Assembly: GCA_038734825.1 (NCBI GenBank)
Contig: JAVYOD010000003.1
Location: forward strand, 1 to 43,859
Length of the DNA: 43,859 bases
Source of the DNA: Thermoplasmatales archaeon
GTDB taxonomy: Archaea; Thermoplasmatota; Thermoplasmata; Thermoplasmatales; GCA-001856825
Reading direction: 5' to 3'
Under the pieces are notes generated by a model, which was not told the DNA's origin, ran no database searches, and was given only the letters and a program-made list of their open reading frames with translations. Positions within the stretch are counted from its first letter, which is position 1. Each line of letters opens with the position of its first letter. Shown here piece after piece: positions 1 to 43,859 of this stretch. The position numbers and the translations under genes are program-made.

Positions 1-623
1 CTGGAGTTCTCTCACTTTGAAAATTAATTCTCTCTTGGGATAAATCGACATTCAGTGAGATATCAAGATGGACTTATCATTAAATTACCAATTTGTATCG
101 TCGTTATACGATCATTATGAATGCTGTTATAAGATGAATCTTTCAAAACAAGGAATATCAATCTAAAGAAGGGCTACTTAGGAACAAAGCATAAGGGATA
201 CGATGCTATTATTTCAAATGTAATAAGAAATTGAGTTTTGAGAAATTCAATAATGAATAAGAGAATCAAGGAATAGAGCTTTAGTTGAATATTCATTTGA
301 AATAATGAAGAGTGTATTCTACTTCTCCCAAACCTTGGGAACACCATAAGGGGTAATCTGTTTTTTCTCTCAGAATCTTTTCTAATAAATATAAATGTAT
401 AACAGCAATTCTAAATATCAAAAAAGTAAAACGTTCATTCAGGGGTGATATTGCGAATATTTTCACAGTTTTAGCGCTTAGCCAAGAATAGTTCATAAAA
501 TTGGGGGTGTTCGGAGTCCTCCTTTATGAAAGAAAAATAAAATATTTCGATTCTGCACTTAAAGATCTCATAAAGTTAATTATAAGATCATAAAACTCAT
601 ATTAGATTTTAAAATGAATATCC

Positions 624-2549
624 GTGAAAAATCGCTTTATTAAATTACTCGCGATAGCTATCAGTATTTTTCTTTTAATGGTAGCAGGTATTCAAATAAA
701 CAACATCACCCACAATAATTCTCATATTAAACCATATGTTGACGATGTAAGTACTAATGATAACAATGCCCAATATCCATCATATTTGATGCTCAATAAC
801 TGGGTAAATTCGACCATATTGGTATATACTGGGATTCAAGATAATTATATATCCGCATTCGGAAGCCCCGTTATATATGATTTCTCGTTAAAAGAAAATC
901 TATCGAGTGCATACATAACTCTTAATGAGGGGAACGTCAGCACCGAGGCGAATCTTAATGAAAATAATACAATAGAGATTAAACAGGCGAAAACTAGTGA
1001 ATTACTTTATTACGGACCGCAAAGTGATCAGCTCCTTATAAAACAGGATTCGTATACAAACTTTGAAGATTTAGTTAACGTGAGCAGTGGTACTAGAGTT
1101 GAGTATTACGGGAATCAAATAAAAATATTCACTAACCCAATTTTATCTGTTTCCTATACCAACGCAACAATTTCATTTGAAAATAAGTCTGGCATAATCT
1201 CGATCTCTCTAAATTACTTACCTGGAAGTTCTAGTCTTTCTACAGTTATTGGAAATGGAACATTTCTCTCTATTTCAAAAATAATATCGAATGATGAGAA
1301 GAGGGTCAGTGAGTGGCTAAATTCGTCTTCAAGAGTAAAACTTCCCCCAAACCTATACGAAGAGTATAATATGTCACTACTTCTTGTTAAAGACGACCAG
1401 AATCCATGGAACGGAGAGTTCACGGCATCACCTTCTCCTATCTATCTATATGCATGGGCGAGAGATGGATCTTTTGCTGCAATGTCAATGATGTATTCTG
1501 GACATATACATTCAGCCGTCAAGTATTGGACCTGGATGTCCCATGAACAGAGCAATAACTCTGTAAATGGGACCTGGGAAACAAGATTTAATTTTTGGAC
1601 AGGGGCACCAGACACATCCTGGATTTCTCCTGAGTACGATAGCGTTGGTCTTTTTGAGATAGGTATTTACGATTTATTCGAAATTACGGGTAATAAATCA
1701 CTTGTTATTCCTTTCTTAAATACCGTTAACAACAGTTTGAAATGGGAAGAGAAAAGCATATCAAAGACCGGGCTAATACCTGAGGATTACAGTATCTGGG
1801 AAGATGTTTATGCTTATAATTTCTGGACACAGGCTATAGATGAAATAGGAATGAGCGACATATTACATCTTTATTCGATTCTCGGGCTAAATACAAACAA
1901 CATTTCGTCGAATATTACAATTCTCAAAACAAACATATTGAAATACTTCACTCAAAGGGATGACACGATATTTGCAGAATACGCAACACCAACGACTGAA
2001 AACGGTCATCCTGGTTATCCATATCCTTTTGACATTTATGATTCATCTTCTCTTCTTCCTATCGCAATGGGACTGATCAGTCCAAGTTCAGCAGAGGCAA
2101 AAAGAATAGTTTCACATACCATAGCTAATCTTTCAGTGGAAGGTGGTCTAGCCCGTTTCTATGGAGATACATATCATTTTGAAGGATATCCAGACGATAG
2201 CAGTGGCCCAATGCCTCCTTGGATAATAACAACAATGTTTGAAGCATTCTATGACGAAACAGTCGGAAACAATAGCGGAGCTCTCTCATTAATGAATTGG
2301 GCGCAATCCCATTCTCAATCTGGTCTTTTGCCAGAAGCTTTAGATCCACATTCGGGAGTTCCACTTCCGTCAACATCTCCTCTAACTTGGTCTTCTGCTA
2401 TGTTCGTATTGGTAGCTGTAAATTATGAAACGCATCATATGTCTAGCCACATCTCATTTACTTTTATTTATATCATCGTACCGATCATTATAATTGCTGG
2501 CATTGCAACTTATATGTACAAAAGAAAAATTAAACAAGATAAAGGATAA
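624..2549 (+). CDS. Secreted, membrane-anchored glucoamylase-like glycoside hydrolase (GH15)
   Basis: GH15 motifs YLYAWARDG, DYSIWED and GLLPE...PLTWSSA. N-terminal hydrophobic signal segment, C-terminal TM helix with basic tail, many N-x-S/T sequons. GTG start. Confidence 0.85.
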   Translation: MKNRFIKLLAIAISIFLLMVAGIQINNITHNNSHIKPYVDDVSTNDNNAQYPSYLMLNNWVNSTILVYTGIQDNYISAFGSPVIYDFSLKENLSSAYITLNEGNVSTEANLNENNTIEIKQAKTSELLYYGPQSDQLLIKQDSYTNFEDLVNVSSGTRVEYYGNQIKIFTNPILSVSYTNATISFENKSGIISISLNYLPGSSSLSTVIGNGTFLSISKIISNDEKRVSEWLNSSSRVKLPPNLYEEYNMSLLLVKDDQNPWNGEFTASPSPIYLYAWARDGSFAAMSMMYSGHIHSAVKYWTWMSHEQSNNSVNGTWETRFNFWTGAPDTSWISPEYDSVGLFEIGIYDLFEITGNKSLVIPFLNTVNNSLKWEEKSISKTGLIPEDYSIWEDVYAYNFWTQAIDEIGMSDILHLYSILGLNTNNISSNITILKTNILKYFTQRDDTIFAEYATPTTENGHPGYPYPFDIYDSSSLLPIAMGLISPSSAEAKRIVSHTIANLSVEGGLARFYGDTYHFEGYPDDSSGPMPPWIITTMFEAFYDETVGNNSGALSLMNWAQSHSQSGLLPEALDPHSGVPLPSTSPLTWSSAMFVLVAVNYETHHMSSHISFTFIYIIVPIIIIAGIATYMYKRKIKQDKG

Positions 2550-3278
2550 GGGGTCAGCTCAGTGAAATTTATGCGTTAGATCTTGTTTCGGTGAAATTTC
2601 ACAATAAAAATTGCCGAACGCATAAATATAGTTTAGGAATTTTATATTAATATCTAAAATCTAACTTTTCTCGGTTTTATTTATATCTCTGTTTTTCTAA
2701 AGCTTTTGATGCGCGTAAACCAAGAACGGGATGAAAATTGTTGTCCTACACTCATCTTAAATACTTTCTACACTCATTATTCTTGGCTAAAAGAGTTTTA
2801 ACGTGTTTTCATCATTTCCCTCTGGGTTGGTAGATATCAGGTCAGCAGAATGTAAACGTAATTTGACAAGAATCAATCGTTTAATTTTTCCTATAAATTG
2901 GTCAGATTTTTACAAGGATAAAATATTGTTAATAAAGGATTATTTAATTTTAATTTAATATATCTACTGATTTTAAGGGGGTTAATAATACTCGACAAGT
3001 TACTAGGATCGCGTTTTATGATTCATTTTCCTAAAGGTTTTCAGATTTGTTTACTTTTTATGATCTAAAAAATTTTGTAATCTATGAATAGGAATCATTT
3101 TTTGATGAGGGATCTGAAGCCTTCTAGTGAATTTCTATCGGAGAAGAAATTTGTTCCATCTAGATGGAATCAGTCTCGACATTTGCAATTTCAGCAGATA
3201 CATTCTTTCTTACTGATTTCTTAATTTAATTAGGTTCCGAAAAGTTTGGGAGCGTAACGAAAGCTAGTTAAAATTTTA

Positions 3279-3351
3279 CGCCGCTGACCGGGCTCGAACC
3301 GGTGACCTCCCGGTTAACAGCCGGGTGCTCTACCAACTAAGCTACAGCGGC
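3279..3351 (-). tRNA. tRNA-Asn (GTT), no encoded CCA
   Basis: Reverse complement folds as a cloverleaf: acceptor GCCGCTG/CAGCGGC plus G, anticodon arm CCCGG-CTGTTAA-CCGGG, T-loop GGTTCGAGCCC. 73 nt. Confidence 0.97.
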
Positions 3352-3445
3352 TGAATGGTTTATGGTGTGCTGATAATAATATTTTCCCATGGGGTGGACA
3401 GTAAAATTTACTTAGGATTCCTGATATACGAAGTAAGGTGTATAA

Positions 3446-3964
3446 ATGGGAAACACAGATGTAGAGGAATTTTTAATTAAAAATGGTAACATAGTATTCG
3501 GTAAATTCACACTATCCTCTGGAAGGCAGTCGGACTATTATGTTGATGTGAAATCCGCACTTCTAAAACCAAAATTCCTTCGAGAGATCTCGAAGATGGC
3601 CTCAGAGTACATATCGGGTGATAAGGTGGCAGCAGTAGAGCTTGGCGCTGTTCCGTTGGGAGTGGCGGTCTCCCTTGAAACCGGAAAAGATCTTATAATA
3701 GTCAGAAAGGATAGAAAGGATTACGGCCTTGAGAAATGGATGGAGGGTAAGGTGGAAATGGGCGAAACCGTTACGTTCGTGGAAGACGTGACCACAACGG
3801 GGAATACGATATTGAAGGCAGTGAAGAAGCTCGCTGACCTTCATGTCAGGACAGACAGGGTCGTCGTAGTTGTTGACAGGAAGGAGGGGGCAAAAGAGGC
3901 CCTAGAATACGAAGGAATTGAATTGGTGAGCCTTATAGATATAGATGATCTTCGCAATAGGTAG
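3446..3964 (+). CDS. pyrE: Orotate phosphoribosyltransferase
   Basis: FTLSSGRQSDYYVD, VRKDRKDYG and PRPP-binding VEDVTTTG motifs. Confidence 0.95.
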   Translation: MGNTDVEEFLIKNGNIVFGKFTLSSGRQSDYYVDVKSALLKPKFLREISKMASEYISGDKVAAVELGAVPLGVAVSLETGKDLIIVRKDRKDYGLEKWMEGKVEMGETVTFVEDVTTTGNTILKAVKKLADLHVRTDRVVVVVDRKEGAKEALEYEGIELVSLIDIDDLRNR

Positions 3965-4004
3965 TATTTAAATATTTAGTTTATTTTATTGTCTGAAGGA
4001 ATAG

Positions 4005-4949
4005 ATGGATAACAAAAATGAAACAGTCCAGGCTATTAAGCGTTATGCGATTAAAAGCGGGTATAGCGTAGTCTGTGCCGATGAAGATATGTCGTATTCA
4101 TTTGACCTTATCCTGAAAAGAAACAATGAAACAATGGTTATCAAGGTAATGAACAACGTCGGGCAGATGACAGAAGAGCTCTCTAAATCCATTATAGCTG
4201 TGTGCAAGTTCCTAGGTGCACACCCCCTTATAATAGGCCTTGTAAATAGGGAAGAGAAGATAGAGGACGGCGTTGTATACACCAGGTATTCGCTCCCGAT
4301 AATATCGAGGCAAACGCTAATCTCTTATCTAACGGAAGGAATAGAACCGACAGTTAGGGCAGGTCCTGGCGGATTCTATGTTGAGATAGATTCTGAAAAA
4401 CTAAAAAGAATAAGAGCAGAAAGGATGCTCTCCCTGGGGGATATAGCCAGCGCTATAGGCATCACAAGAAGGACCGTGCTGATGTACGAATCTGGAATGT
4501 CAGCATCGATAGAGATAGCATTAAAAATGGAAGAACTGTTAGGAGAAGAGATTCTAGACTACGTCTCGTTCCTGTGGAACGTAGAACCCGATAACCTTAC
4601 AATCAATTTCAAAAAAATGAGGGAATTTGAAAGACTTGTTAAGACCGAAATGGAAAATAAAGGCTTCTCTATTTTCCCGCTTAGGAAATCTATAGTTAAT
4701 TTCCTTGCGGAAGACAAGGATTTTTCATACTTCGGGGGAATTGAAGAGGAACCATCAAAAATAAAGAAGAAACTCAAATATCTTAGGGAGCTTTACGAAA
4801 TCAGCAACAAGGCTGGAATTCTTATAGTAAAAAAGGGAGAAGAAACCCCGGAAGATCCCGACATACCAGTTATCTCTTACTCTGAGTTATCCACAGCAAA
4901 AGATAAAAACGAGTTTGTGGAGATGGTCAAGGAGAGAAGGATCGGTTGA
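4005..4949 (+). CDS. Conserved archaeal XRE-HTH transcriptional regulator (COG1395-like)
   Basis: SFDLI start domain, EDGVVYTRY, GPGGFYVEID, then HTH LSLGDIASAIGITRRTVLMYESG. Confidence 0.85.
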   Translation: MDNKNETVQAIKRYAIKSGYSVVCADEDMSYSFDLILKRNNETMVIKVMNNVGQMTEELSKSIIAVCKFLGAHPLIIGLVNREEKIEDGVVYTRYSLPIISRQTLISYLTEGIEPTVRAGPGGFYVEIDSEKLKRIRAERMLSLGDIASAIGITRRTVLMYESGMSASIEIALKMEELLGEEILDYVSFLWNVEPDNLTINFKKMREFERLVKTEMENKGFSIFPLRKSIVNFLAEDKDFSYFGGIEEEPSKIKKKLKYLRELYEISNKAGILIVKKGEETPEDPDIPVISYSELSTAKDKNEFVEMVKERRIG

Positions 4950-5587
4950 GGGCTGAATTTATCGGAGAAGACAGGATCGTTCTTGTTGGAATTGTCAAAG
5001 GGCTAAAGGAATCAGGGAGAGTTGTAAGCGAGGTATACTCGAATGACAAGTTTGACCTTCTCTTGCTTCCAATAACAGAGAACGAGGTGGAGGGAATAAG
5101 GAGTCATATCCGAAAACCTGTTGATGTTGAGATGGATGATATAGAAATTATTTACGAGTATTTTATGAAAAAATTCGGAGAGACAGCAATTCCACCAGAA
5201 GCATATGTTACAGCTGTGCGCCTGGCAGACAGGGACGGAGTAGAGATATATGGAATCGACATACCGACCGGAAGCTACGAAGATGTTTTCGTGAACAACG
5301 TTCAGCTTAACGATCTAATCTCTTTAAGTTTCAGGAAAAGAAGACTAATGAAAAGAAAATGGAATATGAAAGATCCAATATCATTCAGCCTTGACTGGGA
5401 CAGGTACATAAATAGGGGAGGTTACAGGAATGTAGAAAAAGAGAGGGTTAAATTTATCTCCCAGGAGATTGTTAAGAAAAAGAGGAAAAATACCCTAGTT
5501 ATTCTTGAGGTCGAGAGGTTTCAGGAAGTAGTTTCCGTCTTGAAAAATTCTCTGCAAGGATATAAATTTCAGGAGAGTGAGGAGTAG
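4946..5587 (+). CDS. Hypothetical protein, possibly TraB/ChaN-like alpha/beta fold
   Basis: 213-aa ORF coupled to the upstream gene by a TTGA overlap with a GGAGA SD. The fold guess rests only on the hydrophobic pattern. Confidence 0.65.
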   Translation: MRAEFIGEDRIVLVGIVKGLKESGRVVSEVYSNDKFDLLLLPITENEVEGIRSHIRKPVDVEMDDIEIIYEYFMKKFGETAIPPEAYVTAVRLADRDGVEIYGIDIPTGSYEDVFVNNVQLNDLISLSFRKRRLMKRKWNMKDPISFSLDWDRYINRGGYRNVEKERVKFISQEIVKKKRKNTLVILEVERFQEVVSVLKNSLQGYKFQESEE

Positions 5588-6128
5588 AAGAAGGTGGTTT
5601 TGTTATCCTCACACTTGAAAAATACTTCTTGAACTCCCAAGTAAGCTGGTCTGTTAAGTCTCCCTGCAATGTTTTGATTAGGGCACTGCCACCATTTACA
5701 AGGACAGTTTTGCATATCTCCAACACCTCTTTAGCCAGGAAGTAAGCCCTAGCCTGATCAAGTGACTTGTCACCGGTTGTGTGCATAAGCAGATCGGATA
5801 CCACCAGGTCATAACCATTCGGGCTTTTCTCGTAAATCTTATCGCGAGTTTTTCCATCTGTAATGTCTCCGAGTATGAATGAAACGTTATCTATCCTTGC
5901 CATTCCCTTTTTGTCAACAGCAACATTTAGTCCATTTGGATTAACCTCTGAAAGATACTGACTCCATCCTCCCGGGGAGGCACCTAGATCAAGGATTGCC
6001 ATCCCGTCTTTTATAATATGGAATTTTTCGTCGATCTGCTTAAGCTTATAGATGGCCCTGCTTCTATAGCCCTCCTTCTTTGCTTTTCTATAATAATTCT
6101 CGGCCCTCCTCCGCTGTATCCAGGACAT
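5499..6128 (-). CDS. rlmE: 23S rRNA Um2552 2'-O-methyltransferase (FtsJ/RrmJ)
   Basis: GYRSRAIYKL, SAM motif LDLGASPGGWSQ, K-D-K-E tetrad (YKL, VVSD, IKT, SPEIY). Confidence 0.95.
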   Translation of the reverse strand: MSWIQRRRAENYYRKAKKEGYRSRAIYKLKQIDEKFHIIKDGMAILDLGASPGGWSQYLSEVNPNGLNVAVDKKGMARIDNVSFILGDITDGKTRDKIYEKSPNGYDLVVSDLLMHTTGDKSLDQARAYFLAKEVLEICKTVLVNGGSALIKTLQGDLTDQLTWEFKKYFSSVRITKPPSSTPHSPEIYILAENFSRRKLLPETSRPQE

Positions 6129-6131
6129 GTC

Positions 6132-6506
6132 CTATTTAATTATTTTCTCGTAAGCTTCTTTTTTCATTAGGTTATTTAACTCTGAAAGATTGGTCATCTT
6201 TAGTTTGACAATCCAGGCTTCATAAGCGTTCTTGTTTATCTCTTCGGGATTTTTCTCAAGTACCTTGTTCACCTCAATTACCCTTCCAGATACCGGCGAG
6301 TAAAAATCTTCGGCAGACTTTACACTCTCAACGGTTCCAAGCACATCACCGGCCTTTATAATCGCCCCAACCTTTGGGAGATCAACGTACACTATGTCAG
6401 ACATTTGATTCTGGGCGAAGTCGGTGATTCCGACTGTCGCGATGTCCCCATCTGCTTTTAGCCACTCATGCGTTTTCGTGTAGTAGAGACCGTCTTTCAC
6501 GATCAT
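6132..6506 (-). CDS. gcvH: Glycine cleavage system H protein
   Basis: YTKTHEW, VGITDFAQ, lipoyl-lysine motif VESVKS, SPVSG. Confidence 0.96.
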   Translation of the reverse strand: MIVKDGLYYTKTHEWLKADGDIATVGITDFAQNQMSDIVYVDLPKVGAIIKAGDVLGTVESVKSAEDFYSPVSGRVIEVNKVLEKNPEEINKNAYEAWIVKLKMTNLSELNNLMKKEAYEKIIK

Positions 6507-6563
6507 AATTTAAGGAATTAACAGAAGGCAAAATATTTTGCGCATATCTTCATTAATGGCATA

Positions 6564-7073
6564 ATGAGATGTTTTGTGGCCATAGATATAGGAATTAATG
6601 AAACGATATCTGGTTTCCTGAGGGATTTAAAGAACATGGGGAAGGTTGTGGAGGGAGAAAATATTCACCTTACGCTTAAATTCCTGGGGGAGATTGAGAG
6701 TACTGAAGCGATAGAGAGGGGCTTATCAGAAATAAAGTTCCCAAAATTTATGTTGACCTTAAAGGGATTGGGCGCTTTCCCAAACTTAAACAGGGGGCGA
6801 ATTTTGTTCCTAAATGCAACGCCATCAGATAGTATTTCCTCCCTGGCCTCGGAGGTTGATGCAAGGACAAGCATGATTCCGCTCGATCACCAGTTTCATC
6901 CGCATGTCACCGTTCTCAGGTTGAAGGAACCGAAGGATCTAACATCTCTGGCTTCAAGGTTTGAATCCGTGGTTTTTGCTCAGGAATATATAAACTCATT
7001 TCACCTCTATCAATCAACCCTAACATCTAGGGGGCCTATATATAAAATAATTAGAAGTTTTCAGCTAATATAA
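6564..7073 (+). CDS. thpR: RNA 2',3'-cyclic phosphodiesterase (2H family, LigT/ThpR)
   Basis: MRCFVAI start, two HxT motifs (HLTLKFLG, PHVT), STLTSRGPIY end. Confidence 0.93.
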   Translation: MRCFVAIDIGINETISGFLRDLKNMGKVVEGENIHLTLKFLGEIESTEAIERGLSEIKFPKFMLTLKGLGAFPNLNRGRILFLNATPSDSISSLASEVDARTSMIPLDHQFHPHVTVLRLKEPKDLTSLASRFESVVFAQEYINSFHLYQSTLTSRGPIYKIIRSFQLI

Positions 7074-7327
7074 TTTGTGTCCCCTTTTCCCTCTGACTCT
7101 TTTTCCTCACTTTGACTTATTATATCTATGTAAAGTATTGCGTTTACAGGTATTACTCTAAGTTTTTCCTTTCCGTCCTTCCCTATATCTAAGAGAAGAG
7201 CAGGTTCTTCACCCATTGATAGAAAACCGTTAAGTATTCCTTCAGAAACTGTATCTTGATCTGTTGAGCTAGCGGATACAATTCTGTACCTAGACCCTTT
7301 CGTAAGATGCGTAATCATTTCATTCAC
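7061..7327 (-). CDS. Small hypothetical protein, possible Sm/SH3-like beta barrel
   Basis: 88 aa, beta-rich pattern ending LRVIPVNAILYIDI. Overlaps the stop of the upstream wHTH gene. The start may instead be the ATG at 7318. Confidence 0.7.
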   Translation of the reverse strand: MNEMITHLTKGSRYRIVSASSTDQDTVSEGILNGFLSMGEEPALLLDIGKDGKEKLRVIPVNAILYIDIISQSEEKESEGKGDTNYIS

Positions 7328-7745
7328 CTACCATGGCTTGAATTCCCTCAACTCTTTTCCTGTAATTATCCATTGCCATTTTAACATTAGCCTCAACAAA
7401 ATTCCAGGCACGTGAAAAAGAATTGTATCTCATAACATAACCCTTCTCCTTTCCTATCTGAACCTCTTGAATTATATCAAGGGCCTTCAATCTGTTCAGA
7501 TGCCTATACAAAGTTGGCTTTGAGGTGTTGAGGTATGTCATTATCTCGTTAACGGGCCACGTCCTGTCTGCCCGAGTCAGGAACACCTCCTTGAAGAGTC
7601 TGAACGGTACGCTTTTTTTTATGCTGTCGAGGCTAAGCTCCCCCCTCTCTTCTAGGTAACCAATATCAACAAGGAATTCGAACAGCAACCTATCTATGTC
7701 TCCACTTACCGTGGGATTTCTTAGCCTCACCCTTATCTCAAACAT
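7320..7745 (-). CDS. Winged-helix (ArsR/TrmB-like) DNA-binding protein
   Basis: HTH VNEIMTYLNTSKPTLYRHLNRLKALDII followed by a wing. Confidence 0.8.
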   Translation of the reverse strand: MFEIRVRLRNPTVSGDIDRLLFEFLVDIGYLEERGELSLDSIKKSVPFRLFKEVFLTRADRTWPVNEIMTYLNTSKPTLYRHLNRLKALDIIQEVQIGKEKGYVMRYNSFSRAWNFVEANVKMAMDNYRKRVEGIQAMVGE

Positions 7746-7879
7746 GTGCGCTTTATGTTATTTCTATTCTTAGTTTTTTCCTGAGCTGCTTTGTCAAATT
7801 TGTAGTTTAACAAGTACACAATGTTTATATAGAACGGATCTCTTATATTTTCTAGCCTCTAAAGGAGGAATCGGTAAAA

Positions 7880-8035
7880 TTGACTGATGAAGGGAATGAA
7901 GATTCGGACCCCGGTGGAAAGCACCGTAATTTTGTTTTTGAGGCACAATATCTGAGTATCAGCAGTGCAATTCTTTTGGAAGCAGAGCCCCCAGACCTGT
8001 TTTCGCATTTTCAGACCAGAGCCAGGAGGTGCTGA
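7880..8035 (+). CDS. Putative 51-aa leader/small protein, below the ORF-track cutoff
   Basis: TTG start 11 nt after GGAGG (7864-7868), TATA-like TTTATATA near 7824. Reads MTDEGNEDSDPGGKHRNFVFEAQYLSISSAILLEAEPPDLFSHFQTRARRC. In frame with the next gene. Confidence 0.45.
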   Translation: MTDEGNEDSDPGGKHRNFVFEAQYLSISSAILLEAEPPDLFSHFQTRARRC

Positions 8036-8038
8036 AAA

Positions 8039-9094
8039 TTGAATAATAGAGCTGTTATTCTAGCCGAAAAGGTATTCTCCTCAACTTATGGCAAAACTGC
8101 CCATGGTCTCGTGAGATATTCAGGGAAATACGAGATTGTTGCAGTCATAGATTCGCAGTTGAAAGGCCTGGATGCTGGAGAATATCTCGAAGGAAAACCA
8201 AAGGGAATACCAATAGTAGGCAGCCTAGAAGAGGCACTCATTTTCAGCCCGAAATATCTGATCATTGGGGCAGCCACTGATGGAGGGATATTGCCTCCAG
8301 AATACAGAGATATAATAAAGGAAGCGATAATTCACGGTCTCAATATAGTAAATGGCCTCCACGATTTCATATCTGACGATGCTGAACTCAGCTCCATTGC
8401 TAAGGCGAAGGGTGTAGAGATCGTCGATGTTAGAAAGATGTTCAGAGATAGGAAAATCCCGTTCACTGGAGAAATAGAAAACGTTAAATCTTTCAAGATT
8501 GCTGTGCTGGGAACTGACAGTGCCATAGGTAAAAGAACAACTACAATACTTCTCATGAAAGAACTCCAAAGGAGGGGATTCACTGCAGAGATGATAGGTA
8601 CAGGCCAGACTTCGTGGATGCAGGGAATAAAGCATACGACTGTCATAGATGCCACAATAAATGACTTTGTTTCGGGTGCGATCGAAAACGAGATAGTTTC
8701 TGCTTGGAGAGAATCAAGACCTGATTTCATATTAATAGAAGGGCAAGGGTCAATTGTGCATCCTGCCTATCCTGGAAGTTTTGAAATCATAGCAGCAGGA
8801 AGACCTGATGCCATAATACTGCAAGATGCACCTGGGAGAAAAAAGATGGATGGTTTTGACTATCCTATGCCTGATGTAGGGAGGGTTATCAAGATACTTG
8901 AGCTCCTTTCTGAAAAGAAGGTCATTGCTATAACGCTTAACACGGAAAATCTGACCGCAGAGGATTCTCTGAGATACTCCCAGGAATACGAGATGAAGTA
9001 CCATATTCCAACATTTCTTCCTTTACTAGAAATAGAAAAATTGGGAGAACTGGTGGCAAATATTGCAATCAAGAAGCAGATTATTATCGATTGA
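8039..9094 (+). CDS. DUF1611 / DgcN-like protein (N-terminal Rossmann-like plus P-loop-like domain)
   Basis: GKTAHGLVRY, NGLH, GTDSAIGKRTT, GTGQT, DFVSGAIE and IEGQGS..HP motifs. SD GGAGGTG 7 nt before TTG. Confidence 0.9.
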   Translation: MNNRAVILAEKVFSSTYGKTAHGLVRYSGKYEIVAVIDSQLKGLDAGEYLEGKPKGIPIVGSLEEALIFSPKYLIIGAATDGGILPPEYRDIIKEAIIHGLNIVNGLHDFISDDAELSSIAKAKGVEIVDVRKMFRDRKIPFTGEIENVKSFKIAVLGTDSAIGKRTTTILLMKELQRRGFTAEMIGTGQTSWMQGIKHTTVIDATINDFVSGAIENEIVSAWRESRPDFILIEGQGSIVHPAYPGSFEIIAAGRPDAIILQDAPGRKKMDGFDYPMPDVGRVIKILELLSEKKVIAITLNTENLTAEDSLRYSQEYEMKYHIPTFLPLLEIEKLGELVANIAIKKQIIID

Positions 9095-10445
9095 TAGAAT
9101 TGTAATAAGAGAGCCATCATTTTCTGATCGGAAATTTGTTGCTACCTATTACGTTGATGGTGAAGAGGTTGAACTCGAAGCAAAGTATGATCTCCCGCTG
9201 AAACCTAACAAGCAGGATATGAGGGTCATGGCCATCGCTCCCCTTGTGAACTACTCGCTCTTCACTGATCAGATAGAAGCAGACTTCAATCTGACTAAGG
9301 CAGATCTAGATTTTATAAAAAAGATGATGGTGATAAATAGCAGAGAGGTTTACGTGAACAAGCTTCTGTTCAGACAAGAATTCTTCAATAGTGATGCGAT
9401 TCCGGAGAATCCGAATATAGAGGAAGCGAGCTATTCTCCATCTGTAAAAATAGGTGTAGAGGAGAACGAGAGGGTTGAGGTAAAAAGGAATGGTTCTGTA
9501 GCGGTAATGTCAAGTGGAGGTAAGGATAGTCTCCTGACATACGGTCTAATGCACGAGGTTGGGGCCAATGTATTTCCAATATTCATAAATGAGTCCGGTG
9601 GTCACTGGAGAACAGCTGTAACAGCATACAATTATTTCAAGGTCAATGATACGAACACCCTAAGGGTATGGACAACGATCGACAGATTCTACAAGAAGCT
9701 GAACTCTAAGGTATCAGCCCTGAACGAGAGGGCACTGAAAATGTGGTCGGATACTTACCCGATTCAGCTTTTCATATTTCCTGTTTATATACTCCTCTCA
9801 CTTCCTTACATCAATAATTATGGTATTTCTGCTGTACTGAAAGGTGATGAATTTGACGACCCTAGAGGTTTTCATCCTGCTTCAGGGATACCCCATTTCA
9901 ATGGTATCTATGATCAGACTCAGCAATTTGATATAGAAATGACCAATTACTTTAAAAAAATCGGATACGGGGTCAAATTCTATTCAGTACTAAGGGGAAT
10001 CACAGGCCTTGTCGAGGAGAGAATTCTGTTTCAAAGATACCCTCATCTTGCACTGCTACAAAGATCCTGCCATAGTTGCCATATCGAGGACAGGAGTATA
10101 GTGCCATGTGGAAAGTGTTCTAAATGCAACGGTGTTCTTCTATTTTTGATGGCTAATTCAATAAATCCGGAGTTGCTTAACTATAAGAGGGAAGACATTG
10201 AGGATTTCAAAAAGAATTATGAAAATAAGCTATTCAGGTTGGATGAAGATGAAAAGCAGCACGCTTTATACATAATCTCAGGCGGAAATTCTGGTGCCCT
10301 CAAAGAGCACGTTGAAAAGATTCATGAGGACCCTGAGTGGTGCGATCCGGATATGATAGACGAGAGATGGCGTGACAGCGTTATGAAAATAGTAAGTGAA
10401 TATACAAAAGGGAAGACTCGGTTGGAAAATGGGGAGTGGACCTAA
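9063..10445 (+). CDS. PP-loop ATP pyrophosphatase with Cys-rich metal site, MurL/QueC-like
   Basis: SSGGKDS PP-loop and RSCHSC...PCGKCSKC cluster. Overlaps the DUF1611 stop. Exact start uncertain. Confidence 0.75.
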   Translation: MQSRSRLLSIDRIVIREPSFSDRKFVATYYVDGEEVELEAKYDLPLKPNKQDMRVMAIAPLVNYSLFTDQIEADFNLTKADLDFIKKMMVINSREVYVNKLLFRQEFFNSDAIPENPNIEEASYSPSVKIGVEENERVEVKRNGSVAVMSSGGKDSLLTYGLMHEVGANVFPIFINESGGHWRTAVTAYNYFKVNDTNTLRVWTTIDRFYKKLNSKVSALNERALKMWSDTYPIQLFIFPVYILLSLPYINNYGISAVLKGDEFDDPRGFHPASGIPHFNGIYDQTQQFDIEMTNYFKKIGYGVKFYSVLRGITGLVEERILFQRYPHLALLQRSCHSCHIEDRSIVPCGKCSKCNGVLLFLMANSINPELLNYKREDIEDFKKNYENKLFRLDEDEKQHALYIISGGNSGALKEHVEKIHEDPEWCDPDMIDERWRDSVMKIVSEYTKGKTRLENGEWT

Positions 10446-10924
10446 ATGTACATCCTCTCCATTTCATATATTTCATTGCTGTTTCGCGCCTTTGAATAAT
10501 CCTCTAGGGGATTCCTGTTCAAGTTTATGAACTGCATTCCCCAGGAGAATTTTTCAAGTATTTTGATTGCCACCTCCTTTTTTCCTATTATGTAGAAGGA
10601 GGCAGATAGAGCTTCAACCGTTGAGAGCTTGTAGGGTTTGCCGTAATTCACAGGATTGGCGGCTAATAAATAGGGGAGGGATCTGATATTCTCACCTAAA
10701 AATATGTGTTTATCAATGTTCTCCCAGGAAACATCAATCGCTACAAGGTGGTCAAATCCAGCATCCTCCCTGGAGATCCTTATAGGTGAGCTCGGATAAA
10801 GGACTATACTATTCCTAGGAATATTTTTAATGAAAATTGCTAGCCCAAAACGCTTGAGTTTCCTTGCTGTACATTTCCGGGGATCGTCCTCATTCCGGTG
10901 GACGATAAGTGGTATCTCTTCCAT
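10442..10924 (-). CDS. tsr3: 16S rRNA aminocarboxypropyltransferase Tsr3
   Basis: EDDPRKCT, IDVSW, RSLPYLLAANPVNYGKPYKLSTVEAL, FSWG..F..LN. Start moved to the ATG at 10924 because the longer ORF overlaps the divergent gene. Confidence 0.93.
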   Translation of the reverse strand: MEEIPLIVHRNEDDPRKCTARKLKRFGLAIFIKNIPRNSIVLYPSSPIRISREDAGFDHLVAIDVSWENIDKHIFLGENIRSLPYLLAANPVNYGKPYKLSTVEALSASFYIIGKKEVAIKILEKFSWGMQFINLNRNPLEDYSKARNSNEIYEMERMYI

Positions 10925-10980
10925 CGTCTCCCTTACGTTAGATGAAGATAAATCTTTATGCAGCTTAAAAATAAAGCTGT

Positions 10981-12249
10981 ATGGTTGAATCGCAAATATC
11001 AGGTTTCTACAAGCTCCCAATCGAGAAAAGGAGGGAAAAGCTCCGAGAGATACTCAATTTAAGCGATGAGGAAGTGAGCCTTATGGCTAGCATGAACGGC
11101 CTCGACGAAGGAATCGCAGACAGGATGATAGAAAATGTTGTTTCAGTAATGGAGGTTCCGATAGGAATAGCGACAAACTTCCTGATAAATGATAAAGATT
11201 ATTTGATTCCAATGGCAATTGAAGAGCCAAGTGTTGTAGCTGCCGCATCAAATGCAGCCAAAATGGCAAGGGTTAAAGGGGGGTTTAAATCGATTTCGTC
11301 CGATCCTATAATGATAGGGCAGATTGAGCTCAGCGGTATTAAAGATCCTTTTGGAGCAAAGTTTAGAATTCTTGAGATGAAAAATGAACTGATCCAGATG
11401 GCTAATTCCAAGGATCCAGTGCTGGTAAAATTGGGTGGAGGAGTAAGGGATATTGAGGTTCGAGTGATAGATGAAGAAAACCCGATGGTTGTTGTCCATC
11501 TCTTAGTTGATGTGAGGGATGCAATGGGTGCAAACGCAGTTAACACCATGGCGGAGTATCTCGCTCCTAAGATATCTGAAATATCGCGAGGGAGAGTAAG
11601 GCTGAGGATATTAAGCAATCTAGCAACCTACAGGATTACGAGATCCTTTGCGATATTCGACAAAAAAACTATAGGAGGGGAAGATGCAGTAGAAGGAATA
11701 ATCGAGGCGTACAGATTTGCCAAGATTGATCCGTACCGAGCTACAACGCACAACAAGGGAATAATGAACGGGATTGATGCAGTTCTCGTCGCAACTTCTA
11801 ATGACTGGAGGGCTGTTGAGGCAGGGGCACATGCTTACGCTGCTTTGAACGGTTATACTTCCCTATCAAAGTGGGAAATTAACGAAAACGGGGATCTAGA
11901 AGGGTACCTCGAAATACCTATTGCGGTTGGTGTAGTGGGGGGAGCAACGGCGACTCATCCTAAGGCAAAGTTGATGAGGAAGATCCTAGGTGTAACGTCA
12001 GCTCGGGAATTCGCAGACGTCCTTGGAGCCGTTGGCCTAGCCCAGAATTTCGCAGCAATCAGGGCTTTAGCAACTGAAGGAATACAGAGAGGTCATATGG
12101 AGCTTCATGCACGGAATGTGGCAATATCAGCGGGTGCAAAAGGGGACGAGATAGACGAGGTGGCAGAAATAATGGTCAGGGATAAAACAATAAGGGTCGA
12201 TTACGCATCTGAAGTTCTTAAATTGATAAGAAGCAAGGCTAGAGGTTAA
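10981..12249 (+). CDS. mvaA: Hydroxymethylglutaryl-CoA reductase, class II (bacterial type)
   Basis: MIENV, PMAIEEPSVVAA, DAMGAN, RILSNL, THNKGIMNG, GIQRGHM. Confidence 0.95.
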   Translation: MVESQISGFYKLPIEKRREKLREILNLSDEEVSLMASMNGLDEGIADRMIENVVSVMEVPIGIATNFLINDKDYLIPMAIEEPSVVAAASNAAKMARVKGGFKSISSDPIMIGQIELSGIKDPFGAKFRILEMKNELIQMANSKDPVLVKLGGGVRDIEVRVIDEENPMVVVHLLVDVRDAMGANAVNTMAEYLAPKISEISRGRVRLRILSNLATYRITRSFAIFDKKTIGGEDAVEGIIEAYRFAKIDPYRATTHNKGIMNGIDAVLVATSNDWRAVEAGAHAYAALNGYTSLSKWEINENGDLEGYLEIPIAVGVVGGATATHPKAKLMRKILGVTSAREFADVLGAVGLAQNFAAIRALATEGIQRGHMELHARNVAISAGAKGDEIDEVAEIMVRDKTIRVDYASEVLKLIRSKARG

Positions 12250-12754
12250 ACGTATTCCTATCTTTCTCATCCCACACATCTCTTTCCCCTATTATGTATA
12301 TTCCATCATACGAATCTCCGTTGAATCTCGACCTTACATCCCAGTACCTATCCCAGAGGAGGAGAATAAATTTCTGGCCGTCTGCCTTCCTTATCTCAGG
12401 ATTTTTTTTAATGGAATCAAGGAAATTTAAATCCTCAATAGCATCTCCAGAAACTGTGTCTATGTATTTTTCCATCAATGACTTTAGAGCAGTAACGTAG
12501 TATACGGGATATTTGCGAAGGCTCTCGACCTCGGTGGGCGTGCAGTCAACTATTTCATTAATATAGATACGCCTATTATCTATTCTCAGGGAAGCAACTT
12601 CTCTTTCCCCTATTGTGATCCTCACTAAACCATCCTCTCTTTCCTCCTCTACTTTTGAGAGCAGGTTCTCTATATTAACCCCCTCTATCGGTACTTTAGA
12701 ATAAGTTGAAAATCCACGGTACGGAATTACCCTTGTCCCAGGAGTTCCCGTCAT
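12239..12754 (-). CDS. Hypothetical protein
   Basis: 171-aa ORF with normal composition and a TATA-like element upstream. No family recognised. Confidence 0.65.
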   Translation of the reverse strand: MTGTPGTRVIPYRGFSTYSKVPIEGVNIENLLSKVEEEREDGLVRITIGEREVASLRIDNRRIYINEIVDCTPTEVESLRKYPVYYVTALKSLMEKYIDTVSGDAIEDLNFLDSIKKNPEIRKADGQKFILLLWDRYWDVRSRFNGDSYDGIYIIGERDVWDEKDRNTFNL

Positions 12755-13072
12755 TATATGTATTAAGGAATGATTCTAGAAAAAATTAATGATGAACCCT
12801 TTAGCTACAACTTTAGCTCATAAGTAGGTTATGTGTATTCCATCTTATTATACAGTCTTAATTATTTTCCTTTGAACTACTTCGCATTCTATATAAAGGT
12901 CTATAAATCGGAAAAAATGGTTGTAACTAAAACATGAGCTTAATAAAAATTCTGTGAATTAGGAGATGGAATTAATGAAAAATTCTTTATAACCCAAAGA
13001 ACAAAAGAATATTCTTATATCGGAATGCTACATGTAGTAGTAGATCTATCACAGTATTAATGAAGGGATTAC

Positions 13073-15391
13073 ATGCAAGCATTAAAAAAATTGGAAGAAA
13101 TGAAGTCTATACTTGATATTGCAATTATCAAACGGTTAGAATACGCGCTTAAGAGGGACGAACTTGATAAGAACATCGAGCAAAATACCTCAAAAGAATT
13201 CCAAAGTGTCGGAAGAATAGTGGAATTTAGAACAGAAGGGAATACGATTAACGTTGATTATGAGAAAGCTAAGTTGAAGATCTCAACGTTTCAGGGGGAC
13301 ATCTTGAGGGTCGTGTGGAATAACCCGAAAACTGTGTCAGAAATAGTTCCAACTTTTCAGCTCACAACGCCAGTATTTGTAAGATCAAGTAACTCAGAAA
13401 TAGTATTTCTTTCGGAAAATGTTGAGATAGGAATAAAGGAGAATGGAAGCATATATTTCTATCATAAGCCATCAGGAATTACTAGGGCTGAAGTTTTTCA
13501 ATCAGGAGATGGCAATGTAAGGTTAATCTCAGAAATTCCCGCTGATTTCCGTATTTATGGTGGTGGTGAAAATGCGCAACAATTAAACATTAGAGGTAGC
13601 AGTCTCACGCTTTGGAACCACGACGCAAATGGGAAATACGGTCCTGGGGACGATCCCCTGTACATAGGTATCCCTGTATTTTTACATATTATCTCTGATT
13701 CAGGTTATTTGACCTTTTTCAATAGTTCGCATAGGTGTACTGCTGATCTTTGCCACGAGAGTGACCAATTAGAATCACTTGAATTCTCCGATCATGGGTT
13801 GGAGTATTACATTTCATTTGGGCAAATAAGTAAGCTAACTGAAGATCTTTCAGTTATAACCGGCAAACCTGCAATGCCGCCACAATGGGCACTAGGTTTT
13901 CATCAATCAAAATACAGCTACTCTTCGGAACGTGAGGTTCTGGATCTTGTTAAAAAATTCAGAGAAAACGATCTCCCCATATCTGCCGTTCACCTGGACA
14001 TTGACTACATGGATGGGTTCAAGGTTTTCACAATTGATCGATCGAAATTCCCAAATTTCCCTAAAATGGTAGAACAGTTAAAAACAATGGGCATTAGGGT
14101 AGTGACTATCATTGATCCGGGGGTTAAGGTGGATGAAAAATATGAGATCTTTGTGGATGGCTTTAAGAATAGCTGCTTCGTGACTGACATTAATGGAAAT
14201 GTTATTGAAGCCCCCGTCTGGCCCGGTTTAACGGCTTTTCCTGATTTCACATCTGAAAAAGTAAGAGAATGGTGGGCATCTAAATATAAAAAGTTCATTG
14301 ATCTTGGTGTTTCAGGTTTTTGGCACGACATGAATGAACCAGCTGTGTTCACTGCATGGGGAGACAACACCCTTCCACTATCTGCAAAATTTGAGGGTGG
14401 AATTCATGCCGATGTTCACAATCTCTATGGCCTATATATGGCTAAAGCCGGTTATCAAGGAATAATTAAGGCAAGACCAAATGAAAGGCCTTTTATCCTT
14501 TCCAGATCTGGTTGGGCAGGGCTACAGAAGTATTCTTGGACATGGACAGGAGACACAGAGACTAGCTGGGCAGAACTGAAGCAAACCATCGCAACAATCA
14601 TTAATCTTGGCTTGTCTGGAATCCCATTTTCAGGGTCTGATATAGGAGGTTTTGCAGGCTCTCCCAGTAATGAGCTCTTCCTAAGATGGTTTCAAATGTC
14701 TGCATTCTTTCCTCTATTCCGGGTTCATTCAAACAAGGGTACACGGCCGCGTGAGCCCTGGGCATTTGGAAAAGAAAATATGGATATCCTAAGAAAGTTC
14801 CTAAAGCTGAGGTACAGGATTATCCCATATCTATATACACAAGCATATTTAACATCAAAGACAGGCCACCCCATTATCAGACCGCTATTCTGGCTGGGTG
14901 ATCCATCTGTTTCAGAGGATGACGAGAAATTTCTAGTGGGTGATAAGATACTCGTTGCCCCAATACTCGCCCCAGGCCAGACAACGAAAATTATAAAACT
15001 ACCTAAAGGAGACTGGATTGATTTCTGGTCCGAGTCAAAAGCGAATGGAATTGTTGAAATTAAAGTGAGCAAAGAAAAAATACCGGTCTATGTGAGATCC
15101 GGCTCTATCATACCGATGCAAGGTGAAAACGTGTTGGAACTGCATATTTACCAAGGGAATGATTTTTCTGGGGAACTGTATGTAGATGACGGTATGCTTA
15201 ACCCCGAATACACTTATTATACATTCAGGGGAAAGCGAGATAGCGGGAATATAAAATTGGATGTAAATAAGGAAGGGAACATTTCCAAGAATTTAGTGGT
15301 AAGGATAGTTGCGCCAAATGATGTAAAGACCATTACAATAGGCAAGTCTATCTATCAATACAGGGGGGACAATCTGGAGGTGGAATTATGA
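13073..15391 (+). CDS. malA: Alpha-glucosidase (GH31)
   Basis: DPLY, PPQWALGFHQS, HLDIDYM, nucleophile WHDMNEP, acid/base WTGD, SDIGGF, FRVH. Confidence 0.93.
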   Translation: MQALKKLEEMKSILDIAIIKRLEYALKRDELDKNIEQNTSKEFQSVGRIVEFRTEGNTINVDYEKAKLKISTFQGDILRVVWNNPKTVSEIVPTFQLTTPVFVRSSNSEIVFLSENVEIGIKENGSIYFYHKPSGITRAEVFQSGDGNVRLISEIPADFRIYGGGENAQQLNIRGSSLTLWNHDANGKYGPGDDPLYIGIPVFLHIISDSGYLTFFNSSHRCTADLCHESDQLESLEFSDHGLEYYISFGQISKLTEDLSVITGKPAMPPQWALGFHQSKYSYSSEREVLDLVKKFRENDLPISAVHLDIDYMDGFKVFTIDRSKFPNFPKMVEQLKTMGIRVVTIIDPGVKVDEKYEIFVDGFKNSCFVTDINGNVIEAPVWPGLTAFPDFTSEKVREWWASKYKKFIDLGVSGFWHDMNEPAVFTAWGDNTLPLSAKFEGGIHADVHNLYGLYMAKAGYQGIIKARPNERPFILSRSGWAGLQKYSWTWTGDTETSWAELKQTIATIINLGLSGIPFSGSDIGGFAGSPSNELFLRWFQMSAFFPLFRVHSNKGTRPREPWAFGKENMDILRKFLKLRYRIIPYLYTQAYLTSKTGHPIIRPLFWLGDPSVSEDDEKFLVGDKILVAPILAPGQTTKIIKLPKGDWIDFWSESKANGIVEIKVSKEKIPVYVRSGSIIPMQGENVLELHIYQGNDFSGELYVDDGMLNPEYTYYTFRGKRDSGNIKLDVNKEGNISKNLVVRIVAPNDVKTITIGKSIYQYRGDNLEVEL

Positions 15392-15449
15392 ATGAGCTTA
15401 TTTTAATTCCCAAGTATTGTGAATATTGGAGGGCAAATGGGGGGATAAG

Positions 15450-16529
15450 ATGGCATCACTATCATTGAGTCACATTACGATGTTTTATAACAGTAAGGTG
15501 AAAGCGCTAGATGACGTGAGTCTTGATATAGAAGACGGAGAATTCTTCGTTATCTTAGGGCCAAGTGGGAGTGGTAAGACGACAATATTGCGTGTTATTG
15601 CGGGACTGGAGCAGCCCTCTCAAGGCTCCGTTATCATGGATGGTCTAGACATAACGAATTATCCCCCAAGAGAACGAGACATAGCTATGGTGTTTCAGAA
15701 CTATGCGCTATATCCGTATCTCACTGTAAGGCAGAATTTAGAATTTCCATTGAAAGCGCGCAAAATGTTGAAAAAAGATATAGATGAAAGAGTCGAAGAG
15801 GTCGCACATCTTCTTCAAATTTCTGAACTACTTGATAGGAAACCGGGTGAGATATCAGGCGGGCAAAGACAAAGGGTAGCCCTTGGAAGGGCCATAATTA
15901 GGAAACCAAAGCTTTTCCTTATGGATGAACCCCTAAGCAATCTAGATGCGAAACTTAGAGGCTCGATGAGGACAGAGCTCAAGACTTTGCAAAAAAACTT
16001 GCAAGTTACAACGGTGTACGTGACACACGATCAGATAGAAGCTTTGACGCTGGGAAATAGAACTGCATTAATAAATCTAGGAAGGGTAGTACAGGTTGGC
16101 AAACCGGAGGAAGTATTTAACAAGCCTAAGAATTCTTTCGTTGCTTCATTCCTTGGAGATCCACCTATAAATTTTCTGAGAGCTACTATTAGTATGGGAA
16201 AGACAACTAATCTGGTAATCGGGAAAACAGAGTTTACTATTCCCGGCACCTCTGCGTTAAATAAATACAAAGATAAGGAAGTTATCCTGGCTGTTAGACC
16301 AGATGATATATCGTTCTCTAATGATGGTCTGGAAGGTGAGATAATTTCTGCGAGCCTGCTTGGGAGAATTGTGCACTATGTCATCAAGTTGAGAGAAACA
16401 GGAGAACGTCTTGAAAAGGTAGAAACCTACACGGGAGATATGAAAAAGGAGGGAAGTAAGATTAAGCTAACATTTGCGCTAGACAGGATTCTCCTGTATG
16501 ATATTGATACTCAGGAACTTATAAGTTAA
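15450..16529 (+). CDS. malK: Sugar ABC transporter ATP-binding subunit (MalK/MsmX type)
   Basis: Walker A GPSGSGKT, VFQNYALYP, SGGQRQR, MDEPLSNLDA, VTHDQ, C-terminal regulatory domain. The ATG at 15450 is preferred as start. Confidence 0.93.
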   Translation: MASLSLSHITMFYNSKVKALDDVSLDIEDGEFFVILGPSGSGKTTILRVIAGLEQPSQGSVIMDGLDITNYPPRERDIAMVFQNYALYPYLTVRQNLEFPLKARKMLKKDIDERVEEVAHLLQISELLDRKPGEISGGQRQRVALGRAIIRKPKLFLMDEPLSNLDAKLRGSMRTELKTLQKNLQVTTVYVTHDQIEALTLGNRTALINLGRVVQVGKPEEVFNKPKNSFVASFLGDPPINFLRATISMGKTTNLVIGKTEFTIPGTSALNKYKDKEVILAVRPDDISFSNDGLEGEIISASLLGRIVHYVIKLRETGERLEKVETYTGDMKKEGSKIKLTFALDRILLYDIDTQELIS

Positions 16530-18406
16530 TCTGTTGTGCTACTGAATAATACAATTCCGTTCTTTTCAATCCATTTACGTCCATTATTTGAGGATAAACC
16601 TGAACTTAGAATCGGCTCATCTTTCGATATAAATTGCTGATTTCTTTTGGATATTGAGAGAGTGACTATCTTATCTTCAAGAATCTTTTTAATTCTAATC
16701 CAGTTTTTATCCTCAGACGCTGAAATAATACCAGGATTCCCTAGGTTTAGAAGATACCTGATATTAGCCAGGGATATTACGAAATCAAGAAGATCTCTAT
16801 TCATTCTTTCCCAGGGAAATGGCCTCCTGCTATCAGGATCTGGACCACCTTCGAGACCAACCTCATCTCCGTAATATATGGTTGCAAATCCGTCGAGCAG
16901 GTATAGGATAGAGAATACTGCCTTCGTCTTTGGAATGCTGTTGTTCATGGTTTCAAGTATCCTTTCAGTGTCATGCGAATCCAAAATATTCATCATGCTC
17001 TGCATTTTTAAAGATCCATATTCGGTGTTGGCTCTTGCAATCATTGCGTTGAACTTGTCACAGCTAATCGAGCCATTTATAAGGCCTATTATTGCATCGC
17101 GCAAATAATAATTCGTAACACCGTCCCAGAAACCAGATCTCAAGAATAAAGATGAAAGGCACCAAGCTTCCCCTATTTTGAGAAATTTCTTTCCAAGTCT
17201 TGCAGTTGTAAACTCAATAAAATCACGGGGAATCGAAATGGCAACATCGTACCTGAAGCCATCCACATCATAACCCAGCGCCCAGAATTCAGTGACACTT
17301 CTAAAATACTCCATTACATCTAGGTTGTCATGATTTAGCTTTGGCATTTCTGGGACGTTCTCAAATGTTTCGTAATACAAGCCATTGATCCGGGCTTTCT
17401 TTCTACCCCACGACCTGAGGTAGTCCGGTCTTATCCTATGAAATTTATACCACAAGAAATATGGAGATTTTTTCCCTCTGATAGCTGAGTCCGCGAATGG
17501 TGGGAAGTTAGTAGAAGAATGGTTGAAGGGAACATCAAGTATAATCTTCATTTTCCTTTCATGTAGTGCGTTGACAAGGTATCTGAAATCTTCATTTGTG
17601 CCGAGGAGAGGATCGACCGTGAAATAATCATCAACGTTGTACCTGTGATTTGAACGGCTTTTAAAAATAGGATTCAGATATACAAATTCAACGCCAAGTG
17701 ATTCCAGGTAGTCCAATTTTTCTGCGATGCCATTTAGGTTACCCCCAAAGAAGTTCGTTGCTGTCGGCGCCTCGTTCCAGCTGGCCAATCCGTCTATGTT
17801 TTCATTTCCCGATCTGTTAAACCTGTCTGGAAATATGTGATATATGATCCCTGTTTTCTCATACCGTCTTTCTGGGTGTATATTACATCTATAATAGCCC
17901 CTATTAGGGAGTTTTTTACCATCTATAAGAAAACGATATTCATCAACGGGCTTTACCACAAATTCAATGAGATCGTAATTTTCAAGATTATGGCGACTTT
18001 TTGAAATAATTTGTGGAACATTACTCCTTAATTCCACAAAAACAGAGTTAAATGTCTTCGGAACAGCAACGACCAATCGCATAATGTTTCCGTATATAGA
18101 AGCGAATCCAGAATTTGTCGGGTCGTGAAATGCAGAATCTAGTGGGATAGCAAATTTCTTAGGATTTTTGATCGGTTTTCCCTCTTCATCTATAGAGTAT
18201 ACTTGGTTAACAAGGATTTTATATGAATATATTCCAGGTGGAAGCGTTATTTTGCATTTCAGCTTCCTATTGCCTCTCAGAGAAAAGCTCCCTTCACCCA
18301 TGCAGTTGAAATTGCCTGTTAAATAAACGGTATCATAACCTTTCCGTTTTAAAACTGAAAAAGTAACATCGTGGTAAAAACCATTGATTTTTTTAATTTT
18401 AGGCAC
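16526..18406 (-). CDS. GH13 cyclomaltodextrinase/neopullulanase-type enzyme with N-terminal CBM48-like domain
   Basis: YHIFPDRF, GGNLNG, SNHRY, LDVPFNH, MPKLN, catalytic DGFRYDVA, IGEAW and SHDTER, YYGDE, DPDSRRPF. No signal peptide. Confidence 0.9.
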   Translation of the reverse strand: MPKIKKINGFYHDVTFSVLKRKGYDTVYLTGNFNCMGEGSFSLRGNRKLKCKITLPPGIYSYKILVNQVYSIDEEGKPIKNPKKFAIPLDSAFHDPTNSGFASIYGNIMRLVVAVPKTFNSVFVELRSNVPQIISKSRHNLENYDLIEFVVKPVDEYRFLIDGKKLPNRGYYRCNIHPERRYEKTGIIYHIFPDRFNRSGNENIDGLASWNEAPTATNFFGGNLNGIAEKLDYLESLGVEFVYLNPIFKSRSNHRYNVDDYFTVDPLLGTNEDFRYLVNALHERKMKIILDVPFNHSSTNFPPFADSAIRGKKSPYFLWYKFHRIRPDYLRSWGRKKARINGLYYETFENVPEMPKLNHDNLDVMEYFRSVTEFWALGYDVDGFRYDVAISIPRDFIEFTTARLGKKFLKIGEAWCLSSLFLRSGFWDGVTNYYLRDAIIGLINGSISCDKFNAMIARANTEYGSLKMQSMMNILDSHDTERILETMNNSIPKTKAVFSILYLLDGFATIYYGDEVGLEGGPDPDSRRPFPWERMNRDLLDFVISLANIRYLLNLGNPGIISASEDKNWIRIKKILEDKIVTLSISKRNQQFISKDEPILSSGLSSNNGRKWIEKNGIVLFSSTTD

Positions 18407-19186
18407 TTTTTATCATGTGGACATTTAATTTTATATAAATAGATTTCATCTCAAAATCAAGTGCCTATTAATTTTTAGCGTGGAATACTTTGAATATTTG
18501 CAGGATTCTAGTTGCCTTTTTGCTTGGAGTTGCGATATTCGTTCAGAAATCATTTTTTGAATATGTAATCGTGTTCTTCAAAGAATCTTAAGAAAGGTAT
18601 TAGGTTTCTCTAACCTGATAATTGTAACATACCTGTTTCTCCTTTTCTTTATTGGAAACTGATTGTTTATATAGTCACAAAAATATTTTTTACAAACCGA
18701 AGAAACATAGTATTGATAAGAAGCAACCCATGCCCCCTTTTTAAATCTTAGTTTGAATATTCTAATAATTATTCTAATAAAATAGAACACACAGTTCAAT
18801 CCTTCAATTGTGCTTTGTCTCCCATAAAAATAATCCAGTTCAAAATCTAGCATTTTTTGAAAAGATTTCAATCATTAATTTTCCTAATAGGTATTATGTG
18901 ACAACTTAGTTAGTGCAATCGGTAAAAATGTATGTTATATAATCCTCATTCATGACCATAAGTGTTTTTTAATAATTTCCACTGTTCTGGATATGAATAT
19001 CAGTTTTTTCCTACTGCCAGTATTAAGGAAATATCTTGGTGCAGCATTTGGCCAGGGGCAGAATTTGTATTAACTCAAATTCCGATGCTTTAAATGAGAT
19101 ATCGCTATAATACATAAGATAAAGCTGCACTCGTTTGTTGATCTGCGGTATTCCCATTATATTTATAGCGAATTGAACTATTTAGA

Positions 19187-20194
19187 ATGATGGATGAAAA
19201 CAAAATTTTTCAGGATTTGTCACGTTTTGGTCTATCTCCCTATGAGGTGAAGGTTCTTTCCACACTTCTTTTGAAGGGACCGTTGACATCCATGGATGTG
19301 GTTAGGGCCTCCGGGGTGCCACAGCCTCGAATTTACGATATATTTGAATCTCTTATAAGGAAAGGATTTGTTGAGGTCAGCCCAGGCAGGAGACGGATAT
19401 ACCGTGCAATACCCTTATCTATATCACTTGAAAGGCAGCTGGATGAGCTTAGGGATATTGCTGATAGCGTAAGTTCATATGTACAGGAACACCAAGGTAA
19501 GAAAACAAATGAAACACCTCTCGTCTGGCTCATAGAAGGGAGAGAACATGTTATTTCAAGAATAAGAAATATGATCAACGAATCAAAAAGTGAAATTATC
19601 TTGTCAATTACTTATGACACATTCAGAGCCATTAGAAAGTATATGGAAAAGGCGGTTTCAAGAGGTGTAACAGTAGCTGTCGTACTCTATCCGGATACCC
19701 CTATTCAGAGGATTCAGGCTCTAGAAGGCATAGTTGCTAAAAGGCGAGAATCAGTTGCTTCTGAGGTTATAATAGTAGACAGGGACCAAGCGCTTCTAAA
19801 TGTCAATAATTATAATTCAGATCAAAATTATGCTCTCTATTTTGAAGAGAACGAATTAATCCACGTTCTAAATTATTATTACTTTCACACAATCTGGGAG
19901 CCATCTAGCTATGTAAATACATTTAGCAGTAGCAAGTCCCTGAAATTCACGACTTCGTGGCTAGCATGTGAGGCAATTGATCAGATTAGTAAATCCGGCA
20001 GACCAATAAAAGGTGAGTTAAGATGCCTGATAGGCGACCAGGAACATACGATAATAGGAACTATCACAGGCACAAAAAGAATTCCAGGATTGCAGCACGC
20101 TTTTTTTATTGAGGCGGATGGAAGAACTTATTCTGTAGGGGGCAGGACTGCAAGATTGGAAGATGCTAAACTTATAGAAATAAAAATAAATTAA
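19187..20194 (+). CDS. trmB: TrmB-family sugar-sensing transcriptional regulator
   Basis: FGLSPYEVKV, SGVPQPRIYD wHTH, C-terminal effector domain ending YSVGGRTARLED. Confidence 0.92.
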   Translation: MMDENKIFQDLSRFGLSPYEVKVLSTLLLKGPLTSMDVVRASGVPQPRIYDIFESLIRKGFVEVSPGRRRIYRAIPLSISLERQLDELRDIADSVSSYVQEHQGKKTNETPLVWLIEGREHVISRIRNMINESKSEIILSITYDTFRAIRKYMEKAVSRGVTVAVVLYPDTPIQRIQALEGIVAKRRESVASEVIIVDRDQALLNVNNYNSDQNYALYFEENELIHVLNYYYFHTIWEPSSYVNTFSSSKSLKFTTSWLACEAIDQISKSGRPIKGELRCLIGDQEHTIIGTITGTKRIPGLQHAFFIEADGRTYSVGGRTARLEDAKLIEIKIN

Positions 20195-20210
20195 TATTGT
20201 GAGAGTGCAA

Positions 20211-21125
20211 CTATTTGTATCTCCCAATTGAAAATCCAGATACGAGATACTTCTGGAACACGAAAAATACGATAAAGATAGGTAATCCCATAAGCACAGC
20301 GAAGGCTGCAAATGTATTGTAATTCATTGATACTGTGCCAGTTGACACATAATACATGCCAATTGCCAGCGTGTAGAGGTGAGCAGATGTTAAGAACTGC
20401 CCTGCAAGAGCATAATCTGTGTACGGTCCCATGAATGAAAGTATGAAAGAAAATATTACAGCCGGGAATGCTGATGGAATCAGTACCTTGAAAAGTGCCT
20501 CAGTTCTTGAATAGCCGTCTAACTGTGCGGCCTCCTCATAGTCCTTTGGAATCGAATCGACGTAGTTCTTTATCAAATATGTTGAGAATATTAAAGCCCC
20601 AGCAGAATAAGGAATGAGCAATGCAAATATATTATCAATCAACCTGAGCTTAGCGAACATGAAGTAATATGGTATGACCATGACAGTCATCGGGAATGTC
20701 GTTAAAATAAGAAGCATGTAAAGTAGCACCTTTTTCCCAGACATATTGAAACGCGACAATACAATTCCGGAGGTTATTGCTAACCCAACACCTATAAGTG
20801 AAGATACACCTGTTAAGAAAAGAGAATTTCTCAGCCAAAGTAAAAAAGGATAGTGCGTTAGAATAGATACATAGGTTGAAGTTACCATACGGGAAAAGTT
20901 AGGAATAATGGCTGAAAGAGACATTAGTCCGAGTGATGGAACAGGACTGAAGGATAACATGATCATATAATAAATAGGAAAAACAGAGTATATAGAAACT
21001 ATAGATAGAATAATATACGTTATTATCCGTTTAACTTTTCTAATATTCTTATAATATTGGTTTTTTGAGCCAAAAATATTGAGATTTTTTTGTTTTGGAA
21101 TATTCGTACTCACATTTCTATCCAT
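20211..21125 (-). CDS. malG: Sugar ABC transporter permease (MalG-like)
   Basis: Multiple TM helices, EAA loop SIPKDYEEAAQLDG, FQKYLVSG end. Confidence 0.9.
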   Translation of the reverse strand: MDRNVSTNIPKQKNLNIFGSKNQYYKNIRKVKRIITYIILSIVSIYSVFPIYYMIMLSFSPVPSLGLMSLSAIIPNFSRMVTSTYVSILTHYPFLLWLRNSLFLTGVSSLIGVGLAITSGIVLSRFNMSGKKVLLYMLLILTTFPMTVMVIPYYFMFAKLRLIDNIFALLIPYSAGALIFSTYLIKNYVDSIPKDYEEAAQLDGYSRTEALFKVLIPSAFPAVIFSFILSFMGPYTDYALAGQFLTSAHLYTLAIGMYYVSTGTVSMNYNTFAAFAVLMGLPIFIVFFVFQKYLVSGFSIGRYK

Positions 21126-21134
21126 AGCAACACC

Positions 21135-22055
21135 TCAATATAGCACCTGCATCATCTTCGTATACTTATTAGCTAAAACAACGAAGACAACGAGCAGAAT
21201 AAGCGAAATAATGGAATAGGCAGCGGCAACACTGTAATCGCCATCACTGAACGCAAGAATGTAGGAGTAGACCATAAGCGTGCTTGTAGATATTCCGGGA
21301 CCACCCCCTGTCAACAGGTAAATCACATAAAAATTATTCCAAGTAAATATGAATCCAAATATTGTGATAAATGCAACCTGGCGGCTCACTAGAGGTAGCA
21401 CAACTCTTCGTAGGCGTCCGAAGAGACCATAGCCATCCATTTCTGCAGCATCATTCAGCTCAGTTGGTATACTTTGAAGTGTTGCTGTGAATACAAATGT
21501 GTAATAAGGGAAGGAAAGCCAGAGATTTACTAATATTGCCGAAAGCATTGCAAGCGAAGGGTTTGTTAGCCAGTCCGGACCTTTTAACCCGATAGCCGTT
21601 AACATCTGATCAATAATGCCGAAGTGAGCGTCAAGCATACCACCCCATATAAGAATAGTTATGAAGGCGGGATATGCCCAGGGAAAAAGGAATAATGTCC
21701 TAAAGGCATATTTCCCCCTTAGATCCCTCTGATTCATGAGTAAAGCGAGAGCGAAACCAACCGGAACCATTAATGCAATGCTACCCAAACTAAAAACAAC
21801 AGTATTCAGAAATACTTCTTGTAGATGGAAAAAAGTTATAGCGTATTTATACATAAGCAGACCCACAAAAGGCGGCCTTAGAAAGTGGGGTCCGGTACTG
21901 AAGTTGAAAAATGAAAGATAAACTGTATATCCAAAAGGATAAAAATTCAAAAATGCCAACACAAGAATAACGGGAAGGAGATAAAGATAACCCAGTAATG
22001 TATCGCTTTGAATTTTTCGCGTACCGGAATGTGCCTGTGCTACCAAATTAGTCAT
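21135..22055 (-). CDS. malF: Sugar ABC transporter permease (MalF-like)
   Basis: TM helices, EAA loop SIPTELNDAAEMDG, LTGGGP. Confidence 0.9.
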   Translation of the reverse strand: MTNLVAQAHSGTRKIQSDTLLGYLYLLPVILVLAFLNFYPFGYTVYLSFFNFSTGPHFLRPPFVGLLMYKYAITFFHLQEVFLNTVVFSLGSIALMVPVGFALALLMNQRDLRGKYAFRTLFLFPWAYPAFITILIWGGMLDAHFGIIDQMLTAIGLKGPDWLTNPSLAMLSAILVNLWLSFPYYTFVFTATLQSIPTELNDAAEMDGYGLFGRLRRVVLPLVSRQVAFITIFGFIFTWNNFYVIYLLTGGGPGISTSTLMVYSYILAFSDGDYSVAAAYSIISLILLVVFVVLANKYTKMMQVLY

Positions 22056-22073
22056 GATATCATAATAAAAAAA

Positions 22074-23537
22074 TTAAAATTTAATGGCAGAATCAACTGC
22101 CATAAAGAAATTTTGCTGCACCGTGCTTGCTTGCGTTGTTTCTTGGCCATTTTGATTTATCTGGGGGCGGTCGTTAACTGCCGCTGATGTTGGATATCCC
22201 GCAGCCTGCAATGAATTTAGGATTCCTTGCTGTATCTGATTCATGACCGTGACTACAGGGTGAGGCCCTAATTTGGTACTATTCGCCCAGAGGTTTGAGG
22301 CACCAATGTGGAAGTTTGACCAGTAATAGTTCATCTGTACAAAGTTTGGTTGGATCTGCGTGTGGAGTTCCTGTTGCAGCCATCCATCAATAAGTGGATC
22401 TGAAGCTCTCAGGGACGCGTTTGATTCTATAGCGTTAGCTGCCGATATGAGGGACGGGAAATCTCCGGCTTGCTTAAAGTACTGAATCTGTGCATTTTCG
22501 TTTGTCATGAATTCCACGAACTTTAATGCCGCCCACCTTTGGCTTGGAGTAATGCCGCTGGCAGCGGGTGTAGAAATGACCCACCCAACGGATCCCCATA
22601 TCGGTCTGGGCCACTCATGTGTAGCGTTATCGTAAGGAATTGCCTCAACGCCCAAATTGCTTCCGAGATATTTCAAATAGGTTGACTGATCCCAAGGCCC
22701 GTCGAGAATGAAAGCTGCGTGGTTTGTTTCGAAGTATGCCTGCTCTGGAGCTAATCCACTGGATGTTGAAAGACTTGTGCTATCTGGGGCATTTGGTCCC
22801 TTTGTAAGATTGAAAAGGAAACTCATAGTTTGTATGTTCTGTGTACTATTCATAACTGGTAGCCAGACAGTGCTATTGACCTGAACAAAAAGGGTTCCGT
22901 TGAACATTGGTACGAATGCTGCGTATCTATAACCATAATCGGCACCTACTGCATACGGTAGTCCCAGATATGAACTTCCCATCGCCGAGACGTTCCTAGC
23001 GTCTTGTATCATTTGGTATATATTGCTTGGAGGAATGGGAGCACCTGTTGAGTTCTTTGGAAGAAGGGCCTTGTTGTAGTATAGGCCAATTCCATTTGTG
23101 TTGACAGGAATTCCATAAAGAGCACCATTAAGCGTCCAATCTGCCCTAGTTCCAGGAGTAAAACTGTTAATGTAAGATGAGTTTAGATAAGGTGTTAAAT
23201 TCATTATAAGCCCAGAGGCATAAAGAACGCCGCCGTTATCACTCGTGTCTCTATATACATCAGGGGCTGTCCCAGATTTTGCGGCAGTAATGAAGGTCTG
23301 AGAAGCGACGTTTATAGCAGGTGAGTCACTTATAGTTATATTTGGATACAAACTTTCAAACTCTGCGAGTGTGGAATTGAATACAGCACTTTCTCCACCA
23401 GCAGAACCCGATCCCCAGACGGTAAGCGTAATTTTCTGCGAACTGGTTGGATGGTAGAACGCAGCGAAATAAGTGCCGATTCCAGCCACAATGACAACAA
23501 CTATTACGATGGCAACTATTAAAGTGCTTCTTTTCAA
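22074..23537 (-). CDS. malE: Sugar ABC transporter substrate-binding protein (MalE-like)
   Basis: N-terminal TM anchor, GTAPDV, LYGIP, LYYNK, FILDGPW, ALKFVEF. SD GGTGG before TTG. Confidence 0.88.
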   Translation of the reverse strand: MKRSTLIVAIVIVVVIVAGIGTYFAAFYHPTSSQKITLTVWGSGSAGGESAVFNSTLAEFESLYPNITISDSPAINVASQTFITAAKSGTAPDVYRDTSDNGGVLYASGLIMNLTPYLNSSYINSFTPGTRADWTLNGALYGIPVNTNGIGLYYNKALLPKNSTGAPIPPSNIYQMIQDARNVSAMGSSYLGLPYAVGADYGYRYAAFVPMFNGTLFVQVNSTVWLPVMNSTQNIQTMSFLFNLTKGPNAPDSTSLSTSSGLAPEQAYFETNHAAFILDGPWDQSTYLKYLGSNLGVEAIPYDNATHEWPRPIWGSVGWVISTPAASGITPSQRWAALKFVEFMTNENAQIQYFKQAGDFPSLISAANAIESNASLRASDPLIDGWLQQELHTQIQPNFVQMNYYWSNFHIGASNLWANSTKLGPHPVVTVMNQIQQGILNSLQAAGYPTSAAVNDRPQINQNGQETTQASTVQQNFFMAVDSAIKF

Positions 23538-23549
23538 ATTACCACCATT

Positions 23550-23570
23550 TATACTAACGGAAATAGTATA
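23550..23570. promoter_or_regulatory. Inverted repeat TATACTA-N7-TAGTATA overlapping the malE TATA box, candidate TrmB operator
   Basis: Perfect 7-bp arms seen directly. Overlaps the minus-strand TTTTATATA at about 23567-23575. Confidence 0.55.
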
Positions 23571-24482
23571 TAAAAATCTTTCTCACGAATAGCTTCTTAA
23601 CCATTTTAGCTCGTCAGCTTTTCTAATTGATAATATACATCACATCATCCATTATATTTCATCTTCCCTGCCATCATAATCCCAGCCATAGCACTATTCA
23701 TAGCTGATAATAATATCTCATTTTTTCACGCACTGTCTCTCCCTCACCAAGGATTAAATTCCCATCCATTTGATTTCTCTAACAACTCTTCTTCATAGGT
23801 AAGAGATGGATCCTGCATCACTGTATGGAAGAACTTATGATTTACTCAATTGTAACACGAAGTTCTTACTCTTATTGTAACCTTTTCGGTGCACTTATAT
23901 TCTTTATGCTTAGGACTTTTCTGGATTCCTTTGTACAAGATTTATTCGTTAATTAAGATGTTATTCATTCTTTTGCAAGCATCTCTATCTTCCCTTTCCT
24001 ACTTACATTCCATATTTCGGGAAAACAACAATATCTCCGCATGAATTTCGATCGGATAAATCAATTATCCCTTTTTTATTGGAATATGCTTTGATCTCAT
24101 TAATAATTGATATGATACCTTTATGCGATGTAATATTGTGACATAGCTCAATGACCTGAACTTGCCTGTTAGTTCTAAAATTTCCTGATGAACCATTCCA
24201 GTTCCTTGAATGAAACATATTTCTTTGACATTAGAGATGAATGAGAAACTCCTGAGGTTATTCCTTCGGGTTTCCTACATATCGTTCTCTCTATTCATAT
24301 TATCATTATTGGATTCAGTTTAGCATATATCTGTTAAGTGTTGTGCTATCAAAAACTCTTTTATCCTTCATTTCTACGTTTCCAGAGAAATGCTCTATGT
24401 GAAACACCTCTTAATAATAACATCTTAACATTTTACCGAAAGAAATTAAGAATTGATTAACAGGCGGGTACAACGGAAAAAG

Positions 24483-24490
24483 TTAATATA
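24483..24490 (+). promoter_or_regulatory. TATA box with purine-rich BRE for the small ORF / tRNA-Ser unit
   Basis: CGGAAAAAG followed by TTAATATA, 24 nt upstream of the ATG at 24515 (leaderless geometry). Confidence 0.65.
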
Positions 24491-24514
24491 GGACAAATAT
24501 CACCCTTGATCGCT

Positions 24515-24676
24515 ATGCAGAAATTGGGTGAAGTTGATGTTTACCACGATGGGGAAACATTTAGAGTATTAATATCATATCCAAACGGTGATGAGCTTGT
24601 GCTAGAGGGCGATGACCTTGAGGACATCCTGGAGCAGCTAGCTACCGAGCTATCTGACAAGTACAGCAAAATTTAG
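24515..24676 (+). CDS. 53-aa small acidic protein, HicB-like beta-beta-beta-alpha pattern, below the ORF-track cutoff
   Basis: MQKLGEVDVYHDGETFRVLISYPNGDELVLEGDDLEDILEQLATELSDKYSKI. Has its own TATA box and coding-like composition inside AT-rich DNA. Confidence 0.75.
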   Translation: MQKLGEVDVYHDGETFRVLISYPNGDELVLEGDDLEDILEQLATELSDKYSKI

Positions 24677-24756
24677 CGGGGATAGCCGAGCGGTAAGGCG
24701 ACGGCCTGCTAAGCCGTTTCCCTATGGGATCGGGGGTTCGAATCCCCCTCCCCGCG
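24676..24756 (+). tRNA. tRNA-Ser (GCT), long variable arm, no encoded CCA
   Basis: Acceptor GCGGGGA/TCCCCGC plus G, anticodon arm ACGGC-CTGCTAA-GCCGT, variable arm TCCC-TAT-GGGA, T arm GGGGG-TTCGAAT-CCCCC. Confidence 0.96.
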
Positions 24757-26318
24757 CTCCATCACAGAACATTATGTTCTTAAGAACACATAAAACTAGA
24801 TTGGCGCTGTTAAATTTTTTATTGCTTAACAGATCAGCATATCATTCACATCTGTCTAAGGCTGAATTAAAAAGTGTCACGCAAATAATAAGCTGTTACA
24901 GACAATTTATTCTTTAGCTTCAAATGGTATCACTGTTACGTGCATAATCCTTGAAAACATGCAAATAGGCAATCTAAATTAAATAGTTAAAACAATTGTG
25001 CGCACGTCCCAGAGAGACATTTTCACATCTCATTTGTTTCTGTGGGTAGTGTAGATATAATCCAATAATACCCGCAATATGTTTTAGTGTAAACCACAAA
25101 CTTCGAATTTAAGCAATTGCAGGATGTACAAGCAAATGTAAAGTCTTATGAATGTTTTAATTGAATGAGAAAACTCACTAATCGGTTCTGAATGTGACAT
25201 CATTTTATTAACCGCATGATTAACTCAGAAAGTTTTTCCACGTAATTTTCAGGATTAAGTTGCTATTATTCCGAAACAGCATGATAGAGTAGGGGACAAA
25301 ATTGCCTTCATCATAGAAATCTGGTCTTTGCATTTACGAGTTTTTCTTGCTTTAAAAACATCTTGTCAATTTACCGAATGCATATTGTTATTGATGCAGC
25401 GTTTATCTGTTCCTATCATCACTTGTTTTCAATAGTCATCAAGGATGATTTTCAAGATCAGTATTATATTTCTACTTTATTTCTGGAAGAAATTTCGAAC
25501 CTGTAGCTGCCAAATCAAAAGTATGTTTTACTATCAAAGAGCTGGCATTGGCTGTGGGATATTATGTTTGCGAAGATGCGAGAGATCCTAGAAGAGGGTA
25601 TAGAATGAAGATAAAAAAATAAGATATGTAATTAGATTATGCAAATTGCCTCTGTTGTAGATTATGGTTGCAAGGGAAACATATCTTTTCACTTCTCTGC
25701 TCTCAATTTTCTGTGAAATTTGGCGTAACCTTCATTAATTGCTGCATCTCAGACCTTGCATTGGAGTATTTGCTACAGTATTGCCTTCGGTCATGTTATT
25801 TAACTGAACAAGAGGTAGCTTTGTATTAATTACATTTGCAGTAAGGTGAAATGCGAACCGATATAGAATGGCAGTGTTGCTGATAACGAAATTAAAATTA
25901 TCGATACCTAATTCTTTATTCATCGAAGGTCTGCATGTACTTAATAGTGGAATGCTCGCAATTTTTCCGAAAAGCATAAACAATTGTTATGATTAAATTT
26001 TCGAACTGATATTACAATAGGTGGTGTCGTTAGGATATAGAGGGAAATGAGAGAGCTGATATCAGAAATCTCATTCTCAATTGAACACGGATTTGCAGCA
26101 AAATCTTGGTCTCTAGATACCAAAATTGTTGCTTAAAAAGACTGATGAGACTGCTGTTAGAAAACCAATAAATTGATGAGATTTTTTAGGTGACATAAAA
26201 AATTGATATTCAGCATAGGTTACCCGTGTCATAGATCCTTATAGTTTGTCGCTTTCCGGAGATTTAACTAATTTTTTAAATAGTTGTAAATATTTATAAA
26301 AATAAAAAAATTATAGAA

Positions 26319-26807
26319 TTATTTTTTGTCCTTATCTATATTCTCAAGCATGCAACCTGAAAGTTTCCTAGCCACTGCGATCAACGCTGCCATTTCAGGA
26401 CTTCTTATTTGGTTCATCATCTCCATTAAGCCCATTTTCTCCTTTCTTCTCGATGATACTTTTAACACGTCTCTCGCTTCAGGAGCACAAGATGCTAATG
26501 CCTCCAATATCGGGATTAGCTTATTAAAGTCAACGTTCTCCAGTAATAAGAGAAGTTTTTCTATATCTCCTTTTTTCATGACCTTGGAAAGTGGTTTTAA
26601 AACCCGAATTGCCAGGGTCACGGTATCAAGTATTTCCATCTTTGTTGAATAATTGAATATATTGTCAAAGTCCTCAGCGAATCCGTCGATCATTCCAATT
26701 ATGCCGCTCTCCTGGAGCTTTTCTATGGTGTTTATCGTGGGTTCTAATGCGTTTAGTTTGTTCTCTATTCTATCTAATTTCTCATACAAATCATCAATCG
26801 TAGTCAT
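26319..26807 (-). CDS. DUF1641-like helical membrane-associated protein
   Basis: IEKLQESGII and KMGLMEMMNQIRSPEM patterns. Lies 2 nt downstream of the SQR-like gene, the usual pairing. Confidence 0.75.
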   Translation of the reverse strand: MTTIDDLYEKLDRIENKLNALEPTINTIEKLQESGIIGMIDGFAEDFDNIFNYSTKMEILDTVTLAIRVLKPLSKVMKKGDIEKLLLLLENVDFNKLIPILEALASCAPEARDVLKVSSRRKEKMGLMEMMNQIRSPEMAALIAVARKLSGCMLENIDKDKK

Positions 26808-26809
26808 AA

Positions 26810-27985
26810 TTACACTCTCCCCCTTAGGATCGATGCATAATAATACTTCTCATATACGGCATGTAATATTTTATAGATCCTTCCCCGATCCATTAACGAG
26901 CAATCGTTGAAAACGTAAGATGGATTCTTTAACTTCCTGCCGAAATCGCAGTAAGCTACCCAGCCGTATGAACCCCCCTCCATAGCACACATCGCAACCG
27001 GATTGAACGGCAGTGTAAGGTAGCTCCCTATGACGTCATCAGCGATAAACGTTGCAACAGTGTCAGCCTCAAAATGAGTGAAAGCTCCTGCCATGCCCAT
27101 CCCAAGGGTCGGAGATATCACATCTCCTATGGAGTATATATCATCGTACTTCGAGTTTCTAAAATTATTATAGTTAGAATCAGCCCATCCTACTTTAGAT
27201 CTGAGATCATCATTATTGGAAACGAAGTCGGGTGCAGTTTGAATCGGTGCCACAATCGCGAGGTCATATTTTATCCTCTCATTATTCTCCCCAACTAGTT
27301 CGTGTTTCAAAGCGTCGGCATAGGCAGGTAGGAACTTGTAAACCCCACCTATTTTCATTTCTTCCATCCATTGTCCCAGCGGGCCAGCTATATTTTCGCC
27401 GAACATCTCAAACTGCCTCCCCATCGGGTGTGCAACAGTGATTTCAACATTATTTCTTAGCCCCTTGTTCGTGAAATATTCATGCAACATCATCGACATC
27501 TCCCACGGCACTGGTGGGCACTTGTATATAGGACTAGCGACAGAAATCACTATCTTCCCCTTTTTGAATCCTGCCAGTGCAGTTCTCAATCTCAAGGCAG
27601 ACTTCAGATCCCAAAAATGATAAGTATCCTGGTATCCGGGGAACTTAGAATCGTTAAGCTGTACACCAGGAGAGAGAACTAGAATGTCATACTTGTACTG
27701 AGCATCTTTGGTATAGACAGTTCTGTTTCCTGCATCTACCTTCGTAACCTCAGCCTTAATAGGTTTTACGTTTTTGCGCGTCATATAATTGAAATCTTTG
27801 GAAATTTGTTCCTCTGTCCTGTTTCCAAGAGCAACGTATGTAAATGAAGGTTGAAATTCGACCTTTCCTTGTTTATCCAGGACAGTAATATTTACCTGGT
27901 CATCCTGTAATATTTTTGACAAGCGTGCTGCAAGCAATCCACCTCCTGCATTACCACCAACAATGACAATATTCTTAGGTACCAT
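26810..27985 (-). CDS. sqr: Sulfide:quinone oxidoreductase / FCSD-family flavoprotein
   Basis: N-terminal FAD fold IVIVGGNAGG, FQPSF, YDILVLSPG, YKCPPVPWE, IYSIGD, second Cys in AMCAMEGG. Confidence 0.8.
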   Translation of the reverse strand: MVPKNIVIVGGNAGGGLLAARLSKILQDDQVNITVLDKQGKVEFQPSFTYVALGNRTEEQISKDFNYMTRKNVKPIKAEVTKVDAGNRTVYTKDAQYKYDILVLSPGVQLNDSKFPGYQDTYHFWDLKSALRLRTALAGFKKGKIVISVASPIYKCPPVPWEMSMMLHEYFTNKGLRNNVEITVAHPMGRQFEMFGENIAGPLGQWMEEMKIGGVYKFLPAYADALKHELVGENNERIKYDLAIVAPIQTAPDFVSNNDDLRSKVGWADSNYNNFRNSKYDDIYSIGDVISPTLGMGMAGAFTHFEADTVATFIADDVIGSYLTLPFNPVAMCAMEGGSYGWVAYCDFGRKLKNPSYVFNDCSLMDRGRIYKILHAVYEKYYYASILRGRV

Positions 27986-29393
27986 ATAGCTCGACGCTTA
28001 ATTTCCAATGTATATTAATATATTATTAAATGTCGTACTTTTCAGTGAATATTGTAAGAACTAGAAACTAGAACTACTCAAACAAATTCACCTATAATAA
28101 ATCTTTAAGACCAAAAATTTGGCATTAATTTTACAATTTTGAATTTCTGGATTTTACCAAAATCTAGATGTAAAATCTATTTAAAAGCACAAATTCAATA
28201 AAAAAATTAGCAACTTTCTATCAAAATCAAAACTTCCTGTAGCAGGATTTTTGGAGGTGGAAACAGGTGCATTATGATCTCTTGATATTGATAGCAACAT
28301 TGCAAAATCGCTATGTTATTTATGGATGAGCATCTCCTTTTTTTATAACGATATAAAATCTATTTTTTTCCCTTACTAATTTGAAGCTTGGTATATTTTA
28401 TGAATTGACATTTTCCGTTATATATGCTCTCTACATCCTTTATGTTAGCTATTGCCTAATTAAGAATGTATACGTCACAGTCTCCAGGAGTGCGCTACGA
28501 TTCAGGATACCTATAGCATTTTCCATCTAATTGTTAATTTACACTGCTTATTACACCCTTCCTTTTTTGTGAATATTTATCAATTTATATTGAACAACTA
28601 GCCTATTTACTCTATTTTTGAAAGGGGGGTATGAGTATCTTAAATGAAGCACGGGACAGAAACCTGAAATTTGATTAAAGTTAAGCATTGTGGTTACAAA
28701 AAGACTATTACTATCTCTCCTAATCAATTTCATAATCAAATTGATGGTAGCGGGGAAGAGACACTAGGAGCTCAGTAATCCAGAGAAGAATTTCACAAAG
28801 ATAAAGAGGTCGAGCCCTTCTCATCTTTTAGCAACCTTCAACATTGAGGAAAATACCTATCACTTTTAGGTAACCTATGCGGAGCAGATTATATTTTTTA
28901 TAAGACAGCTCTAGTTTTTAGGGCTTTTGGAGTGGTAATAATGCAGATAGCCTTGAAAGATTGGAATATAATCCTGATGTGGAATATTCTTAGTTTTTCA
29001 TCACTATACCTACACATAGAAGCATATATAGAATATTTTGAGTAATAAATCACAAGTTTGCGATTGGGGAAAATATTGCAGTTATGAGGTTTAAGTATCG
29101 AGTTCAAATCCCTTTGGAGAAGGCTGTCAAAGATGGCAGCACCAAGGAAAATTGTTGATGGTTTCAAACCCTGACCGCATTTTTTATAGGATGATAAAAG
29201 CAGAACTAAAGGCAAAAACGTCAAAACCAAGGCTAAAGAACGATTCTCACTTCCAACTATCAGTGAGGGTTTAGTTACAATCTAGATTCACGAAATTTTA
29301 TAACGGGTCTGATTAAATGAGAAGTATTACAGCTACGATTCCAAAGATAAAAGTGTGTTAGCATCTACGGAGTAGCACAGGGTGGAATAAATA

Positions 29394-29978
29394 TCATCCC
29401 TCTTGTTTAAAAAAGAAAAGGTGAATGAGCACAAGTGCGTCCACTACTGTTATACCGAAAATCTCCCCTTCCGCTACCGACTTCCAGGGAACCAGGGCGT
29501 ATATTATCCAGGAAGCCAGAATAGTCGTTAACATTAGCGATCCAGGTATCAGGTCACCTAGCTTCATGACACCAACGGAGATGGTCCCATAAGAGATAGA
29601 TGCTAAGATAAAAAACCAAATGGATACAAAGTCGTGAGGATAGGTGCCTTCGTGATATATCCCAATTAGAGCTAAAAAAATACCTGAAATTATGAAGAAA
29701 GAAAAACCTGACCCCTCTATTCTGTTTCTGGATATCGATACCATTAGGGACGCAAATATTATGAGAAGCACTGACGTTATTATTAACCCCCCATCGTACA
29801 CAATCGGTAGAGTCGGTGCAGGATGTCCATTGGCAGTGAGGTTACCGCCACCTAGGTCGCTAAGGGCATTAGCTTCTAAAGAGAACCAAGGATTTAAGTA
29901 CGAAGAAATCGCAATTGTGAGCCAGGCTGAGACAATTCCAAGGATTCCAAACAAAGATGCTAATTTCAATGTTTTCAT
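29394..29978 (-). CDS. DUF998-family membrane protein
   Basis: NPWFS...NALSDLG, FLALIGIY, PHDFVS, multiple TM segments. The ATG at 29978 is preferred as start. Confidence 0.8.
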   Translation of the reverse strand: MKTLKLASLFGILGIVSAWLTIAISSYLNPWFSLEANALSDLGGGNLTANGHPAPTLPIVYDGGLIITSVLLIIFASLMVSISRNRIEGSGFSFFIISGIFLALIGIYHEGTYPHDFVSIWFFILASISYGTISVGVMKLGDLIPGSLMLTTILASWIIYALVPWKSVAEGEIFGITVVDALVLIHLFFFKQEG

Positions 29979-30145
29979 GAATGAATATGCATTCGCCAAG
30001 AAAATAATTTGTGAGTTATATTTTGATTTTTATCCTGATTTTCGCATTATTAGAATTATACTTACCTAGAAGAACTACCATATACTGTCTAGCTGCTTTC
30101 AGACTCAAAGGAAAGTTATTTCATTTCATTAAAGATATCTAGGCA

Positions 30146-30667
30146 ATGACAGATCTCAGAGATCAGGTCGCGGAAGATAGAGGGATAATAAAGAGGATAC
30201 AATTAATATTTCCTGGGTACCACGGCTATAGGGTAAATGAGGATCTGAGAGATGCTGATATAATACTAAAGGATGAACTGTACAAGAGAATGCTAAACTG
30301 TATTGGAAAGCTTAAAACGGCGGAACAGGCGCTCGTTGGAAGAGGCTCTTTTAATCTTCTAGAGTACTTCGGCCCTCTAAGATCAAAGATACAGACGGCT
30401 GCAGAGGACGTAAAGCATCACGGGGCAGGGTACACCGGGATATCCCCTCCGATTAGGGTAGATGCGAAGAAGATATCTTCCCTGTATGACCTTGATATGA
30501 AAATATTTGAAAAGATACAGGGAATAGAATACGCTGTTGACTCACTCTTAAAGTCGTGCGTATCTGGAAATCCTGATATTTCTAGTTTTTCTAACATTGA
30601 TTCCCTCGTGAATGAAGTAACTTCGCTAAACAATAGTAGAGATTCGCTCCTATACGGGGGTGTGTAA
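30146..30667 (+). CDS. Uncharacterised all-helical protein, first gene of the SPFH operon
   Basis: 173 aa with PGYHGY..EDLRDAD and GAGYTG...LYDLD motifs. TATA-like element upstream. Stop directly abuts the next start. Confidence 0.8.
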   Translation: MTDLRDQVAEDRGIIKRIQLIFPGYHGYRVNEDLRDADIILKDELYKRMLNCIGKLKTAEQALVGRGSFNLLEYFGPLRSKIQTAAEDVKHHGAGYTGISPPIRVDAKKISSLYDLDMKIFEKIQGIEYAVDSLLKSCVSGNPDISSFSNIDSLVNEVTSLNNSRDSLLYGGV

Positions 30668-31843
30668 ATGGTTTTCGGGAATAAATCAAGTGACATCCCT
30701 AAAAAAGGGGGTAGCGTCTTCGGATCCACCACATTCGAATGGGAAGACATGTATAAGCAAGGCAATATAATGTGGAAGGTACCTAGGCTGATAAGGCTTA
30801 ACGACAACGTGGTAGTGAGGGAGGACGAAACCGCAGTATTTTTCAGAGATGGAAAGGCAATCTGGTACATAGACAAACCGGGTAGGTACGCCCTAACTGA
30901 TTTGAACGCTCCCATCGTAGGAGGGCTCGTCAAAGTTTTGTCCGGTGTTCAGCAGCAGGCATATGTTTACTACCTCCAAAGAAGGATAATAGATGGAAAA
31001 TTTGGTTCAAAGGAACCTTATGCGTTTAGGGACAAGGATTTTGATATAGTTATGCTCAGGCTCTTCGGAGAAGTAAGGTATAGGATATCTGATCCAGCCA
31101 TTTTCGTCAACCAATTTGTGGGAACATTTAACGCTGAAACTAGCGCAGACGTTGAGGACAGGATCAGGGACCAGCTTGTTCTCCTTGTATACAACGTTCT
31201 GGGCAAGATGAAAGACCAAGGGATATCTGTCCTTGATATTCCTTCAAATCTTATGAACATCGAGGAAGCAGTTCTCGCTCTTTCCAAAAGTGCATTCGAT
31301 CAGTATGGGATAGAAATAAACAAAATCTCAGGGCTGAGTATATCATTACCTGAGGATGTCCAGAAGGCTGTTGATACCAGGTCCAGCATGAGGGTTGTTG
31401 GTGCGAATTACTTACAGTTCCAAGCTGGTAAGGCTATGGAAGACGCTGCTAAGAATCCGAGCGGAGGGGCATCTGCTGGTCTTGGTCTGGGTATGGGGAT
31501 AGGCGCTGGAGGCGGAATGGCTTACCCTATGGCTAGCAATATAATGCAAGGCATGACCCAGCAAATCCCTGCTGGTGGAGAACAGTCCGCTCCACGAAAA
31601 TTAAAGAAATGTCCAAAATGCCAAAGCGATGTTGATGAAAACGCTAAGTTCTGCCCGAACTGTGGTTATGACTTGATGAGCACAGAAACGATCAAATGTC
31701 CTTACTGCGGGAAGGAAATTCCAAAAAGTTCAAAATTTTGTCCTGAATGCGGGAAAGCGATAGTGCAAAAATGCAGTAAGTGCGGGGCAGATATTCCACC
31801 TGGAAGCAAGTTCTGCCCCAACTGCGGAGAAAAGGTGATCTGA
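30668..31843 (+). CDS. SPFH (band 7, YdjI-like) domain protein with three C-terminal zinc ribbons
   Basis: VVREDETAVFFRDGK...PGRY, RLFG, SISLPEDVQKAVD, Gly-rich GLGLGMGIG linker, three CxxC-x10-CxxC units. Confidence 0.9.
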   Translation: MVFGNKSSDIPKKGGSVFGSTTFEWEDMYKQGNIMWKVPRLIRLNDNVVVREDETAVFFRDGKAIWYIDKPGRYALTDLNAPIVGGLVKVLSGVQQQAYVYYLQRRIIDGKFGSKEPYAFRDKDFDIVMLRLFGEVRYRISDPAIFVNQFVGTFNAETSADVEDRIRDQLVLLVYNVLGKMKDQGISVLDIPSNLMNIEEAVLALSKSAFDQYGIEINKISGLSISLPEDVQKAVDTRSSMRVVGANYLQFQAGKAMEDAAKNPSGGASAGLGLGMGIGAGGGMAYPMASNIMQGMTQQIPAGGEQSAPRKLKKCPKCQSDVDENAKFCPNCGYDLMSTETIKCPYCGKEIPKSSKFCPECGKAIVQKCSKCGADIPPGSKFCPNCGEKVI

Positions 31844-32757
31844 TGTATTGCAGAAAATGTGGAGCACAGATTCCAGACGATTCATTATTCTGCCCAAAAT
31901 GCGGTGCTAAACAGAATGGGAACCAGGCGGAACAGCAGACGCCAAAGGATGAGGAGGAGATATTAAAGGAAATGAAGTGCCCTAGCTGCGGTGCGCCTTT
32001 AAATCCAGCCGCCGGAGAAGCCATGGTCGTTTGCACATACTGTGGAACGCCTATATCTCTCGGCTCACTTGGGTGGTCCAGGGTAAAAAAACATTTCATC
32101 TTAGATATTAAGGTCGCATTAAAGGAACAAGCAGAGGAAATTTCTAAGCAATTTCTGGACAGGAGTTTATTTCACAGGCACCTTTTCGAAAAGAGCGTTC
32201 TCACTAAGGTTGAGTTGAATTATGTTCCTTACTGGGTAATCGATGCAGGATACTCCGCTCAGTATAAATATAGAAGGGAACAGGTTAATCCCGGAGGCTT
32301 TGTTGGGGTTGGGTTCGGTGGAAGGGGTGGCTTCGGGGGTCCAGCGGTAAACTTGCAAACTGTTATCGAAACGGGCACTGATGTTGACCAGGTCAGTTAT
32401 CCGGTAGTTGCTGTAGATAATCTAAACCAGTATCAACCACCCGACTATATTTTCAATCTCTCGCAGAAGAGAGAGCTGTCTTCAAAAGACCTATCTGGAC
32501 CAGTGAAATTGATGAACGGTACTATGGGAGAAGAAAAGGCGAAGGTGGAATGCAAGGTTAGGCTGCAGCAATGGGTCATCAGAAAACTTCAAAAGAGGGT
32601 TCGAGGCTTCCAATCTGCTGAGGTTAATGTGGACATAGCTGATATCTACCTAGTCCACATCCCCATTTGGACACTCGTATTCACGAGAAAATCTGAGAAT
32701 ATATTCCTCCTGTTGGATGGTCACAACGCTGCAATAATGGAAGATGTAAGGGTTTAG
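31843..32757 (+). CDS. Zinc-ribbon domain protein (YdjG-like)
   Basis: TGATG overlap with SD GGTGA places the start at 31843. CRKC..CPKC and CPSC..CTYC ribbons, YVPYW, HIPIW, LLDG.N. Confidence 0.82.
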   Translation: MYCRKCGAQIPDDSLFCPKCGAKQNGNQAEQQTPKDEEEILKEMKCPSCGAPLNPAAGEAMVVCTYCGTPISLGSLGWSRVKKHFILDIKVALKEQAEEISKQFLDRSLFHRHLFEKSVLTKVELNYVPYWVIDAGYSAQYKYRREQVNPGGFVGVGFGGRGGFGGPAVNLQTVIETGTDVDQVSYPVVAVDNLNQYQPPDYIFNLSQKRELSSKDLSGPVKLMNGTMGEEKAKVECKVRLQQWVIRKLQKRVRGFQSAEVNVDIADIYLVHIPIWTLVFTRKSENIFLLLDGHNAAIMEDVRV

Positions 32758-32792
32758 CGGAAGATTATTTTATATCCGCCAAATTTAGGGCA

Positions 32793-34493
32793 ATGATTCG
32801 ATACTCATTGGACCTTGCAGATATAACGCAAGGCACTGTAAATGTTGTAATGGAGTTCCCCGCAGAGGGAAACTGCGAGGTTGTGATGCCTGTCTGGACC
32901 CCTGGATCATATTCTATTCGTGACTTTTCCCGTCACATATTCGATCTTGTGTCACCAAGCAAGATAATTCAGGAATCAAAAAATAGATGGAAGGTTGAGC
33001 CCAAAGACGGCAGGGTTGAAATAAGGTACAGCGTATTTTGCGACGAATTATCTACTCAGACAAGTTACGCGAGCAGTGATTTTACATTGCTCAACGGAGC
33101 TGGAATATTCGCATACGTTGAAGGAAGAAAGGGGGAGGCCTGTGAAGTCAGGCTACAAAACCTTAGAGGAAAGAAAGTAGCTACAGGACTTGATGGAGAA
33201 GATAATGTTCTATATTCAGAAGATTATGACCAATTGGTTGATTCACCTCTCTTGATTGGAGAATTCACAGAATTGGAATTCAGTGTTATGGGAAAGCAGC
33301 ACTCAATCGCCTGGCACGGGCTGATGCCAGTCCCAGCTGAAAGGGTTGTGAGTGATTTCAAAAAGATTGTTGAGGAAGAAGGGAAAGTATTTAGGGATCT
33401 GCCCTACAAGAGATATGTTTTCATAATTATTTCAATGCCGGATGAAATCTACGGAGGTCTTGAACACAGAAACAGCACAGTAATTATAACAAATGGTAAC
33501 AAGCTGGTTGACACAGCACAATACACGCTTTTCCTGTCAACTGTATCACATGAATTTTTCCATACCTGGAACGTTAAGAGGATCAGGCCCAGGGAACTAG
33601 GTCCATTTGATTATACCAGGGAAGTGTACACGAATTTGCTTTGGTTAAGCGAAGGTTTTACCTCATACTATGAATGGTTAATATTGTGGAGGGCGGGGAT
33701 CGTCACGGAGGAAGAGTATTTCAATCACTTATCAAAAATGATTGAATATTACTGGCTCCAGCCTGGCCATTCTTACCCGGCTGATCTTTCATCTTTTAAC
33801 ACCTGGATAAAGTATTACAAACCTGACGGAAACATATTGAACGCATATGTATCTTACTATCTAAAAGGTGAGTTGATTGCGCTAGCTTTAAACTGCTATA
33901 TATTAGGGGAGACTGGAGGGAAGAATAGCCTTGACGATCTCTTCAGAGCTATCTACGAGGAGTTCAAGAAGAACGGAGAAGGGATAGACAAGAAGAAACT
34001 TATTGAACGTTTAAATCAAATTGTTGGGAAAGATTCTTCTGCGCTCATTGCTCAGTTTACCGAGGGGTACGAAGAAATCGATTTTGCTCATTACCTAAGG
34101 AAGTTGGGTTATTCACTCGAGATGAAAGTAAGAGAAGCTCAACCTCTGGGATTCATTGGTCTGGTTCTCACAGATTCCAAAGGTAAGATTAATGTGCGTG
34201 GTGTGCTAAAACGCTATCCTGCATTCAATGCAGGAATTCTTCCTGGCGACGAGGTCGTGGCTGTCAACGGGCAGCGCTTTACGGAATTTTTCACGAGAGA
34301 AATATCACCCGAAATTAGGAATTTCAAGCTTGATGATCTAAAATGGGTCAGGCCTGGGGAGGAAGTATCCTTACAAGTGTTCAGGAACAACAGGCTTCTT
34401 AGCTTCAGCTTACGGGCGGTCGAGGAACCTCCGACTGTATCGCTTGTAAAAAAGGAAGAAAGCAAATTGAAAGATAAGATGCTACGGGGCTGA
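32793..34493 (+). CDS. M61-family (glycyl aminopeptidase-like) metallopeptidase with PDZ domain
   Basis: MPVWTPGSY, LVDSP, GGLEH, HEFFHTWNVKR, LWLSEG, YYLKG, PDZ AGILPGDEVVAVNG. No signal peptide. Confidence 0.92.
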   Translation: MIRYSLDLADITQGTVNVVMEFPAEGNCEVVMPVWTPGSYSIRDFSRHIFDLVSPSKIIQESKNRWKVEPKDGRVEIRYSVFCDELSTQTSYASSDFTLLNGAGIFAYVEGRKGEACEVRLQNLRGKKVATGLDGEDNVLYSEDYDQLVDSPLLIGEFTELEFSVMGKQHSIAWHGLMPVPAERVVSDFKKIVEEEGKVFRDLPYKRYVFIIISMPDEIYGGLEHRNSTVIITNGNKLVDTAQYTLFLSTVSHEFFHTWNVKRIRPRELGPFDYTREVYTNLLWLSEGFTSYYEWLILWRAGIVTEEEYFNHLSKMIEYYWLQPGHSYPADLSSFNTWIKYYKPDGNILNAYVSYYLKGELIALALNCYILGETGGKNSLDDLFRAIYEEFKKNGEGIDKKKLIERLNQIVGKDSSALIAQFTEGYEEIDFAHYLRKLGYSLEMKVREAQPLGFIGLVLTDSKGKINVRGVLKRYPAFNAGILPGDEVVAVNGQRFTEFFTREISPEIRNFKLDDLKWVRPGEEVSLQVFRNNRLLSFSLRAVEEPPTVSLVKKEESKLKDKMLRG

Positions 34494-35162
34494 AATGCCC
34501 CTTATTATTTCCCTCAGGAGTGATACCATATCCTCTCTTTTCAACCTACCAGTATTAACATTTCTTGGGCTCGGATGGTAGGAGCAGTAGACGGATATGT
34601 TACCAATTTCATACCTAATTCCATGCGCGAATTTCCAGGATTTAACATTATAACCGTTGCTCTTGAGGTAAAGCTTGAAACGTTCGAATGCGATATTCCC
34701 AAGCACTAAAACCGCCCTGAGTTTTTTCATGCTTTCTATTTCGAATCTGAGATAATCCGAACAGTTGTCCATCTCTTCCCTCGTGGGTTTGTCATTAGGT
34801 GGAACACATTTCAAAACAGCTGTTATGTAAGCGTCTTTTAGAATAAGACCATCATCTATGGAGATCGAATCGGGCTTGTTTGATATTCCAACCTCGTAAA
34901 GACATGAAAACAGGAAGGATGCACTCTTATCACCTGTAAATACCCTGCCGGTTCTGTTCCCACCGGTAGCCGCAGGAGCTAGGCCTAGTATTAGGAGTCT
35001 GGAATTTATATCTCCGAAACCGGGAACAGGTTTACTCCAAAAATCCTCTCCAGAAAATTTCTTCCTCATCGATGCTACTTCAACCCTGAATTTAACAAGT
35101 CTCGGACACCTCGTGCATTGAACGAGTACGGAGTTCATTTCTGAGAGGGAGTTGAATTTCAT
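34482..35162 (-). CDS. udgB: Uracil-DNA glycosylase family 5 (UdgB, 4Fe-4S)
   Basis: CTRCPRL, PVPGFG, GLAPA, NRTGRVFTGD, KCVPP, YHPSPRN. Confidence 0.92.
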   Translation of the reverse strand: MKFNSLSEMNSVLVQCTRCPRLVKFRVEVASMRKKFSGEDFWSKPVPGFGDINSRLLILGLAPAATGGNRTGRVFTGDKSASFLFSCLYEVGISNKPDSISIDDGLILKDAYITAVLKCVPPNDKPTREEMDNCSDYLRFEIESMKKLRAVLVLGNIAFERFKLYLKSNGYNVKSWKFAHGIRYEIGNISVYCSYHPSPRNVNTGRLKREDMVSLLREIIRGISAP

Positions 35163-35902
35163 ATGTTCACCCTAAAAGCTTTGTCTGTTATAATTCTTAG
35201 AAGAAGCTGCCTAATATCTAAGGGAGAGCTAAGCCTGAACCTGGCATTGGTGAAACCTTCTCCCACTTTAATTGTGATGTGCTGCTCAAGCATCTTAAAT
35301 GCCTCTTCATCAGTGTTGTCATCGCCCGCAAATACGATAAAATCTCCAGGGATCATTCTATTCTTGATCGCAGTCCCCTTGTTTATGCCTCTGATTCTCA
35401 ATTCAAATATGTATTTACCAGAATATAATTCGAAACCATCCTCTCTTATGGAGCCTATTTCCCTCGTTAAGATATCCCATTTATCCTTGGAAACGTGGTA
35501 GTAGTGGAACATAACACCCCCACCTTTATCTTTTATAACTAGGCCCGGAAACAGGGATTTTAGGTATCCGTACTTAAATGCGATTTCCTTTGATCTTTTC
35601 ACATAAAACTCGAAGTTTTCTATTTCATCCTTATTTCCATCCTGGTCACAGAACTGGGCGCCGTGCATCGCTATTACGTTGAAACCTGGACCTACAAGAC
35701 CGAGAAGGTCTGCCAGGGATCTCCCAGTAACTAAGTATGTAGGTACAACGGAGCTTAATCTCCGAAGGATTGAGAGAAGATTTTCATCTGGCGTAGCCAG
35801 GGCAGGATCGGTAGTTATGTTCACTAGGGTACCGTCGTAATCAAGAAAAGCCTTAGTAATACCGCCCTTCTTTTTAATCTCATTTAATATCTCTTCCAAC
35901 AT
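35159..35902 (-). CDS. otsB: Trehalose-6-phosphate phosphatase (HAD IIB)
   Basis: FLDYDGTL, VTGR, HG, GK..FE, NKG, AGDDNTDEEAF. Confidence 0.9.
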   Translation of the reverse strand: MLEEILNEIKKKGGITKAFLDYDGTLVNITTDPALATPDENLLSILRRLSSVVPTYLVTGRSLADLLGLVGPGFNVIAMHGAQFCDQDGNKDEIENFEFYVKRSKEIAFKYGYLKSLFPGLVIKDKGGGVMFHYYHVSKDKWDILTREIGSIREDGFELYSGKYIFELRIRGINKGTAIKNRMIPGDFIVFAGDDNTDEEAFKMLEQHITIKVGEGFTNARFRLSSPLDIRQLLLRIITDKAFRVNI

Positions 35903-35940
35903 TTTAGATTACCTTGCCTTCTCAGTTCAATACCCACAAA

Positions 35941-37446
35941 TCACTTAAATATATCAAAGGTTGTCTGGACGTTCCTTCTATCGTCAGATAGAATATACCG
36001 CATTTTCCTCTCCTTCCTGTTAGCGGAGTAAAGATAGGATAGGTCTCTAGAATTTTCCATAAGAAGGATGAATACTCTACCTCTTCCAAACCTTCCTGTT
36101 CTGCCCTTTCTCTGTATTGATCTAATTTCACTGGGAACAGGCTCGTAGAATATTACTGTATCTGCAGACGGAATGTCAAGACCTTCCTCACCGACCTGTG
36201 TTGCAACTATAATTTTTATTTCACCATCACGGAACTTTTTGATGACCAGACCCTGCTCCTTTTGGCTCATACCTTTCCAATCACTTCTTGGGCTCTGGCC
36301 TATGAACTTTTCGCATAGGAAACCCTCATTCTTAAGGATTCGTGTTAGTACCTCAGCTGTGAGGCGATAGTGGCAGAAGACTATCGCCTTGGAATACTGA
36401 TTTTCGCTCAATATCTTTATGACGGACTGCATCTTTGGAGTATGCTCCTCAATTTTACCTTTAGTTAGTTCTTCTATTTTCTGCTCGATCGAGAGCATTC
36501 TCGGATCCTTGAAGATGACTGACGCCTTCCTGTTGTTTTCTTTTGTTTCCTTGATATATTCCTTAAGTGGAAGAAGCCCCTGTGTTTCAGCGAATTCAAT
36601 GAAATAATCGAGTATTATAGCAGCCGTCCGGAGCTTCGCAGCTGCGTAGAAATATTTGTTGCCTTTTCTGATCTCTGATGATATCATGTCCCCAAGGGCA
36701 ATCAGATCCTTCCTTGATTTTATTTCCGTGTTTATAGAGAAGTTCGAGAATTTTTGAACTGTATCTAAAAACATTTCCCTAAGCTGGGAAACCACTTCAG
36801 CGTATTTCGCGGGCATCTGAATCTTTACCTGGTTTACCTCTATCCCTTTCAAGTAGGGAATGACGTCTGGCGACTTCTCATCCCTGATCTCTATGTTTTC
36901 AATATGTAGGTTTTTGACTATTTGGTCTATCTTCGCGTAATCCCCCCCTGGGGAAGCAGTGGTTGCTATTATTCTAGAATTATTGAAGAATTCCGCTATC
37001 CTCACGTATGCATAATTTCCTATTGCTCTGTGGGCCTCGTCAAAAACAACCACAACTACTTTTTTCCTTATTTCAAAGAGGAGATCCTGATCATTGTCTA
37101 TGACTTGGGGTGTGGAGACAATGATCCTGCCAGTTTCATAGAGTTTTTTCCTTTCTTCTTTTTTAATTTCTCCTGTAACTTCAACTATTTCGTAATCCTC
37201 GAGGGTAAGGAACTTTCTCAATGTTTCGCAATGCTGATGAACCAACGGCCTAGTTGGTGCAAGAAAAATGCATTTCCCGCCATCCTTTATTAATATTGAT
37301 ATAGCTATTATAGCTATCACAGTCTTTCCCAAAGCGGTGGGTATAACGACTAGCGTGTTCTTTTCTACGGCCTTCGTTGCAATTTTATCCTGATATTCCC
37401 TAAATTCTATGAGGTCTTCCCTGAGGATGTTGGAATATCTAGGCAC
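35941..37446 (-). CDS. Hef/FANCM-like SF2 helicase without ERCC4 nuclease domain
   Basis: REYQ, PTALGKT, DEAH, TASPG, EEGLDIP, QRKGRTGR. Ends at 501 aa with QTTFDIFK. Confidence 0.88.
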   Translation of the reverse strand: MPRYSNILREDLIEFREYQDKIATKAVEKNTLVVIPTALGKTVIAIIAISILIKDGGKCIFLAPTRPLVHQHCETLRKFLTLEDYEIVEVTGEIKKEERKKLYETGRIIVSTPQVIDNDQDLLFEIRKKVVVVVFDEAHRAIGNYAYVRIAEFFNNSRIIATTASPGGDYAKIDQIVKNLHIENIEIRDEKSPDVIPYLKGIEVNQVKIQMPAKYAEVVSQLREMFLDTVQKFSNFSINTEIKSRKDLIALGDMISSEIRKGNKYFYAAAKLRTAAIILDYFIEFAETQGLLPLKEYIKETKENNRKASVIFKDPRMLSIEQKIEELTKGKIEEHTPKMQSVIKILSENQYSKAIVFCHYRLTAEVLTRILKNEGFLCEKFIGQSPRSDWKGMSQKEQGLVIKKFRDGEIKIIVATQVGEEGLDIPSADTVIFYEPVPSEIRSIQRKGRTGRFGRGRVFILLMENSRDLSYLYSANRKERKMRYILSDDRRNVQTTFDIFK

Positions 37447-37483
37447 ATATGTTAATAATTTTCAGGCTTTAACCTTGGCATTT

Positions 37484-38821
37484 TTATTTGTTGGCTCTGA
37501 ACTCCATTATTTTTCTGTTTACTATTTCCTCAAGAGATCTTCCGCGGTCAACCGTGAAATAGAACGCCCCTATCCTTCGTCTTATGACATCTTCAGTCGT
37601 TATCGCGCATTCCTGTTTTATAGCACACTCTATTGCATCAGCGCAGTTCCTCCTGTACGATATAACGGGTAACCCTGATGTCTTTATTTTATGTCCAATG
37701 ACGTTCCCTACCTTTGCACTCACCTTCCTTGAAGCATTTCTATAGTTCGTTATCTTTACGCCCATGACTGATATCATTCTTTTTTCCGTTAAAAGGTGAA
37801 AGTCTCTAGTAACTCTACCAGGATCATTTCCCCTTCCGTAGAGCGGTCTTACTCCGACATATTCACCCACCACATCATCTTTCTTGAGCTCTCTTATTAT
37901 CCTCGAAACTGATGAGAATATGTATTCTCTCTCTTTTTCCTCAATGTGATCGTCCCAAGGCCTGTCTGTAAAGTCATCGGTTGTGCCGGCTATGACTACC
38001 TCCCCCCTTGGGATCAGGAACATTTGTCTCTTGTCTATATGTGATCGAAATGCAATTGCGTTCTGTATGTTCAGATGCTTATTGTTTAATATTAAGTGAA
38101 CTCCGCGTGAAAGTTTAAGATTTTCAATTTTTTTTCCCGTGTATTTTTCGTGTATCTCATTAACCCAGGGACCCGTCGCATTCACGACAGCACTAGCCCT
38201 CACCGTATAGCTCCTCCCATCAAGAGAGTCCTTGAGATTTACTAAAACCCCTTCATCATAGTCTTTAAGATCTTGAACGGAAACATAATTTAGAGCACTA
38301 GCACCACTCATTACTGCGGAAACCACGTTATAAACAACAAGAAGAGCATCATCAGTTAGACCATCCATGTATGAGAAGTATCCGCGATATCCATCGTAGT
38401 TGTATTTTCCCCTGTGAAATCTCGGAATCTGGCGGATACCTCCCAAAATATTGTAAAGGAAGAGACCAAAAGATATTGAGAGCTTCGACCAAGAAAAATT
38501 ATCGATCAATATATCGAAATTCATGCTCCTTACTATTTCAACATTCTTCAACAAGTAATTTCGCTCTAGGAGCAGTTCCCTTGTTAACAGGAAGTGTCCC
38601 TGTGCAAGGTACCTGAGTCCTCCGTGAATCAGTTTTGATGAATTACTACTTGTTCCTGATCCAAAATCTCCCTTTTCCACAAGAAGAACTCTCAGATCAT
38701 TTGCAGCGAGAATTCCAGCAACACCAGCACCAGCTATTCCTCCACCTATTATTAACACATCGAATTCTTTTCCGTCAAGTTTTTCGAGAGTTTTCTTTCT
38801 TGTGAAGTAGGAGAACTCCAT
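37484..38821 (-). CDS. glpD: FAD-dependent glycerol-3-phosphate dehydrogenase/oxidase
   Basis: IIGGGIAG, DFGSGTSSNSSKLIHGGLRYL, NATGPW, GTTD, GVRPL, VTRD. Confidence 0.9.
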   Translation of the reverse strand: MEFSYFTRKKTLEKLDGKEFDVLIIGGGIAGAGVAGILAANDLRVLLVEKGDFGSGTSSNSSKLIHGGLRYLAQGHFLLTRELLLERNYLLKNVEIVRSMNFDILIDNFSWSKLSISFGLFLYNILGGIRQIPRFHRGKYNYDGYRGYFSYMDGLTDDALLVVYNVVSAVMSGASALNYVSVQDLKDYDEGVLVNLKDSLDGRSYTVRASAVVNATGPWVNEIHEKYTGKKIENLKLSRGVHLILNNKHLNIQNAIAFRSHIDKRQMFLIPRGEVVIAGTTDDFTDRPWDDHIEEKEREYIFSSVSRIIRELKKDDVVGEYVGVRPLYGRGNDPGRVTRDFHLLTEKRMISVMGVKITNYRNASRKVSAKVGNVIGHKIKTSGLPVISYRRNCADAIECAIKQECAITTEDVIRRRIGAFYFTVDRGRSLEEIVNRKIMEFRANK

Positions 38822-39007
38822 TTATCAAATATGAAATCGCGGCATAAAAAATATTACAACTCCAGGTCACCAGAGGCACGAATTAGAAGTGTTTTCATTA
38901 TTTTTAGAGCATATGGTTCTTGCATATAATGCTACATTTTCCTTTTTATCTAAAGAAATATATCATTTACAAGAACATTTATTTACCTTTAGGGAATAAG
39001 GTGTGCA

Positions 39008-40261
39008 GTGTTTCACCCAGATCCGGTATTTATCTATATCATTCTAATCTCAGTCGCAACAACTGCGATATATCTAATTTACTATTTTGTAAACGTTTAT
39101 TATTTAGTAAAGCACAGAAGCCCGGAGGAAAGTGGATCAGGTGATGAAATAGGTGACGTAACAATTTTGATACCAGTGTACAACGAGAAGATTAACCTGT
39201 TCACAAGGGTGATTGATTCTGCTATCTCTCAAGGCGTCGGGGTACTCGTCGTTGGCGATTCCAGTTATGAACCCTACAAGTCTATTACGGAAAGCAGGGG
39301 TGCACGGTTTATTCATCTTGAGCATAGGGGTGGAAAGAGAAAGGCTATATCTGAGGGCATAAAATTTGTTGGAACTAAATTCGTTCTTTTCCTAGATAGC
39401 GATACAGTTCTTCCTAAGGATGCCGTTAAAACTATGCTAACTCATTTTAAACCGAATGTAGGTGGTGTCGGTGCTAATGTAACCGTGTCAAGATCATCAA
39501 GCGGAGCCTCATACAGTGCTGAGTTCATGGAGCGCGCCAGGGAGATAGTACTTAGAGCAATGTCCGCGCATGGTGGTAGTGTGATGGTCATAGATGGGAA
39601 ATGTGCAATGTATAGGACGGACCTCATAAAACCACTCATCCTCTCAAAAGAATTTACTGACCCAAGGGTAGCAGGTCGGCCGGCAATTATGGGTGATGAT
39701 CAACAGATGACCTCGTACATTATAAGAAAAGGGTACAAGGCGGAGAAGAGTTTCGAGGTGGTCGTGGAAACTGAGCCACCGGAAAACTTCAAGCAGTTCA
39801 CGAAACAGAGCATAAGGTGGGCCAGGAGTTCCTATTATTACTTTTTTAAGAACTTGTTTAATGGTACTGCCCTCCGTGCAGGTGGCTTCTATGCATTTGA
39901 AACAATAGCCACATTTGTTATGCCGCTCTTAACACTGGGACTTAGTCTATTCAGGCTGTATTTCGAGTTCAGGTTCATTGGACATCATGCCGACACTTTT
40001 TTTGATCTTATTCAGAATTTCATAGCATTGAACCTTATAGGGTTTCATCGGTTTCATCGTGGTGGTATCAATTTCTTTCATCTCCTTTATTTTGCGGGTA
40101 TTCCAGGACCAGTCTTATTCGGTTCAGCGTTAGCATTCAACCTCAAAAGGGAAAGGCTTAGAACCCTCGGATACGGCGGGATTGCGCTCCTTATAATTTT
40201 TGCAACTTCAATATATGGAATGTTCACTTGCTGGAAACAGTGGTCCTGGCTAACGAGGTGA
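39008..40261 (+). CDS. Processive membrane GT2 glycosyltransferase (hyaluronan synthase/NodC-like)
   Basis: N-terminal TM, IPVYNE, GGKR, FLDSD, GKCAMYR, GDDQQMT, QSIRW (QxxRW), C-terminal TMs ending WLTR. Confidence 0.85.
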   Translation: MFHPDPVFIYIILISVATTAIYLIYYFVNVYYLVKHRSPEESGSGDEIGDVTILIPVYNEKINLFTRVIDSAISQGVGVLVVGDSSYEPYKSITESRGARFIHLEHRGGKRKAISEGIKFVGTKFVLFLDSDTVLPKDAVKTMLTHFKPNVGGVGANVTVSRSSSGASYSAEFMERAREIVLRAMSAHGGSVMVIDGKCAMYRTDLIKPLILSKEFTDPRVAGRPAIMGDDQQMTSYIIRKGYKAEKSFEVVVETEPPENFKQFTKQSIRWARSSYYYFFKNLFNGTALRAGGFYAFETIATFVMPLLTLGLSLFRLYFEFRFIGHHADTFFDLIQNFIALNLIGFHRFHRGGINFFHLLYFAGIPGPVLFGSALAFNLKRERLRTLGYGGIALLIIFATSIYGMFTCWKQWSWLTR

Positions 40262-41257
40262 TAACGAGGAATCTTGAACTGAGATCCGATTATTTAGAAA
40301 AGTAACCCTCGTGACGAAGTCTGATAGGCTCATCATTGCAGTCTCGAGATGCCATAGCCTGTCCATTGGCGCAATTGCTAGAATGAATCCTGCCGAACCG
40401 CCACCCATAAGTCTTGCAGTGCAAGCGCCATTTTTTATTGCAGCTTCAATTATGGAATCCACTTTCTCGTTTGTTATCCCCTGCCCCAGTTTTTTCTTTA
40501 GTTCCCACCCTTTACTCATAAGCTTGCAAAATGAACCGAAATCCCCAGCAGAAACGGAATCTTTGGCCTGGATTGTCAATTTCTTCATTTCAAGGAGAAT
40601 TTCGATCAGTTCTCCTGAGCCGTCATTGAGCTTGCTAACTTCCTCCTGGAGTGCCACCGAACTGTTCCTCGTTGAGCCAGTGTATATTATGATGGATGAT
40701 CGGCTCAGAAGTTCTGAAAACACATTAGAAGAGTCTATATTATTTATTAAAGCTCGTTCTCCAGAGAATTCTACATATTTTAAGCCAGGAAATGATATTG
40801 CATATGGGTCCTGTAGACCGAGTGTTACTTTGAAATGATCCTTCTCCACCCTGTAAGATTCACTTGCCAGCTTCATCCAGTCCAGGCCATCTCCTCTGAT
40901 CAATTTAATCACTGTGAGTAATGCAAGAACGAGTGAGGTTGAGGATCCCAGACCTGTCCCTGCCGGTACATCCCCAGCAACAGTTAGGCGTCCAGTTTCT
41001 ATTCCATTTATCTCAAACAGTTTGGAAATCCCGTTTAGAAAATCATTTCCAGATTGTCCAACTGCGCTCCAGCTTTTGAGTATATCCCTTGATGCTATCT
41101 CGAGAGGCAAACCGTCATCAATGTACTTAACAGTTACTCCTCTGTCTATAGTGGCATTTATTACGCAACCGCCGTAAAGGTCTGGAAAGGGAGGGATATC
41201 CGTACCACCGCCTATAAAGCTCACCCTATAAGGGGAGAAGACTGAGATCCTTCTCAT
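40250..41257 (-). CDS. GHMP sugar kinase, HddA-like (heptose-7-phosphate kinase family)
   Basis: PYRVSFIGGGTD, DVPAGTGLGSS, GLQD, YTG..R, MGGGSAG. Confidence 0.85.
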   Translation of the reverse strand: MRRISVFSPYRVSFIGGGTDIPPFPDLYGGCVINATIDRGVTVKYIDDGLPLEIASRDILKSWSAVGQSGNDFLNGISKLFEINGIETGRLTVAGDVPAGTGLGSSTSLVLALLTVIKLIRGDGLDWMKLASESYRVEKDHFKVTLGLQDPYAISFPGLKYVEFSGERALINNIDSSNVFSELLSRSSIIIYTGSTRNSSVALQEEVSKLNDGSGELIEILLEMKKLTIQAKDSVSAGDFGSFCKLMSKGWELKKKLGQGITNEKVDSIIEAAIKNGACTARLMGGGSAGFILAIAPMDRLWHLETAMMSLSDFVTRVTFLNNRISVQDSSLSPR

Positions 41258-41316
41258 CTTGATGTTAAAATAAATCTGGGTATAAAATTGAAATCCTTAA
41301 ATGGACTAGCATTTTC

Positions 41317-42495
41317 ATGAGGGTTCTCATACTGGGTATCGATGGGTACATCGGTTGGCCCCTTGCTCTGAAGCTCGCTTATGCCGGGCATAATGTTACA
41401 GGCGTTGACAACTTTTATACAAGGAGGAGGGTCAGGGAGGTTGGATCTGACTCTGCACTACCTATTTATTCATTTGCTAAAAGGAAGGAAAAGATAAGGG
41501 AAAAAGTCGGTCGAGTTATAAATTTCATACGGGGAGATGTCTCGCTCCCAGAGGTTATGTACAGGGCGTTTTCCGAAGCTAGACCTGATGTTGTTTTTCA
41601 TCTTGCAGAACAGCGCTCTGCACCGTATTCCATGATAGGTCTTAAACAGGCTATCGAGACGATGAAAACAAATGTGTTGAGTACCCTTAACCTCGTCTAC
41701 GCGGCCAAAGATATCTCACCGGACGTGCATATAGTTAAAATCGGAACCATGGGGGAGTATGGTACACCAAACATAGATATAACGGAAGGATTCATAGAAA
41801 TAGAATTCAGGGGAAGAAAGGATACTCTTCCATTCCCAAAGAACGCGAGCTCCTGGTACCACTGGTCAAAAGTACATGACTCAAATAATCTGATGTTTGC
41901 TAACAGGCTCTGGAATCTTAAGATAACGGACATCATGCAGGGTGTTGTTTACGGTACAAGGACAGAAGAAATTGAAAAGACAGGTCTGTACACCAGATTT
42001 GATATAGACGAGGTTTGGGGGACAGCACTAAATAGGTTTATTGCACAGGCTGTATTGGGAAGTCCAATAACACCATACGGGAGCGGCAACCAGAAAAGGG
42101 GTTTTCTCGCTCTTGAAGACAGCATAAAATGTCTCGAAATAGCTATGGATAATCCGCCGGAAAATGGCAAGTACAGGGTACTCAATCAATTCGATCAGTA
42201 TTACTCTATAAACTATCTGGCAAACACGGTATCGGAAGTATACGAGGAAGTTACAGGAAAACAGGCCATAATAGAACATGTGAAAAATCCGAGGGTGGAG
42301 TCAGAGGATCATTACTACAATCCAGAACACGAAACGCTCTACAGGCTGGGTTACAGGCCAGGCAGATCACTGAAAGATACTATTAGAGAAATGATACTGG
42401 ACCTTGAGAAAAATAAGCGGAGGCTGGAATCACTGAGATCTGTTATTATGCCCAAGACGTTCTGGGTTGAAAGCAAAGGTTTAGTCAGGTTCTGA
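41317..42495 (+). CDS. agl3: UDP-sulfoquinovose synthase (SqdB/Agl3)
   Basis: GIDGYIGW, HLAEQRSAPYS, GTMGEYGTPN, YHWSKVHDS, QGVVYG, NPRVE..HYY. Confidence 0.93.
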   Translation: MRVLILGIDGYIGWPLALKLAYAGHNVTGVDNFYTRRRVREVGSDSALPIYSFAKRKEKIREKVGRVINFIRGDVSLPEVMYRAFSEARPDVVFHLAEQRSAPYSMIGLKQAIETMKTNVLSTLNLVYAAKDISPDVHIVKIGTMGEYGTPNIDITEGFIEIEFRGRKDTLPFPKNASSWYHWSKVHDSNNLMFANRLWNLKITDIMQGVVYGTRTEEIEKTGLYTRFDIDEVWGTALNRFIAQAVLGSPITPYGSGNQKRGFLALEDSIKCLEIAMDNPPENGKYRVLNQFDQYYSINYLANTVSEVYEEVTGKQAIIEHVKNPRVESEDHYYNPEHETLYRLGYRPGRSLKDTIREMILDLEKNKRRLESLRSVIMPKTFWVESKGLVRF

Positions 42496-43234
42496 GAGCT
42501 TCACTTTTAGCGTAATCATAACTGGATTTAAGTGCTTTTATGTATTCATCAACAACTCCTACGCTTATCCAATTATCATTTGAGATCTCAAGTGCCCTGA
42601 ATTCAATGCCCTCCCTTATTGCAAGTTCTATAGCATCAGTAATCTCTTTCCCGCCGCTCTTATCGATAAAGTCAAATATGACGGGGGGAAGGAAATAAAG
42701 AGCACAAATCGCGTATTCCGAAGGAGGGTTATCTGGTTTTTCAATCACTTCTTTCACCTTTGGTGGATCGTATGATTTGTCTATAACAGCGACACCGTAT
42801 CTTCTGGCGTCTTCCACCTTCATGACGAAGAGGGTCCACCTATTCTCTTGAATGGAATTAAGGAGAAAACTGCTGATTCTAGAAAAATCAACAACAACTG
42901 CATCACCGGCAGCCAATATGAAACTTTCGTCTCCAACAAAATCTTTAGCCTGAAGACACGCATCTCCGAATCCGATTTTTTCTTTTTGATAAAGAATTGT
43001 GCACCACGGCAGCGCCTTCCTTACATAGCTTTCACTTACGGAGTCATCTGGATCAAGAACAACGGCAACGTCTTCTATGCCAATTTTTCGGAGTCTGGAT
43101 GCAATAATGTCCAAAATAGGTCTGAGTGCCAGTTTCCCATCTATGGCCTCGTAAAGTGGGAGAAGTTCCTTTCTCAGAACACCATTCAGTCCTGATCTCT
43201 TACCGATGCCTGCTGCAGTTATTACAGCTTTCAT
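42485..43234 (-). CDS. Sugar-phosphate nucleotidyltransferase (GalU/RmlA-like)
   Basis: AVITAAGIGKR, KELLP, GFGDA, AGD, RYGV, IEKP, EITDA. Confidence 0.88.
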   Translation of the reverse strand: MKAVITAAGIGKRSGLNGVLRKELLPLYEAIDGKLALRPILDIIASRLRKIGIEDVAVVLDPDDSVSESYVRKALPWCTILYQKEKIGFGDACLQAKDFVGDESFILAAGDAVVVDFSRISSFLLNSIQENRWTLFVMKVEDARRYGVAVIDKSYDPPKVKEVIEKPDNPPSEYAICALYFLPPVIFDFIDKSGGKEITDAIELAIREGIEFRALEISNDNWISVGVVDEYIKALKSSYDYAKSEALRT

Positions 43235-43310
43235 AGGGCTTAGATCGATGAACTCGTATTAAATTCAGCGCATTATTAGGGTTTATTAATATAGATGGGA
43301 TATATTCACG

Positions 43311-43859
43311 TTGATTTCCCCGGTGATAGGCATAGTTACAGGGGTTATTCTCCTCGTATTTTCATCTCTTGCCCTAACCTCTTCAATAGAAGGTATCGGT
43401 TCAAGACTTAAGTTCAGTGAAACCCTAACTGGGGCGCTGTTAAGCCCATTCTTTACGGCGCTTCCAGAACTTATTATAGTTGCTGAGGCAATAGTTCTCG
43501 TAGGAAAGGCACCGGGATCTGAAATAGCAGCAGGAACGATAATAGGCGAGCCGTTCATGGTTTCTTCCATTGGGATACCGGCTGCTGTTATCACCCTTTC
43601 ATTATCTGGGAGAAGGAAAAAAGTTGAGATGATAGAAAACTCCATCCCAAAAATTATCATGCTTTTGGGTTTGGTTTTTCCAGTCATGCTAATACCGCAC
43701 TTCTTTACCGGATCTTTTGTGAGATTTGCGGTATCGATATTTCTCGTGATCGTTTATGCGATTTCAATCTTGCTATGGAAGGGAAAAAAGGAGGTCGAGG
43801 GGAAGAACATGGCTACGAACAGAATATTAATTTTCGTGGTAGTAGGTCTTTCCTTTCTT
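43311..43859 (+). CDS. Ca2+/cation (Na+/Ca2+) antiporter family protein, truncated by the window end
   Basis: Not in the ORF track. TTG after a TATA-like element (43282-43293) and open to the end. Reads MISPVIGIVTGVILL...SPFFTALPELII...AAGTIIGEPF, an alpha-repeat-like TALPE motif. Confidence 0.82.
   Translation, partial: MISPVIGIVTGVILLVFSSLALTSSIEGIGSRLKFSETLTGALLSPFFTALPELIIVAEAIVLVGKAPGSEIAAGTIIGEPFMVSSIGIPAAVITLSLSGRRKKVEMIENSIPKIIMLLGLVFPVMLIPHFFTGSFVRFAVSIFLVIVYAISILLWKGKKEVEGKNMATNRILIFVVVGLSFL

Follow-up and report, generated by a model that had tools for sequence, protein, structure and literature searches.

In the genome of a Thermoplasmatales archaeon, the stop codon of a gene for a 53-residue acidic protein shares its last base with base +1 of tRNA-Ser(GCU), the sole copy of this tRNA found in the genome. 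The stretch analysed, hereafter the window, comprises 43,859 nucleotides (contig JAVYOD010000003.1 of assembly GCA_038734825.1, forward strand). By genome comparison, the linkage of this core small-protein gene to the only tRNA-Ser(GCU) is conserved across two Thermoplasmatales families, and we infer from the promoter landscape that the two genes are co-transcribed, which is the most economical reading of the locus. We consider it probable that a single leaderless transcript carries both the reading frame and the tRNA, that RNase P cuts it at tRNA base +1, that the protein is made mainly from the uncut precursor, and that the cut message is short-lived. Co-transcripts of an mRNA and a tRNA that are split by RNase P are already known from E. 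coli; an archaeal stop codon that abuts or overlaps the tRNA was not found in the full texts searched. The finding is also wider than a 1-nt overlap, as the junction ranges from a 15-nt spacer to a 10-nt overlap.

The reading frame and tRNA-Ser(GCU) share one base

The frame is open from TTG 24506, and the start codon common to all relatives is ATG 24515, which gives 53 residues up to the TAG at 24674-24676. The junction reads ...TAC AGC AAA ATT TAG, followed by CGGGGATAGCC, and the G of TAG doubles as acceptor-stem base +1. The shared G had been pointed out in the first-pass annotation of this DNA, and the sequence, ARAGORN and Rfam all place it there: ARAGORN predicts tRNA-Ser(gct) at 24676-24757, and the Rfam tRNA model gives a full-length match at 24676-24756 (66.8 bits, E 2.3e-13). 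We take the discriminator G at 24756 as the tRNA 3' end, the ARAGORN end lying one base further. The features of the cassette are as follows.

24476..24490, + strand: putative BRE/TATA promoter GAAAAAG TTAATATA; matrix score 10.62 bits at 24476, motif also present in relatives
24499..24510, + strand: palindrome ATCA-N4-TGAT between the TATA box and the start codon, read from the sequence; conserved at the nucleotide level within the genus
24515..24676, + strand: gene for a 53-aa acidic protein, apparently leaderless; from codon-position variation, homologues and an AlphaFold2 model
24562..24575, + strand: weak TATA-like string TAGAGTATTAATAT inside the reading frame; 6.24 bits, 114 nt before the tRNA
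24674..24676, + strand: stop codon TAG, last base identical with tRNA base +1; from sequence, ARAGORN and Rfam
24676..24756, + strand: tRNA-Ser(GCU) with a long variable arm, sole copy found in the genome; from ARAGORN and Rfam

This tRNA is one among 41 ARAGORN predictions in a genome that is 87% complete. The genome encodes RNase P RNA (RNaseP_arch match of 169.1 bits at G000:C45:2426-2721), and since RNase P RNA is present and tRNA-Ser(GCU) is single-copy, its precursor must be processed. It also contains two adjacent RNase PH-domain genes, the exosome core, and one eRF1/Pelota-family gene locus.

Linkage and junction states in related genomes

A pattern scan of one genome per species returned 86 loci encoding a relative of the protein, of which 80 were kept. 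These loci were fetched by protein similarity, and tRNA-Ser(GCU) lies directly downstream in 68 of them. Among the remaining 12, one contig ends as the tRNA begins, one has only 61 nt of downstream sequence, and the other ten carry 882-1500 nt of downstream sequence without tRNA-Ser(GCU); by their titles, these ten come from DHVE2 group, Aciduliprofundum, Thermoplasmata or Methanobacteriota MAGs. Pooling the loci of the pattern scan with those of a DNA search and removing identical ORF-tRNA sequences left 73 distinct loci, the window excluded, with the following junctions.

Stop codon 5-15 nt before tRNA +1: 20 of 73 loci
Stop codon 1 nt before tRNA +1: 5 of 73 loci
Stop codon abutting tRNA +1: 33 of 73 loci
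Stop codon overlapping +1 by 1 nt, the state of the window: 3 of 73 loci (L002, L014 and L099)
Junction codon CAG, frame ending at a UAG formed by tRNA nt 8-10, which adds Q-R-G: 12 of 73 loci (for example L026, with the predicted C-terminus ...GKIQRG, which could arise only on an uncut precursor)

In every one of the 73 loci the stop falls in the range from +10 to -15 nt relative to the tRNA start, the longest spacer being 15 nt and the most frequent 0. One 1-nt overlap on its own might be accidental; with all 73 loci bounded in this way, the adjacency of frame and tRNA is not. The arrangement recurs in four loci from complete genomes, where the spacers measure 7, 4, 8 and 0 nt. The CAG junction is the majority state in the window's own genus, and the closest sister species differ at the junction codon (TAG versus CAG), indicating that the junction state flips without visible cost. 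Conservation of the 1-nt overlap had been proposed as a check by the first-pass annotation, with variable spacing set down beforehand as evidence against its idea. The overlap itself is not conserved, recurring in just 3 of 73 loci, and spacing does vary, yet it stays within the +10 to -15 bounds, and the adjacency of gene and tRNA is kept in 73 of 73.

In two singleton metagenome ORFs (P0023 and P0039) the junction stop is mutated and the frame runs through the whole tRNA; these may be real variants with a dispensable stop, or sequencing errors on contigs of 630 and 775 nt. Base A9 of the tRNA, which makes the UAG at nt 8-10, was considered as an evolved backup stop, and this was rejected, A9 being also present in the unlinked loci L019, L020, L110 and L112. 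According to database titles, the cassette occurs in the cultured species Oxyplasma meridianum, Thermogymnomonas acidicola and Acidiplasma aeolicum and in Cuniculiplasma, which makes the arrangement testable. Candidate loci for cultured species have spacers of 0 nt (L047), 1 nt (L091), 10 nt (L048) and 6-7 nt (L097 and L100).

A proposed shared transcript cut by RNase P

In the reading that we favour, the promoter at 24476-24490 would drive one transcript of about 245 nt plus a trailer, starting at or a few bases from the AUG and running without a gap into tRNA-Ser(GCU). A single RNase P cut at tRNA +1 would both mature the tRNA and make the 3' end of the message. The cut message would then end in ...AUU UA in this genome, in ...CA, with no stop, in most of the genus, and exactly at the stop codon in the largest share of relatives (33 of 73 loci). 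The protein would be made mainly from the nascent or uncut precursor, where a full stop codon exists, namely the UAG across the junction here and the UAG at tRNA nt 8-10 in the sister species. A ribosome terminating there would cover the 5' strand of the acceptor stem and presumably delay folding of the tRNA, and once cleavage has occurred the unprotected message would be quickly degraded, by analogy to E. coli secG. With such an arrangement, a protein gene would be able to draw on a strong tRNA-type promoter and yet have its protein output per transcript limited.

The closest precedent is E. coli secG-leuU, where, in the passages of the published account that deal with this pair, RNase P separates the mRNA from the tRNA, the half-life of secG mRNA is then below 30 s, and a 14-nt spacer is kept between the stop codon and leuU (PMC2241853). 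As far as those passages go, the likeness consists in a protein gene directly upstream of a same-strand tRNA, which is observed here, and in a shared transcript, one RNase P cut that generates the tRNA 5' end and, with it, the 3' end of the mRNA, and a freed mRNA with no protective 3' structure, which would apply here likewise. From the sequence, the locus offers the same-strand upstream gene and, between the start of the frame and the tRNA, a stretch that appears promoter-free, and the genome encodes RNase P RNA. Measured against the same passages, the present case differs in its modal spacer of 0, with a stop that in some loci overlaps the tRNA or sits inside it, and in being archaeal, apparently leaderless, linked across two families and known from sequence alone.

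Should cleavage usually come first, the protein would be made mainly from the RNase P-cut message, either with a stop at its very 3' end or, here and in the CAG species, with no stop and with ribosome rescue. Processing of tRNAs is generally fast, an eRF1/Pelota-family gene is present, and the loss of the junction stop in 12 of 73 loci, together with the two singletons that read through the tRNA, looks as if the genomic stop mattered little. However, the stop lies at or before +1 in 61 of the 73 loci, and in the remaining 12 the frame meets a UAG 10 nt inside the tRNA, which suggests that ribosomes usually terminate on uncut RNA. A cut message without 3' structure should moreover be short-lived, again by the secG analogy, and aRF1-type factors read the base that follows the stop codon, which aRF1 would miss on a cut message. 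We therefore regard translation mainly after cleavage as rather unlikely.

A further extension of the shared-transcript reading would make the junction a kinetic switch, in which each transcript is decided between termination and the RNase P cut, and protein output reports the lifetime of pre-tRNA-Ser and feeds back on tRNA maturation or translation. Termination would need the 5' part of the tRNA to be uncut and unfolded, and the RNase P cut would destroy the stop both here and in the CAG species. We hold such a switch to be unlikely; if it were true, ribosomes making a core protein in this genus would routinely either read 1-10 nt of an essential tRNA before terminating or translate a no-stop message. 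The first-pass annotation had proposed that the cut end is either a non-stop message or repaired by tailing, along with ribosome-RNase P competition. Competition between termination and RNase P cleavage on one RNA, with cuts that can leave a message lacking a stop, survives as a candidate, sharpened by the 12 loci with a stop inside the tRNA. The tailing repair is not supported.

One predicted promoter before the reading frame and none before the tRNA

The TATA box TTAATATA lies at 24483-24490, behind an A-rich BRE-like stretch, with 24 nt to ATG 24515. No Shine-Dalgarno or GGAGG-like string occurs between the box and the ATG, and the spacing from TATA to ATG, which is the same in relatives, fits an apparently leaderless mRNA. 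The palindrome at 24499-24510 could be the binding site of a regulator or a promoter-proximal element.

Promoters were scored with a 14-column BRE/TATA matrix, built by expectation-maximisation on the 60 nt upstream of the genome's other 40 predicted tRNAs. In this training set the motif mostly lies 34-42 nt before tRNA +1, implying very short tRNA leaders. The best score of tRNA-Ser(GCU) in the interval from -60 to -1 is 2.17 bits, the lowest of all 41 tRNAs (the others reach 3.3-12.6), and the matrix scan finds no TATA-like site directly before it, the canonical -25 to -35 region included. The best site within 300 nt upstream of the tRNA is GAAAAAGTTAATAT at 24476 (10.62 bits), in front of the reading frame, and the promoter at 24476-24490 is the sole good match in that interval. 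The same holds throughout the relatives: when the 60 nt preceding the ATG and the 60 nt preceding the tRNA are compared for their best match, the former score higher in 73 of 73 loci (means 9.2 versus 1.7 bits), with the motif mostly starting 34-43 nt before the ATG. As the matrix was trained on the window's genome only, and two obvious promoters in other families scored just 2.9 and 3.3 bits, low scores in distant relatives are weaker evidence than low scores in its own genome.

The tRNA might nonetheless have a promoter of its own hidden inside the reading frame, in which case the two genes would be independent and simply tightly packed. The only internal candidate is the weak string at 24562-24575 (6.24 bits, 114 nt before the tRNA), which may act as one in this genome. 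Promoters of archaea can be degenerate, and the two real-looking ones in other families did escape the matrix. Yet the string requires a Leu codon where most relatives have Val, it is not conserved among the 73 loci, and synonymous sites vary there. Synonymous sites are in fact near-maximally variable along the whole frame, the last 15 codons included (normalised entropy mostly 0.7-1.0 in the 73 loci), which argues against a conserved promoter or RNA element concealed among the codons. Packing pressure is no better supported, since the cassette is flanked by about 0.9 kb (23538-24475) and about 1.5 kb (24758-26318) with no ORF of at least 90 aa and a GC content near 0.32, and genome compaction thus does not explain the tight junction.

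A natural control comes from two families of the same order (f4 and f5), in which the protein gene and tRNA-Ser(GCU) lie at a great distance from each other or fall on separate contigs. In ten unlinked loci the 60 nt upstream of the tRNA were read, and the tRNA start could be located in eight, the other two being left unscored. A TATA-like box made up of A and T only, such as TTAATATA or TTTATATA, stands at about -35 to -20 in all eight readable loci. The unlinked tRNA thus displays an obvious TATA near -30, and tRNA-Ser(GCU) has a canonical promoter exactly where the reading frame is absent. Taken together, these comparisons make an independent tRNA promoter quite improbable. The promoter assignments of the first-pass annotation are borne out: TTAATATA lies 24 nt before the ATG of a 53-aa frame that looks leaderless and carries the signature of coding selection (16/5/52, see below), the TATA box that it did not see before the tRNA is indeed lacking (2.17 bits, lowest of 41), and the co-transcription that it called likely gains support from promoter scores, synonymous variation and the TATA boxes of unlinked loci.

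A fold of the 253-nt transcript leaves the cloverleaf intact and is not unusually stable overall (z-score -1.27). An RNA-labelled run, searched as contigs, covers 24200-25000 at a depth of about 3, coding sequence and non-coding flanks evenly, with a gap at 24652-24709. Three hot-spring metatranscriptomes, each sampled at about 3-5% of raw reads, contain 0 reads on the locus.

Relation to tRNA punctuation and other known systems

tRNA punctuation is the rule in animal mitochondria, where incomplete stop codons are completed by polyadenylation. The first-pass annotation had carried this over to the window as one of two options: RNase P would leave ...UA, and A-rich tailing by the exosome would rebuild UAA; on this view the 1-nt overlap would be a selected feature. 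As in mitochondria, the tRNA abuts the coding sequence, and excision of the tRNA would leave UA at the end of the message in this window. The genome has an exosome core in two adjacent RNase PH-domain genes. But conservation does not extend to the incomplete stop (3 of 73 loci), a complete stop is found at or before +1 in 58, and a further 12 would end in CA after the cut, from which tailing cannot make an in-frame stop; even the closest sister species flip between TAG and CAG. As the 1-nt overlap is not conserved, selection does not maintain a tailing step that turns UA into UAA, and we consider this explanation very improbable. Tails on archaeal RNAs are heteropolymeric decay tags. Mitochondrial punctuation is also a genome-wide system, whereas here it concerns one cassette.

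In plant mitochondria, a message may lose its stop codon through processing at the tRNA-like structures known as t-elements and nevertheless be translated. The likeness is that a cut at such a structure can strip a stop codon; t-elements, however, are organellar and only tRNA-like, whereas the element here is an essential tRNA. A case within archaea is Thermococcus kodakarensis, in which, in the part of the source that treats it, a tRNA-Lys lies inside the 5' UTR of TK0306 (PMC4247193). As described there, an archaeal tRNA and a protein gene appear to share one transcript, as they would here, but the order is reversed, with the tRNA first, and neither reading frame nor stop is involved. In the literature searched, this reverse order was the only form of archaeal tRNA-mRNA co-transcription that we found, and the searched full texts, a scope that leaves many subscription journals outside, contained no archaeal protein gene with a stop abutting, overlapping or inside an essential tRNA.

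The junction states form an allelic series that runs from spacers of 15-0 nt through a 1-nt overlap to a stop codon within the tRNA, and that also takes in the unlinked outgroups, whose tRNA is preceded by a promoter of its own. Such a series lends itself to the study of competition between the ribosome and RNase P on one RNA in archaea, of the fate of archaeal messages that lack a 3' UTR or a stop codon, and of a protein gene driven from a tRNA-type promoter.

The small acidic protein

Across 16 genomes with co-linear ORFs, variable sites number 16, 5 and 52 of 53 at the first, second and third codon positions, dN ranges from 0 to 0.13, and dS is mostly saturated; for the nearest relative dN is 0 and dS is 0.24. 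By this substitution pattern, the frame is a genuine protein gene under strong protein-level selection. A DNA search of 41 related genomes shows 71-97% identity over the promoter-ORF-tRNA block (about 24470-24762) in genomes of the same family, and more distant families match in the tRNA part only.

That the frame is spurious within a long tRNA leader, or encodes a Ser-codon-sensing leader peptide that attenuates tRNA-Ser, is scarcely conceivable: its promoter does resemble the tRNA promoters of this genome, and an AGC Ser codon, read by tRNA-Ser(GCU), stands three codons before the stop, but the coding signature is unmistakable, free-standing orthologues occur in genomes of the DHVE2/Aciduliprofundum type, and a paralogue with its own promoter exists in the same genome. 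Ser-codon attenuation was examined by codon counts and rejected, as AGY codons make up 52 of the 216 Ser codons (24%) in the 73 ORFs versus 26% genome-wide, with no enrichment. At the near-terminal Ser position, 17 of these ORFs have AGY and 13 have TCN.

The protein contains 14 D/E and 4 K/R among its 53 residues. A profile search detects it in 158 of 169 genomes of the order, and in all 74 genomes with at least 90% completeness and at most 5% contamination. The cassette thereby points to a family of small core proteins not yet characterised. In most genomes of the order the profile finds two matches. In the window's genome the second is a 54-aa paralogue at G000:C2:39527-39709 (L103 1525-1689; E 2.2e-5 to the family profile), which is situated downstream of a PAC2-family gene, is preceded by a TATA-like promoter of its own and has a 3' flank rich in T.

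A word-based search retrieved 13 proteins, all named hypothetical, from Thermoplasmatales, Thermoplasmata or Thermoplasmatota MAGs. Among 1.84 billion representatives, 26 proteins matched the profile at E<=0.001, of which 12 are small (53-103 aa) and 14 are long (453-4388 aa). The long proteins match repeatedly, and only to a short hairpin-like part of the profile, positions ~8-28; P0014, P0015, P0017 and others (up to 4388 aa) contain up to 29 such matches. We treated these as beta-hairpin repeat look-alikes and did not count them among the relatives. By profile matching, a widespread hairpin repeat and the strand-turn-strand part of the small protein look alike.

AlphaFold2, run with a 14-row alignment, predicts a beta-beta-beta-alpha fold with three strands and a C-terminal helix (pLDDT 89.5). 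The protein has no match in Pfam at E<=0.1 or in NCBIfam at E<=1, and the model has none in a Foldseek search of the PDB at E<=0.001. VIA-align reaches a best Z of 6.0 with mixed beta3-alpha matches, and the ESM Atlas returns unnamed clusters only, with scores of at most 0.85. No decisive match to a dsRBD-like, HPF/YfiA-like or HicB/UPF0150-like fold emerged from these comparisons; an identity as a HicB/UPF0150-like protein is not claimed, its sole support being a Z of 4.8 to 2yzt among many unrelated beta3-alpha matches. The label "TfoX/Sxy family", attached to one homologue in one source, has no profile match behind it.

A second tandem and the surrounding DNA

The same genome holds a second tandem of a small ORF and a tRNA, on the minus strand at G000:C67 ~1258-1510 (L104 205-309). 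Here 3 nt separate the end of a 35-aa eL41 gene from tRNA-Trp(CCA); the gene is identified by a match to Pfam Ribosomal_L41 whose 22.3 bits just equal the cut-off. There is no promoter-like site between the eL41 gene and tRNA-Trp(CCA), the nearest candidate lying about 159 nt upstream. Small ORFs that feed into tRNAs may be a habit of this lineage.

Around the cassette in the window, similarity to relatives stops near 24470 on the upstream side; downstream it extends to 24886 in the closest relative (L002) and only to the tRNA end in L003 and L004. A tRNA integration hotspot with decayed insertions could account for the flanks. An inverted repeat, AGAACAT/ATGTTCT at 24764-24799, closely follows the tRNA on its 3' side and may be part of a 3' trailer or terminator; its Rfam match to mir-567 is at chance level (22.6 bits against a gathering score of 90), and across 22000-28000 Rfam reports nothing besides the tRNA above chance level. 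In L002, L003 and L004, the DNA just upstream of the ORF-tRNA cassette matches 11305-12819 of the window, which indicates that about 11.6 kb (12819-24470) has been inserted or rearranged relative to them. This segment includes an ABC sugar-transporter cluster at 19187-23537.
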